Assembly: GCA_036803685.1 (NCBI GenBank)
Contig: DAIRTX010000010.1
Span: forward strand, 2,074 to 66,073
Reading direction: 5' to 3'
Source of the DNA: Verrucomicrobiota bacterium
Lineage (GTDB): Bacteria; Verrucomicrobiota; Verrucomicrobiia; Limisphaerales; UBA11358
Length of the DNA: 64,000 bases
Shown: positions 1 to 64,000 of the stretch, piece by piece
Layout of the letters: each line of letters opens with the position of its first letter
Numbering within the stretch: position 1 is the stretch's first letter
Program-made: the position numbers and the translations under genes
The notes under the pieces: generated by a model
The model's database searches: none
Told to the model about the DNA's origin: nothing
What the model saw: only the letters and a program-made list of their open reading frames with translations

Positions 1-259
1 TTCAGCAGGAAGCACGCCATGGTTGGTTTTTATTTAACTTAGCCATCCGAACCTTTGAAAGGAGCGTTGGGCGGGTGGAAAATTTGTCTCAGCGTTGGAC
101 TTCTTTGTCCCTAGTCTGTTCACATTCTGGCATTTAGATTTTCTTGCCGCCCGGTCTCAATTGGGAACGCCGATTGCTTCCTCTTAATTAATTTGCGCTG
201 TTGGCATTTTTCGCGCTTGTATTTGCGGAGCGGCAGCGTTAGCGATTAACGCCATCGGA

Positions 260-1330
260 ATGGAAATGCGCCATAAAATTCTCGTTTTGGATGACGATGC
301 AGACTGGCTGAACTTGTGCAACGAAATGTTTGCGCACCTTCCCAGCGAGCCTGAAATCCGCACCGTCGCGTCGGGCGCGCGCGCATTGGCGCTCCTGGAA
401 ACCGAGCCGTTCCGGCTATTGGTCTGCGATTTGAAGATGCCGCGCATGGACGGCCTGCAGGTGCTGTCCATCGTCCGCCGCCGGTTTCCCGAATTGCGCA
501 CGGTTGTTTTGAGCGGGCTGGAAGACGAGGAATTTCGCTCGCGCGCCTACGCCCTGGGGGTGGATTTGTTCTGGCTCAAAACCGACATGCAGGTCAATTC
601 GCAGATGTTTCTGGACTGTATTGAATCGCTTTTGGGACGCGACATGGAAGGCGGCTTTCGCGGCATTCAAAGCAAAAGCCTCATGGACATCATCCAGATG
701 GAATGTCTCTCGCGCACTTCCACCGTGCTGCGCATCACGCGCGGACCGCTCGTGGCAAAACTTTGGATTCAAAACGGCGAATTGATTGACGCTGAAACCG
801 AAGGCGCGCGCGGCGAGGCGGCGTTCCTCAGAATTCTCGCATGGAAGTCCGGCACGTTTGAAAATTTGCCCGCCGAATCCGGGCGCGAACGCACCATCAC
901 CAGACCCGTCAATGCCCTGCTGCTCGAATCCGCGCAGGCGATTGATGAAACCGCTGATTCCGTCGAGCCCGGGTCCATCGAGCAAACTGCTCACCGAAAA
1001 ACCATTTGGAAACTTGCGCTGCTCACGCGCGAAGGCGCGGAATTCGTCATCGTTGTGCCGCCCGAAGGCCAGGGCGAAATCGAAACCATGGGCACGCAAC
1101 CTTCCGAGCCGCTCGCCAAATGGGCGCGCCGGGCCGTCGAAACCGCCAAACGTCTTGGGGAACGGATCGAAGCCGGGCCGCTTTCGCACATCGCCGGCCA
1201 TAATTTGGAACGTCAGATGCTTGTTTTGAACCGGGAAAACGAGTGTTTTCTCGTTGGCTGGCCGCCGGATGTCGCTGCCGGACCATTATTTGAAAAAAGC
1301 AAAAAACTTGTTTCGTCATGGGATTCTTAA
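260..1330 (+). CDS. Response regulator: CheY-like receiver domain fused to a DUF4388/PATAN-like domain and a C-terminal Roadblock-like region
   Basis: 356-aa ORF. The N-terminus 'KILVLDDD...LLVCDLKMPRMDG...VVLSG' looks like a receiver domain. The central 'SLMDIIQMECLSRTSTVLRI...LWIQNGELIDAE...GEAAFLRILAWKSGTF' matches my recollection of DUF4388. The frame has G/C-rich third positions. Confidence 0.8.
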   Translation: MEMRHKILVLDDDADWLNLCNEMFAHLPSEPEIRTVASGARALALLETEPFRLLVCDLKMPRMDGLQVLSIVRRRFPELRTVVLSGLEDEEFRSRAYALGVDLFWLKTDMQVNSQMFLDCIESLLGRDMEGGFRGIQSKSLMDIIQMECLSRTSTVLRITRGPLVAKLWIQNGELIDAETEGARGEAAFLRILAWKSGTFENLPAESGRERTITRPVNALLLESAQAIDETADSVEPGSIEQTAHRKTIWKLALLTREGAEFVIVVPPEGQGEIETMGTQPSEPLAKWARRAVETAKRLGERIEAGPLSHIAGHNLERQMLVLNRENECFLVGWPPDVAAGPLFEKSKKLVSSWDS

Positions 1331-1635
1331 AACGATTTTTCCGTTCTCGTGCGGCAGTCCAGCAACTGCCGGCCGGCAGTGTCGCCGTGGACCGCAATGG
1401 CCACGTCCTCACGTACACCGTCTCGTCCGCCTATCCCAAGGAGTTGCTGCGCGACATCGGGCAGGAAGTGCTGTCCCTCTTCCGCGAGGCGCGCGCGGCG
1501 CAAATGCCGCTGGCCGAAGTCAGCATCCATTTCGCCAGCCTCCACATCACCGGCCGCGAATTGCGCGGCGGCGCCATCATTTTCCTGTTCCCGCACGCCG
1601 CTTTTTCGCCAATAGCAACCCGACCACGCTTATGA
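1318..1635 (+). CDS. Small protein, possibly Roadblock/LC7-like; translationally coupled to both flanking genes
   Basis: 105-aa ORF that overlaps the upstream stop by 13 nt and the downstream start by ATGA. 'VAVDRNGHVLTY...LAEVSIHFASLHITGRELRGGAIIFLFP' resembles the Roadblock/MglB fold pattern; this assignment is tentative. Confidence 0.55.
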   Translation: MGFLKRFFRSRAAVQQLPAGSVAVDRNGHVLTYTVSSAYPKELLRDIGQEVLSLFREARAAQMPLAEVSIHFASLHITGRELRGGAIIFLFPHAAFSPIATRPRL

Positions 1636-2024
1636 CCGCCAAAGAACTCAACCAACTGGTCACTCAGATTGAAACCCACATTGAGTGCTGGAAACAGTTC
1701 AACTATTTCATCAACGTCGCGCGCGGAAAAAAATTCGGGCCGGCGGAAGAAGGTCATTTTCTCGAAATTAAAAGCATCATCGTGCAGGAGATTGAACTGA
1801 TTTACGCCTCCATTGAAGTCGCCTCGCCCACGCGCGACGAAATCCACGCGCTCATCGGCAACGCGCCGTCGTTGCGCTACCTCAGCGAAATGAGCGAAGG
1901 CGCGCTCCGCAGCCTGGAAAGCCAGTGGCACAAAATTTACATCGCCTGGCACTCCATCCTGGGCCAGCTCAAGGTCAAACAGCACGCCGAGGAAGTTAAA
2001 ACCTTCTGGAGATCAAAAAAGTAA
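1632..2024 (+). CDS. Hypothetical helical protein (130 aa)
   Basis: In-frame ATG at 1632 inside track ORF 1254..2024. It forms an ATGA overlap with the stop of the preceding gene. The upstream part of the long ORF overlaps two better genes. No family recognised. Confidence 0.55.
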   Translation: MTAKELNQLVTQIETHIECWKQFNYFINVARGKKFGPAEEGHFLEIKSIIVQEIELIYASIEVASPTRDEIHALIGNAPSLRYLSEMSEGALRSLESQWHKIYIAWHSILGQLKVKQHAEEVKTFWRSKK

Positions 2025-2078
2025 CGTCCGTGACACTTCTTCCTTGCCTGCCGCGCCTGTTTCGCGTCCAAATGATTC

Positions 2079-2870
2079 ATGCCTGACTGGATTGCCGTTG
2101 TCATTTTGGGGATCATCGAGGGAATCACCGAGTTCATTCCCGTTTCGTCCACCGGCCATCTGCTGCTGGCGGAGCACCTCCTGAAAGTCCACAAAAGCGA
2201 CCTCTTCAACATCGTCATCCAATGCGGCGCGGTCATCGCCATCCTGCCGCTGTTTCCCCAACGCCTTTACACATTCGTTTTCGAATGGCGCCAGAAGGAA
2301 ACACAGGATTACCTGCTGAAAATTCTCGCCGCCTTCGTCATCACCGGCGCCGTGGGGTTCGTCCTCGACAAAAAAGGCTTCAAACTCGGGGAAAACCCGG
2401 CACCCATCGCCTGGGCATTGCTCATCGGTGGCGTTGCCTTCATTGTCATCGAATGGTGGCTGCGCGGGAAAAAATTGAGCAATGAAATCACCTGGCCCGT
2501 TGTCTTCGCCGTGGCCGTCGGCCAGTTGATCGCGGCGGTTTTCCCCGGTTCGTCCCGTTCCGGCTCGACGATTTTGCTGGCGCTGTTACTCGGTTTGAAC
2601 CGCCCGGCGGCGACGGAATTTTCCTTTCTCGTCGGCATTCCAACGATGCTCGCGGCGGGCGGCCTGAAAATTTTCAAGGCATTGTATCATCCCGTCGCCA
2701 ATGCGCCGCATGAAAGCTGGGGAATGGTTTTACTGGCGACCGCCATTGCAGCGGTGGTTTCCTTTATTGCTGTGAAATGGCTGCTGCGCTACGTGCAAAC
2801 GCACACGTTCAACGCGTTCGGCTGGTATCGCATCGCGCTGGCGATTGTCATTTTTGTTCTGATGCGATAG
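2079..2870 (+). CDS. uppP: Undecaprenyl-diphosphate phosphatase (BacA/UppP)
   Basis: 263 aa. 'ILGIIEGITEFIPVSSTGHLLL' and 'PGSSRSGSTI' are the two conserved UppP motifs. Polytopic membrane protein. Confidence 0.93.
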   Translation: MPDWIAVVILGIIEGITEFIPVSSTGHLLLAEHLLKVHKSDLFNIVIQCGAVIAILPLFPQRLYTFVFEWRQKETQDYLLKILAAFVITGAVGFVLDKKGFKLGENPAPIAWALLIGGVAFIVIEWWLRGKKLSNEITWPVVFAVAVGQLIAAVFPGSSRSGSTILLALLLGLNRPAATEFSFLVGIPTMLAAGGLKIFKALYHPVANAPHESWGMVLLATAIAAVVSFIAVKWLLRYVQTHTFNAFGWYRIALAIVIFVLMR

Positions 2871-2872
2871 GG

Positions 2873-2955
2873 GCTGGGTTCTGGCGTCTTGGTTTTGGGG
2901 AAGGACTCGAAAACTCCTGTTGCCCCAGACGCCAAATCCCAGATGCCAGACGCGA
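2873..2955. repeat. Imperfect palindromic intergenic element (arms GGGTTCTGGCGTCTTGG / CCCCAGACGCCAAATCCC)
   Basis: Inverted arms seen directly. It fills the convergent spacer between uppP and the LysM gene. Confidence 0.6.
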
Positions 2956-2957
2956 AC

Positions 2958-3530
2958 CTACGGCGCCGGCGCGGGAATAAAAACTTTCTGCCCGACCTTG
3001 AGGTTTTTCGGATCCAATCCCGGATTCGCCTTCAAAATCTGGTCCGACGTCACCTTGATGCCCTGATCGCGATACGCCTTGGCAATGATCAAAAGCGTGT
3101 CGCCCGCCGAGACTTTGTATTCGTAACCGTTTTCCTTGCCGCCTGGGTTTGAACCGCCGGTTGCCGAATTTGTGGTCACTGTCGGGGTTGGCTTGCGTCC
3201 CGAAGACGAACCGGCGACTTTGCCGAGTTTTCCGATTTCCTTCAAAATCAATTCCCGGTCCTCCTGCCGTTTCTTGTCAATTTCCTGGACCTGATCGGCG
3301 AGTTTCTTCAAATCGTCTTGGTTCGCGCCGGGTCCGTTTAACTTGTCCCGCAGTTCGCTGATTTCCTTTTCCAGCGCGGTGGTGTGCTTGGCCTGCACCG
3401 CCTGCGCATCGCGCAGGTCCTGGAACTGGCCGTTGAGTTTGTTGATTTGTTGCTGGGTCGCGTCGTCCTGGGCGCGCGCCGCGGCAACGGAAAAACTCAA
3501 GACTAAAAACCAAACTGGAATCCTTTTCAT
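2958..3530 (-). CDS. Secreted coiled-coil protein with C-terminal LysM domain
   Basis: 190 aa with signal peptide 'MKRIPVWFLVLSFSVAAARA'. C-terminal 'YKVSAGDTLLIIAKAY...ILKANPGLDPKNLKVGQKVFIP' is a LysM motif. Confidence 0.8.
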   Translation of the reverse strand: MKRIPVWFLVLSFSVAAARAQDDATQQQINKLNGQFQDLRDAQAVQAKHTTALEKEISELRDKLNGPGANQDDLKKLADQVQEIDKKRQEDRELILKEIGKLGKVAGSSSGRKPTPTVTTNSATGGSNPGGKENGYEYKVSAGDTLLIIAKAYRDQGIKVTSDQILKANPGLDPKNLKVGQKVFIPAPAP

Positions 3531-3560
3531 GCGCTGACAATAAACCGCCCAGCGCCCGCG

Positions 3561-4907
3561 TCAAGTCGCGTCCAATCGTCCGTATTTCCGGATCTCCGGC
3601 CAGATCCAGGCCACGGCGACAACGGTCAGGATGGTCCCCACGCCGCCGGACACGACGGAAATCACCGCGCCGGTGACAATCATGTTCCCGATGGTCGGTC
3701 CGAAGATTTGCGCGACGGTGCCGGACTCAAAGCCGCCCAGTTCGTTCGACGTGCTGATGAAGAGGTTGTTGACGGCGGAGACGCGCCCGCGCTTGTTGTC
3801 CGGCGAGAGCAACTGCACCAGCGTGTGCCGCACCACGACGCTGATGTTGTCCACCGTGCCGCACATGAACAGCATGAGGAACGAAAACCAATACCACTTC
3901 GAAAACCCGAACGCGATCGTGCCCAGGCCGAAGGCCGCCACGGCCCACAGCATGGAACGCCCGGCCTTTTGCAGCGGCGGGCGGTGGTTCAGGATGAACA
4001 CGCAGAGCACGGAGCCCATGGGCAGCGCCGCCTGCAGGAACCCCAGCCCGCCGGGTCCGACAAACAAAATCTCCTTGGCATAAATCGGCAGCAGCGCCGT
4101 CGCGCCACCCAGAAACACCGCGAACATGTCGAGCGTGATGATGCCCAGGATGATTTTGCTCGCATAAACGAACTTGAATCCCGTCAGCAGGGCCTGGAGG
4201 GTCATGGGTTCCTTGACGGCGACGGTGTGTTGCCGGCGCACCATGCCGATGAGGACGCAAAAAACCAGCGACGCCAGCGCATTGAGCACATAGACCAGCG
4301 CGGCGGGAGAAGTCGTATGCCGGGACATCGCGGCGATGATGGCGCCGGCCGCCGCCGGCCCGACGATGCAGGACAGTTGAAACATGGCGGCGTTCCAGTT
4401 CACCGCCCGCGAGAAATTCTTCCGATTCACCAGCGCCGGCAAAAAGGCGGCGTTGGCCGCCCACGAAAACGTGCGCGCCGTGCCGCCGATGAACAGGCAG
4501 ACGTAAATCCAATAAACCGGCGCCTGGAGCGCCGAAATCACGGCTATCCCGAGACTCGCCGCCGCCATGACCGCGGTCATCAGCACGATAATGCGTTTGC
4601 GGTTGTAGTTGTCCGCGATGTGCCCGGCCGGCAGCGTGAACAAAAACATCGGGACCATCAGCGTCAGCCCTACGAGGCCCAGCGCCAGGGCGGAATAGGG
4701 AGTCTGGCAAGTCCGCTCATAAATTTCCCAGCCGAGGGCCATGGCGAACATCTGCTGGCCGAGCACCGCCACGAAGCGGCCAATAAGATAAAGCGTGAAA
4801 TCCCGGTTCCGGAAAATGGCATACGGATGCTCGTCACCGGTTTTCACCGGTGGCGACGGCAGATCTTCTGGCGATTCGGCTTCGTGCATGGGCGCGATGG
4901 CCTTCAA
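3561..4907 (-). CDS. MFS transporter
   Basis: 448 aa with about 12 predicted hydrophobic segments. 'GHIADNYNRKRII' is MFS motif-A-like. Substrate unknown. Confidence 0.85.
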   Translation of the reverse strand: MKAIAPMHEAESPEDLPSPPVKTGDEHPYAIFRNRDFTLYLIGRFVAVLGQQMFAMALGWEIYERTCQTPYSALALGLVGLTLMVPMFLFTLPAGHIADNYNRKRIIVLMTAVMAAASLGIAVISALQAPVYWIYVCLFIGGTARTFSWAANAAFLPALVNRKNFSRAVNWNAAMFQLSCIVGPAAAGAIIAAMSRHTTSPAALVYVLNALASLVFCVLIGMVRRQHTVAVKEPMTLQALLTGFKFVYASKIILGIITLDMFAVFLGGATALLPIYAKEILFVGPGGLGFLQAALPMGSVLCVFILNHRPPLQKAGRSMLWAVAAFGLGTIAFGFSKWYWFSFLMLFMCGTVDNISVVVRHTLVQLLSPDNKRGRVSAVNNLFISTSNELGGFESGTVAQIFGPTIGNMIVTGAVISVVSGGVGTILTVVAVAWIWPEIRKYGRLDAT

Positions 4908-4983
4908 TTTAGCTTAAAATCTCCGCTGGTCGAGCCGTTTGGAGTTCTACGTTTACGCGGCAAAGAAGACAAGGCTGGTCAGA

Positions 4984-5004
4984 CCGTCCCGCCGGGCGGG
5001 ACGG
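4984..5004. repeat. Perfect 21-nt palindrome CCGTCCCGCC-G-GGCGGGACGG
   Basis: Read directly: a 10-bp stem around one central nucleotide, in the spacer upstream of the MFS gene. Confidence 0.7.
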
Positions 5005-5074
5005 GACACCGGACGGAGAGAACCGGCTCCGCCTTGATTTGCGGTGGCCGCCGGCCGCCGCTACAATCATTCGC

Positions 5075-5242
5075 ATGAACGGGCAAAATGAAAATCCACC
5101 ACGCTACCAATGGCCGTGGTTTGTGCTGGCGGCGTTTTTGCTGGGCGTGGCGCTGGCGATTGTGTGGATGAGCTTTGCCGTCCATCGGGAAAAAGAGGAG
5201 CGCGATCTTAACGCGCCGTTACCGGGCAGCACGACGCGTTAA
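5075..5242 (+). CDS. Possible small single-pass membrane protein (55 aa)
   Basis: ATG at 5075 within track ORF 5039..5242. It has one hydrophobic helix, 'WPWFVLAAFLLGVALAIVWMSFAV'. No homology recognised. Confidence 0.35.
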   Translation: MNGQNENPPRYQWPWFVLAAFLLGVALAIVWMSFAVHREKEERDLNAPLPGSTTR

Positions 5243-5357
5243 GGGCATCGCGGTTGGAGTTCAATCCCGCCCTGCGGGATTGCCGCCGGGAACACGCTGA
5301 CCCAGGCTGCGCCGCAGGCTTCGCCGAGGCGAGAGCGTGAACTCCAACGATGGGCGC
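5243..5357. repeat. Inverted-repeat element (about 20-bp arms GGGCATCGCGGTTGGAGTTCA / TGAACTCCAACGATGGGCGC around a ~75-bp GC-rich core)
   Basis: The arms are reverse complements (about 17/19 matches) by direct reading. The element fills the spacer ahead of the sulfatase stop. Confidence 0.7.
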
Positions 5358-5358
5358 G

Positions 5359-6804
5359 TTAATTGGCTTTCAAAAGACGCTCGAACTTTTTGATTACATC
5401 AGGATTTTTACCTGCGACGTTGTTGGTTTCGCCCGGATCAGTTTTGAGATTGTAAAGTTCCAGTGGCGCATCGGCTTTTGAACGCATAACCTTCCAATCT
5501 CCCATGCGAACGGCCTGGGCCTCATCGCGACTTTGGAGCTTCCAATAAAACGACTCATGCCGGTTGGTTTGGATTTGGTTAAACAGCGCCGGCAAAATGG
5601 AAATGCCGTCAATGTTCGTCGGCGATTGGATCAGGGCTATGTCCGTCGCCGTCGGCAAAAAGTCCCACGCCGCGCAGGAAAAATCGCTGACCTGGCCGGC
5701 GGGAATTTTACCGGGCCAATGCGCAATCATTGGCACTCGCAGGCCGCCGTCGTAAAGGTCGCCGCGGATGCCGCGAAACGGCCCGGCGCTTTGGAAAAAT
5801 TTTGGACCAACGCCGCCATTCGTTTGTGGCCCGGTGTCACTGGTGAAAAAAATCACCGTGTTGTTTGTCAGGCCGAGCTTTTGCAATTGTTCGAGCAGTT
5901 GCCCGATGTAGCCGTCGAGCCGCGCAATCATGGCGGCTTTGTTTTTTTCCGGCTGCGGCCACGATTCGCCGGAGAACGGCGCGTCGGTCGGCACTTGCAT
6001 TCCATTGCCGGTGCGCGCCTTTTCGGCGGTGTTCGCACGCAGTGTCGTATAATTCACCAGCAGGAAAAATGGCCGGTAGCGGTTGACCCGGTCAGGTTGA
6101 TTGTTTTTGACGAAGTTTATCGCTGCTGTCGTGAACAGGTCGGGAAGGTATTGGCCTTTTTTTTCGCCGGTGTTCGGATACAGCATTTCCCTGCCGTGAA
6201 AACCGGTCGTGGGATCATGCCGCCAGATGTAGTCGGCGTAATAATTTTCCGCATCGGCGGAATCGAAGTAACCGGCGAATTCATCAAAACCCTTGTTCCA
6301 TGGCGCGCCACTCGTGCCGTCACCACCCAAATCCCATTCGCCAATCAAGCCCGTATGATAGCCGGATTGCTGGAGCACTTGCGCGACGGTGATGTCGTCC
6401 GCCGTCAGCGGCACGTCCACGTCGGCGCGCTGTTTCAAGTGACCCGAATCCTTGCCCAGCATTAACGCCGCGCGTGACGGTGAACTCACCGCGTCGCCCG
6501 CATAGTAACTCGTGAAGCGAATGCCCCCGGCGGCGAGCCGGTCGAGATTCGGCGTCTGCAATTTTGTCTGGCCGTAACAACTCAAATCGCCGTAGCCGAG
6601 GCCGTCGGCGACAATCAGAACGATGTTCGCCCGGCGTGGCATGGGCGGTGGTGTGGCGTTGGTAAAGACAAGTTCGGCGCGGGCACCGGGCGTAAATTCA
6701 AGCACCGCAACGACCAGCAACGCACGGGTGAATATCCGGCCAAAACGATTGAAGCGAATTGATTTCATTGTGAACTTTGATTCTGGAAAGTCCGGCGCGT
6801 TCAA
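5359..6804 (-). CDS. Sulfatase (arylsulfatase A family), Ser-type active-site motif, secreted
   Basis: 481 aa. 'NIVLIVADGLGYGDLSCYGQ...TPNLDRLAAGGIRFTSYYA' followed by 'SSPSRAALMLG' gives the sulfatase signature with Ser in place of the usual Cys. Signal peptide present. An alternative start is M13 at 6768. Confidence 0.9.
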   Translation of the reverse strand: MNAPDFPESKFTMKSIRFNRFGRIFTRALLVVAVLEFTPGARAELVFTNATPPPMPRRANIVLIVADGLGYGDLSCYGQTKLQTPNLDRLAAGGIRFTSYYAGDAVSSPSRAALMLGKDSGHLKQRADVDVPLTADDITVAQVLQQSGYHTGLIGEWDLGGDGTSGAPWNKGFDEFAGYFDSADAENYYADYIWRHDPTTGFHGREMLYPNTGEKKGQYLPDLFTTAAINFVKNNQPDRVNRYRPFFLLVNYTTLRANTAEKARTGNGMQVPTDAPFSGESWPQPEKNKAAMIARLDGYIGQLLEQLQKLGLTNNTVIFFTSDTGPQTNGGVGPKFFQSAGPFRGIRGDLYDGGLRVPMIAHWPGKIPAGQVSDFSCAAWDFLPTATDIALIQSPTNIDGISILPALFNQIQTNRHESFYWKLQSRDEAQAVRMGDWKVMRSKADAPLELYNLKTDPGETNNVAGKNPDVIKKFERLLKAN

Positions 6805-8861
6805 AGCAATTCTTTTCGGCGGCGATTAAATTTATCTTGCCGGACTGTTGGCGGCGGGGGCAGGGATTGGATCGCGGATTCGACCGTCATTTCCTTCAAA
6901 TCCTGTCGTGGATAATCCAATTGATAGAGGCGCAGCCGCATGGGTGATTGATAGCAACGGGTCGAACCCGATGCGGTGACGGCGGAAATGGTCATGACCG
7001 TCACTTCCAAGCCGGTCAGATCACGCTCTCCGTCAACGGCAGCCAGCGAAACGAACGACCGGTTATTTTCGATCAACGGCGACAACAGGAATCCGCTGCG
7101 GGCCATGCCGGGAACCAGGCGGAAGTCCAGTTGCCGGCCATCGCGCAGGGACACTGCCAGCGTCAACATCGGCGGTTTGTAGAGCGTGGAGACTGCGGAA
7201 CCCAAAACGGATTTGTTAATTTCCAATTCAGCCCAGAGCGGGCCGTTGTTGGTGGCGGGCAGCCTGATGGGTTCGCCGAAATGGACCGGCAGGTCGGCGA
7301 ACGGCTGCAGATGAAATTCCCTGGGTGTGGCCGACCGTTTCAAAAGCATAAATATTCCGGCCGTGTCCTTGACGTCGTATCGGGTCAGCAATTCCGGCCA
7401 CGAAAGGCCATCCTCCAAGGAAGGAAAGTTGTTATTTAGCGGATGGATGTCGAACAATATATTGTCCGGTGCATGAGCGCTCCGCAAATGGGCGGCATTC
7501 AACTCCGCCAACTCCGGTGCGTACACGGAATAGCTCTGGATGACCGGCCGCGGATCATACCGCAAGTCGTGCGCAATCAGCACGGCCTGGTTCCAGGGAT
7601 AGACATCCACCCCCCCCTCAATCGGCGGCAGCGGAAATTTCATTCGAACTTCGGCGAGATTGTTCCCATAGATTTTTCGCAAATGGGCCGGATCGCGAAG
7701 CAATTTTGCCGGGGCCAGAATGTTTTTGATGTTCAGCGTCCAGGCAAAATCCACCCATAGCCGTTCTTCCGGCACGTGGGCTTCCCGGTAGCCACGGTTG
7801 AAGGTGGACGAACAAAATAAACCAATGCCACCCAGTGCGAGAAAGTTGGCCGGCCAAACCCACCACCTGTTTTTTTGCCAGACCGGCCAGGTCACCGCCA
7901 GACAGGCCAGGGTGACGAGCAAAAGCTGCAGCGCGCCGATGATTTCATGGGTTTGATCGTACCGTACACAAACGTGTTTGAAGTTGAGGAACAGGATTGC
8001 TCCAAGCCCAATTACAGGAAAGATCCCGAAAAATCGGCGCCGCACCCATGCCGCATAACCCGTTACTGCGATGAGCGTTGCGGTGGCCGCCAGCAGCCAT
8101 CCCATGTCTTCAATTTCTCCCGCGGTCGTCCACATCATCGCTTCGGTGTAACCGTCCGCCAGCACCCACGAATAGCGGAGATACGGCCAAAGCAGCGACA
8201 GGCTTTGTCCGGCGACAATCCAGAAAAACAGAATGCTGGCGGCAAAGAGAGGCACGATCCAGGGAAACCGCCGTCTTCGAAAAACATTGTCCGCGGCAAT
8301 GACGATAACAACGGCGGTCACGCCGATCATGCCGGTGAACTTGGTCAAAGCCAGCATTCCCGATAAAACGACCAGCAAAACCTGCCGGGCGCTGATGGGG
8401 CGGTCCTCCACAAAGAAATACAGAAACAACAGCAACAGGGTCCAGCCAACCATCCGAACGTCAAAATTCTGTTCGACACGCATTCCCGCTATTCCAGCGA
8501 AACCGATGAACCAAAACCAGGCGAAGAGTTTGTTGGTCGAGAAGTGACAAGCCACCCGCCATCCTGCCCACCAAAATGCAAACGCAAGCAGGGTACACAC
8601 CATCACCGCGATGGGAAACGTTGGCGGGTTGTATCCGCCATACAAAAACCCCCAAGGACCGAAGGTAAAGACCAGGTCCCGGCCAAATTGTAAATGGTGT
8701 TCAAAGGCCGCGTGCAAAGCCAGTCCCCATGAACCGTCGGGATCGTTCGGCGGATCTGACACCCAGGGGAAAAACAGTGAAAACAGATAAATGAACGCAC
8801 TCGAGGGAAGCAGCCATTTCCCGGCTTTTAACCAATTGGGGGAGGAAAAATTCAAAGCCAT
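6801..8861 (-). CDS. Large polytopic membrane protein with C-terminal soluble domain, function unknown (possibly GT-C-like)
   Basis: 686 aa. The first ~340 aa carry many hydrophobic helices and the C-terminal ~330 aa are soluble. There is a 4-nt overlap with the sulfatase start and a 3-nt gap to the AmpG-like gene. No family confidently recognised. Confidence 0.75.
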   Translation of the reverse strand: MALNFSSPNWLKAGKWLLPSSAFIYLFSLFFPWVSDPPNDPDGSWGLALHAAFEHHLQFGRDLVFTFGPWGFLYGGYNPPTFPIAVMVCTLLAFAFWWAGWRVACHFSTNKLFAWFWFIGFAGIAGMRVEQNFDVRMVGWTLLLLFLYFFVEDRPISARQVLLVVLSGMLALTKFTGMIGVTAVVIVIAADNVFRRRRFPWIVPLFAASILFFWIVAGQSLSLLWPYLRYSWVLADGYTEAMMWTTAGEIEDMGWLLAATATLIAVTGYAAWVRRRFFGIFPVIGLGAILFLNFKHVCVRYDQTHEIIGALQLLLVTLACLAVTWPVWQKNRWWVWPANFLALGGIGLFCSSTFNRGYREAHVPEERLWVDFAWTLNIKNILAPAKLLRDPAHLRKIYGNNLAEVRMKFPLPPIEGGVDVYPWNQAVLIAHDLRYDPRPVIQSYSVYAPELAELNAAHLRSAHAPDNILFDIHPLNNNFPSLEDGLSWPELLTRYDVKDTAGIFMLLKRSATPREFHLQPFADLPVHFGEPIRLPATNNGPLWAELEINKSVLGSAVSTLYKPPMLTLAVSLRDGRQLDFRLVPGMARSGFLLSPLIENNRSFVSLAAVDGERDLTGLEVTVMTISAVTASGSTRCYQSPMRLRLYQLDYPRQDLKEMTVESAIQSLPPPPTVRQDKFNRRRKELL

Positions 8862-8864
8862 GGT

Positions 8865-10148
8865 TCAATCAGTTTTCTTGCCGAAATTAGAATCCAACGG
8901 AACCAGACGGGCAACCATGAAACTGGGAACCGTTGCCAGCAGCACCCACACGAAGAAATGCGGATAACCGATATGTTCCTGCAACCAGCCGCTCCACATC
9001 CCGGGCAGCATCATGCCCAGCGCCATGAAGCCCGTGCAAATCGCGTAGTGCGCCGTCTGATGTTCGCCGCGCGCGATGTAAATCATGTAAAGCATGAATG
9101 CCGTGAAACCGAAGCCATAGCCGAATTGCTCGACGGCGACGCCCGTGCCAATCGCCCAAAAATTGTCCGGTTGCGCATAAGCCAGCCAGACGAACACCGC
9201 ATCCGGCAGATGAATCGCCAGCAACATCGGCCACAGCCAGAATTTCAATCCGTGGCGCGCCACAACAAAACCGCCGAGCAATCCACCGAGCATCAACGCG
9301 ATGACGCCAATCGTACCGTAAGCCAGACCGACTTGTTCGTTCACCAATCCCAGCCCGCCTTTTTCGCGCGGATCGAGCAAAAACAGTTGAACCATTTTAA
9401 CGAGTTGCGCCTCGCCCAGCCGGTAAAGCAGTAAAAAGAGCAGGAGCACGACGATTTTTGGCTTTTGGAAAAACGTGCCGAAGGTTTTAAAAAAACCGGC
9501 GAAGAAAGTTTCTGACGAACCAATCCCCTCGGGGTGATCCGCCGGTGGCTTGGGCAGGATGAAACAGTGATAAATGCCCAGACACAAAAAAAATCCGGCG
9601 ACGAACACAAACGCCATCAACCATGCGGTCGAATAATCGCCGGTGCGCTGGTAAAATTTTCCGGCCAGACTTACCAGCCCGCCCTGTGCGCAAATCATTG
9701 CCACGCGGTAAAACGTGCTGCGGATGCCGCTGAAAAACGCCTGCTCGCGTTCGGTCATCGCCAGCATGTAAAAACCGTCCGCCGCGATATCGTGGGTCGC
9801 GGAACTGAATGCCAGCAACCAGAAAAATGCGAGCGTGAGCTGGAAAAAATGCGGCGCGGGAATGGTCAGTGCCACACCCGCCAGACCCGCGCCGAGGAGC
9901 AATTGTGTCATCCAAATCCACAGCCGCCGGGTTTTGAGCAAATCCACCACCGGACTCCACAGCGGCTTGATGACCCACGGCAGATAAAGCCAGCTCGTGT
10001 AGAACGCAATGTCCGTGTTCGACACGCCGAGGTTTTTATAAAGCACCAGCGACACTGACATCGCCAGCGCATAAGGCAGTCCTTCGGCCACATAAAGCGT
10101 GGGAATCCAAAACCACGGACTGCGGGAACTGATTTTTGCGTCGGCCAT
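8865..10148 (-). CDS. AmpG-family (PAT) MFS permease
   Basis: 'LYVAEGLPYAL...YLPWVIKPLWSPVVD...SSATHDIAADGFY' matches conserved AmpG/PAT blocks. I chose the start at MADAKI (10148). The track ORF extends to 10214, which would overlap the divergent promoter region. Confidence 0.85.
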   Translation of the reverse strand: MADAKISSRSPWFWIPTLYVAEGLPYALAMSVSLVLYKNLGVSNTDIAFYTSWLYLPWVIKPLWSPVVDLLKTRRLWIWMTQLLLGAGLAGVALTIPAPHFFQLTLAFFWLLAFSSATHDIAADGFYMLAMTEREQAFFSGIRSTFYRVAMICAQGGLVSLAGKFYQRTGDYSTAWLMAFVFVAGFFLCLGIYHCFILPKPPADHPEGIGSSETFFAGFFKTFGTFFQKPKIVVLLLFLLLYRLGEAQLVKMVQLFLLDPREKGGLGLVNEQVGLAYGTIGVIALMLGGLLGGFVVARHGLKFWLWPMLLAIHLPDAVFVWLAYAQPDNFWAIGTGVAVEQFGYGFGFTAFMLYMIYIARGEHQTAHYAICTGFMALGMMLPGMWSGWLQEHIGYPHFFVWVLLATVPSFMVARLVPLDSNFGKKTD

Positions 10149-10232
10149 CCGCCCTTGAGTAACAGGCCGGAGTCGCGGGCGCAAAAATTTTCGGGCTTGC
10201 ACTTTGGCTCGCACCCTGCGTTGAGTCAGCGT

Positions 10233-10973
10233 ATGACCGGCGCATTTCTCAATGCATTGGGCATTTTAATCGGCGCGCTTTTGGGGCTGGTGATGCCCAG
10301 ACCGCTGTCCGTCCGAACGCAGGTTTTCTTTCGTTCGGCACTCGGCGTGTTCACCATTTTCTTCGGCCTGTGGCTCGTGTGGTTCAGTGTCAACGGAACT
10401 TTTTTGTCCGCATTGAAGCAAATATTCATTGCCGTGCTTGCCATAACCTTGGGTTTTTGGATCGGCAAACTGTTGCACCTGCAAAAGTTATCGAACCGGC
10501 TTGGCCGTTACGCGGGCAATTTGGTCGTGTCCGCGCAATCGGACGCGCCGCGCAAAATCGGCGGCGGCTTCATCGCTTGTACCATTTTATTTTGCGCCGC
10601 TCCACTGGGCTGGCTGGGAGCAGTGGCCGATGGCTTGCCGCCGATGGAAAGTCCGTCCGGTTATTTCTGGCTGCTGGCGGTCAAAGCCGTGATGGACGGT
10701 CTGGCCATGACCGGTTTCGTGAAAATATTTGGCTGGCCGTCCGCCCTGTCGGCGTTTCCGGCTTTCATTTTTCTCAGCGCCATCACGTTCGCCTGCCAGT
10801 TTTACGCGAAACCGTTTCTCGCCGCGCACGGGCTGGTTGATCCGGTCAATGCCGCCGCCGGCCTGATCGCGTGTGCCATTGCGTTGATGATTTTTGAAGT
10901 CCGCCGGGTCGAACTGGCGAATTTTCTGCCGGCCCTGGCTGTCGCGCCGCTGCTCGCGTGGTGGCTGAAATAA
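10233..10973 (+). CDS. DUF554-family membrane protein
   Basis: The start 'MTGAFLNALGILIGALLGL' is typical of the DUF554 (YdfK/YqgA-like) N-terminus. The rest is a multi-pass hydrophobic protein. The track ORF begins at 10155. Confidence 0.75.
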   Translation: MTGAFLNALGILIGALLGLVMPRPLSVRTQVFFRSALGVFTIFFGLWLVWFSVNGTFLSALKQIFIAVLAITLGFWIGKLLHLQKLSNRLGRYAGNLVVSAQSDAPRKIGGGFIACTILFCAAPLGWLGAVADGLPPMESPSGYFWLLAVKAVMDGLAMTGFVKIFGWPSALSAFPAFIFLSAITFACQFYAKPFLAAHGLVDPVNAAAGLIACAIALMIFEVRRVELANFLPALAVAPLLAWWLK

Positions 10974-11007
10974 ATTGTCCGATTCCGCGTTGTGCGGCCA
11001 TGTATAG

Positions 11008-12597
11008 ATGATGAGCGATGATATGACGTTGATGCGGGAGTTCGCCGCCAATCAATCCGAACCGGCGTTTGCCGCGCTGGTGGAACGGCACATCGGCCTC
11101 GTCCATTCGGCGGCGGTGCGGCAGGTGGGCGACGCGCATCTGGCGGAGGAAATCACCCAGGCCGTGTTCATCATCCTTGCGCGCAAAGCCGCGTCGCTCG
11201 GGCCGAAGACCATTCTCTCCGCGTGGCTGTATCGCACCACGCGCTACGCGGCGGCGGACGCGCTCAGAGCCAGACGCCGCCGTCAGGCCCGCGAACAGGA
11301 GGCATTCATGCAATCCACTTTGAACCAACCGGACGTCGACGCCTGGGCGCAACTCGCGCCGCTGCTCGACGACGCCCTGGCCGAACTGGGCGAAACCGAC
11401 CGCACCACGCTGGTGCTGCGGTTTTTTGAAAACAAAACCGCACGCGAAATTGCCAAGGCTTTGCGGATGGAGGAAGCCGCGGCGCAGAAACGCGTGGCGC
11501 GGGCGCTGGAAAAACTGCGCGCCATCTTTGTGAAACGCGGCGTGACGCTGACGGTCACGGTCATTGCCGGAGCGGTGGCGGCAAACTCCGTGAAAGCCGC
11601 GCCGGCAGGATTGGCGGCCAAAATTTTCGTGGTGGCGGCAAAGGGAGCGGCGGTTACAACATCAATAACAACTATTGTGAAAGGAACTCTCAAACTTATG
11701 ACATACGCAAAACTAAAATTGGCGCTCGGTATCAGCGCGGCAATCGTGCTCGCGGACGGGGCAATTACAATCGCCCTTTCAGAAACCGATAGTGTTGACA
11801 ATTTGCCGCCAAAGGAAATCGTCAAAAAGGCATTGGAAAAATACGCCTCACTTACGAGTTATAGCGACACGGGGAAAACTGTTTCTGTGCGAAATGGCAA
11901 GACAAACATTTCCACCACTTTTAACATCCGGCTGGGACGGACCAATCTCTATCGGATTGAATGGGAACAGACATCGTTTCCAGCAGTTCCAACAAAAGGC
12001 GCGGTTTGGTCGGCTGGTGATGGTGATTTTTCATTGTCTGGAGAAACCAGTTATGGCCCGCCCACACGGTATGAGAAAGAACAAAACATGGGTCGTGCTT
12101 TGGCCTACGCTGGTCTAGCCGGTTGGGGTGCGGCTAACGCCTTCTTTAATTTGGGTAGTAGTCTAAAAGCCTTGGAATTTGGAACTCGGATTGACGTGGT
12201 AAGACAAAAAGACGGAAAAATTGGAGACGCTGATTGTTATGTCATTGCTGGGAAGGCGAACAACCTCACAAGAACAGTCTGGATTGGCAAACGAGATTTT
12301 CTTGTGCATCAAAGCCAGGCGATCGAGAAACCTCCGACTCCCATGCCTGCTAATAATTCGGCACTCGATGCGGAATTTGAGCGGGAAGCAAAAGATATAC
12401 TCACACAAATGCATCGAGATATTACGCCCGAAGCCATTGCTTCAAAGAAATTGGAGCTGCGACAGGCAATGCAAGAAGCAAGCAGTTCAACGACAATTTT
12501 GACAGAGACACACGAAAACATCGTCGTGAATCAGCCATTCGCGAAAGAGGATTTTGTTTATCCAGTGCCCGCTGGTTTGCAGCCATTGGAAAAATAA
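11008..12597 (+). CDS. ECF-type sigma-70 factor fused to a transmembrane segment and a ~300-aa extracytoplasmic (LolA/DUF2092-like) domain
   Basis: 529 aa. Region 2 is '[38 protein letters not shown]'. Region 4 is '[41 protein letters not shown]'. A hydrophobic stretch '[20 protein letters not shown]' follows, then a beta-rich C-terminal domain. Confidence 0.85.
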
Positions 12598-12656
12598 TTC
12601 AAAAAAGTTTGTCCGGTTTTCGGCTCCGGCGACCAGCCATCATTGCGAATGACACA

Positions 12657-12759
12657 GGAGCGCGGCGTTCACGCCGCTTCAACTCACGAATCGGAAGCGA
12701 CGAGACTTTTCCGGCACTGCTCCAGAATGGACGTTGAAGCGGGCTGAAGCCCGCGCTCC
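12657..12759. repeat. Palindromic element: 27-bp arms GGAGCGCGGCGTTCACGCCGCTTCAAC / GTTGAAGCGGGCTGAAGCCCGCGCTCC separated by 49 bp
   Basis: The arms are near-perfect reverse complements, and each arm contains its own mini-hairpin. Read directly. Confidence 0.8.
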
Positions 12760-12825
12760 GTCCAAAATGTTCGGCCAAGTGATTCACGCTTCCATTTTCC
12801 ATCCTCCATCCGCTATCCTCGCCGC

Positions 12826-13482
12826 ATGAACTGCATCGTCACCGCCGGACCGACCTATGAGCCGCTGGACGACGTGCGGCGGCTCACGAATTTCTCGACC
12901 GGCCGCCTCGGCACGGAGCTGGCCAATTTTCTGGCCGCGCGCGGTCACAAGGTGATTCTGCTCATTGGCACCATGGCCACGCATGGTGGTGAACGGCGCG
13001 CGCAGCGGGTGGAAACGTTCACCACAACGGCGGACCTGCGCGAAAAGCTGAAAGCGGTGTCGGCCAAAAAAGTGGACGCGATTTTTCACGCGGCGGCGGT
13101 CAGCGATTTCGCGTTCGGAAGAATTTTCACGCCCAACGAATCCGGCAAACTCACCGAAATCAAGTCGGTCAATAAAATTCCCACCCGGCAAAGCAAGTTG
13201 CTCGTCGAACTGGTGGCGACGCCCAAAATCATCGCCAAGCTCCGCGGCTGGTTTCCGCGAACGCGGATCGTGGGATGGAAATTTGAAGGGGACGGCGGGC
13301 GTGCCGACGCCATCAGCGCCGCCCGGCGGCAAATCGCCGAATGTTCAACGGATTTATGTGTCGCCAACGGCCCGGCCTACGGCGAGGGCTTTGGCTTGGT
13401 GGCGCGGGATGGCAAGGCGGCGCATCTGGCCAGCGCACCGCTGTTGTTTGAAGCGTTGGATAAATTTGTGCGTTCCCCGTAG
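12826..13482 (+). CDS. coaB: Phosphopantothenate-cysteine ligase (CoaB domain, stand-alone)
   Basis: 218 aa. 'IVTAGPTYEPLDDVRRLTNFSTGRLGTELA' is the CoaB (DFP C-terminal domain) signature. No CoaC half is attached. Confidence 0.85.
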   Translation: MNCIVTAGPTYEPLDDVRRLTNFSTGRLGTELANFLAARGHKVILLIGTMATHGGERRAQRVETFTTTADLREKLKAVSAKKVDAIFHAAAVSDFAFGRIFTPNESGKLTEIKSVNKIPTRQSKLLVELVATPKIIAKLRGWFPRTRIVGWKFEGDGGRADAISAARRQIAECSTDLCVANGPAYGEGFGLVARDGKAAHLASAPLLFEALDKFVRSP

Positions 13483-13686
13483 GAGCCGACGGGAGAAGAA
13501 TCAGACTGAATTCCGAAGTCCGAATTCCGAGATCCGAAAGAAATTCGAACGCCGAAATCCGAAGTGACCAAGCTGGCGGCTCAACCTCCGGTTCCCGGAT
13601 TCGACATTCGGGCTTCGGGCTTCTTTCGGATTTCGGGTTTCGAGCTTCGGATTTAAAATCGTGAGCCTCGTTACCCCGGCTGCTAC
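13479..13686. repeat. ~205-bp nested imperfect palindrome (outer arms GTAGGAGCCGACGGG / CCCCGGCTGCTAC; inner arms of TCCGAA/TTCGGA-rich units)
   Basis: It occupies the whole convergent spacer between coaB and the permease gene. The inner arms share ATCCGAAAGAA in reverse-complement orientation. Confidence 0.7.
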
Positions 13687-13693
13687 AGATGAT

Positions 13694-15412
13694 TCACGCC
13701 TCGAAATTTTTCAATTGCCGCAGTCCCAATTTCAACGGCAGCCAGCCGATGCAAAAGGACAGCAGCATAAAGCCGATGATGCCTTCTGCCGCCCAGCTTG
13801 CGCGTGCGTGCAGGCCGGCTGCGCCAAACATCAGCAACAGCACGGAGGCCAGGATGTAAAACGAACTCAGCACGAAGCAGAGCGTGCCCCCAAAACCGCT
13901 GACGATTTTGTTCAAGTTGGACTCCTTCAGGTTGGGATAAAGGACACCCAGTCCGATGGCGAGACCATTGAGTGCGAACGTCATTACGGTGACGACCGCG
14001 GCAAAAAACAGCACGCGGTCCCAACTCATCTTGAGCAGATAACAGGACAGCGTGATGAGGCCGGACGTGACAAACAGCGACGAGATGCTGGCCAGCCAGA
14101 ACTTGGTTTTGACCACGCGCGCCATGCCCATCGGCGCCAGGCCGATGATCCACAGCCGCCGGCCTTCGAGCGAAAATTGCGGAAACACGAACCGCGTCGT
14201 CACCGAGGCGAGATTCAACGAGCAAATGCCGAGATTCAGAAACGCGACCAGGTTGACCCAAAACGGGCTGGTCAACTGGTGCGTGAAGTTTCGCAGGTTG
14301 ATGATGTAAACCCCCAGCAGGCCGAACAGCATCACCGACTGGCCCCATTGCGTGGTGTCGCGCCAAAACATCCGCAGGTCTTTGACCGCCAGCGCGCGCG
14401 TGTCGCGGTCGAGCCAGAATAATTTCGCCGCGATTATTTCGAGCCGGCCGGCGGAATGCCGGCGGTTCTGGCGGGCGTGAAACCAATTCCACCGGCCGCC
14501 CGCGCGGCTTTGCACCGCCGACGCCGTGTTGTAAAACACATTGCCAAACCATGTGAACGCAATTCCGCCGAAAAACAGCGTGTAGCTCAACAGCACCAGC
14601 GTGAAAAATGCCGCGCCGCGCAGGACGCCCTCGGCCCATTGCAACACGGCCGACGACAGCCAGTAGCTCGGCAGAAACGGAAACATTGTGAATCGCGTCT
14701 TGGCGAGCAGCAGATCGAGCGCTTCGAGGGTGCGCTTGTCGAGCAACTCGTCGTCAACCGGCTGGGCCTTCCACCAAAACGCCGCCACCGCCAGCAAAGC
14801 GATGGCCATCCCGATCATGGCGATTTGAAAACTGCGCCGGTCCAAAAATCTCCCCACCCAAATTGCCAGAACCGCGCCCAGCACGCCCGGCAGCACGATA
14901 AACAGCGCGATAAGCACCAGCGTCACCGGATAGAAATGCCATGGCACTCCGCGCAACAAACCAAACGCCGCGAGCAACGGCGCAATCAAAAAAACAAACG
15001 CCCACGACGCCAGCACCGTGGATTCGATGAATTTCCAGCGGAAAATGGTCTGGGTCGGAACCGGCAGCGTCAGCAGAAACGCCGTCTCCCGATTGCGGAA
15101 CAAATTTGTGTAGCCGATGATGAGGTTGCTCAACAGCAGCAGCGCGAACAAAAATGCGAACAACACATACATCAGCCGCTCCGTAAGCACCGCACCCAGG
15201 CCTGGAAATTTCGCTATGAATCTCAGCCCGTGATAGAACAGCTCGAACGACACGACGAGATAACCGGCCAGGAACAACGCGATGATGCCGGTAAGCAACC
15301 GCGATTGATCGCGCACGGACAAGAGCCGCCGCCAGCTTTGCAGCGCGTTGACGCGCACGAGCAACCACAGCGGCGGGGGTACAGGTTTGGGCGGGTGGAA
15401 ACTTTCGGGCAT
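13694..15412 (-). CDS. Polytopic membrane protein, putative ABC-exporter-type permease (family assignment uncertain)
   Basis: About 572 aa from MPESFHPPKP (start at 15412; the track ORF runs to 15571), with at least 12 hydrophobic segments. No partner ATPase gene is adjacent. Confidence 0.7.
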   Translation of the reverse strand: MPESFHPPKPVPPPLWLLVRVNALQSWRRLLSVRDQSRLLTGIIALFLAGYLVVSFELFYHGLRFIAKFPGLGAVLTERLMYVLFAFLFALLLLSNLIIGYTNLFRNRETAFLLTLPVPTQTIFRWKFIESTVLASWAFVFLIAPLLAAFGLLRGVPWHFYPVTLVLIALFIVLPGVLGAVLAIWVGRFLDRRSFQIAMIGMAIALLAVAAFWWKAQPVDDELLDKRTLEALDLLLAKTRFTMFPFLPSYWLSSAVLQWAEGVLRGAAFFTLVLLSYTLFFGGIAFTWFGNVFYNTASAVQSRAGGRWNWFHARQNRRHSAGRLEIIAAKLFWLDRDTRALAVKDLRMFWRDTTQWGQSVMLFGLLGVYIINLRNFTHQLTSPFWVNLVAFLNLGICSLNLASVTTRFVFPQFSLEGRRLWIIGLAPMGMARVVKTKFWLASISSLFVTSGLITLSCYLLKMSWDRVLFFAAVVTVMTFALNGLAIGLGVLYPNLKESNLNKIVSGFGGTLCFVLSSFYILASVLLLMFGAAGLHARASWAAEGIIGFMLLSFCIGWLPLKLGLRQLKNFEA

Positions 15413-15522
15413 CGCGGGAAAAGTAGCCGCAAATGTCTTTTTGTGCAACGTCACTGCGAACGGAGCGCGGACAGCTTGTCGGCGCTCCTTTCCCGTTGAA
15501 GCGGCGGTGAACGGTTTGTATC

Positions 15523-17607
15523 GTGCGGGCGATGTCGCCGCCGGAAACCAAATCTTCCCCGCTCGCCGCACCGGTCACTTCGCTTTGGAGTGTTGGTGCG
15601 GAGCGCGCGGCCCAACTTGCGCGCCTCGACATCCACACCGTCGAGGATTTGTTGTTGCACCGGCCGCGGCGTTACGAGGATCGCCGGCACTTCCGCAAAA
15701 TCGCTGAACTGACGAAGGACGAACCCGCGACGGCGCGCGGCACGATTGTCGCGCTGGGGCTCAGACGTTTTCGCGGCGGCAGCAAATCCGTTTTTGAAAT
15801 CATTCTCGACGACGGCTCAACGCGGCTGCATTGCCGCTGGTGGAACCTGCCGTTCATGCAAAATTATTTTGCCATGGGCGACGAGGTTTTTGTTTACGGC
15901 AAATTGAGCGAAACGAAGCCGCGCGTGATGACTCATCCCGAAACCGAAGTCATCGAAGGCGGCGAGGAAAGTTTCATCCACCTCAACCGCATCGCGCCGG
16001 TGTATCCGCTCACTGAGGGCTTGCCGCAACGCTGGCTGCGCGGGCTGATCTGGCGCACGCTGGGAAAATTTGAAACGCAAATCGCGGAACCGGCTTTAAC
16101 GTGCTGCCGACATCCTGTCGGCAGTTCTGAAATTTCTTCTTCCGGCAAGATGCCGGAAGCACTTTCTCTTCCGACGCGCGCCAATGCGGTTCACCTGACG
16201 CATTTCCCCGAAGAACTGACCGATGTCGAAATTGCGCGCCGGCGGCTGGCGCTGGACGAGTTCATTGAATTGCAGGTTCAAATCCAAACCCGGCGGAAAA
16301 ATTTTGAATCGCACGCAACGGCGTTGCCGTGCGGCGGCAACAATCGCCTCATCAAACCGTTTCTTGCCCGGCTCGGCTTCAAGCTTACCGATGCGCAAAC
16401 GAAAGTGCTGCGCGAAATCCGCAAGGACATGGGCGGCGCGCATCCGATGCGGCGGTTGCTGCAAGGCGATGTCGGTTCGGGCAAAACCGTCGTGGCTGCT
16501 TGTACGGCGCTGATGGCGTTGGAAAGCGGCTTCAACGTCGCGCTCATGGCCCCGACGGAGATTCTGGCCGAACAACATTTTCAGAATTTCAAAAAGTGGT
16601 TTGAGCCGCTGGGGGTGAAGGTGGAATTGCAAACAGGGAATCGGAAAACATCCAACATCCAACATCCAACATCCAACATCGAACGAACGGTCGATCACGC
16701 ATCACGCATCACGCATCACGCATCACTTTTCATTGGCACTCACGCCCTGCTCACGTCCGGTTTTGATTTGCCGAAGCTCGGCCTGGTCATCATTGACGAG
16801 CAGCACAAGTTTGGTGTGGCACAGCGCGAACAGCTTGTGCGCAAAGGTCGTTATCCGCATTTGCTCGTGATGACGGCGACGCCGATTCCGCGCACGCTCG
16901 GCCTCACGCTTTACGGCGACCTCGAGGTGTCGGTGATTGACGAACTGCCCGGTGGCCGCGGCCAAATCAAAACGTTCATCCGCACGGCCGATCCCGCCGG
17001 GGCGGGACCGAAGGTTTGGGAGTTTATCCGCGAAAAACTCGCTGCCGGGCGACAGGCTTATGTGGTTTATCCCCGCGTCGAAGAATCGGGCGGGAAAGGT
17101 TTGAAAGCGGTGACGAAAGAATTTGAAAATTTGAAAACTTTGCTTGTGCCATTTCGCGTCGGATTGCTGCACGGGCGATTAAAGAGCCGCGAAAAAAACG
17201 AGGTGATGACGGAATTTCGTGCTGGCGGGGTGAACGTATTGCTCGCGACTTCGCTCATCGAGGTCGGCGTGGATGTGCCGAACGCCACGGTCATGCTCGT
17301 CGAAAACGCCGAGGCGTTCGGGCTGGCACAACTTCACCAGTTGCGCGGGCGCATCGGACGCGGCGCCCATGAGTCGTATTGCATTTTGGTTTCCGACGCG
17401 GAAACTGCCGGGGCGAATGAACGCCTGAAAGTACTGGAAGAAACGAACGACGGTTTTCGCATCGCAGAGACGGACTTGAAATTGCGCGGGCCGGGCGAGT
17501 TGCTCGGTCAGCAGCAAAGCGGTTTGCCGAAATTCCGTTTCGGCAATCTGGCTGACGATCTCGATTTGATCCAGCAGGCGCGCGAGTTGGCGGCGAAAAT
17601 GGCGTAG
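15523..17607 (+). CDS. recG: ATP-dependent DNA helicase RecG
   Basis: 694 aa. Walker A 'GDVGSGKTVVAA', 'DEQHKFGV', 'TATPIPRTL' and 'QLRGRIGRG'. The N-terminal wedge-domain context is 'LHRPRRYEDR'. Confidence 0.95.
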   Translation: MRAMSPPETKSSPLAAPVTSLWSVGAERAAQLARLDIHTVEDLLLHRPRRYEDRRHFRKIAELTKDEPATARGTIVALGLRRFRGGSKSVFEIILDDGSTRLHCRWWNLPFMQNYFAMGDEVFVYGKLSETKPRVMTHPETEVIEGGEESFIHLNRIAPVYPLTEGLPQRWLRGLIWRTLGKFETQIAEPALTCCRHPVGSSEISSSGKMPEALSLPTRANAVHLTHFPEELTDVEIARRRLALDEFIELQVQIQTRRKNFESHATALPCGGNNRLIKPFLARLGFKLTDAQTKVLREIRKDMGGAHPMRRLLQGDVGSGKTVVAACTALMALESGFNVALMAPTEILAEQHFQNFKKWFEPLGVKVELQTGNRKTSNIQHPTSNIERTVDHASRITHHASLFIGTHALLTSGFDLPKLGLVIIDEQHKFGVAQREQLVRKGRYPHLLVMTATPIPRTLGLTLYGDLEVSVIDELPGGRGQIKTFIRTADPAGAGPKVWEFIREKLAAGRQAYVVYPRVEESGGKGLKAVTKEFENLKTLLVPFRVGLLHGRLKSREKNEVMTEFRAGGVNVLLATSLIEVGVDVPNATVMLVENAEAFGLAQLHQLRGRIGRGAHESYCILVSDAETAGANERLKVLEETNDGFRIAETDLKLRGPGELLGQQQSGLPKFRFGNLADDLDLIQQARELAAKMA
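16104..16159. repeat. Twin-hairpin element inside recG (CTGCCGAC-atcct-GTCGGCAG ... CTTCCGGC-aagat-GCCGGAAG)
   Basis: Two perfect 8-bp stems read directly. It encodes 'CCRHPVGSSEISSSGKMPEA'. The same family occurs at 56137..56185 and 28122..28192. Confidence 0.85.
16648..16726. repeat. Two heptanucleotide tandem arrays inside recG: (ACATCCA)x~4.7 and (GCATCAC)x~4.8
   Basis: Read directly. Together they encode 'TSNIQHPTSNIERTVDHASRITHHAS', immediately N-terminal to 'IGTHAL'. Confidence 0.9.
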
Positions 17608-17612
17608 TGTTC

Positions 17613-17668
17613 GGCCTGCCGCCGTCGCGCCGTAGCGGCGCTTTGGCGCGCCGCGAAGGCGGATGGCC
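17613..17668. repeat. GC-rich palindromic element just downstream of recG (GGCCTGCCGCC ... GGCGGATGGCC)
   Basis: Inverted arms with inner GCCG/CGGC sub-hairpins, read directly. Confidence 0.55.
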
Positions 17669-17759
17669 GAAAGGATCGAGCCACAAGCCCGACGCTGCAA
17701 CCAAATCGCCCAGCCCAAGTTCGGCTTGGATTTTTCGCAGTTTGGGGTAAATTGCCAAC

Positions 17760-18131
17760 ATGAAACCGTCCTTCTTGATTTCGGTTGCGGCCGGATTGCT
17801 TCTGGCCGGTTGCGGCAATAACAATTCCAGTCCTCATCCCCAAGGGACCAACACAAGTCAAACCACCAACACAACTGACAGCGCCCATCCCGCTGCGCCG
17901 TCGGGGGGCTATCTGGGCGCGTTAATGCAAGCAGACAAATACGCGGTCAAGACGATTGACGTGTCGTATCTCAACGAGGCCGTCCAGCTATTCAACACGC
18001 AGGAAGGCCGTTTGCCCAAAGATCTGAATGAACTGGTGCCGAATTATGTGGGCAAACTGCCAGCGACGCCTTACGGAACGAAACTCGACTATGACCCGAA
18101 TACCGGCCAGGTCAAAGTGGTGAAACAATAA
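17760..18131 (+). CDS. Small lipoprotein, function unknown
   Basis: 123 aa. 'LLLAGC' lipobox after a hydrophobic signal sequence. A good terminator follows. Confidence 0.65.
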   Translation: MKPSFLISVAAGLLLAGCGNNNSSPHPQGTNTSQTTNTTDSAHPAAPSGGYLGALMQADKYAVKTIDVSYLNEAVQLFNTQEGRLPKDLNELVPNYVGKLPATPYGTKLDYDPNTGQVKVVKQ

Positions 18132-18167
18132 ATTTCGCGTTGCCTCCACAAAAATTGCCCGGGACAG

Positions 18168-18200
18168 CCAGCCGGAATCGGCTGGTGTTTTTGTTTTTTT
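18168..18200 (+). terminator. Rho-independent terminator
   Basis: CCAGCCG-gaat-CGGCTGG followed by TGTTTTTGTTTTTTT. Confidence 0.75.
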
Positions 18201-18247
18201 GTCTCGCCAAAGCGCCGTTCGGCAGGCAAAGAGGATGCCTCTGAAAA

Positions 18248-19789
18248 ATGACCGAACAAATTGTCATCCTTGATTTTGGTTCGCAATACACCCAGGTGAT
18301 TGCGCGGCGCATCCGCGAATGCAACGTGTATTCCGTCATTCTGTGCCACGACACTCCGGCGGTGGAAATCGCCGCGCTGGCGCCCAGTGGCATCATTTTG
18401 TCCGGCGGTCCGTCCAGCGTGTATGCAAAAAAGGCCCCGTTGCCGGACAAGAATATTTTCGCGCTCGGCGTGCCTGTGCTCGGCATCTGCTACGGCGTGC
18501 AATTGTTCGCGCAGTTTCTCGGTGGCAAGGTCGAGAAAGGCCAGAAACGCGAATACGGCAAAGGTGTGCTCACAGTGAAGGACCCGTCGTGCGCGCTGTT
18601 CCGCAATCTGCCGGAAAGGTTGCAGGTCTGGAATTCGCACGGCGACAAGCTCACGAAACTGCCGCGCGATTTCAAATCGGTCGCCGTCACCGAAAACTCC
18701 GAATACGCCGCCATCGAAAACCGCGCGCGGAAATTTTTCGGCCTGCAATTTCATCCCGAAGTCGTCCACACGCCGCGCGGCCGGGAAATCATCGCCAATT
18801 TCGTTCACGGTGTCTGTGGCTGTGGCAAAAACTGGACGATGCGGAATTACGTTGAGCGAGCCGTCGAGGAAATCCGCACCCAGGTTGGGACGGAAAAAGT
18901 GATTCTCGGCTTGAGTGGCGGCGTGGATTCGAGCGTGGCGGCGGCGTTGCTGCACAAAGCCATCGGCGACCAGCTGACCTGCATTTTCGTCAACAACGGC
19001 CTGTTGCGCGGACGCGAGGCGGAAGTCGTGCAGGAAGTTTTCGGGCGCAATTTCAAAATCAAACTGCAATACGCAGACGCCTCGAAGCTGTTTTTGAAAC
19101 GGCTCAAAGGCGTGACCGAACCCGAACGCAAACGGAAGATCATCGGCAAGACGTTCATCGAAGTTTTTCAGAATGCGGCCCAGCATGCGGGCAAGGCGAA
19201 ATTTCTCGCGCAAGGAACGCTCTATCCCGACGTGATCGAGTCCGTGCCGATTGGCGGCAATCCCGCCGCGCTCATCAAGAGCCATCACAATGTCGGCGGG
19301 CTGCCGAAGAAAATGAAATTCGCGCTCGTTGAGCCGCTGAAATGCCTGTTCAAGGACGAGGTGCGCCAACTCGGGATCGAACTCGGTTTACCGAAGGAAA
19401 TTATTTTGCGCCAGCCGTTTCCCGGCCCGGGACTCGCCGTGCGCATTCTCGGCGAAGTGACGCCGGAACGCTGCGCGATTTTGCGGAACGCCGATGCCAT
19501 CGTCGTTGAGGAAATGAAGTCGAATGGGCTTTACTACAAAATCTGGCAGAGCTTCGCGGTATTACTGCCCGTGCGCAGCGTGGGCGTGATGGGCGACGAA
19601 CGGACTTATGATTACACCATCGCCATCCGCGCGGTGGAATCGCAGGACGGCATGACGGCGGACTGGGTGAAACTGCCCTACGAATTGCTGGAGAAACTCG
19701 CCAGCCGCATCATCAACGAGGTCAAGGGGGTGAACCGTTGCGTTTTCGACATCACCAGCAAGCCGCCGGGGACGATTGAGTGGGAGTAA
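18248..19789 (+). CDS. guaA: GMP synthase (glutamine-hydrolysing)
   Basis: 513 aa. '[18 protein letters not shown]', 'GICYG' and 'LSGGVDSSV', with the C-terminal 'KPPGTIEWE' end typical of GuaA. Confidence 0.97.
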
Positions 19790-19860
19790 AACGGCGCGAT
19801 TTTTTGCTGGTTTGCGGCGGGCCGTGGATTTAATCTGGAGGCACAAACTTATTCCGGCTT

Positions 19861-20373
19861 ATGGACATCATCTTTAATTGCCCTCATTGCGAACAGGAAA
19901 TGGCCGTGGACAATTCCGGCGCTGGCTCGGAAATCCAGTGCCCGTCGTGCGGCGCGAAAATTACGATTCCGTCAGCAGCAACGCCGCCCGCTCCTGCATC
20001 CGCTCCGGCGGGACCGGTTGGTGGCGGCTCTCAAGCCAGCCATACCATCGCCTCGTCCGCCGCCGCCAAAATCGAAATGCACCTCAAGGTGCCCGTGCGT
20101 GACAAGCCGGGCGAGGTTCTCATTGCCAAACCGAAAACGCCGTTGGAGGCGGTGGTCAGGGGCGCCGACAAAAAAATCCGGGTGCGGACGATCCGCCACA
20201 ACATGTGCATTGAAGCGGGCCACGACAAGTTTGATGAAAAGGTCACGGAATTTTTGCATGAAGTCGGCGAGGCCAATCTCATCGGCGTTCACCCGGTCAG
20301 CTACTCGCATTTTGACGTCGGCACGCAAAAGCTACTGACGGATTATGGCGTGCTGGTTTTGTATCGGGGATGA
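19861..20373 (+). CDS. Zinc-ribbon protein (CPHC...CPSC) with Pro/Ala linker and uncharacterised C-terminal domain
   Basis: 170 aa. The N-terminus 'FNCPHCEQEMAVDNSGAGSEIQCPSCGAKITIP' is a four-Cys zinc ribbon. Confidence 0.7.
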   Translation: MDIIFNCPHCEQEMAVDNSGAGSEIQCPSCGAKITIPSAATPPAPASAPAGPVGGGSQASHTIASSAAAKIEMHLKVPVRDKPGEVLIAKPKTPLEAVVRGADKKIRVRTIRHNMCIEAGHDKFDEKVTEFLHEVGEANLIGVHPVSYSHFDVGTQKLLTDYGVLVLYRG

Positions 20374-20425
20374 TACGGGTCGCACCCGCCTTGACTTGCC
20401 GATTTCGGGTCGTTATTGTCGCCAC

Positions 20426-21418
20426 ATGAATCGCCGGTTTGGTTTCCTGTTCCTGGTCGCTGCGGCCGTGGTGTTGTTTCCATTTCGCGCGCCCGCGCCG
20501 TTATTCTATGTGCCGGGTGAAGGCTGGTATTACGAGCTGTATGGCCAGAACACCAAGTGGCAGCGCCCCCGTGCCAAGGAACAATTGGACGTTGCGGAAC
20601 AGGCTTTCGCCAAGAACGACTACAACACCACGCTCCATGCCGCGCACCGCGTCTTGCGCGTGTGGCCGTTGTCAGACTACGCGCCGGACGCGGAATATCT
20701 CATTGGCCGCTGCCTCGAGGCGACAGGCAATGATGAAGCCGCGTTCAAAGCCTACCAAAACATCATCGAAAAATATCCGCGCAGCAGCCGCTATGAAGAA
20801 GTGCTCTGGCGGCAGTATGAAATCGCCAACCGTTTCTTCGGCGGCAAGCGGTTCAGAATCTTCTGGGGTTACCTCCCGCTGTATCGCTCGATGAGTCAAA
20901 CGGCGCAAATGTTTGACAAGGTCGTCAACAACGGCCCTTACAGCGACATCGCCGCGCACGCGCAATTGCGCATCGGCGCCGCGCGCGAAAAACAGAAAAA
21001 TTATCCCGAGGCGGTAAAGGCTTACGCCACCGCCGCCGATCGTTACTACAACCTGCCGGCCATTGCCTCTGACGCGCTGTTCCGTGAAGGCATTTCGTAT
21101 GCGCGGCAGGCGGCGAAGGCTGAATACGACCAAAACACCGCGGTGCAGGCGATTGCGACGTTCACTGATTTCATCACGCTTTATCCCGACGATAAGCGCG
21201 TGCCGCAGGCGGAAAAAGCCATTGCCGTGCTCAAGGCTGAACAGGTGCGCGGTAATTTTGGAATCGCAAAATTCTACGAACAGGGCAAGAAATGGAACGG
21301 CGCGCTGGTTTATTACAACGAAGTGCTGCAACTGGATCCAAACTCGCCTTACGCCGCGTCCGCGCGCCAGCGCATCGAAGCCCTCAAACCGCGCGTTCAA
21401 GCGTCAACCGCCAACTGA
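20426..21418 (+). CDS. bamD: Outer membrane protein assembly factor BamD (YfiO-like TPR lipoprotein)
   Basis: Start at MNRRFGFLFLV (the track ORF starts at 20345). TPR-like repeats 'DYAPDAEYLIGRCLEATGNDEAAFKAYQNIIEKYPRS' and 'AIATFTDFITLYPDDKRVPQAEKAI' are typical of BamD. Confidence 0.82.
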   Translation: MNRRFGFLFLVAAAVVLFPFRAPAPLFYVPGEGWYYELYGQNTKWQRPRAKEQLDVAEQAFAKNDYNTTLHAAHRVLRVWPLSDYAPDAEYLIGRCLEATGNDEAAFKAYQNIIEKYPRSSRYEEVLWRQYEIANRFFGGKRFRIFWGYLPLYRSMSQTAQMFDKVVNNGPYSDIAAHAQLRIGAAREKQKNYPEAVKAYATAADRYYNLPAIASDALFREGISYARQAAKAEYDQNTAVQAIATFTDFITLYPDDKRVPQAEKAIAVLKAEQVRGNFGIAKFYEQGKKWNGALVYYNEVLQLDPNSPYAASARQRIEALKPRVQASTAN

Positions 21419-21419
21419 A

Positions 21420-21932
21420 ATGCGTCTGCCGGAAATTTTTGCCGTTTCCGCGGTGGCGGCGTTGCTCGCCGGTTGCGCCGGCTACCATCTCGGCCCCGTC
21501 AACGGCGCGGTCGCGGGTGAAAAGTCGGTTGAAGTTTTGCCGTTCAACAACCAGACGCTTCAACCGCGGCTCGGCGACGCGGTCACCCAGGCATTGCGTG
21601 AACGGCTCCAAACCGACGGCACTTACCACCTCGCCACGCACGGTCCCGGTGACGTCGTCGTCAGCGGTGTGATTACGCGCTACAACCGTGAAGGGTTGAG
21701 CTATTTGAACAATGACGTCACAACGACGGAGAATTACCGGGTTGGCATCACCGCGCGCGTCATCGCGCGCGAACACGCCACGGGCAAAGTATTATTCGAT
21801 AAAAACGTGAACGGCTACACGCTGATTCACGTCGGCACGGATTTGGCGGACTCGGAGCGCCAGTCGCTGCCGCTGCTGGCGGAAGATCTGGCGCGAAACG
21901 TCACGGAATTGCTGACCGAAGGCGTGTGGTAA
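21420..21932 (+). CDS. lptE: LptE-like LPS-assembly lipoprotein
   Basis: 170 aa starting 1 nt after the bamD stop. Lipobox 'LLAGCAGYHLGP', then 'VEVLPFNNQTLQPRLGDAVTQALRERL', resemble LptE (PF04390-like). Assigned from memory of family features. Confidence 0.6.
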   Translation: MRLPEIFAVSAVAALLAGCAGYHLGPVNGAVAGEKSVEVLPFNNQTLQPRLGDAVTQALRERLQTDGTYHLATHGPGDVVVSGVITRYNREGLSYLNNDVTTTENYRVGITARVIAREHATGKVLFDKNVNGYTLIHVGTDLADSERQSLPLLAEDLARNVTELLTEGVW

Positions 21933-21990
21933 AAACAGTTGGATTTGTTGAGACCAATTCGTATTCTGCTTCGTTTTTCGTAACGAATAA

Positions 21991-22425
21991 TTGGACAAAC
22001 CATCAACCATTATGACAAAAAATATCTCTAAAATCGCAGTTCTGAGCCTCTTTGCCGCGGCTCTCGTCGCAATGCCCGCGTTGTCGCGCGCGGAAGGCGC
22101 CAGCACGAATGCCCCGGCGTCGTCCGACCAAACCCCCGCCAAGCCCAAGAAACATGTCAACCTGCCCTTCCATGGCAACCTGAGCGCGATAGACACGAAG
22201 GCGATGACGCTTACCGTGGACACGCTCACACTGCAAGTCACGTCCGACACCCTGATTACCAAGGACGGCAAGTCGGCCACACTGGCTGACGGCGTGGTGG
22301 GAGAGCTGGTCAGTGGCGTTTACAAGAAAACTAACAATGGCAAACTCAACGCCACCAGCGTCCACTTCGGCGCCAAAGCCGAAATGAAAAAGAAGGAAAC
22401 TTCGGGCACCGGTGGCAACCATTAA
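21991..22425 (+). CDS. Secreted small protein (DUF5666-like beta domain)
   Basis: 144 aa (alternative start at 22012), with signal peptide 'IAVLSLFAAALVAMPALSRA'. A terminator follows. Confidence 0.6.
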   Translation: MDKPSTIMTKNISKIAVLSLFAAALVAMPALSRAEGASTNAPASSDQTPAKPKKHVNLPFHGNLSAIDTKAMTLTVDTLTLQVTSDTLITKDGKSATLADGVVGELVSGVYKKTNNGKLNATSVHFGAKAEMKKKETSGTGGNH

Positions 22426-22450
22426 TGGACCGGAGTTTTTTTGAATCTTC

Positions 22451-22478
22451 AAGGCGGGCGGCAACGCCCGCCTTTTTT
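22451..22478 (+). terminator. Rho-independent terminator
   Basis: AAGGCGGGCG-gcaa-CGCCCGCCTT followed by TTTT. It abuts the stop of the convergent kinase gene. Confidence 0.75.
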
Positions 22479-23475
22479 ATGCCCGCTTCCACCAACTGGT
22501 GAGACTTTTGAACTTTTGCGCCTGTGGCAATTGATTTTGCATCACGAGCAACTGGCTGCGCGCCGCCGTCAGCGCCATGATGAATTCGTCATAGCTCAGG
22601 AAACGTTCCGCGGGATTTTTTGCCATTGCCTTCACCAGCGCATCGCTCGTGGCCTGCGTGATCTCAGGCACGACCAGATTCGGCGGCGTCAGGGGTGTTT
22701 GCACCTGGGCAACGATCACTTCCTCGACCGTCGGCGCTTCAAACGGCACATGACCGGTCATCGCGTGATAGAGCGTGGCGCCGAGGCTGTACATATCGGA
22801 CAGAAAAGTTTCCGGCTCGCGCTTGATTTTTTCCGGCGCGACGTAATACGGCGTGCCCCACGTCACGTCCTCCACTTCATGTTCCACGTCGGCTTTGCGG
22901 GCGAGGCCGAAGTCAATCAGCTTTGGTTCGTGGTCCGCGTTGAACAAAATATTGCCCGGCTTGATGTCCCGGTGGAGCAAATCGTGCTTGAGCGCCAGGT
23001 CGAGCGCGGAGGCGATTTTGACGCCGATGTCGAGCATGTCCAATTCCTGCAGCAGGCGTAGTTTCTCAATGCGCGCGTCCAGGCTGCCATGATCGGCCAG
23101 CTCCATCACGAGATACTGTTGGCCCTCCCAGTCGTCGAAGGAGTAAATGTGAACGATGTTCGTATGGTTGAGCCGGGCACAGGCGCGGGCTTCGCGATAA
23201 AAACTTTCCAGTGCCTTCTGATCGGTGAGCAATTCCTTCCGCATCAACTTCACCGCCACCATGCGCTCCAGTGTCGTATCCCAGGCACGATAGACCGTGC
23301 CCATGCCGCCCGAACCGACGACGCTCCGCAACTCGAATTGCCGGATCATCATGGGCATCATGATGGGATGCCCGCACTTGCTGCACGGCACCGTGCCCAA
23401 CGGCGCCAGGTCGCCCGGGATGAAGACCTTCGTCTCACACCACCCGCATGTGACCATTCGTAATTGTTCGCTCAT
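22477..23475 (-). CDS. Ser/Thr protein kinase with N-terminal zinc ribbon
   Basis: 332 aa. 'CGWCETK...CSKCGH', then the kinase subdomains 'VGSGGMGTVYRA', 'VAVKLM', 'HRDIKPGNILF', 'DFGLA' and 'GTPYYVAPE'. Confidence 0.9.
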   Translation of the reverse strand: MSEQLRMVTCGWCETKVFIPGDLAPLGTVPCSKCGHPIMMPMMIRQFELRSVVGSGGMGTVYRAWDTTLERMVAVKLMRKELLTDQKALESFYREARACARLNHTNIVHIYSFDDWEGQQYLVMELADHGSLDARIEKLRLLQELDMLDIGVKIASALDLALKHDLLHRDIKPGNILFNADHEPKLIDFGLARKADVEHEVEDVTWGTPYYVAPEKIKREPETFLSDMYSLGATLYHAMTGHVPFEAPTVEEVIVAQVQTPLTPPNLVVPEITQATSDALVKAMAKNPAERFLSYDEFIMALTAARSQLLVMQNQLPQAQKFKSLTSWWKRA

Positions 23476-23574
23476 GCTTGAACCAATTTAACACTACTTC
23501 TCCATCCGACAAGCCTTGAGAAAGGCTGCTTTTCAAAATTAAAAACTTTGACAAACGCGCCCAAATGGTGTTTC

Positions 23575-23761
23575 TTCCCCGCGGTTGAATATGAAAAACA
23601 CGTTTGCTCCAACGCTGAAGCACGCGCAGTCCAACGGACGCATGTCCATTTGGATGCGCGTCTGCAGGCGTTTTGGCATCGTGGGGGTGAAGTTCTGATA
23701 CAGGGACAAGGATTTTTGAAAAACCCGCGATTGCCAGTCAATCGCGGGTTTTTCGCTTTTT
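23575..23761 (+). ncRNA. Candidate structured RNA or leader ending in an intrinsic terminator (family unknown)
   Basis: No convincing ORF. There is a long hairpin at 23609..23676 (about 22-24 bp with small bulges). CTTCCCC (about 23574-23580) can pair with GGGGTGAAG (about 23682-23690). A terminator lies at 23721..23761. The upstream neighbour is on the other strand. Confidence 0.3.
23721..23761 (+). terminator. Rho-independent terminator (hairpin also flanked by a T-run on the opposite strand)
   Basis: AAACCCGCGATT-gccagtc-AATCGCGGGTTT followed by TTCGCTTTTT. Confidence 0.75.
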
Positions 23762-23788
23762 AACCCAAACCAAACGAAAGGAAAAAAC

Positions 23789-24127
23789 ATGAACAAAAAT
23801 GAAACACGGGGGCCGGCCAGGTTCGGCCCCAAAACGCGGTTCGAGTTGCGACCGGCTCCGCCGGCGCCATTTCGCGCCACGCAGGAAACCGAGTTCGAGC
23901 GGCTCAAAAGCCGTTTGCTCGCGCGGCAATTGGCCGAAGCGCCGACGCCGGAGTTGAACCCTCCGTTGCGGCGCGCGGCCAACGACGCGGCGGCGCTGGC
24001 ATGGGCGACACTTTACCCCTTGCTGGTGTTCCCGGTGCTGTTCGATGAAAAAACCCAGGCTGCCCTTCGCCAGGCTGAACGCCAGGCGCGCATTTTCGAG
24101 AGCAGCCGCGAACTGCTCGCCGTATGA
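23789..24127 (+). CDS. Hypothetical protein (112 aa)
   Basis: G/C-rich third positions and a purine-rich stretch AAAGGAAAAAAC before the ATG. No family recognised. Confidence 0.5.
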   Translation: MNKNETRGPARFGPKTRFELRPAPPAPFRATQETEFERLKSRLLARQLAEAPTPELNPPLRRAANDAAALAWATLYPLLVFPVLFDEKTQAALRQAERQARIFESSRELLAV

Positions 24128-24342
24128 AATCGCGCCAGTTGCTTGCAGTGGGGGCATCCGCTGCGATGTCAGGAGTTGCGACAACCCCAGCGGGCTTGCC
24201 GCGCCGACTCGTCGCGCCGAAGCAAAACGAAGGCGGAAGCGCGGAGCGCGCAGGCGGGGAGCCGTTGGCACGAGCGAAAAAATCTGACGCTCGTGCCAAC
24301 GGCTTTCCGCCGCGCCTTTTTGCTTTGTGGGGAAATTGAATT

Positions 24343-24428
24343 GGTAGGGACGCCGCGCCGCGGTGCCCGAAACCGGTAGGGCCGCGCTGCTGCGCGGCCT
24401 CGGACGACCAAGCCGGGTCGTCCCTGCC
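24343..24428. repeat. GGTAGGGC...CCCTGCC family palindromic element (tandem 1.5 copies)
   Basis: GGTAGGGACGCCGCGCCGCGGTGCCC...GGTAGGGCCGCGCTGCTGCGCGGCC...GGGTCGTCCCTGCC, ending 8 nt from the murA stop. Confidence 0.75.
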
Positions 24429-24436
24429 TTTTCAAA

Positions 24437-25699
24437 TCACGTTTCCTCGACGCGCTGAATGCGCGCACCGAGCTTTCGCAGCTTCGCGTCCATGCTTTCG
24501 TAGCCGCGATCCAAATGGTAAATGCGATTGACCTGCGTTGCGCCTTTGGCCGCCAAACCGGCAATCACCAGCGCCGCCGACGCGCGCAAATCGCTCGCCA
24601 TCACCGGCGCACCGCTCAACGGTTTGCCGCCTTTGACAATTGCGCTCGGTCCCTCAATCTCAATGTCCGCGCCGAGCCGTGCCAGTTCGCTCACGTGCAT
24701 GAAACGCGACTCAAAAATCCGCTCCGTGATGATGCTGATGCCCGGGGCGAGCGCGAACAGCGACATCATCTGCGCCTGCACGTCCGTTGGAAAACCGGAA
24801 TAGGGCAGCGTTGTCACGTCCGCCGGCTTGAGCCGGCCGCTTCGATGCACCAGCAAATTTGCACCGCGCCGTTCCACCACCACGCCCGCTTCGTTCAATT
24901 TATCAGTCACCGCGCGCAGGTGATCCGCTCGCGCGCCCTTGAGCGTGACTTCGCCGTCTGTCGCGGCGGCGGCAATCGCGTAAGTTGCCGCTTCAATCCG
25001 GTCAGGAATGACTTCGTGCTTCGCGCCGTGCAACTTTTTGACGCCGGTGATCGTAATCGTCGGGCTGCCCGCGCCCGAAATTTTTGCGCCCATCGCATTC
25101 AGGAAATTTGCCAGGTCCACGACCTCCGGTTCGCACGCCGCGCTTTCGATGACCGTCACGCCTTCGGCCAGCGTCGCCGCCATCATCACATTCGCCGTGC
25201 CCAGCACGGTCGAGCCCGCGCGTCCGCCGAGAAACATCGGCACGCCAGTGAGTTGTTTCGCCGCGGCGCTGACATAACCGCCTTCAATCGTGATTTTCGC
25301 GCCGAGTGATTCGAAGCCTTTCAAGTGCAAATTGATGGGGCGTGCGCCGATGATGCAGCCGCCAGGCAGCGACACGCGCGCTTTTTTCAGACGGCCCAGC
25401 AGCGGCCCCATGATGCAAATCGAGCCGCGCATCTTGCGGACGAGTTCGTAATCGGCGTAGCCGCGGACTTTTTGCGCGCGGACCGTCAGCGTGCCGCGCT
25501 CGAATTTCACCGTCGCGCCCAGCGATTTGAGGATCTGCACCATGAACCGCGTGTCGCTGAGGTCGGGCACGCGCCGGATGACGCACGGTTCGCCGGTCAA
25601 CAGCGTGGCCGCCATGATGGGCAGCGCGGCATTTTTGCTGCCGCTGATGGTCACCTCGCCGTGCAGTGGCACGCCGCCTTTGATCAAAAAACTTTCCAT
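24437..25699 (-). CDS. murA: UDP-N-acetylglucosamine 1-carboxyvinyltransferase
   Basis: 420 aa. 'LHGEVTISGSKNAALPIMAATLL'. Full-length EPSP-synthase-fold MurA pattern. Confidence 0.97.
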   Translation of the reverse strand: MESFLIKGGVPLHGEVTISGSKNAALPIMAATLLTGEPCVIRRVPDLSDTRFMVQILKSLGATVKFERGTLTVRAQKVRGYADYELVRKMRGSICIMGPLLGRLKKARVSLPGGCIIGARPINLHLKGFESLGAKITIEGGYVSAAAKQLTGVPMFLGGRAGSTVLGTANVMMAATLAEGVTVIESAACEPEVVDLANFLNAMGAKISGAGSPTITITGVKKLHGAKHEVIPDRIEAATYAIAAAATDGEVTLKGARADHLRAVTDKLNEAGVVVERRGANLLVHRSGRLKPADVTTLPYSGFPTDVQAQMMSLFALAPGISIITERIFESRFMHVSELARLGADIEIEGPSAIVKGGKPLSGAPVMASDLRASAALVIAGLAAKGATQVNRIYHLDRGYESMDAKLRKLGARIQRVEET

Positions 25700-25714
25700 G
25701 AAATAATTATTTTT

Positions 25715-25773
25715 GGCAGGGACGCGCTGCCGCGCGTCCCTGATTTTGGGCGGCGCAGCAACGCCGCCCTACC
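25715..25773. repeat. GGTAGGGC...CCCTGCC family element, inverted relative to 24343..24428
   Basis: The reverse complement reads GGTAGGGCGGCGTTGCTGCGCCGCCC...CAGGGACGCGCGGCAGCGCGTCCCTGCC, which aligns with the copy left of murA. Confidence 0.75.
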
Positions 25774-25778
25774 TGAAT

Positions 25779-26705
25779 TTAATTACGCCGTGCAATTAAA
25801 AATCTTTCGCGCTGACTGTAATCCTCCCTCACCGCTTCGACAATCCACTTTTCGGTCTCAAAAATTTTCCGGATGGCGTCGGCCTGGCCGTCGCCGAATT
25901 CCAGCATGATCTTTCCGCCCGGTTTCAGGAACGGTTTCGATTCCATTGCCAGCTTCCGGTAAAAATCCAGGCCGTCCGCGCCGCCGTCCAGCGCCGCGCG
26001 CGGATCAAAGTCGCGCACTTCCGGCTGGAGCGTGGCGATTTCGGCGGACGGAATGTAAGGCGGGTTGCTGATGATAAGGTCGAATTCCATTTTTCGGAGG
26101 GAGCTCCGCGAGCTCCATTCTTCTTTGGGGGAGTCAGGGCGTCGCGGCGCTCCGCCCTCCGATTCATTCTGCAGTGCGGCAAAACCGTTGCTTTGCAGAA
26201 ATTCAACCCGTTCGGCGGCGTTATGTCGTCCGGCGTTTTGTTTGGCCAACGCCAGTGCGTCCGGCGAAACATCCGTCGCCACGACTTTTGCGGACGGACA
26301 TTTTACCGCGAGCGCGATGGCGATGCAGCCAGTGCCGGTGCCGAAATCGAGGGCGGTTGAGGGTTGAGAGTTGAGGGTTGAGAGAAACTGCCACCCGAGT
26401 TCGGCGAGAATTTCAGTTTCCGGACGCGGGATCAGAACATGGCGGTTGACGGCGATTTCCAGTCCGCAAAACGAAGTTGAGCCGGTGATGTGCTGGAGCG
26501 GTTCGCGCTGGCCACGGCGCTTGATGAATTCGCGAAGGCCGTCCGTTTCCGCCGGGGTGAGTGCGCGCTCGAAGTTCAGATACAATTTCATGCGCGGCAG
26601 CTTGAGCAGATGTGCGAGCAGGAGTTCGGTTTGCAGGCGCGGCGACTCGACGCCTTTTTTGGCGAGAAATTCCGTGCTCTTCTGAATCGCCTCAAGAACC
26701 GTCAT
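25779..26705 (-). CDS. prmC: Peptide chain release factor N5-glutamine methyltransferase
   Basis: Start at MTVLEAI (the track ORF extends to 26765). 'DFGTGTGCIAIALA' is the SAM motif and 'IISNPPYIP' the catalytic NPPY. It carries two repeat-derived insertions. Confidence 0.9.
   Translation of the reverse strand: MTVLEAIQKSTEFLAKKGVESPRLQTELLLAHLLKLPRMKLYLNFERALTPAETDGLREFIKRRGQREPLQHITGSTSFCGLEIAVNRHVLIPRPETEILAELGWQFLSTLNSQPSTALDFGTGTGCIAIALAVKCPSAKVVATDVSPDALALAKQNAGRHNAAERVEFLQSNGFAALQNESEGGAPRRPDSPKEEWSSRSSLRKMEFDLIISNPPYIPSAEIATLQPEVRDFDPRAALDGGADGLDFYRKLAMESKPFLKPGGKIMLEFGDGQADAIRKIFETEKWIVEAVREDYSQRERFLIARRN
26094..26162. repeat. 69-bp three-way palindromic element inside prmC
   Basis: Outer stem TCGGAGGG/CCCTCCGA encloses GGAGCTC-cgc-GAGCTCC and GGGCG...CGCCC hairpins. 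It is exactly 23 codons, codon-aligned, and encodes 'SEGGAPRRPDSPKEEWSSRSSLR'. Confidence 0.85.
26355..26384. repeat. Heptanucleotide array (GGTTGAG/AGTTGAG)x4 inside prmC
   Basis: Read directly. It encodes 'LSTLNSQPST', immediately N-terminal to the SAM-binding 'LDFGTGTG'. Confidence 0.9.
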
Positions 26706-26734
26706 ATAAGAAAACCCAAGAACAGGGACCACGT

Positions 26735-27112
26735 TCAAACTTGAGCATCCTGCCGCTTCCGGCAATCATTTCTGACATAAAAAATTATTAAAATATTGCA
26801 GCCCACACAGATAAATCCGAACCATCCGATAAATTGTAAGAACTCAATGAATGGAACGCTCATCTGGAAATTCGACTCGGCAGCGACTCGCTGCAAACGC
26901 ATACCCTCAATCCACTTGTCGGTTGTGAATTGCCACTTTCCACTTTTCACATTCTCGACAAACAGGACAAATTTTTGATCGCTTTCTAGGCGCTCCTTCT
27001 CATGCTTGTGGTATTGCCTGAAGTATTTATTTGATAAAAGCAACGCGCTCGCCGCAAGCATTGCGAAAATTACGCTTGGCATCAATAGGTGTGCGATGTT
27101 TTTTCTGGTCAT
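26735..27112 (-). CDS. Small two-TM membrane protein in an AT-rich islet
   Basis: 125 aa from MTRKNIAHLL (ATG at 27112, inside track ORF 26735..27367). It has N- and C-terminal hydrophobic helices. Local G+C is visibly far below that of the neighbours. Confidence 0.5.
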   Translation of the reverse strand: MTRKNIAHLLMPSVIFAMLAASALLLSNKYFRQYHKHEKERLESDQKFVLFVENVKSGKWQFTTDKWIEGMRLQRVAAESNFQMSVPFIEFLQFIGWFGFICVGCNILIIFYVRNDCRKRQDAQV

Positions 27113-27191
27113 AATTTGAAGTCTATGCTTGAATATTTTTGTGTCCAGAAAATCAGATTCAAGCGACGGATTTCTATTTTCCACCACTGTT

Positions 27192-28061
27192 TCAGCGCGG
27201 TAAATTTCCCACGCCTTTGAGGTAGGTAAAGATGAGTTCGGGCAGGTCGCGGCTGTAACCGCCTTCGAGCAGGCTGAACAGCGGCACGCCGAGCGCGCGC
27301 AGCGACTGGCCGAGCCAGTAAAAATCGTCCACCACCAGCACGCCCTGCACCAGCGGGTCGCGCACATAGGCGTCGAACCCGGCGGACACGGCGACCAGGT
27401 CGGGCCGGAATTTTTTCAAATCGTCCAGCGCGCGGACGAGCGCGGCGCGGTATTCCTGGCGCGGCAAGCCCAGCTCGACGGGATAATTAAAACAGTTATT
27501 GCCGGCATTCGCGCTGCCGGTGCCGGGATAACACGGATGCTGGTGTACGGAAAAAAACGCGACGCCGGGCCGGTCCAGCAGAATGGCTTCCGTGCCGTTG
27601 CCGTGATGCACGTCGAAATCGAAAACAGCGACACGCTTTGCGCCTGTGGCTGCGGCTTCGAGCACGGCGATGGCAACATTGTTCAAATAACAAAAGCCCA
27701 TTGCCCGGTCGCGTGTGGCGTGATGGCCTGGCGGTCGCATCAAACTGAAAACGCTTTCGCCATTGCGCGCGGCGGTCAGCGCGGCGAGTGCGGCGGCGGC
27801 GGATGCGCGGGCGAAACTGGTGATGTTTTCGTAAAACGGCGTGTCGGCATCGAAATCCTCCGGCTCGTTCAAGCGCGCAAGATGTTCAACCGAATGGGCG
27901 CGGAGGATTTGCGCGTCACTCACCCGGCCCGGTTCGGTCCATTCAATGGGTAATTCGGTCTGGTTGCGCAGGAGTTCGAGTGTGGCGAGGATGCGCAGCG
28001 GGCGTTCGGGATGGCCGGGATAGGAATAGCCGGCGCAGCGTTCGTCGGTGATGATTTTCAT
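27192..28061 (-). CDS. Histone deacetylase-family (HDAC/AcuC-like) deacetylase
   Basis: 289 aa. 'RPPGHHA', 'FDFDVHHGNGT' and 'EGGY' motifs. Confidence 0.9.
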   Translation of the reverse strand: MKIITDERCAGYSYPGHPERPLRILATLELLRNQTELPIEWTEPGRVSDAQILRAHSVEHLARLNEPEDFDADTPFYENITSFARASAAAALAALTAARNGESVFSLMRPPGHHATRDRAMGFCYLNNVAIAVLEAAATGAKRVAVFDFDVHHGNGTEAILLDRPGVAFFSVHQHPCYPGTGSANAGNNCFNYPVELGLPRQEYRAALVRALDDLKKFRPDLVAVSAGFDAYVRDPLVQGVLVVDDFYWLGQSLRALGVPLFSLLEGGYSRDLPELIFTYLKGVGNLPR

Positions 28062-28063
28062 GC

Positions 28064-28080
28064 GAAAAATTTAACCACGA
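28064..28080. repeat. 17-nt motif GAAAAATTTAACCACGA abutting a start codon (second identical copy at 54630..54646)
   Basis: An identical 17-mer lies 2 nt upstream of the HDAC-family ATG and 5 nt upstream of the thyA ATG, both on the minus strand. Here it continues into ATTGAACACGAATGAACACGAAT repeats. Confidence 0.85.
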
Positions 28081-28121
28081 TTGAACACGAATGAACACGA
28101 ATTTGTCATCAGGTAAATTTG

Positions 28122-28192
28122 ACCTGGGAGCGCTGGCGTCCCGCCGGCGTGTGACAGTGAAGCTGGCCGGCGAGACGCCGGCGCTCTCAGGG
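28122..28192. repeat. Three-way palindromic element (outer stem CTGGGAGCGC/GCGCTCTCAG; inner GCTGGCG-tcc-CGCCGGC and GCCGGCG-aga-CGCCGGC)
   Basis: Read directly. The inner hairpin core CCGGCGAGACGCCGG is identical to the reverse complement of the truA-tail hairpin. Confidence 0.75.
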
Positions 28193-28301
28193 GCCAATCT
28201 TCGGTTTGCCGCCACCGATCGCGATTTTTATCGGCCCCAAGCCAATTTTTTTTGCAATTGCAGTGGATTCCGTTAGTCTTGAGCGCATTAAAGATTCAAT
28301 T

Positions 28302-29336
28302 ATGTATCAAAAATTACTCACAATTGCAGCGGTGCTGGGCGCGTTGACTTTTAATGCCGGGGCGTGGGATTACGAGGGGCATCACGCCATCAATGAACTG
28401 GCGCTGGCGTCGTTGCCGGCGGATTTCGGCGGGTTCACGCTGACGCCCGCGTTTAAGAACCGCATTGCGTTTCTCGCGGGCGAGCCGGATCGCTGGCGCA
28501 ACGTGGGCGATTTGCCGTTGAAACATTTCAACGGGCCGGATCATTACATTGATTTGGAGGATTTGAAGCTTTACAGCCTGACGCCGGAGACGCTGCCGTT
28601 GATGCGTTACGATTTCGCCGCGGACATCGCCCGGGGGCGGGCGGCGCACCCGGAGAAATTTCCGGCGATTGATCCGGTCAAGGATGCCGACCACACGCGC
28701 GAATTGAGCGGATTTATGCCGTGGGCCATCACGGAATACTACGAAAAACTGAAGTCCTGTTTCAGCTATCTGAAAGCGTTTCAGAAATACGGCGGCACGC
28801 CGGAGGAAATCGCCAATGCCGAGGCCAATATCGTCTATGTCATGGGGGTGATGGGACATTTCGTCGGCGACGGTTCGCAGCCGTTGCACACGACCATGCA
28901 TTTCAACGGCTGGGTGGGCGACAATCCGCGCGGTTACACGACCAGCCTGAAATTTCACGCGTGGATTGACGGCGGGTACTTTCACCAGACCGGCGGAATA
29001 AACGTCGGGAAACTGGCGGGGAAAATTCATCCGGCCGAGCGCATTAAAAATGCGGGCCAGCCGGATGGCATGTTCCGCGACGCCGTGAGCTATATCGTCG
29101 AACAAAACAAACTGGTCGAACCGCTTTATAAATTAGACAAGGAAGGCAAGCTCACCGGCGAAGGGGACAAGGGCCTGGAGGGCCGCGCGTTCCTCGATGG
29201 CCAGCTCGTCAAGGCCGGCCAGATGCTGGGCAATATCTGGTACACCGCGTGGCTCGAAGCCCCGGAGGACCAATATCTCGAAAAGCAATTGCAGGGGCGC
29301 AGTGCGGTGCCGGCGGGAACGGAGAAGAAGCAGTGA
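28302..29336 (+). CDS. S1/P1 nuclease-family zinc enzyme, secreted
   Basis: Start at MYQKLLTIAAVLGAL (signal peptide). The mature N-terminus 'WDYEGHHAINELA' and 'MGHFVGDGSQPLHTT' resemble S1/P1 nuclease motifs. Confidence 0.75.
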   Translation: MYQKLLTIAAVLGALTFNAGAWDYEGHHAINELALASLPADFGGFTLTPAFKNRIAFLAGEPDRWRNVGDLPLKHFNGPDHYIDLEDLKLYSLTPETLPLMRYDFAADIARGRAAHPEKFPAIDPVKDADHTRELSGFMPWAITEYYEKLKSCFSYLKAFQKYGGTPEEIANAEANIVYVMGVMGHFVGDGSQPLHTTMHFNGWVGDNPRGYTTSLKFHAWIDGGYFHQTGGINVGKLAGKIHPAERIKNAGQPDGMFRDAVSYIVEQNKLVEPLYKLDKEGKLTGEGDKGLEGRAFLDGQLVKAGQMLGNIWYTAWLEAPEDQYLEKQLQGRSAVPAGTEKKQ

Positions 29337-29484
29337 GTTAATCCGGTTTGCCCGCCTTCGCTGTTGTTACGGCGCGGCAGCCTTCATTCTCTGCTACGAT
29401 ATGCTGGCTTGCCGAGCCGTAGTTCGGAGCATTTGTGAAAAGTTGTGTGTCGTAGCCCGTCTTCGTTCTACTTCGACGCGGCAA

Positions 29485-29502
29485 CCCCGAAAGCTTTCGG
29501 GG
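29485..29502 (-). terminator. Perfect 18-nt palindrome CCCCGAAAGCTTTCGGGG immediately 3' of tRNA-Met
   Basis: Read directly. The T-run is weak, so terminator function is uncertain. Confidence 0.35.
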
Positions 29503-29503
29503 C

Positions 29504-29579
29504 TGGTGGGCCCGCTCGGATTTGAACCGAGGACCAAGCGATTATGAGTCGCCTGCTCTAACCGCTGAGCTACGGGCCC
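29504..29579 (-). tRNA. tRNA-Met (anticodon CAU), elongator-type; tRNA-Ile2 (lysidine) not excluded
   Basis: The reverse complement is GGGCCCGTAGCTCAGCGGTTAGAGCAGGCGACTCATAATCGCTTGGTCCTCGGTTCAAATCCGAGCGGGCCCACCA. It has a 7-bp acceptor stem, a CTCATAA anticodon loop, a GGTTCAAATCC T-arm and an encoded CCA. It lacks the three G-C pairs of an initiator anticodon stem. Confidence 0.9.
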
Positions 29580-29634
29580 GAAGCGGGAGCATTTTGCGCC
29601 GGGTCGCGTCCGCGACAAGTTTATTCCGCCAACC

Positions 29635-31398
29635 TCAGTCCAAATCCAGGTCTTCAATTTCCAAAAAGCCGTGCAACTGGCGGATGCGCGTGGGGTGGCG
29701 CATTTTGCGAAGCGCCTTGGCCTCGATCTGCCGGATGCGCTCACGCGTGACTCTGAATTGCTGCCCGACTTCCTCGAGCGTGCGCGCGCAACCATCGCCC
29801 AGACCAAAACGCAGTTCCAGAACCTTCCGTTCGCGCTCGGTCAGGCTGCACAACACGTCGCCGAGTTTGTCCTTGAGCAGGCTGAAGCTGGTGATGTCGA
29901 GGGGATTGTCGGCGGCCTTGTCCTCGATGAAATCGCCGAAGTTGGCGTCATCGGTGTCACCGACCGGTGATTGCAGCGAAATCGGCTGCTGCGCCATTTT
30001 CAAAACGGCGCGCACGCGGTCCACGGGGATTTGTATCTCGTCGGCGATTTCCTCCGGCGTGGGTTCACGGCCGAAGTCCTGCTGCAGGCGTTTTTGGGTG
30101 CGCATGAGCTTGTTGATGATTTCGATCATGTGCACCGGGATGCGAATGGTGCGCGCCTGATCGGCGATGCTGCGCGTGATGGCCTGCCGGATCCACCACG
30201 TGGCGTAGGTGGAAAATTTGTAGCCGCGGCGATATTCAAATTTCTCGACGGCCTTCATCAAACCCATGTTGCCCTCCTGGATCAGGTCGAGAAACGACAA
30301 GCCACGGTTCGTGTATTTTTTGGCGATGGAAATGACGAGACGCAGGTTGGCCTCGACCATTTCGGTTTTGGCCTGGAGCGCTCTGGTGGAAAATTCGCGC
30401 AGGCGGTCAAAGGTTCCGTGGTAGTCCGCATGCGGCATCCGGACAAATTCCTCGAGCGCCTTGATTTTTTGCCGTTCGGCTTCGACCAGATGCCGCTGGG
30501 CGCTGGATTCGCGCTGCGCCTCGGCGTCGGCCAGCGCGCGCAGGCTGTATTGCAATTTGTCGTGAATGTTTTCGGCAACGAGCGCCATTTCCTCAATCAC
30601 TTTTTGCTTGCAGCAAAATTCGGGGAACACCCTTTGCAGTTTTCGATCAAGCCGTTTGAACGCCGCCAGCGCGCGATTCTGTTTGGACTGGTTATGCGCG
30701 TTCCGCCACGCGGTGTATTTCTCATCCACCTCCCGGTCAATTTTCCGAACCTGCGCAACCAGCCGGTGCAGCGTGCGCAAATGCGCGTTGCGATTGTCCA
30801 CTTTCTTGTCGAGAATGATGCGGTCAAACCGTTCCCGCGGCGGCTCGACCAGGAGTTTTTCCGCCAGCGCGATGTGTTCCTTGCCGGCGAAACCAAGGCT
30901 GTAAATGATTTTGCGGACTTCGTTTTCGGCGGCTTCGATGCGTTTGGAAATTTCAACTTCCTGTTCGCGCGTCAGCAGCGCCACCTGTCCCATCTGCTTG
31001 AGATACATCCGCACCGGGTCATCAAGAATGTCCAGCCGCGTGGTGTTTTCTTCTTCGGTTCCAGGGGTTTTGACGCGGTCCACCTCCGCTTGATCCACGA
31101 TTTCGATGTCGAGACTGCGAAGTTTGGCGAAAATTTGATCCAACTTTTCCGGTTCAATCGCGCTTTCCGGCAACGCTTCGCTGATGTCACCGTAGGTCAG
31201 ACGCCCCTGTTCCTGTGCGAGGCGGACGAGTTCCTTGATTTTTTCCGAAAATTCCGCGTCTGAATCAGTTTGGAGCGAGCCGTTGAGCAACGGGGACGCA
31301 GCAGAATGGAAAGCCTTGTCAGTGAACACCGCGCCGTCGGGCCTTCCTTTCTTCGGGGACAAATCCGCCTCAGGTTTCCGAACCTTCGATTTTGACAT
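29635..31398 (-). CDS. rpoD: RNA polymerase primary sigma factor RpoD
   Basis: 587 aa. '[27 protein letters not shown]', '[28 protein letters not shown]' and an acidic region 1.1. Confidence 0.97.
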
Positions 31399-31522
31399 AC
31401 GCGTTCAACACTTCCGGTTCATCACCGAAAGCAAGAAGAAATATGGAACGACCGGTCGAACTCGTCAAGCGGGGAATTTTTTTTTTGCAACCGCGACTGA
31501 AAAAATGCGGCGGCAAAAAATT

Positions 31523-32878
31523 TTATACGTCGAAAGCGATGTAAATTTCGTGTTTTTTGAGATGTTCCAGAATCATTTCCACCGTGCGGTCAATCGCGCC
31601 GAGATTTTCATGAACGACCCGTTGCGCGTTGCGCCCCAACTCCGCGCGGCGGTTTTCATCGGCAAGCAATCCGGCAATGGCGCCTTCCAATCCTTCCGGG
31701 TCGCGTACTTGAATCGCGCCTTTCTGCGCGACAAAACTCCGCGTGATGTCGGCGAAGTTTTGCATGTTCGGCCCCAAAACCATCGCCTTGCCCAGCGCAC
31801 CCGGCTCAATCGGATTTTGCCCGCCGACGGCGGTGAGACTTTTGCCGACGAACACCACCGTCGCGTTTTGGTAAAAAAACCGCAATTCGCCGGTGGTGTT
31901 GACCAGCAAACAATCCACCTCGCCTTCGCGGAACTGCGTGTTCGTAATAATATCATTGCGGTAAATAAATTTCACGCCGCGCTCGTGCAACTGCCGCCCG
32001 ACCTCCCTGGCGCGCTCGAAATGCCGCGGCACGAGCACGAGAAACAGTTTTGGAAACCGCGCGCGCAGCCGTTGTGCAATCTCCGCCAGAAGAATTTCCT
32101 CGCCCGCGTGCGTGCTGCCGCCAATTAAAATCGGCGCGTCCGGTGGCACGCCGATTTGCCGCAGCATCGTTGGCACGTCGAGTGTGCGGCGTTCATTCAG
32201 TTTGGCCGCGTCGAATTTCAAGTTGCCCACGATGCGGATGGCTTCAGGCCGGCAACCGATTTCCCGCAGGCGCCCGGCGTCGGTTTCATTTTGCGCGCCG
32301 ACGCCGGCAAACGAAGCGAAGAGCGGTCGGAATAGAAATCCCAATCGTTTATAGCCCCGATACGAGCGGTCGGACAGCCGTGCGTTGGCCAGAAAAAACG
32401 GGATGCCGAGATCGCGGGCGCGCCAGATGAAGTTGGGCCAGATTTCCGCCTCGACGAGCACGATGGCTATTGGGTTGATGACGGACAGCGCGCGGTTGAC
32501 GTATTTCCGCCGGTCAATCGGATAGTAAATTTTGCTGATGTGCATGGGCAATCGGCTGCGCAATTCGCCCATGCCGGTTGTCGTCGTGGTGGACACCACA
32601 ATTTTGATGTTGGGCACGTGTGGTTCGAGCGCGCGGATGAGTTGCGTGCATAAATTGACTTCGCCGACACTGACGGCGTGAATCCAAATGACATGGCGGT
32701 TGGTGAGCACTTGTTTGAGGCCCGCGCCGTAATGTCCGAAGCGCTCGCGAAAGCCGGGGAGCCAGTTGCCGCGCCGCCACATCCGCATGAAGTAATACGG
32801 CGAAGACAGCACGAAACAAATCGTGAACAGGATGTTGTATAGTATGTGCACCCGAAGTCCCCAATTCCTAACAGGCAT
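31523..32878 (-). CDS. waaA: 3-deoxy-D-manno-octulosonic acid (Kdo) transferase
   Basis: 451 aa. 'VIWIHAVSVGEVNLCTQLIRAL', an N-terminal membrane anchor, and 'GGSTHAGEE' are typical of KdtA/WaaA. Confidence 0.9.
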   Translation of the reverse strand: MPVRNWGLRVHILYNILFTICFVLSSPYYFMRMWRRGNWLPGFRERFGHYGAGLKQVLTNRHVIWIHAVSVGEVNLCTQLIRALEPHVPNIKIVVSTTTTTGMGELRSRLPMHISKIYYPIDRRKYVNRALSVINPIAIVLVEAEIWPNFIWRARDLGIPFFLANARLSDRSYRGYKRLGFLFRPLFASFAGVGAQNETDAGRLREIGCRPEAIRIVGNLKFDAAKLNERRTLDVPTMLRQIGVPPDAPILIGGSTHAGEEILLAEIAQRLRARFPKLFLVLVPRHFERAREVGRQLHERGVKFIYRNDIITNTQFREGEVDCLLVNTTGELRFFYQNATVVFVGKSLTAVGGQNPIEPGALGKAMVLGPNMQNFADITRSFVAQKGAIQVRDPEGLEGAIAGLLADENRRAELGRNAQRVVHENLGAIDRTVEMILEHLKKHEIYIAFDV

Positions 32879-32934
32879 ACTCTCCTGAAAAAAGACGCCG
32901 TGCGCAAAGAAAATGTTTCAAGATGGCAACTTTT

Positions 32935-34221
32935 TCAGCCGCGAAAGAAAATCAGCCAAATGGCCAGCAGCATCGGCAACAGGAAAGGCAGCGTGAATTT
33001 CAAAACGAATCCGGGAAACGTCGGCGTGCGGATTTTCTGCTGATCGGCGACGGCTTTAACCATGAAATTCGGCCCGTTGCCGATGTAAGTGGCCGCGCCG
33101 AAAAATACCGCTCCGACGCTGATGGCCAGCAGGTTCAAGGCGTGCTGGTTCAGCAGTTCGCCAACGTCTTTCGCGCCAATCGCGCCGAAAAGCACGTTGA
33201 GAAAACAGAGATAGGTTGGCGTGTTGTCAAGCACGCTGGACAACGCGCCCGCACCCCAGAAAAAAACCCCGGGCGCGGGGTTTTGGCCAAGCCATTCGCT
33301 CGCGTTTTGATTAAGCCAGTCGAGCGCGGGCATCATCGTCGCAAAAATTCCAGCGAACAAAACAGCGACTTCCCGGATCGGATGAAAATTAAAATCGTTC
33401 GCCGCGTGAACGGACTTCTTCGTCGTGAAATACGAGCCGAGCGCGGCGGCAACCATCAAGGCTTCGCGCAGGAAAACCGGCCTGGTCACAAAAACCGCGC
33501 CGAGAATAACGGCGAGGAAAAACAAATTCGGCAGTCCGTCGAACCGCCACATTTCATGTGCGGTTTCCTGCTCGCGCACTTTGCGCGGCGCCCGGGTGAA
33601 ATTGATCCGGTCCACGACGTAAAACATCGCGAGCAGAATTCCGACGCCCGTCGCCCATATCGGCCAGCAATTTTTTGCGACCCACCAAAAAGGCACGCCC
33701 TGCAAGTAGCCGAGGAACAACGGCGGATCACCGATGGGCGTCAGACAGCCGCCGACGTTGGCCACGATGAAGATGAAGAAGGCGATGTGATGCGCCGTGA
33801 CGCGATATCGGTTCATTCGAATCCACGGGCGAATCAGCAGCATTGCCGCGCCGGTTGTGCCTAAAAAATTGGCGGCAATCGCGCCAATGAACAAAAAAAT
33901 GACGTTGGCCGACGGCGTGGCTTCGCCTTTGACGCGGATGTGAATGCCACCGGAAACGACAAAGAGCGAACCAATGAGCGCGATGAAACTGATGTAATCC
34001 TCGGCAGTCTTGAAGACACGCTCATGGGCCAGCTCACTCTGGTGGCCGGCGAAGCCGAGGAAGTAGTAAACGAGAGTAACCGCTCCCAAGGCGATTGCCA
34101 CCTTGGGATAATGTTTCGACCACCATTTGGCCGCCAGCAACGGTGCGAGCGCCATCGCGCCCAGCAATAGCGCAAACGGCAAAATCATCCACGGATTTGG
34201 CGCGATGACTTCGTGGCTCAT
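32935..34221 (-). CDS. Ion transporter of the ArsB/NhaD/citrate-transporter superfamily (putative Na+/H+ antiporter)
   Basis: Start at MSHEVIAPNPW (the track ORF extends to 34308). About 428 aa, polytopic. Family assignment comes from the overall pattern only. Confidence 0.7.
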   Translation of the reverse strand: MSHEVIAPNPWMILPFALLLGAMALAPLLAAKWWSKHYPKVAIALGAVTLVYYFLGFAGHQSELAHERVFKTAEDYISFIALIGSLFVVSGGIHIRVKGEATPSANVIFLFIGAIAANFLGTTGAAMLLIRPWIRMNRYRVTAHHIAFFIFIVANVGGCLTPIGDPPLFLGYLQGVPFWWVAKNCWPIWATGVGILLAMFYVVDRINFTRAPRKVREQETAHEMWRFDGLPNLFFLAVILGAVFVTRPVFLREALMVAAALGSYFTTKKSVHAANDFNFHPIREVAVLFAGIFATMMPALDWLNQNASEWLGQNPAPGVFFWGAGALSSVLDNTPTYLCFLNVLFGAIGAKDVGELLNQHALNLLAISVGAVFFGAATYIGNGPNFMVKAVADQQKIRTPTFPGFVLKFTLPFLLPMLLAIWLIFFRG

Positions 34222-34377
34222 ACGCCGAAAGATTGCTTCGGCGCACCAAAGCGGGTCAAATAGAAACGACCCGAATTTACTTGAAATTGCGTCCCGGTTT
34301 GACAACAATCCACTTATTCATTAGTTGTATGTGGTTTTACCTGAACTGGGAAAAGATTAATTGCTGAATTTGCGTTT

Positions 34378-35361
34378 ATGAAAATGTCCGTTTTGAAATT
34401 GATTCGTTTGGCTGCATTGGCTGTCGGAGCGTCTTTGCCGTTGGCGTTGCCGCAAAATGTATCGGCGACGGAAAACGTCCCGCAGGCGCCGTTTGCGGAA
34501 TGGGCGGATTTGCCCGCGCCAGGGCAGTTGGTCGCGGGATTTTTTTATGACGAATCGGAGTCATATCACATCTGGGCGAACGGCGGACAGCGCTACAATG
34601 TTGACAATCTAAAAAACGGAGAGCACTACGGCATTGATGTCAACCAGGGTTACCTCACATTTCAATACGGCATCGCCGAAAAATGGGCGGCGGATTTGAA
34701 TGTCGGTGCGACAACGGCAGGCTGGCGCACTTTTTCAAACGACGGCACGCCGGGCACAATCCGGAAAACGACGGGCTTGATGGATATCGCGTTTGGGGTG
34801 CGTTACCAGATTTTTAACGAGAACGACACGAATTTGCCGCCGTGGACACCGACGTTGACATTCCGCGCCGGCGCAGTGCTGCCGGGCGGTTACACTCAAA
34901 ATCTGCCGTTTGCACCCGGCATTCGCTCAGCGGCAATTGAGCCGGAATTTCTGGCAAAAAAACATTTCGGCTGGCCGGGTTTCGGCGCCTATGGCGACGC
35001 GTTGTATCGTTGGAACCGCACGACCGGAAACGACCAGGCCATTTTTTCATTCGGATTTTTCCAGCAAATCAAAGGCTGGGAACTGGACGCAGGATATCGG
35101 CGTTTGCAAACCGTCAACGGCACCGGCCTCTTGTATGATCCCGGAACCCAGACGCTTTCCACCAGCGACGGCTCGAACGCTTTTTCCGGGTTGCGCGAAA
35201 TCAACGACTCCGTCGAGGCCGGTTTCAGCTACACGACCCCCAAACGGCACATCAAGTATTCGTTTTACACCCGCACCGTTTTCGACGGCAACAACAGCGA
35301 CCAGAAATTCTGGATTGGCGGCGGCATCGCAATGCCCTTCCAGCTTTTCAAGCGCGATTGA
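34378..35361 (+). CDS. Putative outer-membrane beta-barrel protein
   Basis: 327 aa with a signal peptide and alternating aromatic/Gly-rich beta-strand pattern ('YLTFQYGIAEKWAADLNVG', 'LTFRAGAVLPGGY', 'FYTRTVFDG'). No family recognised. Confidence 0.55.
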   Translation: MKMSVLKLIRLAALAVGASLPLALPQNVSATENVPQAPFAEWADLPAPGQLVAGFFYDESESYHIWANGGQRYNVDNLKNGEHYGIDVNQGYLTFQYGIAEKWAADLNVGATTAGWRTFSNDGTPGTIRKTTGLMDIAFGVRYQIFNENDTNLPPWTPTLTFRAGAVLPGGYTQNLPFAPGIRSAAIEPEFLAKKHFGWPGFGAYGDALYRWNRTTGNDQAIFSFGFFQQIKGWELDAGYRRLQTVNGTGLLYDPGTQTLSTSDGSNAFSGLREINDSVEAGFSYTTPKRHIKYSFYTRTVFDGNNSDQKFWIGGGIAMPFQLFKRD

Positions 35362-35427
35362 ACCCTGTTCGCTGGCGCAACTGATGCGAGTCAAATTTGC
35401 TTGTTCCCCGTCGGCTGATTTGTTCCA

Positions 35428-37116
35428 TTGCCGTCCATGACGCAACCATCCGTCGCGCCGCCGCCCGTCCGGCCCCGGCTTTTCCAGCGGCATTGGACTT
35501 GGTGGTTCCTGGTGCTGGTGCTGGTGGTGGTCGCCGCCGTCCGGCTTCGTTTGCTGAATTTTCCGCTCGAACGTGACGAAGGCGAATACGCCTATGCCGG
35601 CCAGCTCATGCTGCAGGGCATCCCGCCTTACCAACTCGCCTACAACATGAAGTTTCCCGGCACGTATGCGGCTTACGCGGTCATCATGGCGTTGTTCGGC
35701 CAGACTCCGGCGGGCATTCATTTTGGCGTGCTGTGTCTAACGACGCTGACGGCGCTGATGCTTTTCTGGCTGGGCAAACAAATTCTCGATTGGACGGCAG
35801 GAATGATCGCCGCCACTTTTTATGCCGTCATGGCTGCCAGCCCTTCGATGCTGGGACTGGCCGGACACGCCACCCATTTCACCGCGTTTTTTGCCACCGC
35901 CGGCCTGTTGGCAATGTGGAAGGCGCGACAGAACGGCAAATGGTCAACCATCGCGACCGCCGGGCTCCTTTTTGGCATGGCCATTTTGATGAAACAACAC
36001 GGCGCGGTGCTTGCGTTGTGGGCGGCCATTGTTTTCACCGTGACGGCCTTTCGCAAAACGGAACTTTCACCCGGCAAACGCATGGGTACGGTCGCGGTTT
36101 TCGGTGCGGCCATGATCCTGCCATTTGCCGTGTGTTGTTTGATTCTCTGGCGCGCGGGGGTTTTTGGGAAATTCTGGTTTTGGACGGTTGACTACGCGCG
36201 GCAATATGCCTCGGTCGTGCCTCTCTCGGAATCCCCAAGGTTCCTTTGGCAGGGGTCCCGCCACGCGCTGGTCAAGGGATTTTTGCTTTTGCCGTTTGCC
36301 TTCGCCGGCGGCCTGCTGCTTTGGTTTGATGAAAGACTGGCCAAGTCGCGGCTATGGATTTTTAGTTTTGGCCTGGCTTCGGTGTTGAGCGTTTTTCCCG
36401 ATTTTTATTTCCGGAAACATTATTTTCTTCTGATGCTGCCGGGACTGGCCTTGCTGGCCGGAACCGCGGTCAGCGGCCTGTGCCGGTTCCAGGAACAAAA
36501 AACCGCCGGGACCAGGCTGCAACACTGGCCGGTTTGGGTTTATGCGTTGACTGTTGGGATCACCATTCTGACCTGCGCCCGCGTCTGGTTCCTGGAGACA
36601 CCGACACAAGCCGCGCGCACCACTTATCAGGCAGACCCGTTTCCCGAAGCGGAAGCCATCGCCACTTTCATCCGCGCCAATTCCCCGCCATCCGCACCCA
36701 TGGCCGTGCTCGGGTCGGAACCGGAATTATATTTTCTTTCCCGCCGTCATTCCGTGACCGGGTATATCTACACCTATGGAATGATGGAGCCACAGCCGTT
36801 TGCCCGGCGAATGCAGGAGGAGATGATTCGTGACATCGAAACCAGCAAGCCGGGCTTCATTATTTTTGTGGACGACCGCATGTCATGGTTTCGTTATCCC
36901 GATTCGGACCCGAGAATTTTCAACTGGTGGGATGCTTACCAGACCAACTACACGCTGGTTGCCATTGCCGACGTGCTTTCGTCAAACACTACGGTTTATG
37001 CCTGGGGTGCGGACATGGTGAAACATTATGGCGGGGCTCGCGGCAGCGCGCTGGAAGTCTATCAGCGCGTGACCGATTCGCCCACCCCCCGGTCAAATCC
37101 CGGCACGGCGGAATAA
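35428..37116 (+). CDS. GT-C fold glycosyltransferase, family 39/83-like (ArnT/PMT-like)
   Basis: 562 aa. 'FPLERDEGEYAYAGQLMLQGIPPY' is the first-loop Asp/Glu motif typical of ArnT/PMT-type enzymes. It has about 11 helices plus a C-terminal periplasmic domain. Confidence 0.78.
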   Translation: MPSMTQPSVAPPPVRPRLFQRHWTWWFLVLVLVVVAAVRLRLLNFPLERDEGEYAYAGQLMLQGIPPYQLAYNMKFPGTYAAYAVIMALFGQTPAGIHFGVLCLTTLTALMLFWLGKQILDWTAGMIAATFYAVMAASPSMLGLAGHATHFTAFFATAGLLAMWKARQNGKWSTIATAGLLFGMAILMKQHGAVLALWAAIVFTVTAFRKTELSPGKRMGTVAVFGAAMILPFAVCCLILWRAGVFGKFWFWTVDYARQYASVVPLSESPRFLWQGSRHALVKGFLLLPFAFAGGLLLWFDERLAKSRLWIFSFGLASVLSVFPDFYFRKHYFLLMLPGLALLAGTAVSGLCRFQEQKTAGTRLQHWPVWVYALTVGITILTCARVWFLETPTQAARTTYQADPFPEAEAIATFIRANSPPSAPMAVLGSEPELYFLSRRHSVTGYIYTYGMMEPQPFARRMQEEMIRDIETSKPGFIIFVDDRMSWFRYPDSDPRIFNWWDAYQTNYTLVAIADVLSSNTTVYAWGADMVKHYGGARGSALEVYQRVTDSPTPRSNPGTAE

Positions 37117-37127
37117 TATTGACCGTC

Positions 37128-38795
37128 ATGACTGCATCTTTTCCCAACGCCATTTTGCGCAAGGCGTGCTGGATCGTGGCCCTTTCGCTCACCGTGGCGT
37201 CGGTCCTTTTGCATTTTTTTTCCCTCACTCAAGCGGGCGGCCTGTGGCGCGACGAAATTGCCATTGCCAATATCGCGACGCTGCCCTCCTGGGCGGAGAC
37301 ATTCCGGGCACTGCCGCATGATCATTGTCCGATTGTGTTTCCCGCGGTGGTGCGGATTTGGACGGCGCTGGGGTTGGCGCAAACCGATGCCGGCCTGCGG
37401 GTGCTGGGCCTGGGCATCGGGTTGTTCCTGCTGGCATCCTTCTGGACGGCCAACCGGATGATGGGCAAAGGTCTGCCGCTGCTGTCGCTGGCGATCGTTG
37501 CAGTGAATCCGGTGGTGGTCCGTTATGGTGATTCGATCCGTGGTTACGCCCTCGGCATTGCTTTTATCGTGCTGACGATGGGATTGATCTGGCGTTTCAT
37601 CGAGGCACCGGGCGTGCGCCGCGGACTGTTGGCGGGACTGGGCGCCGTGCTGAGTGTGCAGACGCTTTATCAAAACGCCTTTTTTCTGCTGGCCATTGGC
37701 ATCGGCGGTGTGGTCGTTTCCCTTCGCCAGCGCCAGCCTGCCAAGGCCGTGGGTGTTCTGGGCATTGGGTCTGTTGCCGCGCTTTCGCTTTTGCCCTATG
37801 TCAATCCCATCCGTCAGGCGCAAAGCTGGTGGGTGGTCAGCCAGTCCGGTACCAACCTGGAAATAACCTTGGACCGCCTCTCCAAACTGACCGGCCCGTT
37901 TTTCGGTGTTTGGGTGGCGGTGGTGGTGTTGGCCGTGGTCTTTGGAATCGGCCGGGCGGTTCTGGTGCCGAGGCGGGACCCGGTCCATGAGGAGGAAGAT
38001 CTGCCGTTGTTTGGAAGCATCGCCCTGGTGCTGGGCGCAGTGGGTTTCGGGGTGTTTATCCAATTGACCGGCCTGCTCACGCAGACCTGGTATTACCTCC
38101 CGGCCTTGTGCTTTACGGTGGTGTGTTGCGATGCCATCGTGTCACGGGCGCATCCGGCCGCCAGGGTTGGCGTGCTGGTGCTGGCGGTGGTGACGCTGAT
38201 CGTTTCGATTTCGCCGTCGGCGTATGCGGCCTTGCGCTGGCGGCAGACCAATGGCGACCTGGTGGCCGCAGAGGTGGCCCGAACCGCCGGCGCCGATGAT
38301 TTGGTCATCGTCCATCCGTGGTATTATGGCCTGACGTACGGTTACTATTACCGGGGTGCTGCAAAATGGACGACGCTGCCGCCGTTGGCAGATTATCAGT
38401 TTCATCGTTATGACTTGCTCAAGGAAGAACTGGCGACGGCCAATGCCATCGCCCCGGTGCTGGAACGGGTGGTAACCACCCTCCGTTCGGGAAATCGCGT
38501 CTGGGTGGTGGGGCGCCTGCCGTTGCCGCCAACGGACGGCGCGGCACCCGCCCCCCCGCCCTCCGCTCCGAACGGACCCCGCGGGTGGGACGACCAGCCT
38601 TATTCGCAGGCTTGGGGCCTCGAATTCCGTCAGCTCCTCGAACATCACGTCACCAACGCCATCATGGTGGTTGACCCGATGACCAATTCCATTCCCATCA
38701 ATCCGATGGAAAGAATGACACTGGTTGTCGCCAGCGGCTGGAAAGATTCCAGCCAACCCGTCTCCACCCCGAATTCGGAAACGAATAAACCGTGA
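37128..38795 (+). CDS. Second GT-C-like polytopic membrane protein
   Basis: Start at MTASFPNAIL, 9 nt after the previous stop (the track ORF begins at 36885 and overlaps the upstream gene). 'GGLWRDEIAIANIA' is an analogous first-loop acidic motif. Its architecture is similar to that of the upstream gene. Confidence 0.68.
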   Translation: MTASFPNAILRKACWIVALSLTVASVLLHFFSLTQAGGLWRDEIAIANIATLPSWAETFRALPHDHCPIVFPAVVRIWTALGLAQTDAGLRVLGLGIGLFLLASFWTANRMMGKGLPLLSLAIVAVNPVVVRYGDSIRGYALGIAFIVLTMGLIWRFIEAPGVRRGLLAGLGAVLSVQTLYQNAFFLLAIGIGGVVVSLRQRQPAKAVGVLGIGSVAALSLLPYVNPIRQAQSWWVVSQSGTNLEITLDRLSKLTGPFFGVWVAVVVLAVVFGIGRAVLVPRRDPVHEEEDLPLFGSIALVLGAVGFGVFIQLTGLLTQTWYYLPALCFTVVCCDAIVSRAHPAARVGVLVLAVVTLIVSISPSAYAALRWRQTNGDLVAAEVARTAGADDLVIVHPWYYGLTYGYYYRGAAKWTTLPPLADYQFHRYDLLKEELATANAIAPVLERVVTTLRSGNRVWVVGRLPLPPTDGAAPAPPPSAPNGPRGWDDQPYSQAWGLEFRQLLEHHVTNAIMVVDPMTNSIPINPMERMTLVVASGWKDSSQPVSTPNSETNKP

Positions 38796-38839
38796 TTCCG
38801 CAGGCGTCTCCGGCTTGACGACTCCGCTTCCCGCTGCGA

Positions 38840-42520
<3,681 letters not shown>

Positions 42521-42573
42521 AATTCAACATTGCCTTTCGCGTCACGGGCTGGCAACCTGCTTCGCTCTGAGGT

Positions 42574-42650
42574 CGGGGCGTAGCGTAGCCTGGTAGCGCG
42601 CTTGTTTCGGGTACAAGAGGTCGTGAGTTCGAATCTCACCGCCCCGACCA
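42574..42650 (+). tRNA. tRNA-Pro (anticodon CGG)
   Basis: CGGGGCGTAGCGTAGCCTGGTAGCGCGCTTGTTTCGGGTACAAGAGGTCGTGAGTTCGAATCTCACCGCCCCGACCA. It has a 7-bp acceptor stem, a TTCGGGT anticodon loop, a GAGTTCGAATCTC T-arm and an encoded CCA. Confidence 0.93.
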
Positions 42651-42679
42651 TTTCTCAATTTTTGATCGCCGATTGCCGA

Positions 42680-43276
42680 ATGGAAATTCAAGCCGATCTG
42701 CTCGTCGAACTGGAGACCATTCTTAAACGCCTCGATCTGGTGGAAATCTTTCCGGCATCGCAGCCGTTGGAAGTCGAACTCGGCTGTGGCGACGCTTCGT
42801 TTCTCGCCGAATACGCACAGCGGCATCCGGACCGGAATTTCATCGGCGTCGAGCGGCTCCTCGGCCGCATGCGCAAGCTGGATCGCAAGGGCCGTCGCGC
42901 CGCGCTGACGAATTTGCGCGGCGTGCAGATCGAATCGTCTTATTTTTTGAAATATCTTTTGCCGTCTCGTTCGGCGTCCGTGTTGCACGTTTATTTTCCC
43001 GATCCCTGGCCGAAAAAAAGGCACCGCAAAAACCGGCTCATCAACGAATCATTTCCGCAACTGGCTTGCGCCGCGCTCGCTCCGGGTGGCGTGGTTTATT
43101 TGCGAACCGACGATGAAGATTACTTTGCGCAAATGACCGGGGTGTTTGGCGCGAGCAAGGAGTTTCAGCGAATCGAAACGCCGCCCGAACTGGCGGAATT
43201 GCTCACGGATTTTGAGCGGGAATTTCGCGCACGCGGCATCAGCACATTGCGCGCGGCTTATCGAACGCCGGCATGA
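42680..43276 (+). CDS. trmB: tRNA (guanine46-N7)-methyltransferase
   Basis: Start at MEIQADLL (the track ORF begins at 42602, inside the tRNA). 'VELGCGDASFLAEYAQRHPDRNFIGVE' and 'HVYFPDPWPKKRHRKNR' are TrmB signatures. Confidence 0.9.
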   Translation: MEIQADLLVELETILKRLDLVEIFPASQPLEVELGCGDASFLAEYAQRHPDRNFIGVERLLGRMRKLDRKGRRAALTNLRGVQIESSYFLKYLLPSRSASVLHVYFPDPWPKKRHRKNRLINESFPQLACAALAPGGVVYLRTDDEDYFAQMTGVFGASKEFQRIETPPELAELLTDFEREFRARGISTLRAAYRTPA

Positions 43277-43279
43277 ATT

Positions 43280-43726
43280 TCAAACGTCAATGACCGGGCC
43301 GTCGTCTTTATCGGATTTGGGCGGGCGTTGTCGGTGTTGAAACGTGACGCGGGCGTTGCCCGTGCCCGTCAAGGCGTTCAGCGCAATGGACACAATGCTG
43401 ATGATGATTGCGCCGAGAAACGCGAACCCGAAACTGTCCACCTGGAAGTGCGCTCCCATCAACACACCGACGAAGTAGAGCAGCAGCGCGTTGATGACGA
43501 GCGTGAACAGGCCGAGCGTGAAAATCAGCAGCGGCAGCGTAAGGAGCATCAGAATCGGCCTGACGAACGCATTGAGGATGCCCAGCAACAGAGACGCAAT
43601 AATCAGATCGGCCGGCTTTTCATAACGAATGTGGCCACGAAGAATGATGACCGCCACCACCACCGCAAAAGTGTTAATGGCCCAATTTCCAAGAAAGCGC
43701 AGAATTTTTTTTGTGCCGGGCTGCAT
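43280..43726 (-). CDS. DUF360 / phage-holin-family-IV-like four-TM membrane protein
   Basis: 148 aa. 'LLLGILNAFVRPILMLLTLPLLIFTLGLFTLVINALLLY' is the typical PF04020 pattern. Confidence 0.78.
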   Translation of the reverse strand: MQPGTKKILRFLGNWAINTFAVVVAVIILRGHIRYEKPADLIIASLLLGILNAFVRPILMLLTLPLLIFTLGLFTLVINALLLYFVGVLMGAHFQVDSFGFAFLGAIIISIVSIALNALTGTGNARVTFQHRQRPPKSDKDDGPVIDV

Positions 43727-43906
43727 GGTTTTCGTCGAAAAATCAACGTTTCACAAAAAGTGCTTCAGTTTGCCGCCGAAAACAAGGAACAAACTTAAAA
43801 GGCGGAGAGGTCACGCGAAGAACGTGAAGAAGGCAAAGGCGGGAAACTTTTCCCTTCGCAATCTTCACGCGTTTTTTTGTCGCCTAAAATTTTTGACTGA
43901 CGCAGA

Positions 43907-44839
43907 TTGTTCCGGATGATTGCCAAGAAACCGTTGATTCTTCTCGCTGGATGGATTTGTTTCGGCCTCGCAGGTTTTTCGCCGGTCGTGGCCGAAAGCG
44001 TCATCGCACCCGGCGCGAAACTTGAAAAACTCGCCGGCGACCTCAAATTCGCCGAAGGCCCGACGTGCGACACGAACGGCAACATTTTTTTCACCGACCA
44101 GCCGAACGATCGCATCCTGGAATGGAGCGTGGACGGAAAGCTGTCCACGTTCATGCAACCCGCCGGCCGCGCGAATGGAATGTGCTTCGACGCGAAAGGC
44201 AACCTCATTGCCTGCGCCGACGAGAAGAACGAGCTTTGGTCGGTCACGCCCGACAAAAAAGTGACGGTGCTCGTCAAAGGCTATCAGGGCAAATATCTTA
44301 ACGGCCCGAACGACGTTTGGATTGCGCCCAACGGCGCGATGTATTTGAGCGATCCGTTTTACAAGCGGACCTGGTGGGATCACGACACGATGGCGCTTGA
44401 CGGCGAAAAGGTGTTTTATCTTTCGCCCGACCGGAAAAAATTTGTGCCCGTGGCTGAAGATTTCAAAAGACCCAACGGGATCACCGGCACGCCGGACGGC
44501 AAAAAACTTTTCGTTGCCGATATTCGCGGGGATCAAACCTGGCGCTACGACATCCTGCCCGACGGCTCGCTCACGAACAAAACGCTGTTTTGTCCGAAAG
44601 GTTCCGACGGCATGACGATTGACGCGGAAGGCAACCTTTACCTTTGTGCCACCGGCACGACCAACGGCGTGACGGTTTTCGACAAAACCGGCAAACAAAT
44701 CGAACACATTGACGTGCCGGAAAAATGGTCGGCGAACGTCAGCTTTGGCGGCAGGGATCATCAAACGCTCTTCATCACCGCGAGCAAATCGCTTTACTCC
44801 ATTCGCTTGGGCGTCAAAGGCGCGAACCCGGCGAAATGA
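43907..44839 (+). CDS. SMP-30/gluconolactonase/LRE-family beta-propeller, secreted
   Basis: 310 aa with a signal peptide. 'KFAEGPTCDTNGNIFFTDQPNDRILEW', 'NGPNDVWIAPNG' and 'PNGITGTPDGKKLFVAD'. Confidence 0.88.
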   Translation: MFRMIAKKPLILLAGWICFGLAGFSPVVAESVIAPGAKLEKLAGDLKFAEGPTCDTNGNIFFTDQPNDRILEWSVDGKLSTFMQPAGRANGMCFDAKGNLIACADEKNELWSVTPDKKVTVLVKGYQGKYLNGPNDVWIAPNGAMYLSDPFYKRTWWDHDTMALDGEKVFYLSPDRKKFVPVAEDFKRPNGITGTPDGKKLFVADIRGDQTWRYDILPDGSLTNKTLFCPKGSDGMTIDAEGNLYLCATGTTNGVTVFDKTGKQIEHIDVPEKWSANVSFGGRDHQTLFITASKSLYSIRLGVKGANPAK

Positions 44840-44930
44840 TTTTGTGGCTCGCGGGCTGTGAATTACTTGTGAATAACTTTTCGAACGGCCGACATTCCGG
44901 GGCACGCGGCATGCGTACTTTGACAGCAGT

Positions 44931-45605
44931 ATGCGCAAAAACTCATTCGATGCCCCTGAAACTCGTGATGAGGTTGAAATAACGCTTGATGGTCTGCCGG
45001 TGGGACTGCCGTCTGGGCACCGCTCCCTTAACGCCATTCGCTGCCATCTCGAAACGCTCGCCTTGGAAAGACATCGCATTCTGTATTCCTTAAGCGTTGA
45101 TGGGCAGCCGGTAAACCTTGCCCTGCCATTGCTTAATCAAAGAATTTTTTGCCGCGTCGAGGCCGGGACAGTCGCTTTGGAAGAGACTTCTCTCCTGCTG
45201 CTCAAGAAGGCGTTTCAACAAACCGACCTCGCCCGGGAATGCGTTGAAATCGCTCTCACACTTGTCCTCATCAACAATGGTCGAGTGGCGCACGAAGTCT
45301 GGTGGAATCTGGCCTCGGTTCTCAAAGAGCCGGTGATTACCTTGAGCCTGTTGCCGGAAAATACTTGCGAGCTATTCGATAATCGCACGTCGCTCGCCCA
45401 ACTTCGCAAGTGGCAGCTTGAACAAATCGCCGCCATTATCAGGGACGTGAACGAAGCCTGCCATTCGGAAGACACAATTCCGCTCTCCAACGCGCTGGAA
45501 AACCGCGTGCTGCCGTGGCTGCAAAGCCTGAGTGAACTCATCAGCCTGTGGCATGAAACGGCCCTGGCCGGTTCACGGCTCGGAATCAGCCACGCCGTTT
45601 CTTGA
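44931..45605 (+). CDS. Hypothetical protein (224 aa)
   Basis: Longest ORF in a region of visibly lower G+C. No family recognised. Confidence 0.45.
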   Translation: MRKNSFDAPETRDEVEITLDGLPVGLPSGHRSLNAIRCHLETLALERHRILYSLSVDGQPVNLALPLLNQRIFCRVEAGTVALEETSLLLLKKAFQQTDLARECVEIALTLVLINNGRVAHEVWWNLASVLKEPVITLSLLPENTCELFDNRTSLAQLRKWQLEQIAAIIRDVNEACHSEDTIPLSNALENRVLPWLQSLSELISLWHETALAGSRLGISHAVS

Positions 45606-45626
45606 TCCAAAGCGCGACCAGGCCGT

Positions 45627-46166
45627 TCAGGATTGAACGCCGTCTGGTTGTTCGCCCGGTTTTTCTTCCCTGAGTCGTTTCAGATTCTTGAAGAGCAAAA
45701 ACCAGTATAAAAGCAAAGCGGCGAAGATTAAGAGAACAAAACCCAAAGATGCAATATGCGGTCGAATGATAATAAAGAAGAAGAAATTTACGGAAAGCAA
45801 GAGATAGCCGCTGATCGTGAGCACGTTTGGACGCAATTTGTCCATGACCCCATTCCGCAAGACTTCGCCAATTGAAAAAATGTGAATATAAGGCATCCAG
45901 TTATTGTAAGGCCCGACGGCACTTCCGCAGTGTTCGCAAAACCACGCGTTGGGAGGCTGCGGGGCAAGGCAATGATGGCAAACTTCCTGCGCTTCCGTTT
46001 CCGATAACTTTTGTTCAGTCTCGGCATCCCACGGATCCGGTCGGACCGGTGCTTCACGGACCCAAACAATGAACCGCCACAAGCCGGTAAGCGCCAGACC
46101 GCCCAGGGCAACTCCACCGATAATCGTATTTGGATCGCTGGCCGCAACCATAAGAAGCTGCCGCAA
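45627..46166 (-). CDS. Hypothetical membrane protein with central zinc ribbon (CHHC...CEHC)
   Basis: 179 aa with an N-terminal TM, 'CHHCLAPQPPNAWFCEHCGSAVGPY', and two C-terminal TM helices. G+C is lower than in the neighbours. Confidence 0.55.
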   Translation of the reverse strand: MRQLLMVAASDPNTIIGGVALGGLALTGLWRFIVWVREAPVRPDPWDAETEQKLSETEAQEVCHHCLAPQPPNAWFCEHCGSAVGPYNNWMPYIHIFSIGEVLRNGVMDKLRPNVLTISGYLLLSVNFFFFIIIRPHIASLGFVLLIFAALLLYWFLLFKNLKRLREEKPGEQPDGVQS

Positions 46167-46214
46167 TCTCTCACGCCGTTTCTGCCTGTCAAGAGCGCTT
46201 AAAAGTTGCGCGGC

Positions 46215-48341
46215 TTACTTTTGTGAGCGCCGGTTGCCCGCTTTTCGGTAACTGACGGACTTCGTCTCTGTTTCGGGCTTGCCGCCATCAATCATCCGCT
46301 TGAGCTCCTTGATTTGGTCGCGGAGCAGGGCGGCCTTTTCAAATTTCAATTCTTCGGCGGCCTTGAGCATTTCACTTTCGAGTTCGTTGATCGTCTCGGT
46401 GAGGTCCACGTCCATGCCGGCGTCGTGGAGGACGGCATCGGCTTTTTTGCGCTTTGATTCGTAGGTGGCAAGGCTTTCCTCCACCGCGCGGCTGACGCTG
46501 CGCGGCGTGATGTTGTGCTCCTTGTTGTAGGCGGTTTGCTTTTGGCGGCGGCGCTCGGTAACGGCCAGAAATTTTTTGATGCTGTTGGTCATCACGTCGG
46601 CGTAGAGAATGACTTCACCGTTGAGATGGCGTGCGGCGCGACCGGCAGTCTGAATCAGGCTCGTCTCGCTGCGCAGAAAACCTTCCTTGTCCGCATCGAG
46701 AATCGCCACCAGTGACACTTCCGGCAAATCAAGCCCCTCGCGGAGCAGGTTGATGCCGACGAGCACGTCGAATTCGCCTTTGCGTAGCGCGCGCAAAATC
46801 TCGACGCGCTCGATGGCGTCAATCTCGCTGTGGAGGTAGCGCACGTTGACACCGATGTCACGCAGGTAATCGGTCAACTCCTCGGCGGTGCGCTTGGTGA
46901 GCGTGGTGACCAGCACGCGTTCCTTCGCGTCGGCGCGCTTGCGGCATTCCTCGATAAGATCGTCAATCTGGCCTTTGAGCGGTTTGAGCGTGACCTTCGG
47001 GTCAATGAGTCCGGTGGGACGCACGACGAGTTCAACGACGCCATCTTTTTCTGTAGCCGCCGCCGTGAGTCGGCGCTGATCCGCTGAAAGTTCAGATGGC
47101 GCGGACTGATCCCGCTTTGCGGGACGGCTACAGGCTTGGCGTGCCCACTCGATTTCCCGCGCGGCGGGCGTGGCACTGGCGTAAATCGTCGGGCCCTGCA
47201 TGGACTGAAACTCCAGAAAATTCATGGGCCGGTTGTCCAGCGCGCTCGGCAATCGAAAGCCGTAGTCCACCAGCACCGTTTTGCGCGAGCGGTCGCCTTC
47301 AAACATGCCGCCGATTTGCGGCACGGTGGCGTGCGATTCGTCAATGACGAGCAGATAATCCGGCGGGAAAAAATCAAACAACGTGCAGGGCTGCGAGCCG
47401 GGCGCGCGCCCGCCGATGTGGCGCGAGTAGTTCTCAATGCCGGAGCAAACGCCCATCTCCTCCATCATTTCCAGGTCGTATTCGGTGCGCATTTTGATGC
47501 GCTGGGCTTCGAGCAATTTGCCGTGCTTCTCGAACCAGGCGATGCGCCCGCCGAGTTCCTCGCGGATGGTGAGAATGGCGCGCTTCAGTTTATCGCCGGT
47601 GGTGACAAATTGTTTGGCCGGGAAAATGGTGACGGCGTCGAGCGGTTCAATTTTGTTGCCGGTCAGCGGCTCGAAGCGGGTAAGGCGTTCAATTTCCTCG
47701 CCGAAAAATTCCACGCGCAGCCCGTCTTCGCGTCCGGCCGGACGAAGTTCCACCGTGTCGCCGCGCACGCGGAACTGGCCACGGGTGAACTCAATGTCAT
47801 TCCGGTCGTACAGCAGATCCACGAGGCGCGTGAGGAATTGTTCGCGCGACAATTCCATCCCGGTACGAACCGGAATGACCATCGCCTCGTAATCCTCCCT
47901 GCTGCCGATGCCATAAATACAGGACACGCTGGCCACGACAATCACGTCCCGGCGCGAGAACAGCGAACTCATCGCGGAAAGCCGTAAGCGCTCGATTTCC
48001 TCGTTCCGGCTCGAGTCCTTTTCAATGAACGTGTCGGTGCGCGGGAGGTAGGCTTCGGGCTGGTAATAATCGAAGTAGCTGACGAAGTATTCGACGGCGT
48101 TGCGGGGAAAAAAGCCCTTGAACTCGGCGTAAAGCTGCGCGGCGAGCGTTTTGTTGTGCGAAATGACGAGCGTCGGCTTGTCCACGTTCCGGATGACGTT
48201 GGCGACGGTGAACGTTTTACCCGAACCGGTGACGCCGAGCAGCACTTGATGTTTCGCGCCGGACAACAGCCCCTCCGTCAGCTTCGCAATCGCCTGCGGC
48301 TGGTCACCGGCGGGCTTGAACGGTGCAACGAGTTCGAACAT
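46215..48341 (-). CDS. uvrB: Excinuclease ABC subunit B
   Basis: Start at [18 protein letters not shown], which aligns with the E. coli UvrB N-terminus (the track ORF extends to 48428). '[15 protein letters not shown]', 'DESHATVPQ', 'RPTGLIDP' and a C-terminal UVR motif. It has a ~33-aa repeat-derived insertion. Confidence 0.96.
47051..47133. repeat. GTAGCCGCC...CGGCTAC family palindromic element inside uvrB
   Basis: The left arm matches the intergenic copy at 53085..53148 at 22/24 positions and a central block matches at 14/14. It encodes '[30 protein letters not shown]'. Confidence 0.9.
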
Positions 48342-48499
48342 GCTACGAAAGTAGGGCGGTAACTGGTGAGCGTCAACGCAGGCTTCGGGGTTGAAATGGC
48401 GGCGGATTTGCGTAAGCTCCGTTGTCAACCAACCATGAAAACTCTTTTGACAACGGCAATGCCGGCTTCCATCCCGTTTTCGTCACGCCGATCCCGGTT

Positions 48500-49498
48500 A
48501 TGATTCGTTCATTTGCCTTCACCACGCAGGGACGGTTGCACACCGGGGATATTGATCTGTTCCTGATGCCGACGTTGCTGGCGGACACCAACCTTTTCCT
48601 TTGGGTTGACCTCGAAGCGCCGACGGAGGAGGAGGTGCGCACGATTTTGGCGGATGTATTTCACTTTCATCCGCTGTCCATCGAGGACTGCGTCAAGACC
48701 AGTCCGTTGCCGAAGGTGGAGGAGTATTCGCCGAAGGAGGGGGATTTGTTCACCCCCTATCTTTTCATGGTCATTCACGCGGTGGATTACAGCCGCCAGA
48801 ACGGGCAATTTGCCACGAATGAACTGGATTTCTTCCTCGGCAAGAATTTTCTCGTGACCTATCACGAAAAACCGGTTCGCAGCGTGTTGTTGGTGGAGGA
48901 GCGCGCCGTCAAAAGTTCGGTGCTGATTGCCCGCGCGCCCGACCGGTTGGCCTACGCGCTGCTCGATTCGCTGGTGGACAATTACAAACCCGCGCTTGAC
49001 GAACTCTCCATGGAAATTGCCGAACTGGAGCAACAAGCCTTGCAGCACCCGAGCCAGAAGACGTTGAACAAAATCCTCCAGATCAAAAAAGAGGTCCTGC
49101 ACCTGCGCCAGATCATCGGGCCGCAACGCGAGGTGCTGGCGCGGTTTGCCGCGGGCGAATTCAAGCTCATTCGCGCCCACTTGGTGCCGTATTTCCGCGA
49201 CGTTTATGACACGCTTTTTCACATCGGCGAAATGGCGCATGGCTACACCGATTCGCTCACCGGCATTTTGCAGGTCTATCTGAACATGTCGTCCAATCAG
49301 ACCGGTGAAGTCGTCAAACTGCTCACGCTCATCACCGTCATCACCACGCCCCTGATGATGGTCGGCACGTGGTATGGCATGAACTTTCCTAACATGCCGG
49401 AATTTAGCTGGAAACACGGCTACCTCGTCGCCGGAATTGTCACCGTCATCTCCACGACGGTGACGTGTTGGTATTTCAAGAGGAAAAAATGGTTTTGA
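48500..49498 (+). CDS. corA: Magnesium/cobalt transporter CorA
   Basis: Start at MIRSFAF (the track ORF starts at 48422). 'YGMNFPNMPE' is the GMN motif, followed by the two C-terminal TM helices. Confidence 0.9.
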   Translation: MIRSFAFTTQGRLHTGDIDLFLMPTLLADTNLFLWVDLEAPTEEEVRTILADVFHFHPLSIEDCVKTSPLPKVEEYSPKEGDLFTPYLFMVIHAVDYSRQNGQFATNELDFFLGKNFLVTYHEKPVRSVLLVEERAVKSSVLIARAPDRLAYALLDSLVDNYKPALDELSMEIAELEQQALQHPSQKTLNKILQIKKEVLHLRQIIGPQREVLARFAAGEFKLIRAHLVPYFRDVYDTLFHIGEMAHGYTDSLTGILQVYLNMSSNQTGEVVKLLTLITVITTPLMMVGTWYGMNFPNMPEFSWKHGYLVAGIVTVISTTVTCWYFKRKKWF

Positions 49499-49518
49499 TG
49501 CCGGTTCAAAATGAAAAA

Positions 49519-50403
49519 ATGAAAACTCTGTTCACGTTGGCGGTGATTGTTTCTTTCCCGATTTTCTTGCGCGCGGAAATGCCGGCGCCGATTCCGCTCT
49601 GGCCGAACGGCGCACCCGGCGCGCTGGGCAGCACGAGCAACGACATCCCCACGCTCACGCCCTATCTGCCCGACTCCATCCCGCCGGGCGGGACGACGGG
49701 CGCGGCGCTGGTGATTTGTCCGGGCGGCGGCTACGGTCATCTCGCGCCGCATGAAGGAAATGATTACGCACTTTGGTTGAATCAGCATGGCGTGACCTGC
49801 TTCGTGTTGAAATACCGGCTCGGTTCGAGCGGCTACCGGCATCCGGCGATGTTGGAGGACGCGGCGCGCGCGATGCGATTGGTGCGGGCGCAGGCGGCGG
49901 ATTGGAAGATTGACCCGAAGCGCGTGGGCATCATGGGTTCATCGGCGGGCGGACATCTGGCGTCCATCTTGCTGACGCATTTTGATTCCGGCGATACAAA
50001 TGCCGCCGACCCGATTGAACGGCAAAGCTCGCGCCCGGACATCGGCATCCTTTGCTATCCGGTCATCACGATGGGCGAATACGCGCATCAGGGTTCAAAA
50101 ATCAATTTGCTCGGCACCCATCCGCCGCCGGAACTGGTCAAGTTGCTTTCCAGCGAACTGCAGGTGACCACGAACACGCCGCCGTGCTTCATCTGGTGCA
50201 CCTACGAGGACAAAACCGTGCCGATGGAAAACAGCCTGATGTTCGCCGAGGCGTTGAGGAAGGCCGCCGTGCCGTTTGATTTGCACATCTACCAAAAGGG
50301 CCGGCATGGTTTGGGACTCAACGACAACCCCCCGTTCGCCCATCCGCATCCGTGGGCGGGCAACTGTCTGTTCTGGCTGAAGGAGCAGGGGTTTGTGCAG
50401 TGA
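49519..50403 (+). CDS. Alpha/beta hydrolase (esterase/lipase, BD-FAE-like), secreted
   Basis: Start at MKTLFTLAVIV (signal peptide). Oxyanion 'CPGGGYGH' and nucleophile elbow 'GSSAGGHLA'. Confidence 0.85.
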   Translation: MKTLFTLAVIVSFPIFLRAEMPAPIPLWPNGAPGALGSTSNDIPTLTPYLPDSIPPGGTTGAALVICPGGGYGHLAPHEGNDYALWLNQHGVTCFVLKYRLGSSGYRHPAMLEDAARAMRLVRAQAADWKIDPKRVGIMGSSAGGHLASILLTHFDSGDTNAADPIERQSSRPDIGILCYPVITMGEYAHQGSKINLLGTHPPPELVKLLSSELQVTTNTPPCFIWCTYEDKTVPMENSLMFAEALRKAAVPFDLHIYQKGRHGLGLNDNPPFAHPHPWAGNCLFWLKEQGFVQ

Positions 50404-50565
50404 TTTAGTAAACAAAGCCGGCAGTCGCCGGTGTCTCAGTTCAGGAATTGGACAGTTTGACTTGTACCAAGTCATGACGGTTCGGGGTGCCAAGGCTCGT
50501 TAATTCTCTCACCGGATTTTTCCCCACTTCTTGGCATTGTCTATGCTAGCACCTTTGAAGAGATT

Positions 50566-51060
50566 ATGAATATTGTGAATCCGTCGAACCCCTTCCAAAT
50601 CCCATCTTGTTTGCAGAGGGCGGACAGTCAACAACGCCGTCGGGAGCGGTTTAAAAAGGGATTTATTGCTGCTGTGGTTGCCGTCGTAATCCTGCTGGTC
50701 GGGCTCTTGATTGCAGGTTGCATGAGCGAACAGACAGCGGCCACGACCCCGGTCAAAAAAGTAACAAAATCAACCGATTTGCCGGCATCCTGGACAAACC
50801 CGGCTTTGATGGTGGAGCAGAAGCCAAAGCCAGGTCCGCAATCGAATCTTAACGCCACCAGCCGGACCGCACCGCCCGTTTCAAAGGAGAAGGCAATGAC
50901 CGCCAGCCATCCCGAGGCTCTTTACGTGGTCAAATCCGGCGATAGCTTGACCCGCATTGCCAAAGTCCACGGAACAACGGTAAAAGCCCTAAAAGCGGCC
51001 AACGGTTTGGAGAGCGACCGCATTGTTGTCGGTGCCAGACTGAAAATACCCACAGCTTAA
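50566..51060 (+). CDS. Membrane-anchored LysM-domain protein
   Basis: 164 aa with TM 'FIAAVVAVVILLVGLLIAGC'. C-terminal 'YVVKSGDSLTRIAKVHGTTVKALKAANGLESDRIVVGARLKIP' is a LysM domain. Confidence 0.78.
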   Translation: MNIVNPSNPFQIPSCLQRADSQQRRRERFKKGFIAAVVAVVILLVGLLIAGCMSEQTAATTPVKKVTKSTDLPASWTNPALMVEQKPKPGPQSNLNATSRTAPPVSKEKAMTASHPEALYVVKSGDSLTRIAKVHGTTVKALKAANGLESDRIVVGARLKIPTA

Positions 51061-51342
51061 GCGCCCGTTGTTTACCCTCGCCTGAATCCTTTCTCCAGGA
51101 GGGGTGGGATTAATTTCGTCTTGGTTAAATTTCCTGCTTGCTTTACCCGCCGTTAAGTCTATTTTCCCGTCCGCCTGAACGCCGCGTGTGCGGATGTTCA
51201 TTGAGGCTGAGAAAAAGCAGTTAACCAACAACCTAACCTTTAACCTCCGTTGCCGTTTGCAGCGCGGTTTGTTAGGCAATGGAGTCTTCGAAGTCCGTTT
51301 CATCGGACGACCAAGCCTCCCGCAGTTCAACCCGGAATAGTT

Positions 51343-53010
51343 ATGCTCACGATGGAAGAAGCCATGAAGCAAAGCGCGACGCGTTTTGCCGCCGGCGAAA
51401 TTGTCAAAGGCACAATCATCGAAGTCCGCCCGAAGGAAGTTTTGGTGGACATCGGATACAAAAGCGAAGGCGTCATCCCCACCAATGAATTTGCAGACGC
51501 CAACGCGCTCAAGGTCGGCGGCGAAATTGATGTCCTCATCGAAAAACTCGAAAACAAGGACGGCACGGTCGAACTCTCGCACGAAAAGGCCGAGTTCAAG
51601 AAAAATTGGGAGCGCATCCTCACCATTTGCAACGAGGGCGGCACGATCCAGGGCAAGGTCAAGTCAATCGTCAAAGGCGGCCTGGTCGTCAACATCGGCG
51701 TCGAGGCGTTTTTGCCCGCGTCGCAAATTGATGTCATCACGCCGAGGAATCTCGCGCAATTCGTCAACAACACCTACGAATTCAAGGTCGTCAAAATCAA
51801 TCAGGAGCGGCAGAACATCGTGCTCTCGCGCCGCGAATTGATCGAGCAGGAGCGCAATGAAAAACGCGCCAAACTGCTGGCCGAAATGGTGCCGGGCGAC
51901 ATCCGCAAGGGCACGGTCAAGAACATTACTGATTTCGGCGCGTTCATCGAGTTGAACGGCATTGACGGCCTGCTTCACATCACGGACATGAGCTGGGGCC
52001 GAATCGCGCATCCATCGGAAATCCTCAAGGTCGGCCAGGAAATTGACGTGGTCGTGCTCGACGTGAACAAGGAAAAGGAACGCGTCAGCCTCGGCCTCAA
52101 GCAAAAAATGGCCAACCCGTGGGACAACATCGAGACCAAGTATCCCGTCGGCGCGAAGGTCAAGGGCAAGGTCGTCAGCCTCGTGCCTTATGGCGCGTTT
52201 GTGCAATTGGAGATGGGGGTTGAAGGTCTCGTTCACGTCACTGAATTGTCGTGGACCAAACGCGTGGCCAAGCCCAGCGACGTGCTCAAGCAGGACCAGG
52301 AAATTGAAGCCGTCGTGCTCGGCATCAATCGCGAGGAACAAAAAATTTCCCTCGGCATTCGCCAGCTTGAATCGAATCCTTGGGACAACGTCGAGCAAAA
52401 ATACCAGGTCAGCGCCCGGGTCAAAGGCAAGGTGCGCAACCTCACCAGCTACGGCGCGTTTGTGGAATTGGAAGAGGGCATTGACGGCATGATTCACGTG
52501 TCCGACGTGTCGTGGACGCGCAAGATCAATCACCCGTCTGAAGTCCTCAAGAAGGGCGACGAAGTTGAAGCCGTCGTGCTCGAAGTGGACCGTCCGAACC
52601 AGCGCATCGCGCTGGGCATCAAACAACTCTCACAAGACCCGTGGGCGAACATTGACCAGCTTTACAAGGTCGGCGATGTCGTTCAAGGCAAGGTCACGAA
52701 ACTCGCGAGCTTCGGCGCATTCATCGGTTTGCAACACGACATTGACGGTCTCGTGCACATCTCGCAGGTCAGCGAGGAGCGCGTGGACAAAATCAAAAAC
52801 GTGCTCAAGGCCGGCCAGGAGGTGACCGCCCGCGTCATCAAGATTGACAAAGGCGAACGCCGCATCGGCCTTTCCATCAAGGCCGCCAGCTACACCGAAG
52901 AACAACTCAAGGAAGAGCAGAAAATTTTCGATGCGCTCAAACCCGGCGAAGACCTCGTGGCGCTGCAACACGCCTTCGACGCCGCCGACGAAGCGCAGAA
53001 ATCGGAGTAA
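51343..53010 (+). CDS. rpsA: 30S ribosomal protein S1
   Basis: Start at MLTMEEAMKQ (the track ORF begins at 51250). It has six S1-domain repeats such as 'GTVKNITDFGAFIEL' and 'GKVVSLVPYGAFVQL'. Confidence 0.96.
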   Translation: MLTMEEAMKQSATRFAAGEIVKGTIIEVRPKEVLVDIGYKSEGVIPTNEFADANALKVGGEIDVLIEKLENKDGTVELSHEKAEFKKNWERILTICNEGGTIQGKVKSIVKGGLVVNIGVEAFLPASQIDVITPRNLAQFVNNTYEFKVVKINQERQNIVLSRRELIEQERNEKRAKLLAEMVPGDIRKGTVKNITDFGAFIELNGIDGLLHITDMSWGRIAHPSEILKVGQEIDVVVLDVNKEKERVSLGLKQKMANPWDNIETKYPVGAKVKGKVVSLVPYGAFVQLEMGVEGLVHVTELSWTKRVAKPSDVLKQDQEIEAVVLGINREEQKISLGIRQLESNPWDNVEQKYQVSARVKGKVRNLTSYGAFVELEEGIDGMIHVSDVSWTRKINHPSEVLKKGDEVEAVVLEVDRPNQRIALGIKQLSQDPWANIDQLYKVGDVVQGKVTKLASFGAFIGLQHDIDGLVHISQVSEERVDKIKNVLKAGQEVTARVIKIDKGERRIGLSIKAASYTEEQLKEEQKIFDALKPGEDLVALQHAFDAADEAQKSE

Positions 53011-53037
53011 TTACTCTGCCAGATTGAATTCACACGC

Positions 53038-53070
53038 AGGCGGGCCGGCAACGGTCCGCCTGTTTTGTTT
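53038..53070 (+). terminator. Rho-independent terminator of rpsA
   Basis: AGGCGGGCC-ggcaac-GGTCCGCCT (9-bp stem including one G-U pair) followed by GTTTTGTTT. Confidence 0.75.
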
Positions 53071-53084
53071 GAAATCCAAGCCTG

Positions 53085-53148
53085 CGTAGCCGCCGACGTC
53101 AGTCGGCGCACACTTTTCAAATGGCGCGGACTGACGTCCGCGGCTACG
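53085..53148. repeat. GTAGCCGCC...GCGGCTAC family palindromic element (intergenic copy)
   Basis: GCGTAGCCGCCGACGTCAGTCGGCGC-acacttttcaaat-GGCGCGGACTGACGTCCGCGGCTACG. It forms a long near-perfect hairpin. Confidence 0.88.
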
Positions 53149-53166
53149 AACAAACCAGCTTTGCCC

Positions 53167-53748
53167 TCACGAAATCAGTGACCGGTGCTGGTAATGCAGG
53201 ATTTTGAACTCCGGCGTGTCGCGGATTTCTTCAGCCAGCACGAACCGGCCTTCAAACGGCGGGAAAAACGCGTCGCCTTCCACCTCGCGTTTGACCAGCG
53301 TGAGGTAAAGATCGGAACAGCGCGGCAACATCTGCGCGTAAATTTCCGCGCCACCGCAGATGAAAATTTCATTGGGGAATTCCGACGGATCCAGCCGCTC
53401 CAGCGAGTTGAAAACTAGCAGTTCCGTCTTTTGGTCCTTCTCCAGTTTGCTAAAATGAAACTGGTAGGCGCGCTTGAGATAACGACCGCCGCGCCACTCG
53501 TGATATTGCCCGAAAATTTCCGGATGACTTTTGATGAGCCGCTGCGGATGCCGCGTCAGGATCAGATTCTTCCGGTTTGGCAGCGGCTGGCCCAGGCTTT
53601 CAAACGTCTTGCGCCCCATGACGATGACGTTGCCCATCGTCATTTTTTTGAACCACTTGAAATCCTCCGGCAGATGCCACGGGATTTTGCCGTCCGCGCC
53701 AATCACGCGGTTCTGCGACATCGCCGCAATGGCCTTGAAGTATTTCAC
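53167..53748 (-). CDS. folA: Dihydrofolate reductase
   Basis: '[48 protein letters not shown]'. I prefer the GTG start at 53748, which gives the canonical N-terminal beta-strand. The ATG at 53775 (track) and the ATG at 53721 are alternatives. Confidence 0.9.
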
Positions 53749-53760
53749 ACGTGGAGTTTT

Positions 53761-53819
53761 AACGCAAAGACGCAAGGTCGCAAAGATTCATTTACTCTGC
53801 GCCTTTGCGCCTTTGCGTT
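53761..53819. repeat. Hairpin element AACGCAAAGACGCAAGGTCGCAAAG ... CTGCGCCTTTGCGCCTTTGCGTT between thyA and folA
   Basis: The arms are reverse complements by direct reading. A related CAAAG/CTTCG-type element lies at about 43800..43870. Confidence 0.75.
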
Positions 53820-53829
53820 GGAATTCTTC

Positions 53830-54624
53830 TTAAACCGCAATTGGCGCTTTGATGGCCGGGTGCGGGTCGTAGCCGGCCAGCTCGAAATCCTCGAACTTGA
53901 AGTGGTCGATGTTTTTCACGGCCGGATTCAATTTCATTTGCGGCAGCGGACGCGGTTCGCGCGAAAGCTGTAGCTTCGCCTGCTCGACGTGGTTGCTGTA
54001 AAGATGCAGGTCGCCGAACGTGTGGACGAAATCGCCCGGCTTCAATCCGCAAACCTGCGCCACCATCAGCGTGAGCAGTGCGTAGCTGGCGATGTTGAAA
54101 GGCACGCCCAGGAAAATATCCGCGCTCCGCTGGTAAAGCTGGCAGCTCAACTCGCCGTCGCTGACGTAGAACTGGAACAGCGCGTGGCACGGCGGCAGCG
54201 CCATTTTGTCAATTTCGCCCGGATTCCACGCGCTGACGATGTGCCTTCGGCTGTCGGGATTCTTTTTGATCTGCTCGATGACCTGGTCAATTTGATTGAT
54301 GGAGCGTCCGTCGGGCGCGCGCCAGTCGCACCATTGCGCGCCGTAAATGCGGCCCAGGTTGCCGTCCTTGTCCGCCCATTCATCCCAAATCGTCACGCCG
54401 TGCTCGTTGAGCCATTTGACGTTCGTGTCGCCGCGCAAAAACCACAGCAGCTCATAAATGATGGATTTGGTATGGACTTTCTTGGTCGTGAGCAGCGGGA
54501 AATTGTTTCGTAAATCAAACCGCGCCTGCGCGCCAAACACGGAATACGTGCCGGTGCCGGTGCGGTCAGCCTTGGGTTTTCCGTGCTCCAGGACATGTCG
54601 CAGCAGATTGAGGTATTGAATCAT
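53830..54624 (-). CDS. thyA: Thymidylate synthase (ThyA type)
   Basis: 264 aa. '[15 protein letters not shown]...DRTGTGT' and '[12 protein letters not shown]'. Confidence 0.97.
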
Positions 54625-54627
54625 CGC

Positions 54628-54750
54628 GGGAAAAATTTAACCACGAAATGGGCGAAGGAAAAAGAAATTTAGCCGGGTGAAAAATCTTTTAGCCACAGAT
54701 GAGATACGGATTGCATCAGTGAAAATCTGTGTCATTGATTTGAGGAATTG
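54628..54750. repeat. Composite intergenic repeat: 17-nt GAAAAATTTAACCACGA motif plus CACAGAT...ATCTGTG hairpin
   Basis: The 17-mer at 54630..54646 is identical to 28064..28080. The hairpin 54694..54731 has CACAGAT/ATCTGTG stems. Confidence 0.75.
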
Positions 54751-54787
54751 AAATCGGCTCGCCACGCCAGGCTTTTGTTGTGAAACT

Positions 54788-55204
54788 GTGCGCGTCATGC
54801 GAATCCTCGCCCTCGATCACGGAAGCAAGCGCATCGGTGTGGCGGTGAGCGATGAAACCAAAACCATCGCGCAGCCGCTGGAATATATTCCCGCCGAGCC
54901 GTTCGCGGATTTCCTGGCGCGGCTCCGGCAATTGATCCAGGAAAAGGAAATTGACCTGATCCTCATCGGCCTGCCGCGCAACATGGACGGCAGCTACGGC
55001 CCGGCGGCGTTCAAAGTGGAGACATTCGTTGCTGCGCTGAAAGATGCCGTTGCCGTTCCGATCAAAACCTGGGACGAGCGGCTGACCTCGGCGCAGGCGA
55101 ACCGGGTTTTGATTCAAGGCGGGGCGCGTCGGGACAAACGCAAAGAGAAAGTGGACCAGACGGCGGCGGCAATCCTGTTGCAAAGCTATCTGGATGGGAT
55201 TTGA
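54788..55204 (+). CDS. ruvX: Putative pre-16S rRNA nuclease / Holliday-junction-resolvase-like YqgF
   Basis: 138 aa. 'MRILALDHGSKRIGVAVSD' and 'DERLTSAQA' are YqgF signatures. An alternative start is at 54797. Confidence 0.9.
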   Translation: MRVMRILALDHGSKRIGVAVSDETKTIAQPLEYIPAEPFADFLARLRQLIQEKEIDLILIGLPRNMDGSYGPAAFKVETFVAALKDAVAVPIKTWDERLTSAQANRVLIQGGARRDKRKEKVDQTAAAILLQSYLDGI

Positions 55205-55249
55205 ATGACAAAGACGTGAAGGCACAAAGAAGCCTCTTCTCAACACCCG

Positions 55250-55312
55250 GTAGGAGCCGAGGTGACGAGGCTCAAATTAAAGAAAATTGAGACTCCTTAC
55301 GTCGTCTCCTAC
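55250..55312. repeat. Palindromic element GTAGGAGCCGAGGTGACGAGGCTCAA ... TTGAGACTCCTTACGTCGTCTCCTAC
   Basis: The arms match at 21/26 positions as reverse complements, by direct count. Confidence 0.78.
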
Positions 55313-55380
55313 AATTTTGAAATGAAAGCGAGCCAGATTGTTTCGTCAAACTTTGTTCCTTTGTTGCTTTGTTGTTAAAA

Positions 55381-56193
55381 ATGCAGCCCCTCAAATTCAA
55401 ACTGACCATTGCCTACGACGGCACGGGCTATGAAGGCTGGCAGGTGCAAAAAACCGGCACGGGCGTGCAGGAAAAAGTTGAAACGGCGCTGGCAAAGTTG
55501 TTTCCGAGCAAGCCGCGCCTCCACAGCGCCAGCCGCACGGATACCGGCGTTCATGCGCTCGGCATGGTCGCGCATTTTGAAATTCCCGGCGCCGAAGCCA
55601 AAATGTCCGTGCGCCAACTCACGTTGGCGCTCAATGCCTGGCTCCCGGAAGACATTCGTGTGCTTTCCGCTTCACGCGCGCCGAAAGAATTTCACGCGCG
55701 CTTCGACGCGGCGGGCAAACAATATCGCTATTTCGTCTGGAATCATCCGGCCATGAATCCGCTGATTCGCCATACCGCGTGGCATGTGACGCGCCCGCTC
55801 AACTTGAAGGCCATGCGCACCGCCGCGCCGCTGTTTGTCGGACGGCGTGATTTCAAATCGTTCGCCGCCAGCCGAAATTACGAGATGAAATCAACCGTGC
55901 GCCGGCTCACCCGCTGTGACATCAAAAAGTCCGGCCCGCAACTGACGTTTATCATCGAAGGTGACGGTTTTCTTTACAAAATGTGCCGCGGCATCGTGGG
56001 GACGCTGGTGCAGATCGGTCTGGGCAAATTTCCGGCGGATGAAATCCGGCGGATGCTGGCGAAAAAGGACCGGCGCGTGGCCGGCATGACCGCACCGGCG
56101 CAGGGGCTGGTGTTGTGGAAGGTATTTTATAACGTGCTTCCGGCGTCTCGCCGGAAGAACAAATCTGCCGGCAGGATGCCGGCAGCACGTTGA
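55381..56193 (+). CDS. truA: tRNA pseudouridine(38-40) synthase TruA
   Basis: Start at MQPLKFKLTIAYDGTGYEGWQ. It has the 'RTDTGVHA' catalytic Asp motif. The last ~18 codons and the stop lie within a twin-hairpin repeat. Confidence 0.93.
   Translation: MQPLKFKLTIAYDGTGYEGWQVQKTGTGVQEKVETALAKLFPSKPRLHSASRTDTGVHALGMVAHFEIPGAEAKMSVRQLTLALNAWLPEDIRVLSASRAPKEFHARFDAAGKQYRYFVWNHPAMNPLIRHTAWHVTRPLNLKAMRTAAPLFVGRRDFKSFAASRNYEMKSTVRRLTRCDIKKSGPQLTFIIEGDGFLYKMCRGIVGTLVQIGLGKFPADEIRRMLAKKDRRVAGMTAPAQGLVLWKVFYNVLPASRRKNKSAGRMPAAR
56137..56185. repeat. Twin-hairpin element forming the truA 3' end (CTTCCGGCG-tct-CGCCGGAAG ... CTGCCGGC-aggat-GCCGGCAG)
   Basis: Two perfect stems of 9 and 8 bp. It is the inverted counterpart of the recG element at 16104..16159. 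Confidence 0.88.
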
Positions 56194-56196
56194 GCC

Positions 56197-56664
56197 ATGA
56201 ACATTGTTCTGGTTGAACCGGAAATTCCGCCGAACACGGGCAACGTGGCCCGCCTTTGCGCAGCCACAACAACGACGTTGCACCTCATCGAGCCGTTCGG
56301 TTTCAAACTCGATGACGCGCAACTCAAGCGCGCGGGCATGGATTACTGGCAGCGCGTCGAGTGGCATCGGTGGCCGAACTGGAAGGCGTTTGAAGAAAAA
56401 CTGCCGGCGAACGCGCGGCTGTGGTTTGTTGAGTCCGGCGGGCCGAAGATTTACAGCGACGTGAAATTTTCAGCGGATGATTATCTGGTTTTTGGACGCG
56501 AGACCGCCGGTTTGCCGAAGCAGTTGCTGGAACAAAACCGTGACCGGTGGCTGCGGATTCCGATGTTCAATGAAAAATCGCGCTCGCTGAATCTGTCGAA
56601 CTGTGCGGCGCTGGTTTTATTTGAGGCATTGCGCCAGCAGGGTTTCAAAGGCGAAATCCGTTAA
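56197..56664 (+). CDS. trmL: tRNA (cytidine/uridine34-2'-O)-methyltransferase TrmL (SpoU/TrmH family)
   Basis: 155 aa. 'IVLVEPEIPPNTGNVARLCAAT' and 'LVFGRETAGLP...IPM...RSLNLSNCAALVLFEALRQ'. Confidence 0.92.
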   Translation: MNIVLVEPEIPPNTGNVARLCAATTTTLHLIEPFGFKLDDAQLKRAGMDYWQRVEWHRWPNWKAFEEKLPANARLWFVESGGPKIYSDVKFSADDYLVFGRETAGLPKQLLEQNRDRWLRIPMFNEKSRSLNLSNCAALVLFEALRQQGFKGEIR

Positions 56665-56865
56665 ATTATCGGGGCGGCATCCCATTGGGGGATTCTGCAA
56701 AAAAGACTGAAAAATCTGCATGTCACCGGTTTGATGCGCCCCCCAACGTACACACCCGGCAGAGGGCAACATTCACCGCTGCAATTACTTATGCGGACCA
56801 TTGACCTGCATTTTGCGCCCACAATGACGTGAATCCCCACCGTCACCGATGCGGCACAAAGGAAC

Positions 56866-57075
56866 TTGAAAGGAGAATCGTCCGGCTTCACAGTCACGAA
56901 CAGGCGAGCGAAATCCCCGCGCGTGCTGCTGGTGCTGGGTTGGTACGATTACCGGCGGCATTGCGGCATTGAAAAATATGCGCAGGAACATGGCTGGCGG
57001 CGGTCCGGGGATTTGGTGCGGGAAAAGGTTGTTCCGTGGGGTTGGGATGGTGACGGCATCCTGGCCTGGCTGGGT
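56866..57075 (+). pseudogene. N-terminal remnant of a XylR/AraC-type regulator with periplasmic-binding-protein-like domain
   Basis: 'SPRVLLVLGWYDYRRHCGIEKYAQEHGW...WGWDGDGILAW' resembles only the first ~70 aa of that family. The frame then runs into antisense of the DUF3800 remnant. Confidence 0.4.
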
Positions 57076-57330
57076 GCGGGCATTTTCCGTCGCGTGAAAA
57101 TACCCCAGCGCCGTGCCTTGCTCGACCAGATCGTATTTCAACTCCGTGAGTTCCTTGTAGGCGTTGAAAGGACGCTCCTTGGTGATGCTGCCGAGCGCAA
57201 AGAACCGTGAACCGTTGGGTGAAAAATCCAGATTCCCGGCTTCGTCGAGAAAGATATAGAGAAACCGTTCGCGGCTGGAAATGCGACCGTCGAGAAAGCC
57301 GGGGGACTGATCTTTGGGTTCTTTAGGCAT
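57075..57330 (-). pseudogene. N-terminal remnant of a DUF3800-family gene
   Basis: 'FLYIFLDEAGNLDFSPNGSRFFALGSI...GYFHATEN' is a DUF3800-like N-terminus. The remaining ~95 codons of track ORF 56785..57330 look non-homologous and low in complexity. Confidence 0.5.
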
Positions 57331-57439
57331 TTGATTATCGCGGCGAGAGTGACGAAGCGTGCGGCGATTGCAAAGATGCGAATTTTATTTTCGGCGAGAC
57401 GCCCGCACGGACCTGAATAAAAGCAGTGGCAAAGGATTT

Positions 57440-57765
57440 CCTGATTTGTCTTCGGGTCGCAGTCCACAAGCACGGCAGTCGCGCCGGTGATCCAGATTGT
57501 TTCCGCCGTGGCGAAGAAGGGGTTCGGATGCGTGATGACTTCGTCGCCCGCTCCGATGCCCAGCGCCATCAAGGTCAGCCAGATGGCATCCGTGCCATTG
57601 CCGACGCCGATGGCGTATTTCATGCCGTGGAACGCGGCCAGTTCCTTTTCAAACTGCTTGTTGGCCCCTGAACATACTCGCCACTTTCCAATACTTTCTT
57701 GATGTTGGCGTCAATCGCCGACTTTTATTTTTGTTTTCTCCATTCTTGTTCTTGTAGGTTGAGGT
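57440..57765 (-). pseudogene. Frameshifted, 3'-truncated DegT/DnrJ/EryC1/StrS-type aminotransferase remnant
   Basis: The family-typical segments sit in different frames. 'AIDANIKKVLESGEYVQGP' (about 57662-57718) is one frame off from 'NKQFEKELAAFHGMKYAIGVGNGTDAIWLTLMALGIGAGDEVITHPNPFFATAETIWITGATAVLVDCDPKT'. Homology ends at about 57440, well before the PLP-lysine region. Confidence 0.6.
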
Positions 57766-57774
57766 TGTGACTGC

Positions 57775-58629
57775 CTACCGCCCTAATCGTTTGGACAGCT
57801 TTTTGCGGACCTCGTTTTCGAACGCTTTGACAAGTCCTGCGACGTAATCAACGATATCCCCCAATTCATCCGTCACCAGCGGCGTGAGATCCATGCCAAA
57901 GACAAGCTGTGTGGTCTTGTCCGTGGCGTGCGACTCGAAAAATGTTGCATTTGCGGAACGGCGTCCGAGCGTGGCAAGATCGTAGCGCTTGCCGCCGGCG
58001 ATCTGCGAATCAAAAACCCCGTTCAGCGCCGCCGCGAGATTGTCGCGGCCGCTCACGTCCATCAGAACTTTTTCCGCATCCGGCAGCCAATCGAGGTTAC
58101 GCCAGACTTCGCAGCCGATGACCTTTTTCGGGCGCTGGTTGCGCGCCAGTTCGCGCATCGCCTGGATGGCCGCAACGACCACGCCGATGTGCGTGTCATG
58201 TTTGTCCGCCGGATTGTGGGTATAGACAACTTGCGGACGTGTCTGACCCAAAATCAACTTCAGATCGTCTTTCAGGCCGGTGTCGGACGATGATTTTACA
58301 GCGCTGCTGGGGTAGTCGATCTGAATCATGACGCCATATTGCCCGATGGTCGCGGCGGTGTTCTGCTCGCGCCGGCGCACGGCCATCATTTGCGCGTCGG
58401 TGTATTTCTCATAGACGCCGGTCCGCGCGCTGCCGGAGCCGTTGGTGCAGGTGACGCCGCCGAACCATTTTTCCGCGCTGGCATAACAGGCGAGTATCCC
58501 GTGAAAGGCCATGAATTCCAGATCATCCTGGTGCGCGCCGATACCGAGGTGCGTGATGCGTTGAAGCGCCATGCCGACGGGCTGACCGTCTGGCACGAAA
58601 ATTTCCGCGGTTGAGTTGTGAAGTTTCAT
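57775..58629 (-). CDS. PIG-L/LmbE-family N-acetylglucosaminyl deacetylase
   Basis: 284 aa. 'HLGIGAHQDDLEFMAFHG' and 'HNPADKHDTHIGV' are zinc-binding motifs of the family. Confidence 0.85.
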   Translation of the reverse strand: MKLHNSTAEIFVPDGQPVGMALQRITHLGIGAHQDDLEFMAFHGILACYASAEKWFGGVTCTNGSGSARTGVYEKYTDAQMMAVRRREQNTAATIGQYGVMIQIDYPSSAVKSSSDTGLKDDLKLILGQTRPQVVYTHNPADKHDTHIGVVVAAIQAMRELARNQRPKKVIGCEVWRNLDWLPDAEKVLMDVSGRDNLAAALNGVFDSQIAGGKRYDLATLGRRSANATFFESHATDKTTQLVFGMDLTPLVTDELGDIVDYVAGLVKAFENEVRKKLSKRLGR

Positions 58630-58640
58630 AATATCATTTT

Positions 58641-59360
58641 TCAGTCCCGACTTTGGGCTTCATTTGCCGCAAAATCGAATCGCAGAGCACCCCATTCCCC
58701 CTGCCGATGGAAGTCCGCCTTTGCATGTGGCGAGGTGGAGGAAATCACCGGCTCGGCTCGTCCGCGCGTGTAATCATAGCGGCTGAATGAGAATTTCCAC
58801 GCTGAACCGGCCCGCGATTGCCCATTTTCGCAAACGGATCGAAACGGAATTCGAGCCAGAACGAACCATTTCTTTTCCTTCGGACACAACCAGATTTGCG
58901 AGTAAAATGCTTTTTTGCGAATCACAAAATCCGCCGCCGAACCGGCTTTGCGCGCCATCGCCACCGCTTTCGCATTTGGATAACGCAATTGCAAACGGCG
59001 GTTGTTCGGCGCTACTTGAAGCTCGAGATATGACTCCTGCTTGGCCGGTCGCAGAAAGATTTCGAAGGTGTCACCAAGCTCCCACAAACGTTGATTGTGC
59101 GCCGTCGCCTGCGTGAAAATGTCCGCATCGGTCAATTCCGCAAACACAAATAATCCGTCGAGGCGCCAGCCGGAACGGACGGTCATCGGGGCAAAATTCG
59201 GATCGGGTTTCGCCAGCCAGCCTTGTTGCGATGACACTGGCGTCGCCGGATCGAATGCCAGGCGCACATTCGCAAGGTCGTCCGGATCAAACGCCGGCAA
59301 TTCAGGACAGAGGGCAAGTGGTGGTTGAATTGGAACGATTTTCTTCGTCATGGCAGCCAT
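58641..59360 (-). CDS. Carbohydrate-binding-family-9-like (DOMON-like) protein
   Basis: 239 aa. 'LFVFAELTDADIF...NQRLWELGDTFEIFLRP...YLELQVAPNN' resembles the CBM9-like sugar-binding fold. The assignment is tentative. Confidence 0.55.
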   Translation of the reverse strand: MAAMTKKIVPIQPPLALCPELPAFDPDDLANVRLAFDPATPVSSQQGWLAKPDPNFAPMTVRSGWRLDGLFVFAELTDADIFTQATAHNQRLWELGDTFEIFLRPAKQESYLELQVAPNNRRLQLRYPNAKAVAMARKAGSAADFVIRKKAFYSQIWLCPKEKKWFVLARIPFRSVCENGQSRAGSAWKFSFSRYDYTRGRAEPVISSTSPHAKADFHRQGEWGALRFDFAANEAQSRD

Positions 59361-60740
59361 TCATTTTCTGATTGCCGGCAGACTCGCAGCGGCCACGGCC
59401 TGGCCGACGCGGCGGCTTTTTTCGTCGGGAACGTGCAGTTTTATTTTCGCCGCGATTTCGGGAAATTCCGCCTTCAACACTTCAAGCGCCTTGGCCAGCA
59501 TAATGTCACCTCCCCGGCCCGTCGTGACGCGACCCAGGATGAGCAGGTGTTCAAAATCGTAAAAGTCGGCGTAGTGCAGAATTGTATAGCCCAGATAAAC
59601 CCCGATGGTCTCGTAAATCTTCGCAGCGCGTCCGTCGCCCCTGGCCATGAGGTTTTGGACTGCCTTGAGACGTTCAGGCAGGCCCAATTCCTTCGGCAAA
59701 TCAATTTTGGCCGCTGGCAACAACTTGTTGACCGCTTGTTGCGAAAAATAAAGCGCACCAACACCCCGGTCGCCCGACCATTCATCGGCGGTGGCTTTCG
59801 GATTATAATCCACCGGGGCAAAGGCCAGTTCGCTCAACCAGCCGGTCGTGCCACCTTTGGCATTGATGAAGCCGGCGGCTTCGCTCGAACCCATCGCAAT
59901 GCCCAACATTCCATCGGTCTTGAGCGACATTACTCCGGCCAGCGCCGTCACGTCGCCGTCGTTGGCCACTTCCAGCGGCACCTTCCATTCGTCACGGAGG
60001 CGCAGAAAAATGTTCTTGGCCGCGTCAAATTTTTCCCTCGGCACGGCGCGAAACAACGTTGCCACCATGATCTTGTTGTCCACAATCACACCCGCCGAAC
60101 TGCCGCCAATGGCATCCACGCGCGGCAAATGCGCCGCGGCTTTCTTCAATCCACCATTCAAATGTTCGTAATGGTAATTCGGATCGGTTTGGTCTTTGGG
60201 ATTCCACGGAAATTCGTCGCAGAAAACCACTTCACCGTTTTTGACCGCAGCGACTTTGTAATCGCTCGCGCCCAAATCAAACCCGATCCGGCAGCCGTCC
60301 AAGTGGCCACCAACCGCAGCGGTCATTTCCTTTTCGGCAGGCACGGACGCGGCGTCCACCTCCAGCACTTCAAACGAACGCTCATACACCCGCCCCATCA
60401 GATCCGCATCAAAGTGCCGTTCGCCAAATTTGGCATAACAACGTTGAATATGTTCACCGATTTTGCGCGGACCACCGACCCAAATCCGCCAACCACCTCG
60501 GGCCCAGAGCAGAAATTTCACGAGCCGCTCGGCGTAACGCAGCGTGTCCGGATCTGCTTCGGATTTCACCATGGTCTCGTAGCGTGAAATGAAACCGCCT
60601 TCGCGGTCGAGGCCGATGATGAGCGGAACCGCCTGGCCGGATTTTTTGGCGGCGGCGAGGTAATGCCGGTTGAACAGCGACGCCGGTTGAAAATCCGGAT
60701 CGAGCGGCGCGATAATTTTTGGCGGCGATGACATTTTCAC
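59361..60740 (-). CDS. ROK/ASKHA-superfamily sugar-kinase-like protein with N-terminal extension
   Basis: 459 aa. 'RIGFDLGASDYKVAAV', 'IGGSSAGV' and 'EVANDGDVTALAG' are actin-fold ATPase/ROK-like motifs. It has a zero-nt gap and a 4-nt overlap with its neighbours. Confidence 0.6.
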   Translation of the reverse strand: MKMSSPPKIIAPLDPDFQPASLFNRHYLAAAKKSGQAVPLIIGLDREGGFISRYETMVKSEADPDTLRYAERLVKFLLWARGGWRIWVGGPRKIGEHIQRCYAKFGERHFDADLMGRVYERSFEVLEVDAASVPAEKEMTAAVGGHLDGCRIGFDLGASDYKVAAVKNGEVVFCDEFPWNPKDQTDPNYHYEHLNGGLKKAAAHLPRVDAIGGSSAGVIVDNKIMVATLFRAVPREKFDAAKNIFLRLRDEWKVPLEVANDGDVTALAGVMSLKTDGMLGIAMGSSEAAGFINAKGGTTGWLSELAFAPVDYNPKATADEWSGDRGVGALYFSQQAVNKLLPAAKIDLPKELGLPERLKAVQNLMARGDGRAAKIYETIGVYLGYTILHYADFYDFEHLLILGRVTTGRGGDIMLAKALEVLKAEFPEIAAKIKLHVPDEKSRRVGQAVAAASLPAIRK

Positions 60741-62398
60741 TTGAGTAGATTTGATTCCGGCGTCTCAACGGCTGCGTGGCGATAATTAATGTTCAACTCA
60801 TCGAGCCGCTGCGCCTGGATTTGCAACCGGCGCATGAAGTCGTCCCAGTCGCGCGAATCTTTGGCCGACCAGGTGACTTCCGCGAGCGCGCAGGCGCGCG
60901 GGAAGGTCATGTATTCCGCGTGTTTCAAGTTGGGAATCTGTTCCGTCCACAAGTTGCCCTGGGCGCCGAGGATGTGCGATTGCAACTGCGGCGGCACATT
61001 CGTGGGCATGGGGTCGAAGGCATACATTCGATTCAACGTCAGCGGCCCGCCCCAGGCGGCGGCCTTTGGCTCGGTGACATGATTGCTCGACTGGTAGAAG
61101 TCGAAATAACAATATGCCGTCGGCGTCATCACCACGTCGTGACCGGCCTCCGCCGCTTCCTTCGCGCCGCCAATCCAGTCCATGACCGCCGCATTTTTGG
61201 CGAGGCCGCCCTGCAAAATTTCGCTCCAGCCAATCATGGAGTGCCCGTGCGCGTTCACGATTTTTTCAATGCGGCGGATGAACCAGCTCTGCAACTCCTC
61301 CTCGTCTTTCAGCCCTTCGCGTTTCATGAGCGCCTGGCAGTCCGCGCTGTTGTGCCAGGTTTCCTTCGGCACCTCGTCGCCGCCAATGTGGATGTATTGG
61401 CCGGGAAACAGTTGCGCCACTTCGGTCAGCACGGCGGCCAAAAACTGGAACGTCTCTTCCTTGGCCGGGTCGTAAATACCGTTGAAAATGCCGGCGGTCA
61501 TAGAAGGTTCAAACGGCCCGCCCGTGCAACTGAATTGCGGATACGCCGCCAGCGCCGCCGTCGAGTGACCGGGCATTTCGATTTCCGGCACGATGGTGAT
61601 GTGCCGCGCCGCCGCGTATTTCACCACGTCGCGAATGTCGTCCTGCGTGTAAAATCCGCCGTAACGTCCGTCCGGGCCGTAAGCGGTGGTGGACTTGGGG
61701 TCAAAGCCGAAGCCGCCGCCCGCGCGCCACGCGCCGACCTGGGTGAGCCTGGGATATTTTTTGATTTCAATGCGCCAGCCGTGATCGTCCGTCAGATGCC
61801 AGTGAAACACGTTCATTTTATGCAACGCCATCGCGTCGAGAAAAGTTTCGACTTCGGACTTGCTGAAAAAATGACGGCTCACGTCGAGCATGAATCCACG
61901 CCACTTGAAGCGCGGCCAGTCCTCAATTTGAACGCAGGAAATCTGCCAAGCCACATTGTGCACGGGGTTCGGGGAAAAAATTTCTGGCGGCAGCAATTGC
62001 AACAACGTTTGCACACCGTAAAACAAACCCGCCTGCGTCGGCGCGCGAATCACGATTGAATCCGGGGCAACGGTGAGCTCGTAACCTTCGGGGCCGAGAT
62101 TCGTATCCGCATTTTTGGTCGTCAGCAAAATGCCGCCGGGGATGGCCGCGCCGCCAAAGAATTTCGTGCTGGTCTTGAACGGATAACCGGTGGCTGGGCG
62201 CAGTCGTTCCGTCAGAAATTTTCCGGTCGCGCGCGAGGCGGAATCCACATAGATGCGCGTGTCGGCGATGAGCTTGAACGCGCCAGCGTGCCGCTCCACT
62301 TTTTGCGGCAGCGGAATGACGGCCGGGCCGTCCGCGTTACTGGCGAAAACAGCAGCGGCAAGAAATAGAAAAAAAGTTGCGGCGATTTTGGATTTCAT
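60737..62398 (-). CDS. Beta-N-acetylhexosaminidase (GH20), secreted
   Basis: Start at MKSKIAATFFLFLAAAVFA (signal peptide; the track ORF extends to 62674 and overlaps the upstream gene). 'RGFMLDVSRHFF', 'HWHLTDDHGWRIEIKKYP' and 'HIGGDEV'. Confidence 0.92.
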   Translation of the reverse strand: MKSKIAATFFLFLAAAVFASNADGPAVIPLPQKVERHAGAFKLIADTRIYVDSASRATGKFLTERLRPATGYPFKTSTKFFGGAAIPGGILLTTKNADTNLGPEGYELTVAPDSIVIRAPTQAGLFYGVQTLLQLLPPEIFSPNPVHNVAWQISCVQIEDWPRFKWRGFMLDVSRHFFSKSEVETFLDAMALHKMNVFHWHLTDDHGWRIEIKKYPRLTQVGAWRAGGGFGFDPKSTTAYGPDGRYGGFYTQDDIRDVVKYAAARHITIVPEIEMPGHSTAALAAYPQFSCTGGPFEPSMTAGIFNGIYDPAKEETFQFLAAVLTEVAQLFPGQYIHIGGDEVPKETWHNSADCQALMKREGLKDEEELQSWFIRRIEKIVNAHGHSMIGWSEILQGGLAKNAAVMDWIGGAKEAAEAGHDVVMTPTAYCYFDFYQSSNHVTEPKAAAWGGPLTLNRMYAFDPMPTNVPPQLQSHILGAQGNLWTEQIPNLKHAEYMTFPRACALAEVTWSAKDSRDWDDFMRRLQIQAQRLDELNINYRHAAVETPESNLLK

Positions 62399-62403
62399 AA
62401 AGT

Positions 62404-64000
62404 TTAAGATTTTTTCCTGCCTTCGAAATGTTTTTCGATTTCTTCCAGGGTTTTCCCTTTGGTTTCCGGCAAAAAGAAAGCCGCCGTGATGAAATAAATC
62501 ACCGTGCAACCGGCGAACGCGAAGAACATCGTCGAGTAACCATATTTGCCAACGGTCGGCAGAAAGACAGCGGCGATGGTGGTGGAGACGGCCTGATTGA
62601 TGAGCAGCGCAATGCTCATGCCGTTGGAGCGGATGCGCGTCGGCATCAGTTCGGAGAGTGCGAGCCAAACGCACACGCCGGGGCCGACGGCGAAAAACGC
62701 CATGTAAATGTAAAGAAGAATGGCCGTGAACCGGCCGTTTTGCGTGTCCGGCACGGGCGTGATGAGCGCGGCGTCAATTTTCAACGGCGCGGTTTTGGCG
62801 GCGTCGAGATTGCCAAAAGGATTCGAGAAAAAGGCGATGACTTTATTTCCCGGAACGGAATTGGTGCGCGAGAGGTCAATCGGTTTGGCCGTCGCGTCGG
62901 AGCGCATGGCGGGAGTTGCCGCGCTGAAATCGCCGTAGGAATAAATGATGACCAGCGTCGTGGGCGTTGAAGCGTCGAAGCGTCGAAGCGTTGAAGCGGC
63001 TAAAAGATTCGTCGCGGTTTTTTCATTGAACGCGAGCGTGAGCGTTTGATTCGTTGTGACCATTGATTGCACGGCGTCCTTCAGGTCCACCCGCAATTTT
63101 TCCGTTTTATGAAAGAGCAAGCCGACACAAATCATCGAAACGATCACGCCGCCTGTGCCAAGTGAAAGCAAAAATTTCCGGCCTTTGCGGTCCACCAAAA
63201 CGACGGCGATGTAGGTGATCAGGAAATTGACGATGGTGAAAAAGACGTAGCCGAGGTGCGCCCAAAAATCGCTCAAGCCGGCCTGAATGAGAATCGTGGC
63301 GTTGTAGCCAATGATGGAATTGACGCCCGTGAGCTGGTTGCACGCGAGGATGACGCAGGCCAGCATGAACGGGATCACGTATTTGCGGCGCAGCAGAGAT
63401 TCCTTGATTTTATCGCCGGTTGAAGCCTTTGCTTTTTCAGCGGCGACTGTCTCTTCCATTTCCTTCAATTCGATTTCCGCCTGTTCGGCCGTGCGCGAAC
63501 GCAAAAGCGCGGCGCGGGCGGCGTCTTTTTTTCCGCGGCGAAAAAGCCAGCGCGGCGATTCGGCCACCATGAAACTGCCGATGACAAACAGAATTCCCGG
63601 CGGCAGCGAAACCCAGAAGATGCTGCGCCAGGCGATGTCCTGTGCCGCAAACAACTTTTGGGCGTCGCCGAGTTTGGCTACCACATCCACGCGATGGCTG
63701 AAATACAGGCTGATAAACGCCGCGGCGACGATGCCCAGCGTCAGCAGCCACTGAAAAATTCCCGTGCCTTTGCCGCGATCCGCCGCGCCGAGACATTCCG
63801 CAAGATAGAGCGGCACCACGACGCCGATGAGTCCGGCGCTGATGCCTTGCAGCAACCGGCCCAGAACCAGCGCTTCGTAGCCATGCGCCAGCGCAATCAT
63901 CGGGATGCTGATGACAAACAGAATGCCGCTCAACGCCATCATTTTTTTGCGCCCCAGCCGGTCGGCCAGCAGGCCGGCAAAAAGGGTTGAGATCACACTG
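62404..64000 (-). CDS. MFS sugar-porter-family transporter (5' end beyond the window) with a ~125-aa insertion between TM9 and TM10
   Basis: 'DRLGRKKMM', 'VAESPRWLFRRGK', 'DRKGRKF' and 'PETKGKTLEEIE' are sugar-porter signatures. The N-terminus is cut by the window edge. Confidence 0.9.
   Translation of the reverse strand, partial: SVISTLFAGLLADRLGRKKMMALSGILFVISIPMIALAHGYEALVLGRLLQGISAGLIGVVVPLYLAECLGAADRGKGTGIFQWLLTLGIVAAAFISLYFSHRVDVVAKLGDAQKLFAAQDIAWRSIFWVSLPPGILFVIGSFMVAESPRWLFRRGKKDAARAALLRSRTAEQAEIELKEMEETVAAEKAKASTGDKIKESLLRRKYVIPFMLACVILACNQLTGVNSIIGYNATILIQAGLSDFWAHLGYVFFTIVNFLITYIAVVLVDRKGRKFLLSLGTGGVIVSMICVGLLFHKTEKLRVDLKDAVQSMVTTNQTLTLAFNEKTATNLLAASTLRRFDASTPTTLVIIYSYGDFSAATPAMRSDATAKPIDLSRTNSVPGNKVIAFFSNPFGNLDAAKTAPLKIDAALITPVPDTQNGRFTAILLYIYMAFFAVGPGVCVWLALSELMPTRIRSNGMSIALLINQAVSTTIAAVFLPTVGKYGYSTMFFAFAGCTVIYFITAAFFLPETKGKTLEEIEKHFEGRKKS
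62967..62998. repeat. Octanucleotide array (TYGAAGCG)x4 inside the MFS sugar-porter loop region
   Basis: TTGAAGCG TCGAAGCG TCGAAGCG TTGAAGCG read directly. It encodes 'AASTLRRFDAST'. Confidence 0.88.

Follow-up and report, generated by a model that had tools for sequence, protein, structure and literature searches.

The twin hairpin that lies in frame inside recG of a Verrucomicrobiota bacterium is very likely a resident mobile element of the non-autonomous kind, built as a tail-to-tail pair of 24-nt REP-like units with a REPIN-like architecture. It belongs to a GTGCT-tagged family that is present in multiple copies and dispersed across many Verrucomicrobiota genomes; as a REP/REPIN family it is new, while the kind of element is already known. 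An undescribed GTGCT-tagged repeat family is thereby added to a phylum known almost solely from metagenomes. The preliminary description had implied a structure special to recG. What was found instead is a dispersed family of REP doublets, which in one genome is adjoined by a RAYT transposase gene.

The repeat family and its copies in the window

The stretch of DNA that was analysed (64,000 nt, referred to as the window) contains two doublets of the family, one in recG and one in truA (Table 1). Both hairpins of the recG copy have the sequences and positions originally reported for them, each with a 9-bp stem and a 3-nt loop; hairpin 2 is hairpin 1 inverted, and stem pair 7 of arm 1 is the A:T variant. 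In both copies the full unit is ordered AAC-GTGCT-hairpin 1-spacer-hairpin 2-AGCAC-(G/T)TT, and the spacer TTCTGAAATTTCTTC is private to the recG copy. Read in frame, the recG doublet occupies approximately aa 192-214, in the linker between the wedge and helicase domains; the translation of the twin hairpin within the RecG ORF is LTCCRHPVGSSEISSSGKMPEA, and the RecG peptides predicted from the insert are LTCCRHPVGSSEISSSGK.

Table 1. Positions of the repeat doublets and their host genes in the window.
Feature	Position	Strand	Remarks
recG ORF	15523..17607	+	694 aa, element host; RecG wedge domain aa 23-180, helicase domain 1 from ~aa 286
recG REP doublet, whole	16098..16165	+	AAC + arm 1 + 14-nt spacer + arm 2 + TTT
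recG arm 1	16101..16124	+	GTGCT tag + hairpin 1 (16104-16124, CTGCCGACATCCTGTCGGCAG, 9-bp stem, loop TCC)
recG arm 2	16139..16162	-	hairpin 2 (16139-16159, CTTCCGGCAAGATGCCGGAAG) + AGCAC tag; minus-strand reading GTGCTTCCGGCATCTTGCCGGAAG
Intergenic doublet, other REP family	28123..28191		arms GAGCGCYGGCGTCYCGCCGGC at 28128-28148(+) and 28166-28186(-)
truA ORF	55369..56193	+	TruA-structure and Pfam-domain homology stops at aa 254-255
Second doublet of recG family, reversed vs recG copy	56131..56191	-	arms 56134-56157 and 56165-56188

Chance palindromes were ruled out by shuffles and folding z-scores: the hairpin patterns are expected 0.00-0.01 times by chance, and z-scores of -6.2 as RNA and -7.9 as DNA were obtained for the recG copy, which prefers twin hairpins because its two arms differ at three pairs. 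A scan of the window against Rfam 15 returned only two tRNAs and no match for the hairpin element at the gathering score. The AlphaFold model of RecG (mean pLDDT 44.7) was too poor to use and gave only coil for aa 184-215. A second variable region of RecG (aa 374-400) was considered as another hairpin and rejected, as it consists of two heptamer tandem arrays without a fold (z +0.55 in the window).

The recG and truA loci indeed carry copies of one element, and both sequence differences between them are paired, hence compensatory (the reverse complement of 56137-56185 is CTGCCGGCATCCTGCCGGCAG...CTTCCGGCGAGACGCCGGAAG). The proposed extension of a stem from one copy to the other did not hold up, the pair being present in both, as A:T or G:C. 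The truA copy lies inside the truA ORF and folds as a single long hairpin (-43.6 kcal/mol, z -8.7) instead of twin hairpins. It is oriented opposite to the recG copy and supplies the final 19 residues of TruA (256-274), and its last base opens the TGA stop codon (56191-56193); the doublet ends 5 nt before the ATG of a trmL-like (SpoU methylase) gene at 56197. Its arrival would have displaced the last few native codons, leaving a 19-residue tail. The intergenic element that had been counted as a third copy (28122-28192) belongs elsewhere. Its arms define a separate dispersed family with the tag GGAGCGC, nearer to GTAG-type E2 repeats, and the core CCGGCG-AGA-CGCCGG alone is common to it and the recG and truA copies.

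An arm of the recG family is a REP-like unit of 24 nt in which a GTGCT tag at the 5' end precedes a palindrome of 9-bp stem and 3-nt loop; two inverted arms make up a doublet with the ends AACGTGC...GCACGTT and a spacer of 3 to ~170 nt. In GTDB genomes the exact arm pattern was found in at least 113 stretches, ~100 of those listed being in Verrucomicrobiota MAGs, and several MAGs have at least 8 loci each among the matches listed. At least 177 exact arms carry the head (AAC)GTGCT, and the GTAG tetranucleotide head is absent from them. Nor do the arms have the make-up of the CGTC superfamily (CGTC tag, A/T in the first two positions of the stem, loop of 4-5 nt, CCA tail; PMC3733652), as the tag is CGTG, the stem runs C:G then T:A, the loop has 3 nt and a CCA tail is absent. 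At up to 3 mismatches, at least 87 inverted doublets (174 arms) were present versus 65 single arms among the matches listed.

Stem pairing and an adjoining transposase

Covariation was analyzed in 83 distinct arms from ~100 loci among the matches listed. Changes on both sides were obtained for all nine stem pairs (60 cells, versus 13.3 +/- 3.0 in shuffles, none of 500 being as high), and 91.7% of the cells were paired versus 83.8% in shuffles. Across the arms of the family, 150 compensated double changes were counted versus 85 one-sided changes, with an arm detection that penalised double changes and was thus biased against compensated ones. The covariation originally put forward as evidence for selection on structure is therefore present, and the element is not confined to three loci; pairing is statistically maintained in the family, while a recG-specific structure does not follow. 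Since the A:T and G:C variants are both multi-copy subfamilies, the difference between the recG and truA copies alone says nothing about selection at recG. G.T and A.C mismatches occurred in a ratio of 20:9 in each arm's own orientation and of 4:4 in the mRNA sense, a bias that weakly favours folding of each arm as DNA. Alternative complementary stem residues among subfamilies have been described for REPs and REPINs (PMC3116915; PMC3733652).

In one MAG (MFD05684.bin.2.284), an ORF at 6317-7171 of locus L181 was identified by profile match as a RAYT-type HUH tyrosine transposase, with 33.5 bits to Pfam Y1_Tnp (cut-off 23) and 75.5 bits (E 3.8e-21) to NCBIfam REP_Tyr_transpos, just under the curated cut-off of 80. 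Doublets of the recG family lie on both sides of it (5961-6329 and 7068-7215), and its nearest database relatives are only ~55% identical; the association comes from this single locus of a single MAG. L084 has a second RAYT, on whose flanks lies its own, different REP. In the 64-kb window no RAYT was detected by tblastn with an E. coli RAYT seed or with the L181 RAYT. A cognate RAYT would recognise tag and hairpin on single-stranded DNA and copy doublets to new sites. Only copy lineages that retain a foldable stem would then keep multiplying, giving subfamilies with alternative complementary pairs, and such filtering would yield the covariation noticed at the outset.

The terminal inverted repeats, variable interior and non-autonomous size of the doublets would also suit a conventional MITE, i.e. 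an internally deleted IS derivative whose terminal inverted repeats are bound by a DDE transposase and whose hairpins are incidental. However, a target-site duplication is not evident at the flanks, each end is itself palindromic with covarying internal pairing that DDE-type inverted repeats do not need, and the sole transposase found beside the arms is of the Y1/RAYT type, which makes this origin extremely unlikely.

Insertions in genes and the recG linker site

Of 69 short doublets, 30 are in a frame that stays open over 80 aa or more to either side, and at least 21 of the 69 are in frame within Pfam-verified genes; the intragenic share of the sampled short doublets is thus at least 30%, far above that of classical REPINs. 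When host ORFs were tested, 17 of 18 were confirmed as real genes (FtsK, GDE, MetH, ValRS, RNR, PheT with two insertions, GcvP, HypF, DnaG, IleRS, TsaD, aconitase and others). Both window copies of the recG family are inside ORFs, not in the extragenic space for which REPINs are described. In RecG the insertion is in frame, stop-free and missing from orthologues, and in TruA homology ends just before the copy; from the reading frames, both copies are probably translated. A functional peptide was rejected as the selected feature because the arm frame differs between host genes, all three frames being used. Pausing at domain boundaries was weakened as an explanation by several copies within catalytic domains. 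Small hairpin transposons would routinely lengthen essential proteins in these genomes, which matters for gene calling in MAGs and for comparison of protein lengths, and they show a way in which protein linkers acquire sequence.

At the recG linker, an insert was found in 119 of the 120 closest RecG proteins, and almost every RecG that is at least 78% identical has some hairpin there, while the sequence is ...AEPKPAPDLKLFPTRANA in more distant RecG genes, which lack the insert. A RecG identical to that of the window is encoded on a 299-kb contig (P0002). Alignment of RecG orthologues, as had been suggested, showed the site empty or filled by other REP families in relatives: at least 7-8 different families occupy it in close relatives, inserts of families C, D and E begin with GTAG, and the copy in L065 is decayed. 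Various REP types are thus grouped, nested or exchanged at this one locus (L084, L002 and the double inserts in P0039/P0043). The recG copy would have landed in a linker of variable length between wedge and helicase domains; as it introduces neither a stop nor a frameshift, we infer that it is simply translated (~22 extra residues) and tolerated.

Including its locus-specific spacer, the recG copy is identical at 61-64 of 64 positions (95-100%) across orthologues, whereas fourfold sites outside the element differ by 14-40% in the same orthologues and, inside, 0 of 11-12 changed. The same 64 nt are found on two strongly diverged flank haplotypes, and the 18 stem pairs of the window are all unchanged in L195, whose fourfold sites have diverged by 38%. 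Compensation in situ was observed in L027 (A:T versus G:C) and, for four stem pairs, in the type-C insert. A selfish element does not explain the strong conservation of the recG copy relative to fourfold divergence, nor the near-universal hairpin at the linker in RecG proteins at least 78% identical.

The host might keep the linker hairpin for a role in cis, for instance in stabilising the mRNA, in pausing translation or as a DNA structure that affects recG expression, with REPs as raw material, and the conservation of the element, its two flank haplotypes, the occupancy of the site by many families and the changes compensated in situ all argue for this. Nevertheless, the site is empty in many more distant RecG genes and the L065 copy has decayed; the same family occurs in ~20 unrelated genes, often within catalytic domains and not at boundaries; the GDE and MetH copies have diverged between orthologues at almost the rate of their flanks; the recG and truA orientations are opposite; and neither a G.U bias among mismatches in the mRNA sense nor an Rfam match was seen. 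We regard such a role as unlikely. It is similarly doubtful that at the recG linker, and perhaps at other sites in replication and repair genes, the host selects the stable hairpin itself while REP families swap there. If true, the type-A copy would be near-invariant, private spacer included, through host-level selection on DNA or RNA and not on protein, and the recG copy would amount to a domesticated intragenic REPIN.

Mutation by template switching is known to correct quasipalindromes, and pairing could be kept mechanically if one half of a palindrome were copied to the other by intrastrand template switching or hairpin mismatch correction, mimicking compensation. The predominance of perfect palindromes is in line with this, as are compensated changes at orthologous loci, where transposition cannot filter. 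Under unbiased correction, however, pairs should change at about the mutation rate, yet none did between the window and L195; the conservation of tag, loop and spacer and the RAYT association would also be left unaccounted for, and we consider this explanation highly improbable. With a mobile REP doublet as the preferred reading, the recG site offers a natural experiment on whether resident REPIN copies are kept by the host or merely tolerated, as it combines many families, near-complete occupancy, in-situ compensation and one copy conserved far beyond synonymous sites.

Relation to known repeat systems

REPINs are REP doublets that form hairpins and are associated with RAYT transposases (Bertels & Rainey 2011; PMC3116915). 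Like them, the GTGCT family consists of two inverted short palindromic REPs around a less conserved spacer, folds into hairpins in single-stranded DNA or RNA with frequent compensatory changes, has more doublets than singlets and includes a RAYT gene flanked by the same repeats. It differs in its tag, which is GTAG in REPINs, and in its very variable spacer (3 to ~170 nt), and REPINs are described as extragenic (PMC3116915) whereas at least 30% of the sampled short GTGCT doublets are within coding sequence. The RAYT link of the GTGCT family is one locus only.

Intragenic GTAG and CGTC REPs were described by Di Nocera, De Gregorio & Rocco 2013 (PMC3733652). According to that paper, REP monomers and dimers are in frame inside known genes, the dimers corresponding to 20-30 residues; frequent hosts are replication and repair genes, aminoacyl-tRNA synthetases and tRNA pseudouridine synthase A/B, the verrucomicrobium Opitutus terrae has the highest intragenic GTAG count, two Xanthomonas species have different REPs at nearly the same position in recB, and subfamilies carry alternative complementary stem residues. 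The GTGCT family shares the in-frame insertions, the kinds of host gene, the occurrence of different REPs at one site and the alternative-residue subfamilies, but has neither a GTAG nor a CGTC tag. In the text consulted (PMC3733652), recG is not among the hosts named, and the presence of at least 7-8 families at one site together with strong in-situ conservation, as at the recG locus, is not described. Rickettsia palindromic elements (RPEs) are also cited there.

In comparison with other repeats, the recG site resembles BIMEs, the mosaic REP clusters of enterobacteria that bind IHF and gyrase, in that different REP types gather at one locus, where among related strains they are nested in or substituted for each other, whereas BIMEs are intergenic. 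The RPEs of Ogata et al. are reportedly palindromic repeats that essential genes carry in frame and that add surface peptides to the encoded proteins, RPE-1 being said to measure ~100-150 nt; we know of no dedicated transposase for CGTC-type RPEs. They share with the GTGCT family palindromic repeats in frame in essential genes, and differ in phylum, in sequence and in the greater length of RPE-1, while a RAYT adjoins the GTGCT family. In its behaviour, the GTGCT family resembles both the Opitutus intragenic REPs and the RPEs.

The twin hairpin of recG and its copy in truA

The hairpins CTGCCGACATCCTGTCGGCAG and CTTCCGGCAAGATGCCGGAAG lie in frame in recG, where they read LTCCRHPVGSSEISSSGKMPEA. 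Both hairpins of the element have 9 bp stems and 3-nt loops, hairpin 2 being hairpin 1 inverted. The truA copy, read as the reverse complement of 56137-56185, contains the same two hairpins, with G:C replacing an A:T pair of recG in each. Re-reading, shuffling and folding confirmed the preliminary description of both sequences, the frame in recG and the paired differences: window shuffles gave 0.00-0.01 matches to either hairpin pattern, and folding z-scores versus shuffles were -6.2 (RNA) and -7.9 (DNA) for the recG copy and -8.7 for the truA copy. The whole unit is bounded by AACGTGCT...AGCAC(G/T)TT. The twin-hairpin form initially proposed holds for the recG copy, in which three pairs differ between the arms; the truA copy folds preferentially into a single long hairpin with arm pairing to arm.

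As TruA homology (solved structures, Pfam domain) ends at residue 254-255, residues 256-274 are element-encoded; the final base of the element is the first base of the TGA stop. The hairpin of the truA-tail doublet (56128-56200; -43.6 kcal/mol) ends 5 nt before the ATG (56197) of the SpoU-family methylase gene that follows, and could occlude that gene's ribosome-binding region or be a processing or stabilising site.

Repeat features and host genes in the window
Feature	Position	Strand	Remark
recG ORF	15523..17607	+	694 aa; hosts twin hairpin in frame
Whole unit, recG	16098-16165		
Hairpin 1	16104-16124	+	CTGCCGACATCCTGTCGGCAG
Hairpin 2	16139-16159		CTTCCGGCAAGATGCCGGAAG
truA ORF	55369..56193		contains truA copy
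Whole unit, truA	56131-56191		
Intergenic doublet	28123-28191		arms GAGCGCYGGCGTCYCGCCGGC
recG heptamer arrays	16647-16684; 16694-16726		AACATCC x5.4; ATCACGC x4.7
Other heptamer repeats	13509-13654; 26355-26384; 39151-39180; 39709-39738; 40246-40289; 40535-40564		GAAATCC, GGTTGAG/CTCAACC, TCAACTC types
Long hairpins, other families	12657-12759; 24253-24311; 39935-39989; 53085-53148; 53754-53826		

Further repeats were seen in the window. The two in-frame heptanucleotide tandem arrays of recG (aa ~375-402) read TSNIQHPTSNIE...HASRITHHAS, and a slip of one unit would shift the frame; at this place, RecG orthologues have different peptides that likewise derive from heptamers. No fold was found for this region in the window copy (z +0.55). 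Some of the other heptamer repeats are long inverted repeats, such as the 55-nt arms 13509-13563 and 13600-13654. Long hairpins of other families include GGAGCGCGGCG.../...CGCGCTCC and GTTGGAGTTCAAGCTT.../...AAGCTTGAACTCCAAC, the latter type being nested in a REP doublet at 10398-10504 of the genome locus L002.

Family, covariation and transposase

By its RecG homologues, the window belongs to Verrucomicrobiota (Limisphaerales-like MAGs). The pattern GTGCTKCCGNCNTCYNGNCGGMAG, which fits either arm and leaves free four stem or loop-closing positions, was run against GTDB with each species represented by one genome. At least 113 stretches matched, demonstrating that the element is not limited to three loci. 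About 100 of those listed were in Verrucomicrobiota MAGs, several with at least 8 loci, and the others listed, from unrelated phyla, were single arms and about as many as chance would give. Among the matches listed, 177 exact arms fell into subfamilies differing by paired changes; with up to 3 mismatches, 87 arms had an inverted partner 3 to ~170 nt away and 65 were single. Doublets are flanked as cAAC/GTGC...GCAC/GTTg. [quoted passage not shown]

The intergenic doublet that had been grouped with these copies as a third member was rejected, as it shares just the inner core and its arm is closer to the GTAG-headed E2 family (GTAGCGCAGGCGTCCCGCCTGC); relatives of it were found at L002, L033 and L097.

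For covariation analysis, arms were gathered if they differed from the consensus at no more than 6 of 24 positions (Hamming distance), which is conservative because compensated double changes are penalised more than single ones. After opposite-strand duplicates were dropped, 244 arms with 83 distinct sequences remained among the matches listed. Over the distinct arms, 91.7% of cells were paired (shuffled 83.8 +/- 0.6%), 60 cells were changed on both sides (13.3 +/- 3.0) and 9/9 stem pairs changed on both sides (4.9 +/- 1.2). None of 500 shuffles was as high as the observed covariation value, and the signal was lost when the partner column was slid by 1-3. With all copies gathered, 150 compensated double changes were obtained versus 85 one-sided ones. 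Covariation in the recG family is real, and pairing is maintained between copies as initially claimed. The difference between recG and truA, which had been read as selection on structure, instead reflects family history and not selection in recG, because the copies are related by descent and A:T and G:C are both multi-copy subfamilies. Both features have been described before: REP subfamilies with alternative complementary stem residues, and REPINs with compensatory changes (PMC3733652; PMC3116915).

A tblastn seed led to a Y1 transposase ORF (6317-7171) in L181, from MAG MFD05684.bin.2.284, the richest in copies among the matches listed. The ORF scored 33.5 bits against Pfam Y1_Tnp (cut-off 23) and 75.5 bits (E 3.8e-21; below the cut-off of 80) against NCBIfam 'REP-associated tyrosine transposase', and its nearest database relatives are ~55% identical. 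It is preceded by three tandem doublets (5961-6329) and followed by an arm and a doublet (7068-7215), a 'REPtron' arrangement observed only once for the recG family. From ORF translations of L181 5288-8000 (CAWBHS010000110.1), RAYT and doublets appear to lie within what we take to be a priA-like gene: its N-terminal part, a PriA-like ORF, presumably ends in the upstream doublets, and past the downstream doublet a helicase-like frame apparently resumes. A second RAYT, at L084, is flanked by its own REP, different from the recG family, and tblastn found no RAYT in the 64-kb window.

Insertion into genes and the recG linker

Among the matches listed, 30 of 69 doublets of up to 120 nt lie in a frame that runs without a stop for 80 codons or more on either side, and Pfam confirmed 17 of 18 tested host ORFs as real genes. 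Hosts are FtsK, glycogen debranching enzyme (GDE), MetH, ValRS, class II ribonucleotide reductase, PheT (two separate insertions), GcvP, HypF, a class II aaRS, two aminotransferases, TsaD, an esterase, DnaG, IleRS, DUF885 and aconitase. Including the three recG copies, at least 21/69 (30%) short doublets are intragenic and in frame, several within catalytic domains and not just between domains. The consensus arm has no stop in any of six frames, and short doublets have on average 4.5 of 6 frames open versus 2.6 in shuffles. All three arm frames are used in different hosts (RAAGVPPAD, NVLPASCRQ or TCCRHPVG), indicating that the peptide is not the conserved thing. In L113, a single PheT (phenylalanyl-tRNA synthetase beta) ORF (3025-5724) carries its two in-frame doublets at aa 328 and aa 664.

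The recG insert occupies aa 192-214, the wedge domain spanning aa 23-180 and helicase domain 1 starting at ~aa 286. Of the 120 RecG proteins nearest in sequence (78-100% identity), all but one carry an insert at this linker site, while in more distant RecG genes it is empty (...AEPKPAPDLKLFPTRANA or ...EPWPALPLQHFPTRANA). Among these inserts are at least 7-8 unrelated palindromic families, several GTAG-headed and some recurring elsewhere in the genome loci compared; the recG-family type is confined to the window, L027, L123 and L194-L198. REPs are also nested or clustered at L084, at L002 and as double inserts in the RecG homologues P0039 and P0043. On a plausible neutral account, a permissive loop would have received one hairpin early and attracted others later, older ones being partly lost. 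At L084 348-395, a GGAGCGC-type arm lies 3 nt from an arm of the GTGCT-tagged recG family. The type-C insert at the L007 recG site is a hybrid hairpin with mismatches between its arms (5' arm GGCAG as in L016/L028, 3' arm CTCAC as in L003/L006) and looks like a recombinant of two insert alleles.

Across recG orthologues, 61-64 of the 64 nt of the element, including its locus-specific spacer, are identical. Fourfold divergence outside the element was 13.8% (L197), 20.0% (L198), 37.6% (L195) and 39.9% (L194), versus 0/12, 0/12, 0/11 and 0/11 changed sites inside; at the L195 rate, ~24 differences are expected in 64 nt and one was seen. L027, on an identical spacer, shows G:C in place of the A:T of every other recG copy, an in-situ compensated change; further examples are the GDE copy (L158/L166) and the type-C recG insert, the latter at four stem pairs. 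For orthologous GDE and MetH copies, conservation is only a little above that of the flanks (80% vs 75% and 83% vs 72.5%). A selfish-element model leaves the conservation of the recG copy unexplained, and either host-level nucleotide constraint or recent spread among alleles may account for it. Flanking linker codons form two strongly diverged haplotypes (EPAL/.../LSLPT vs EPWPSL/.../RCFLS) whose distribution disagrees with the gene tree, a sign of recombination in this region. Mismatches were G.T 20 vs A.C 9 in each arm's own orientation (p ~0.06) and 4 vs 4 in mRNA sense; these counts and the opposite orientations of the recG and truA copies weakly favour folding per arm as DNA over mRNA structure.

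Comparison with known REP systems

What remains of interest at recG is the hot spot shared by several families and the extreme in-situ conservation. A precedent for a repair gene with different REPs at roughly one position is recB of two Xanthomonas species (PMC3733652). The recG family shares its architecture with the REP doublet or REPIN (PMC3116915) and is a tail-to-tail dimer with variable spacer in the nomenclature of PMC3733652. Its in-gene behaviour is that of the intragenic REPs of Di Nocera et al., whose dimers encode 20-30 residues, whose hosts include many genes for replication or repair, for synthetases and for tRNA pseudouridine synthases, and whose GTAG count peaks in the verrucomicrobium Opitutus terrae (PMC3733652); it also matches that of Rickettsia palindromic elements. 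The L084 mosaic of different REP types is BIME-like. Unlike GTAG and CGTC REPs, the recG family carries neither tag and is therefore filed as a new family of a kind already known.

Follow-up and report, generated by a model that had tools for sequence, protein, structure and literature searches.

The stretch of DNA analysed here, referred to below as the window, comprises 64,000 nucleotides from a Verrucomicrobiota bacterium and carries, on its minus strand at 25779..26705, the prmC (hemK) gene. According to the ORF list the CDS encodes 308 aa from an ATG at 26705-26703; the reading frame is already open from a TTG at 26765, but the ATG is preferred as start since the orthologues (19 compared) begin MTVLEAIQKS. 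The identity of the gene, proposed in a first-pass annotation made from the sequence alone, is borne out by the NCBIfam model TIGR03534 (RF_mod_PrmC; 269.7 bits against a cut-off of 199.1) and by a Foldseek search with the predicted structure, whose top match is 2B3T_A, i.e., PrmC in complex with RF1 (E 2.3e-20). Both signature motifs, the GxGxG SAM motif (G122/G124/G126) and the NPPY motif (N214-P-P-Y217), are invariant in 20 PrmC orthologues.

Within this gene, at 26094..26162, lies a 69-bp element which sequence, fold and family search identify as a REPIN-like REP doublet, belonging to what we call family A. It corresponds in frame to residues 184-206 of PrmC (SEGGAPRRPDSPKEEWSSRSSLR) and, as the first-pass annotation had claimed, is codon-aligned between FAALQNE and KMEFDLIISNPPY, with no stop in the minus-strand prmC ORF; the predicted peptide spanning the insert junction includes ...AALQNESEGGAPR. 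The element reads TCGGAGGGAGCTCCGCGAGCTCC (23-nt arm), ATTCTTCTTTGGGGGAGTCA (20-nt spacer) and GGGCGTCGCGGCGCTCCGCCCTCCGA (26-nt arm). The intact arm, at 26137..26162 on the minus strand (TCGGAGGGCGGAGCGCCGCGACGCCC on the coding strand), matches the family pattern: the TCGGA head is followed by a stem of 5 bp, which a tandem G.A pair separates from a further stem of 2 bp capped by a triloop; the covarying pairs 9-23, 10-22, 13-19 and 14-18 are all formed. The spacer (26117..26136) is not conserved, spacers being different in every genomic family-A copy. The plus-strand arm at 26094..26116 is degenerate: compared with the consensus TCGGAGGGGCGAGCTCCGCGAGCCCC and with the 72-nt orthologue of the closest relative (genome G103), it has lost 3 nt and has T in place of one C. 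The perfect hairpin GGAGCTC-CGC-GAGCTCC results from this loss, and these 7 bp of pairing must be secondary because the closest relative keeps the intact 72-nt form. The same type of 3-nt deletion is seen in the family-A copy within nadC (G000 C4:20250).

The 69-bp segment folds better than shuffled sequences (z = -4.08 for the plus strand and -3.10 for the minus strand, with 0 of 200 shuffles as good). It had originally been described as a three-way palindrome, with an outer stem TCGGAGGG/CCCTCCGA enclosing the hairpins GGAGCTC/GAGCTCC and GGGCG/CGCCC. All of these stems are present at 26094-26162, but the minimum-energy fold is one long imperfect hairpin, and the GGAGCTC hairpin overlaps the outer stem by 2 nt; the three-way form is thus one of several alternative folds.

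At the protein level, E. coli PrmC (HemK; 2B3T) has the same fold and the same GxGxG and NPPY motifs and aligns on both sides of the insert, but it has no residues matching 184-206. Since the alignment with E. coli HemK (2B3T, 1T43) covers residues 18-180 and 201-306 of the query, the insert is without counterpart in that enzyme, which, in line with the initial expectation that few residues normally precede the NPPY strand, has about 5 residues between helix and strand. The insert is also absent from Thermotoga maritima PrmC. An AlphaFold2 model built from 20 orthologues, of moderate overall confidence (mean pLDDT 72), places it between helix 176-183 and strand 208-213, which is followed by NPPY at 214-217. 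In this model residues 184-206 form a low-confidence coil (pLDDT <50) that extends to 207, and the insert is accordingly predicted to be a disordered surface loop. Class I methyltransferases bind cofactor and substrate at the C-terminal ends of their strands. The insert enters the NPPY strand at its N-terminal end and should therefore face away from the active site. Thus the description of the element as lying just upstream of NPPY is correct in sequence but probably not in space, where NPPY, at the C-terminal end of the strand, would be on the opposite face. A second insertion-prone loop of PrmC, at residues 110-115, precedes strand 116-121 and the GTGTG sequence and likewise enters a strand at its N-terminal end; in the window this loop contains an array of GGTTGAG heptamers (26355..26384, minus strand) that encodes STLNSQPST.

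The element is by no means unique. When the whole draft genome (G000; 3.87 Mb in 183 contigs) was searched by blastn-short followed by arm pairing, the right arm of the prmC copy recurred many times, each time with an inverted partner 10-60 nt away. Counted in this way, family A has at least 41 doublets (60-114 bp) here, besides some 25 single arms of good quality; an exact degenerate pattern finds 75 arms, and its reversed control none. The consensus of the arms is (T/C)CGGA-GGGNN-GA-GY-TNN-RC-GA-NNCCC. Of 105 arms, 67 are distinct in sequence, and in these 95.5 % of the cells of the hairpin are paired compared with 81.5 % in 500 shuffles, and 75 cells show a double change compared with 19.8 in shuffles, none of which reached as high a count. 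Three stem pairs covary, one of them through A-T, C-G, G-C and T-A, the others between C-G and G-C and between T-A and C-G. This anatomy is that of a REP, and that of the doublet a REPIN. The proposal that a mobile palindromic element had been inserted in frame, and that it should have relatives elsewhere in the genome, is thus supported by a multicopy family, to which the absence of the insert from many orthologues can be added.

The unpaired GTAG or CGTC tetranucleotide of the published REP super-families is absent from the head of family A, which is (T/C)CGGA followed by GGG; GTAG-tagged families do occur elsewhere in the same genome and at the prmC site of relatives. As to a target-site duplication of the MITE kind, the flanks of 41 copies show no visible repeat, only a T...A extension of the palindrome, and the empty sites of relatives are too diverged for exact junctions to be read. 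The length between the TCGGA termini is a multiple of 3 in 10 of 17 intragenic and 6 of 24 other copies, a weak separation since the true ends of the element do not lie exactly at these termini. In public genomes, a scan with an exact pattern for the family-A arm gave matches in at least 118 stretches of DNA, of which almost all belong to Verrucomicrobiota or Limisphaerales metagenome-assembled genomes of peat, bog, soil, groundwater and lakes. Copies are dispersed and present or absent at orthologous sites, and their abundance varies between genomes.

Family A is moreover associated with transposase genes of the RAYT type, located outside the window. An ORF of 163 aa, G000 C4:12112-12600, lies between two single arms (C4:12040-12065 and 12614-12639) that are 574 nt apart; it scores 83.6 bits (cut-off 80) with NCBIfam NF047646, "REP-associated tyrosine transposase", of the HUH/Y1 class. 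It aligns with E. coli TnpA-REP (4ER8) with an E value of 2.7e-7; in the alignment with 4ER8_A, PDHLHL corresponds to PEHMHC (HUH motif) and YLWENPIKDGLV to YIYINPVKHGWV (Tyr region). The distance from the gene is 47 nt for the upstream arm and 14 nt for the downstream one, the two being in inverted orientation. Pfam does not detect this protein, and it was found only because the two single arms bracket it. A paralogue with 68 % identity (G000 C89:4989-5468) is also flanked by family-A arms, as are orthologues of at least 66 % identity in five other genomes (G006, G043, G010, G004 and G050); the flanks of paralogues with 53 % identity or less lack them. Each of these RAYTs is flanked by arms of its own family, and the association that defines REP-RAYT systems is therefore present. 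[quoted passage not shown]

A large part of family A resides within genes. At least 17 of the 41 doublets are inserted in frame in conserved genes, which encode protoporphyrinogen oxidase, NadC, PrmC, KsgA, a U32 peptidase, two glycosidase-like proteins, PrmA, TsaB, LigA, HrpB, IspG, MutY, a BioF-like protein, MetH, a DEAD-box helicase and HemL. Nine of the 17 were checked with NCBIfam and eight score above the equivalog cut-off, PrmA falling below it; several of the matches are split at the insert. In the family-A arms at least five of the six frames contain no stop codon, and all three frames are in use in the host genes, giving peptides of the types SEGRVPRAP..DSQSSSLR, RRGELHES..GTRVTRPSE and GGTSYTSP.

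Repeats of other families surround the prmC copy. The spacer between prmC and murA (25700..25778) contains two hairpins, a GTAG-tagged REP (GGTAGGGCGGCGTTGCTGCGCCGCCC, minus strand) and one belonging to another family; in 19 relatives this spacer measures 4-118 nt and is filled by different repeat families. An intergenic inverted doublet (CCTGGGAGCGCTGGCGTCCCGCCGGCG...) at 28122..28192, between an ORF ending at 28061 and one starting at 28206, folds with z = -6.2 and has 12 near-full arm copies in the genome. Yet another doublet, GTAG-tagged and of a third family, lies on the plus strand at 42104..42175 inside the mfd ORF (38840-42520), its two arms recurring in 23 and 36 near-identical copies. 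The prmC element had been said to mirror the latter two; the doublet architecture is indeed common to all three, but they belong to separate multicopy sequence families. In the genome as a whole, 16-mers with at least 5 copies make up about 2700 blocks and 1.9 % of the bases.

Comparison of 110 genomes (species) of the same genus that have PrmC shows how variable the insert site is. PrmC aligns straight through the site in 55 of them, and in about 50 the alignment falls into two pieces, as is typical of an empty site; in the order at large, most other families are empty here as well. With E. coli and T. maritima PrmC as well as about half of these species lacking it, the segment is not one conserved at the protein level. 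From this set 57 sequences were extracted and the site classified. Family A (SEG...LRK) occupies it in 17, family B (WGERPREP..SPGVSP) in 12, the GTAG-tagged family C (GQASSLSPS..TGKMPV) in 6, family D (VRRHVGALESGDMSPHS) in 4, family E (ERGRPARE..RASRPRS) in 3 and family F (GDPNSGTATRRPS) in 1; 5 inserts are short or unclassified, and 9 sites are empty. At least six repeat families are thus found at the loop on the NPPY side, and at least eight at the second loop before GxGxG. Families B, C, D and F are also represented in G000, by 2-3 near-full arms (C and D) up to about 10 (B). Families A and B were considered as descendants of one insertion on account of the shared arm sequence GGGGCGAGC..GCGAGCC; this likeness does not establish common descent of the prmC copies, and they were kept as separate families. 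A self-removing insert was likewise rejected: 69 bp are too short for an intein, there is no intron match in Rfam, and every insert in the 57 classified orthologues lies in an uninterrupted PrmC frame.

The family-A copies at the prmC site, 66-78 nt long, all share one frame and one junction, and across species their arms stay near consensus, with diverged spacers. Draft genomes such as this one, in 183 contigs, invite suspicion, as assemblers are often confused by repeats, and an error of assembly or binning might account for the insert. It is an explanation to which we attach practically no weight: in the closest relative and in 16 further species, all assembled independently, a family-A doublet occurs at the same codon and in the same frame, and the ORF is intact across the insert. 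The fact that family A alone has kept the frame in at least 17 species could also be read, together with some conservation of the insert between G000 and G103, as a sign that the peptide has been co-opted, for example as a loop of PrmC with a new role in interaction or regulation. This is very improbable given that the peptides differ completely between families (SEGRVPRAP..., WGERPREP..., GQASSLSPS..., VRRHVGALES...), that the insert is predicted to be disordered (pLDDT <50), that other host genes use the same DNA in each of the three frames and that many species do without it.

The closest relative, whose PrmC is 89 % identical at the amino acid level, carries an orthologous 72-nt family-A copy, from which the G000 copy differs by the subsequent loss of 3 nt in one arm. 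The inserts of the two genomes are 92.8 % identical, as compared with 80.4 % for third codon positions in the rest of prmC. Together with the near-consensus arms seen across species, this is unlike pure neutral decay and could reflect a constraint on the hairpin, gene conversion or re-insertion. The first of these leads to the proposal that the hairpin is selected as a nucleic-acid signal, be it an mRNA stabiliser, a pause site ahead of the catalytic strand, an antisense terminator or a protein-binding DNA site. In addition to the excess over third codon positions, the compensatory changes that maintain pairing of the arms agree with it, as does a hairpin resembling a terminator, with a T-rich tail behind it, at 26100-26116 of the antisense strand. 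However, the same covariation is seen in intergenic and intragenic copies throughout the genome, as expected for recognition by a transposase, while half of the genus lacks an insert altogether and unrelated hairpins occupy the site in the remainder. Furthermore, one arm of the G000 copy is damaged, the number of terminator-like structures is within chance (3 versus 2.0 +/- 1.4 in shuffles) and an Rfam scan gave no match. We consider a selected signal unlikely, if somewhat less so than co-option of the peptide.

Occupancy of the site is subject to turnover. On a PrmC tree calculated with the insert masked, which is poorly resolved (28 of 54 inner branches open), the family at the site requires 34 changes of state compared with 35.3 for shuffled labels, i.e., without phylogenetic signal. 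Because this tree is too star-like, starred pairs and the shuffle comparison were used instead of a count of gains and losses. The well-supported sisters G055 and G124 have flanking DNA that is about 90 % identical and carry unrelated inserts at both loops. Half-elements or remnants are present at the site in G006 and G031, and a "VSPRQ" remnant in G032. The junctions of different families at the prmC site differ by 1-3 codons.

Such recurrence raises the possibility that the site acts as a landing pad, where REP/RAYT elements prefer an existing REP hairpin or a local motif, so that a site once colonised is re-colonised and its occupant replaced; in that event tolerance of the loop alone would not explain the recurrence. 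It is noteworthy in this respect that about half of the 110 species have an insert in one loop of 5 codons, that no fewer than six families are involved there and eight at the second loop, that sisters so similar in their flanks differ at both, and that the junction and frame are identical in all family-A copies at the site. Half-elements or remnants also adjoin newer inserts, as in L055 (family D, then "TGSPCQ"), L007, L059 and L062. Nevertheless, the adjacent prmC-murA spacer exhibits the same multi-family turnover, the genome contains some 2700 repeated blocks, and the occupant of the site tracks the genome-wide abundance of the families; a very high, untargeted flux combined with tolerance could therefore suffice. 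The match in abundance comes from counts of family A and family C arms, which are 75 and 4 in G000, 50 and 17 in G103 and 21 and 3 in G055, all three occupied by A, and 33 and 57 in G124 and 3 and 4 in G016, both occupied by C. The occupant is thus the more abundant family in five out of five genomes, which, given n = 5 and a difference of only 3 versus 4 in G016, is no more than suggestive. Likewise, neither a shared target motif nor a target-site duplication is visible in the 41 flanks, the T...A extension aside, and the junctions of different families lie 1-3 codons apart. Preferential landing is a tentative possibility, less probable than not by a wide measure but well ahead of the other alternatives. 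Were it true, turnover of selfish DNA would rewrite the same protein loops faster than nucleotide divergence reaches about 10 %, the arms would be held near consensus by re-insertion or conversion, and the evolution of loops in essential enzymes would be driven measurably by the flux of REPs, which would also provide a natural map of permissive sites. The two controls, i.e., turnover in the prmC-murA spacer and the match in abundance, speak rather for a high flux, for the most part without targeting, on which tolerance acts as a filter.

The explanation we prefer, with a probability of roughly 0.85, sees the 69-bp element in prmC as a mobile repeat of REPIN type that entered a permissive loop in frame long ago and has been decaying since. 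Family A, whose elements consist of two inverted REP hairpins with a TCGGA head and a variable spacer, has RAYTs of its own. By analogy with E. coli TnpA-REP, these may recognise the REP hairpin in single-stranded DNA and move doublets without generating target duplications. Copies that arrive in frame in permissive loops are likely to be translated and to survive because their arms are free of stop codons in nearly every frame. In PrmC the loop enters the NPPY strand from its N-terminal side, a position that probably keeps the extra residues away from the face that binds SAM and the release factor and leaves the enzyme intact. The insert of about 23 residues most likely has no function of its own and appears to be decaying, one of its arms being short by 3 nt. 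In this genus, this loop and the second one, before strand beta-1, have been colonised repeatedly, by an occupant that tends to be the abundant REP family of the genome.

For annotation, this means that the 23 residues upstream of NPPY are to be regarded as repeat-derived filler and not as a new feature of PrmC. Gene callers and HMMs split or under-score genes bearing such inserts, as exemplified by PrmA, which falls under its cut-off. The genus amounts to a dense natural experiment on one essential enzyme, with at least 14 repeat families distributed between two loops in about 110 species, and it reveals at which places a class I methyltransferase can accommodate 20-30 additional residues and at what pace REPs turn over. 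In addition, a REP family that is not of the GTAG type and is accompanied by two RAYT paralogues offers a clean system for studying how RAYTs recognise hairpins.

Several known systems resemble family A. The Rickettsia palindromic elements (RPE; Ogata et al. 2000, Science), the classic analogue, are reportedly selfish palindromes that are found in frame in many housekeeping genes, where they are translated and tolerated at the protein surface. RPE-1 measures about 100-150 bp, is AT-rich and is not known to be linked to a RAYT. The likeness lies in the in-frame insertion of palindromes in many genes, 17 of 41 doublets in the case of family A, which is set apart by its GC-rich composition, its length and the phylum and lifestyle of its host. 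With REPIN-RAYT systems (Nunvar et al. 2010, PMC2817692; Bertels & Rainey 2011, PMC3116915; 4ER8) family A shares inverted doublets with a short spacer, a RAYT flanked by REPs of its own family, and conservation of the HUH motif and the catalytic Tyr. Classical REPINs, however, are almost entirely extragenic and have conserved spacers, whereas at least 41 % of the family-A doublets are intragenic and their spacers hypervariable; moreover, there are two RAYT paralogues for one family and the head is not GTAG.

The closest precedent is the description by Di Nocera, De Gregorio & Rocco (2013, BMC Genomics 14:522; PMC3733652) of intragenic GTAG/CGTC REPs and dimers that encode about 20-30 residues. 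The largest number of cases in that study is from Opitutus terrae, a member of the Verrucomicrobia; the host genes include those for helicases, DNA ligase, Uvr proteins and DnaE2, and the inserts were proposed to lie in flexible loops or linkers. Both sets consist of short palindromes and inverted dimers in frame in conserved genes. They differ in that the heads of the published repeats are GTAG or CGTC and that of family A is TCGGA, and in that HemK/PrmC is absent from the published host list. Furthermore, occupancy of the same site is mentioned there only for Xanthomonas recB, whereas here it concerns two loops of a single gene, with six or more families at one and eight or more at the other, in about 110 species. 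In-frame intragenic REPs were thus already known in Verrucomicrobia, and the prmC copy of a non-GTAG REP/RAYT family is a further case; the main addition is the quantified turnover, with a prmC loop that is re-colonised unusually often.

The PrmC loop that precedes the GTGTG SAM motif is encoded in the window by a GGTTGAG heptamer array (26355-26384, giving STLNSQPST), and the same array codes for this loop in many species (loci L002-L067 of relatives). Across relatives at least eight different repeat-derived inserts of 10-25 residues each occupy the position, and in several species (e.g., L017, L054, and L047) they include family A, the REP family with a TCGGA head, in the same gene. One orthologue (G084:C13:2623-3588, locus L041) carries an insert of the GTAG-tagged family C in the loop before the NPPY strand and an insert of another repeat family, F, in the other loop. 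The same orthologue contains an in-frame TAA: the gene may be a pseudogene or have been disrupted recently, or the stop may be a sequencing error. TCG/TCC repeats at the 3' end of prmC in several relatives (L003, L006, L007, L015, L065, and L067) give the protein a poly-serine tail (KSSSSSSSS), a further extension of this gene that derives from repeats.

The spacer between prmC and murA (window 25700-25778; relatives L002-L020) varies in length from 4 to 118 nt across 19 relatives and is filled by different repeat families: GTAG REPs, palindromes of the form CCACAGAT...ATCTGTGG, arrays of ATCGTTAAAT and simple repeats of GAGGACGAG. Within the family-A doublet of prmC, the + strand, which is antisense to the gene, has a secondary perfect hairpin (GGAGCTC-CGC-GAGCTCC, window 26100-26116) that is followed by ATTCTTCTTT and fits a terminator-like pattern. 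Such matches are no more numerous in the region than would arise by chance (3 found versus 2.0 expected).

In-frame family-A doublets are also present in two other methyltransferases of the draft genome, PrmA and KsgA/RsmA (C33:28129-28215 and C17:20795-20879), and the PrmA carrying one scores 151 bits, below the NCBIfam cut-off of 183. Exact family-A arms are confined to Verrucomicrobiota, apart from two contigs (L088 and L110) labelled 'Candidatus Aquilonibacter sp.' and 'uncultured Bifidobacteriaceae', which are probably mis-binned.

A RAYT gene of family A (C4:12112-12600) lies outside the window, with its two flanking REPs, in the region C4:11950-12740 of the draft genome (locus L069:1339-2129). 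A hemN-like gene has its real 3' end (ending in GRLFIRNIAMCFDNTLAPVGERKHSRTI and a stop) on one side of the RAYT and its REPs; on the other side, about 88 nt of this 3' end recur in diverged form, and it looks as if the last 30 codons of the hemN-like gene had been duplicated or displaced by the insertion. A second RAYT paralogue (C89:4989-5468), 68% identical to the C4 copy, has family-A arms on its flanks and an adjoining family-A doublet; the genome therefore holds two transposase genes for family A. A Pfam-A scan assigned no family to the C4 RAYT, which is not among the nine PF01797 matches across the whole genome, and NCBIfam NF047646 detects it with a score above its cut-off. RAYTs of this clade would be under-counted by Pfam-based surveys.

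Follow-up and report, generated by a model that had tools for sequence, protein, structure and literature searches.

The uvrB gene in the DNA stretch analyzed here (64,000 nucleotides, hereafter referred to as the window) carries a palindromic repeat within its reading frame, and we confirm this observation of the first-pass annotation. We show that the palindrome is a GTAG-tagged inverted doublet of REP units (REPIN) belonging to a dispersed family, and that unrelated palindromes occupy the same codon in close relatives. The insert is probably a copy of a selfish REPIN that is tolerated in a flexible linker and has been turned over and recombined among relatives.

The uvrB coding sequence (46215..48341, minus strand) encodes 708 amino acids when read from the ATG at 48341, the start in the public annotation, and P0001 is 100% identical to this protein. 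The mechanically defined open reading frame (46215..48428, minus strand, 737 codons counted from the first TTG) is intact, as had been claimed, and the Pfam domains ResIII, UvrB_inter, Helicase_C, UvrB, and UVR are distributed over both sides of the insert. Solved UvrB structures aligned as two blocks flanking the insert (query residues 30-428 and 461-710), with an E value of 2.3e-249 for 2fdc_A. Since the 2fdc_A chain runs unbroken from residue 403 to residue 404, where the query UvrB has its extra segment, about 32 residues of the latter are additional. Defined against insert-free orthologues ('EIGWSQGHVVELV'), the PDB gap, and Pfam coordinates, the insert measures 93 nt or 31 codons (47043..47135, minus strand), with boundaries ambiguous by a few bases; of the earlier estimate of about 33 extra residues, the segment itself stands and its size is refined. 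The insert follows W399-A-R-Q, about 30 residues ahead of Helicase_C by Pfam coordinates. With the last helix of the first RecA-like domain before it and the conserved RPTGL motif after it, it sits at the junction of the two helicase domains of UvrB. We take this site to be the 1a/3 linker, a naming based on general knowledge of UvrB structures together with the alignment and Pfam; the literature searched gave no residue numbers for the exact domain boundaries of UvrB. An AlphaFold2 model of the window UvrB, built from a 49-sequence alignment, was unusable for placing the insert (mean pLDDT 49.8, pTM 0.31) because the supplied homologues were all more than 83% identical, and the insert was placed by alignment to PDB sequences and by the positions of the Pfam domains instead.

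The core of the insert is the long CTGTAGCC...GGCTACAG hairpin at 47051..47133, which the first-pass annotation had correctly recognized. REP unit 1 (GTAGCCGCCGCCGTGAGTCGGCGC, 47053..47076, plus strand) has 2 mismatches to the family unit GTAG-C-CGCSGAC-GTCA-GTCSGCG-C, which is composed of the GTAG tag and a 7-bp stem enclosing a GTCA loop. The two S positions of the stem co-vary (CGCCGAC/GTCGGCG versus CGCGGAC/GTCCGCG). The spacer (47077..47098) is near-invariant in the six type-A uvrB alleles compared and unrelated to the spacers of dispersed copies. REP unit 2 (47099..47131, minus strand) is a variant form, GTAGCCG-TCCCGCAAAGCGGGA-TCAGTCCGCGC, with a 15-nt mini-hairpin module in place of the canonical 'CGGACG'. 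This module also occurs in dispersed family copies, and the canonical form of unit 2 is present in the type-A alleles P0008, P0021, P0027, and P0035. In the right arm, the extra 'TCCCGCTTTGCGGGA' represents a recurrent REP-unit variant, found in dispersed copies at six loci (L020, L027, L057, L078, L090, and L119), which led us to reject a private indel. Likewise, type-A alleles differ in length by 9 nt not through a simple indel, but through a swap to the recurrent variant REP module. Folding of the uvrB copy gave -42.6/-42.8 kcal/mol (z -4.1/-2.6).

The window holds only one further REPIN of this family, a canonical intergenic copy at 53086..53147. It is located downstream of rpsA, encoding ribosomal protein S1 (51250..53010, plus strand) and followed by a terminator-like hairpin (53036..53063), and thus between rpsA and the convergent folA (53167..53775, minus strand). 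Its two units (53086..53109, plus strand; 53124..53147, minus strand) are separated by a spacer at 53110..53123, and each of its two arm-to-arm mismatches is compensatory inside the 7-bp stem of its own unit. Folding of this copy gave -47.6/-53.7 kcal/mol (z -7.3/-9.0). The reported match between the two copies was reproduced at 22 of 24 positions of the left arm (47053..47076 versus 53086..53109) and in the central block ATGGCGCGGACTGA, identical at 14 of 14 positions. GTAG opens both units of both copies, and the 24-nt unit occurred three times in the window at up to 3 mismatches, versus 0.00 expected from 100 shuffles. The SPRUCE 359 MAG (L039) carries an orthologous copy of the rpsA-downstream REPIN. 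The rpsA-folA spacer of L208 holds a different hairpin, and a target sequence could not be defined from filled versus empty versions of this spacer. No target-site duplication flanks either window copy (tttttCT/GTAG...CTAC/AGgctt in uvrB and gcctgc/GTAG...CTAC/gaacaa downstream of rpsA, without direct repeats). An Rfam scan of 46800..53400 at E values up to 1 returned nothing on either element, apart from two sub-threshold chance matches (mir-375 and Xoo8).

A scan of GTDB species genomes detected at least 119 stretches with copies of the family in about 55 Verrucomicrobiota (Limisphaerales-type) MAGs, and nearly all stretches came from Verrucomicrobiota; related MAGs contained 6 to 12 or more each, as lower bounds. 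The element thus has many other copies among these MAGs, contrary to the absence of copies that would have refuted the first-pass annotation. The scan comprised 141 exact units, in which the GTAG start holds by construction of the search; the partner arms of doublets mostly end in CTAC. Inverted doublets prevail among the copies, with spacers that vary from 10 to 40 nt; when up to 3 mismatches per unit were allowed, 90 of 171 elements qualified as doublets, and a more diverged partner accompanies many of the 'singles'. In four MAGs (L020, L091, L079, and L008), the same REPs adjoin a gene for a RAYT-like tyrosine transposase, on both sides in L020 (gene at 2526-3158) and at one end in the other three. 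The L020, L091, and L079 proteins matched NCBIfam REP_Tyr_transpos (NF047646) with E values of 1e-13 to 1e-15, at 50-57 bits and thus below the curated cut-off of 80 bits, and a Pfam scan of the RAYT-like proteins gave no match. A PDB search, run for the L091 protein as one of the four loci, yielded Escherichia coli TnpA-REP (4ER8) as the sole match (E 3.7e-7), with the HUH and Y-x-x-N-P motifs lining up. A regular-expression motif screen found no RAYT-like open reading frame within the 64-kb window. These associations suggest that a RAYT mobilizes the REPs of the family. Of the earlier designation as a dispersed REP/MITE-like element, the dispersed REP is upheld by the GTAG-tagged doublet and the RAYT-like association, whereas the MITE component is dropped, considering the missing target-site duplications.

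Occupancy of coding sequences is not peculiar to uvrB. Members of the same family were found in frame in at least 20 other recognizable, Pfam-validated genes of related MAGs, encoding UvrA, DnaX, LeuRS (leuS), IleRS (ileS), PurL, MetH, a P-type ATPase, kinases, TsaD, AcrB, GH116, and others. The LeuRS insertion is present at the same site in three MAGs and the PurL insertion in two. All four combinations of predicted open-frame peptides occur, i.e., VAADVSRR or SRGRQSA followed by APTDVGGY or RRLTSAAT. In the window, recG and mfd carry other palindrome families in frame, and Mfd has 7-8 linker sites as variable as that of uvrB.

Comparison of uvrB relatives that are 86-99% identical revealed at least 12 unrelated palindromic inserts at the same codon. 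Some insert is present in 139 of 176 sequences, adding from 9 to 84 residues of unrelated sequence, and the frame stays open across the site in all 80 uvrB loci that tblastn retrieved. The site is empty in a group of 677-aa proteins and in all outgroups, whose identity is about 78% or less. Several of the other palindrome families at this site are dispersed as well. Ten of the 14 inserts tested for folding form strong hairpins (z -4.5 to -7.4) and four are decayed (z above -1.3); since the latter were kept, the hairpin is not required for retention. Composite inserts were found as well, nested in L209 and tandem in L210, as were scars in L133, L134, and L153. A distant clade possesses an unrelated, conserved insert of 35-72 aa in the same UvrB loop, and the site is therefore permissive.

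We propose that the 93 bases in uvrB represent a non-autonomous mobile element, the REPIN, whose family is dispersed through Limisphaerales-type Verrucomicrobiota and associated there with RAYT-like genes for an HUH tyrosine transposase. This copy would have landed in the segment joining the two RecA-like helicase domains of UvrB, or displaced an earlier palindrome there. Each REP arm is stop-free in two of the three frames and the uvrB copy has a length that is a multiple of three, so that the copy would be read through, adding about 31 hydrophilic residues to the predicted translation product. The proposal of the first-pass annotation that a dispersed element colonized uvrB without breaking it is supported by the dispersed stretches and the unbroken frame. 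Most likely, the element has been kept as selfish or neutral DNA because it is nearly harmless, and selection on uvrB would let only in-frame, stop-free copies survive. Different palindrome families would thereby come to occupy the same linker codon across relatives, with new elements inserting into or beside residents, old ones decaying or being deleted, and homologous recombination shuffling the resulting alleles among closely related lineages. Both the neutrality of the insert and this mode of turnover are presumed.

How unrelated palindromes came to share one codon can be viewed in another way. Incoming elements might actively target resident REP hairpins, resulting in site-specific replacement rather than in old alleles shuffled by homologous recombination, a scenario that we take seriously while considering it somewhat improbable. 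It would account for the nested composite in L209, where the loop of a B/E-type hairpin is the exact site of an H element, for the tandem elements in L210, and for the outer frame CGN-CAA-AG...CCC-GGC-GT that all filled alleles share around differing cores. It would also fit P0011 (type A) and P0065 (type B), which are identical for hundreds of bases to the edges of the cassette. Moreover, IS elements are known to use REPs as insertion targets (PMC3733652). However, each insert type has one conserved spacer across backgrounds and therefore arose once. Types A and B occur on backgrounds that are identical over about 390 nt upstream and differ by one base in about 130 nt downstream. The insert type does not track the UvrB tree, and its association with flanking polymorphisms rises near the site, as recombination predicts (Cramer's V 0.47 within 20 residues and about 0.3 further away, versus 0.23 with insert types permuted). 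Finally, uvrB is visibly mosaic between strains, in patterns that come from metagenome assemblies, where strain chimeras are possible. The two processes are not exclusive, and targeting may create alleles that recombination spreads.

It is less plausible, and in our view unlikely, that the insert has been co-opted, either as a peptide of about 31 residues that modifies UvrB activity or partner binding, or as a strong hairpin, in the mRNA or DNA of uvrB, that regulates expression or pauses translation between the helicase domains. In favor of such a role, nearly all members of the clade keep some insert, and the decoration of uvrA, uvrB, mfd, recG, and dnaX echoes the repair-gene bias described previously (PMC3733652). 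In addition, divergence of the type-A insert, with the spacer counted in, is 2-4 times lower than that of third codon positions in the rest of uvrB (0-0.155 versus 0.19-0.27). Either the insert is constrained or the allele has spread recently, and recent spread through recombination explains the slow divergence equally well; an old insertion that is purely neutral does not agree with it. A common function is difficult to reconcile with inserts of unrelated sequence and widely differing length, with the four alleles retained after loss of hairpin potential, and with empty alleles nested among filled ones (L138 beside L139, L150 beside L151). The same families also reside in unrelated enzymes such as LeuRS, PurL, MetH, and AcrB, and the linker sites of Mfd are equally variable. 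An ancestral lineage-specific linker resembling the repeat by chance, or an assembly artefact, has nothing in its favor beyond the intact reading frame and is refuted by the agreement at 22/24 and 14/14 positions with a family that numbers hundreds of copies versus 0 expected by chance, by outgroups without the segment and sister lineages with unrelated palindromes instead of the homologous linker that close orthologues might have carried, and by the identical UvrB protein on 7 independent contigs (ENA, JGI, and NCBI).

Selfish DNA in a tolerant linker is thus the best reading, preferred over a functional module. It is tempting to speculate further, albeit tentatively and with the odds somewhat against it, that the UvrB inter-domain linker and similar linkers of Mfd and other multidomain proteins act as landing pads, where REP/REPIN families insert into resident hairpins, nest, replace each other, and decay. 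Such a landing pad would represent a hypervariable codon, multi-allelic and recombining, within an essential gene, and it would steadily furnish new linker peptide. Should incoming elements truly target resident intragenic hairpins, the birth, replacement, and death of REPs could be followed at single-site resolution in a natural archive, and protein linkers would have a new way to evolve. The REP/REPIN-like elements of uncultured Limisphaerales-type Verrucomicrobiota are, besides being intergenic features, predicted parts of many essential proteins; palindrome-bearing proteins in the window and relatives include UvrA, UvrB, Mfd, RecG, DnaX, aminoacyl-tRNA synthetases, PurL, and MetH. Gene callers and orthology or phylogeny pipelines are therefore to meet hypervariable repeat-derived segments in conserved marker genes. 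For a single codon, the uvrB site is unusually rich, combining many element families with nested and tandem intermediates, with scars, with ancestors lacking any insert, and with shuffled alleles, and it could be used for measuring rates of REP insertion, replacement, and decay. It also bears on the phenotypic effect of intragenic REPs in repair genes, a question standing since 2013.

GTAG-tagged REPs have reportedly been described together with RAYTs by Nunvar in 2010. The REP dimers termed REPINs are mobilized by RAYTs (Bertels & Rainey 2011, PMC3116915). Di Nocera et al. [quoted passage not shown] The family studied here resembles these GTAG REPs and REPINs in the 5' GTAG, the 7-bp stem-loop, the inverted doublets with variable spacers, the sub-families with compensatory stem changes, the many dispersed copies seen in related MAGs, and the REP-adjoined RAYT-like gene of four such MAGs; in both cases, a minority of copies is in frame in open reading frames, adding 20-30 residues, also in excinuclease genes. 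It differs in having its own consensus, in belonging to another verrucomicrobial order known only from uncultured MAGs, and in its divergent RAYT-like protein, which scores below the NCBIfam cut-off and has no Pfam match.

The palindromic elements of Rickettsia (RPEs; Ogata et al. 2000/2002) are repeats inserted in frame in many housekeeping genes (PMC10969869, PMC3733652), and the first-pass annotation had considered them the only well-known precedent, which the published GTAG REPs in uvrA and uvrB contradict (PMC3733652). As with RPEs, the in-frame palindromes occur here in many unrelated genes and are apparently compatible with protein function. The uvrB element thus appears to behave like an RPE, which does not by itself imply membership. 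Rickettsia conorii uvrB is interrupted by two single REPs, and the intragenic REPs of this species (RPE-4 and RPE-6) are classed as CGTC-type (PMC3733652); since the element here is GTAG-type, membership in RPE-1 to RPE-10 is not expected. Further differences are the size of RPE-1 (about 150 bp) and the RAYT-like partner gene found here, RPE-4 and RPE-6 being without a known dedicated transposase. Moreover, Rickettsia is an alphaproteobacterial obligate intracellular parasite, whereas the host here is a free-living soil or peat verrucomicrobium.

Bacterial MITEs go back to DDE-type IS elements and are characterized by terminal inverted repeats and target-site duplications. MITEs such as Correia/NEMIS, ERIC, RUP, and Nezha share with the present family the short, non-autonomous nature, the inverted ends, and possible in-frame fusion to open reading frames. 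They differ from it in that neither window copy has a flanking duplication and that each arm here is itself a GTAG-tagged hairpin. An intragenic GTAG REP in a uvr gene is thus of an already published kind. What our analysis adds to the cases of PMC3733652 is the turnover of at least 12 palindrome families at one linker codon, with nested and tandem composites, among close relatives.

The uvrB reading frame occupies 46215..48428 on the minus strand; the public annotation places its ATG at 48341, giving a protein of 708 aa that is 100% identical to protein P0001. The first-pass annotation had described this frame as intact around an extra in-frame segment and located a hairpin there at 47051..47133. 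Alignment with orthologues bore this out and set the insert boundaries at 47043..47135, that is, 31 codons relative to insert-free orthologues, the outgroups being empty at this position. UvrB structures in the PDB match at an E value of ~1e-249 in two blocks (query 30-428 and 461-710), and since the chain of 2fdc_A is continuous across residues 403|404 between the two blocks, about 32 residues are extra by this measure. The insert comes after the helix that closes the first RecA-like domain ('...PAAREIEW') and ahead of the conserved RPTGL motif, and Pfam Helicase_C begins ~30 residues after it; an AlphaFold model of the protein (pLDDT 49.8) was too weak to inform on the insert. In a distant UvrB clade (loci L181-L201, 62-66% identity), the same position carries a conserved, unrelated, and nonpalindromic insert of 35-72 aa with the consensus 'EFEIxNSxVGNxxYxPHKRxRIGQ...FDVxTPGAxLVVEQIIRPTGL', which independently shows that this loop tolerates large insertions in nature.

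The repeat is a GTAG-tagged REP dimer, i.e., a REPIN. Its 24-nt unit reads GTAG-C-CGCSGAC-GTCA-GTCSGCG-C. The anatomy is clean in an intergenic REPIN of the same family at 53086..53147, which consists of two inverted units with a 14-nt spacer, each unit alone forming a 7-bp hairpin; its two arm-to-arm mismatches are compensatory within each unit. The proposed match of the uvrB copy to this element downstream of rpsA was confirmed, with 22/24 identical positions in the left arm and an identical central 14-mer. Allowing up to three mismatches, the window contains three occurrences of the unit, against 0.00 expected from 100 shuffles, and both copies fold far more stably than shuffled sequences (z of -7.3/-9.0 for the intergenic copy and -4.1 for the uvrB copy on the mRNA strand). 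The intergenic copy lies 22 nt past a terminator-like hairpin between the convergent genes rpsA and folA, which is a typical REP location. The earlier label "REP/MITE-like" holds for its REP part; the target-site duplication of a MITE was found around neither copy, and Rfam contained no family matching the element.

The right arm of the uvrB copy (47099-47131), GTAGCCG-TCCCGCAAAGCGGGA-TCAGTCCGCGC, has the form of a variant unit that recurs elsewhere, in which the 15-nt mini-hairpin TCCCGCnnnGCGGGA replaces the canonical 'CGGACG'. This variant also occurs in dispersed copies at six loci from other genomes (L020, L027, L057, L078, L090, and L119), and it sets the uvrB alleles of the window and P0011 apart from the other alleles carrying this palindrome family (type A), with which they have the spacer in common. 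This suggests that the intragenic copy and a dispersed copy of the variant underwent short-patch conversion.

Scanning GTDB for the exact pattern, with one genome per species and counts that are lower bounds, found the family in at least 119 stretches from at least roughly 55 MAGs, with at least 12 in the richest MAG. Nearly all stretches listed belonged to MAGs of Verrucomicrobiota, Limisphaerales, or 'subdivision 3', and most copies were inverted doublets with mutually unrelated spacers of 10-40 nt. In four MAGs, a gene of ~210 aa adjoins family REPs, on both sides in L020 and at one end in L091, L079, and L008. The L020, L091, and L079 proteins match the NCBIfam model 'REP-associated tyrosine transposase' (RAYT) with E values of 1e-13 to 1e-15, though their scores fall short of the curated cutoff, and in the PDB the L091 protein matches solely E. 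coli TnpA-REP (4ER8), with alignment of the HUH and catalytic-tyrosine motifs. No RAYT-like gene was found within the 64-kb window, and the putative RAYT association, as judged from sequence, holds only in related genomes.

The claim that a dispersed repeat resides in uvrB without breaking it proved correct. All 80 uvrB loci recovered by tblastn, independently of gene calling, are in frame across the site. According to the sequence, a stop codon interrupts just one of the three frames of each arm. One arm yields VAADVSRR (GTA GCC GCC GAC...) or SRRRQSA (AGC CGC CGA CGT CAG), its third frame stopping at TAG; the opposite arm yields APTDVGGY or RRLTSAAT, its third frame stopping at TGA. The fetched loci contain 171 family elements, 24 of which are flanked on each side by at least 140 codons of an ORF, and all four predicted arm-peptide combinations were found among in-frame copies. 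Pfam searches with 20 of these ORFs returned 17 recognizable proteins, including UvrA, DnaX, LeuRS, IleRS, PurL, MetH, a P-type ATPase, two Ser/Thr kinases, TsaD, AcrB, GH116, and a DNA methylase; three more in-frame hosts are LeuRS in L028 and L038, at the same site, and PurL in L112. Most probably, a selfish REPIN is tolerated within a flexible interdomain linker of UvrB and would be read through as part of the gene.

The same uvrB codon has different occupants in different genomes. The site is empty in 37 of 176 clade UvrB sequences, including all outgroups, and the remainder have inserts at the identical codon, of at least 12 unrelated kinds. Of 14 alleles examined, ten form strong hairpins (z of -4.5 to -7.4; 0/200 shuffles as stable), several of them GTAG- or GTGG-tagged, and the other four are decayed (z of -1.2 to +0.55). 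That the peptide or the hairpin of the insert has a function is possible but seems improbable. Palindrome families B, E, D, K, H, and J were also found at loci outside uvrB, and H-, K-, and D-like copies are present in the window. Intermediates comprise a nested composite (H within a B/E-type hairpin, L209), a tandem composite (L210), partial deletions (P0118 and P0028), and short scars, which read 'RQSAGGGTG' in L133 and L134 and 'RQCGGN' in L153. All filled alleles share the outer frame W-[AS]-R-Q ... (P)-G-V; the empty site reads 'W-S-Q-G-[HRK]-V'.

Insert type is discordant with the UvrB tree, with types A and B meeting at core distances of 0.009-0.012 and A-A pairs reaching 0.06. In DNA of P0011 (A) and P0065 (B), ~390 nt upstream of the swapped cassette are identical and one base differs in ~130 nt downstream, with divergent patches elsewhere in uvrB, a mosaic to be read with the caveat that metagenome assemblies may be chimeric between strains. 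The spacer is common to all type-A alleles, so type A arose once; its inserts diverge by 0-0.155, compared with 0.19-0.27 at third codon positions of uvrB. The association of insert type with flanking amino acid polymorphisms was highest within 20 residues (Cramer's V of 0.47) and ~0.3 further off, versus 0.23 with types permuted. These data fit a scheme in which insertions into resident palindromes, or next to them, create alleles that homologous recombination subsequently shuffles. The uvrB site is a turnover hotspot, which is the main addition to the original finding and the part most deserving further work.

Other genes in the window carry comparable repeats. In recG (15523..17607, plus strand), an in-frame double-hairpin repeat of another family at 16098..16165 (AACGTGCTGCCGNCATCCTGNCGGCAG...) encodes 'TCCRHPVGSSEISSSGKMPEAL' just past the wedge domain, which ends at ~residue 180; the helicase core follows this peptide at a distance of ~70 residues. 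An inverted intergenic copy of the family lies 40 kb away at 56131..56191. Two in-frame palindromes occur in mfd (38840..42520, plus strand): an H-family hairpin at 39935..39989 (-39.6 kcal/mol), whose family also fills the uvrB site of L139 and L209, and a GTAG-tagged element at ~42104..42175 (-43.2 kcal/mol) related to uvrB insert type C. In Mfd homologues, seven to eight linker sites are equally hypervariable and bear different repeat-derived peptides of the same kinds, indicating that the phenomenon is general to multidomain proteins of this lineage.

Heptanucleotide tandem repeats were also observed in the coding sequences of mfd (39151-39180, 39709-39738, 40246-40289, and 40535-40564; unit CTCAACC) and recG (16650-16725; units ACATCCA and CACGCAT), translating as 'STLNPQP', 'TSNIQHPTSNI', and 'HASRITHHAS'; positions 26355-26384 are listed with them. 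Since their 7-nt period is not divisible by 3, a gain or loss of copies by slippage would cause a frameshift; these may be contingency repeats or else further decayed mobile repeats. Three more long inverted repeats of other families (12657-12759, 13509-13654, and 24253-24311; arms of 27-55 nt) have no long ORF across them and are apparently intergenic; one ('...CCGAAATCCGAA...') resembles 'SEIRNPKSE' peptides in uvrB/mfd inserts of relatives (P0098, P0117, and P0211). L208, the locus encoding P0027, carries an IS200-like Y1 transposase gene (PF01797) at 764-1210 between thyA and folA; at the corresponding position of the window there is just an imperfect palindrome of 73 nt (53754-53826; GAGTTTTAACGCAAAGACGCAAGG...). 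Downstream of rpsA, L208 has a different hairpin in place of the type-A REPIN.

Rickettsia palindromic elements, reviewed in PMC10969869, had been given as the only well-known precedent, which does not hold. Di Nocera et al. 2013 (PMC3733652), who defined the GTAG- and CGTC-tagged REP superfamilies, reported REPs within ORFs, dimers encoding 20-30 residues, with many intragenic REPs in excinuclease genes, uvrD, recBCD, and polA. The largest number of intragenic GTAG REPs was seen in O. terrae (Verrucomicrobia); two REPs were noted in R. conorii uvrB, and two Xanthomonas species carried different REPs at about the same recB site (PMC3733652). With intragenic REPs in uvr genes already published there, the uvrB insertion belongs to a known kind: it works like a Rickettsia palindromic element, yet the element itself is a GTAG REP/REPIN, showing the structural features that define this group.
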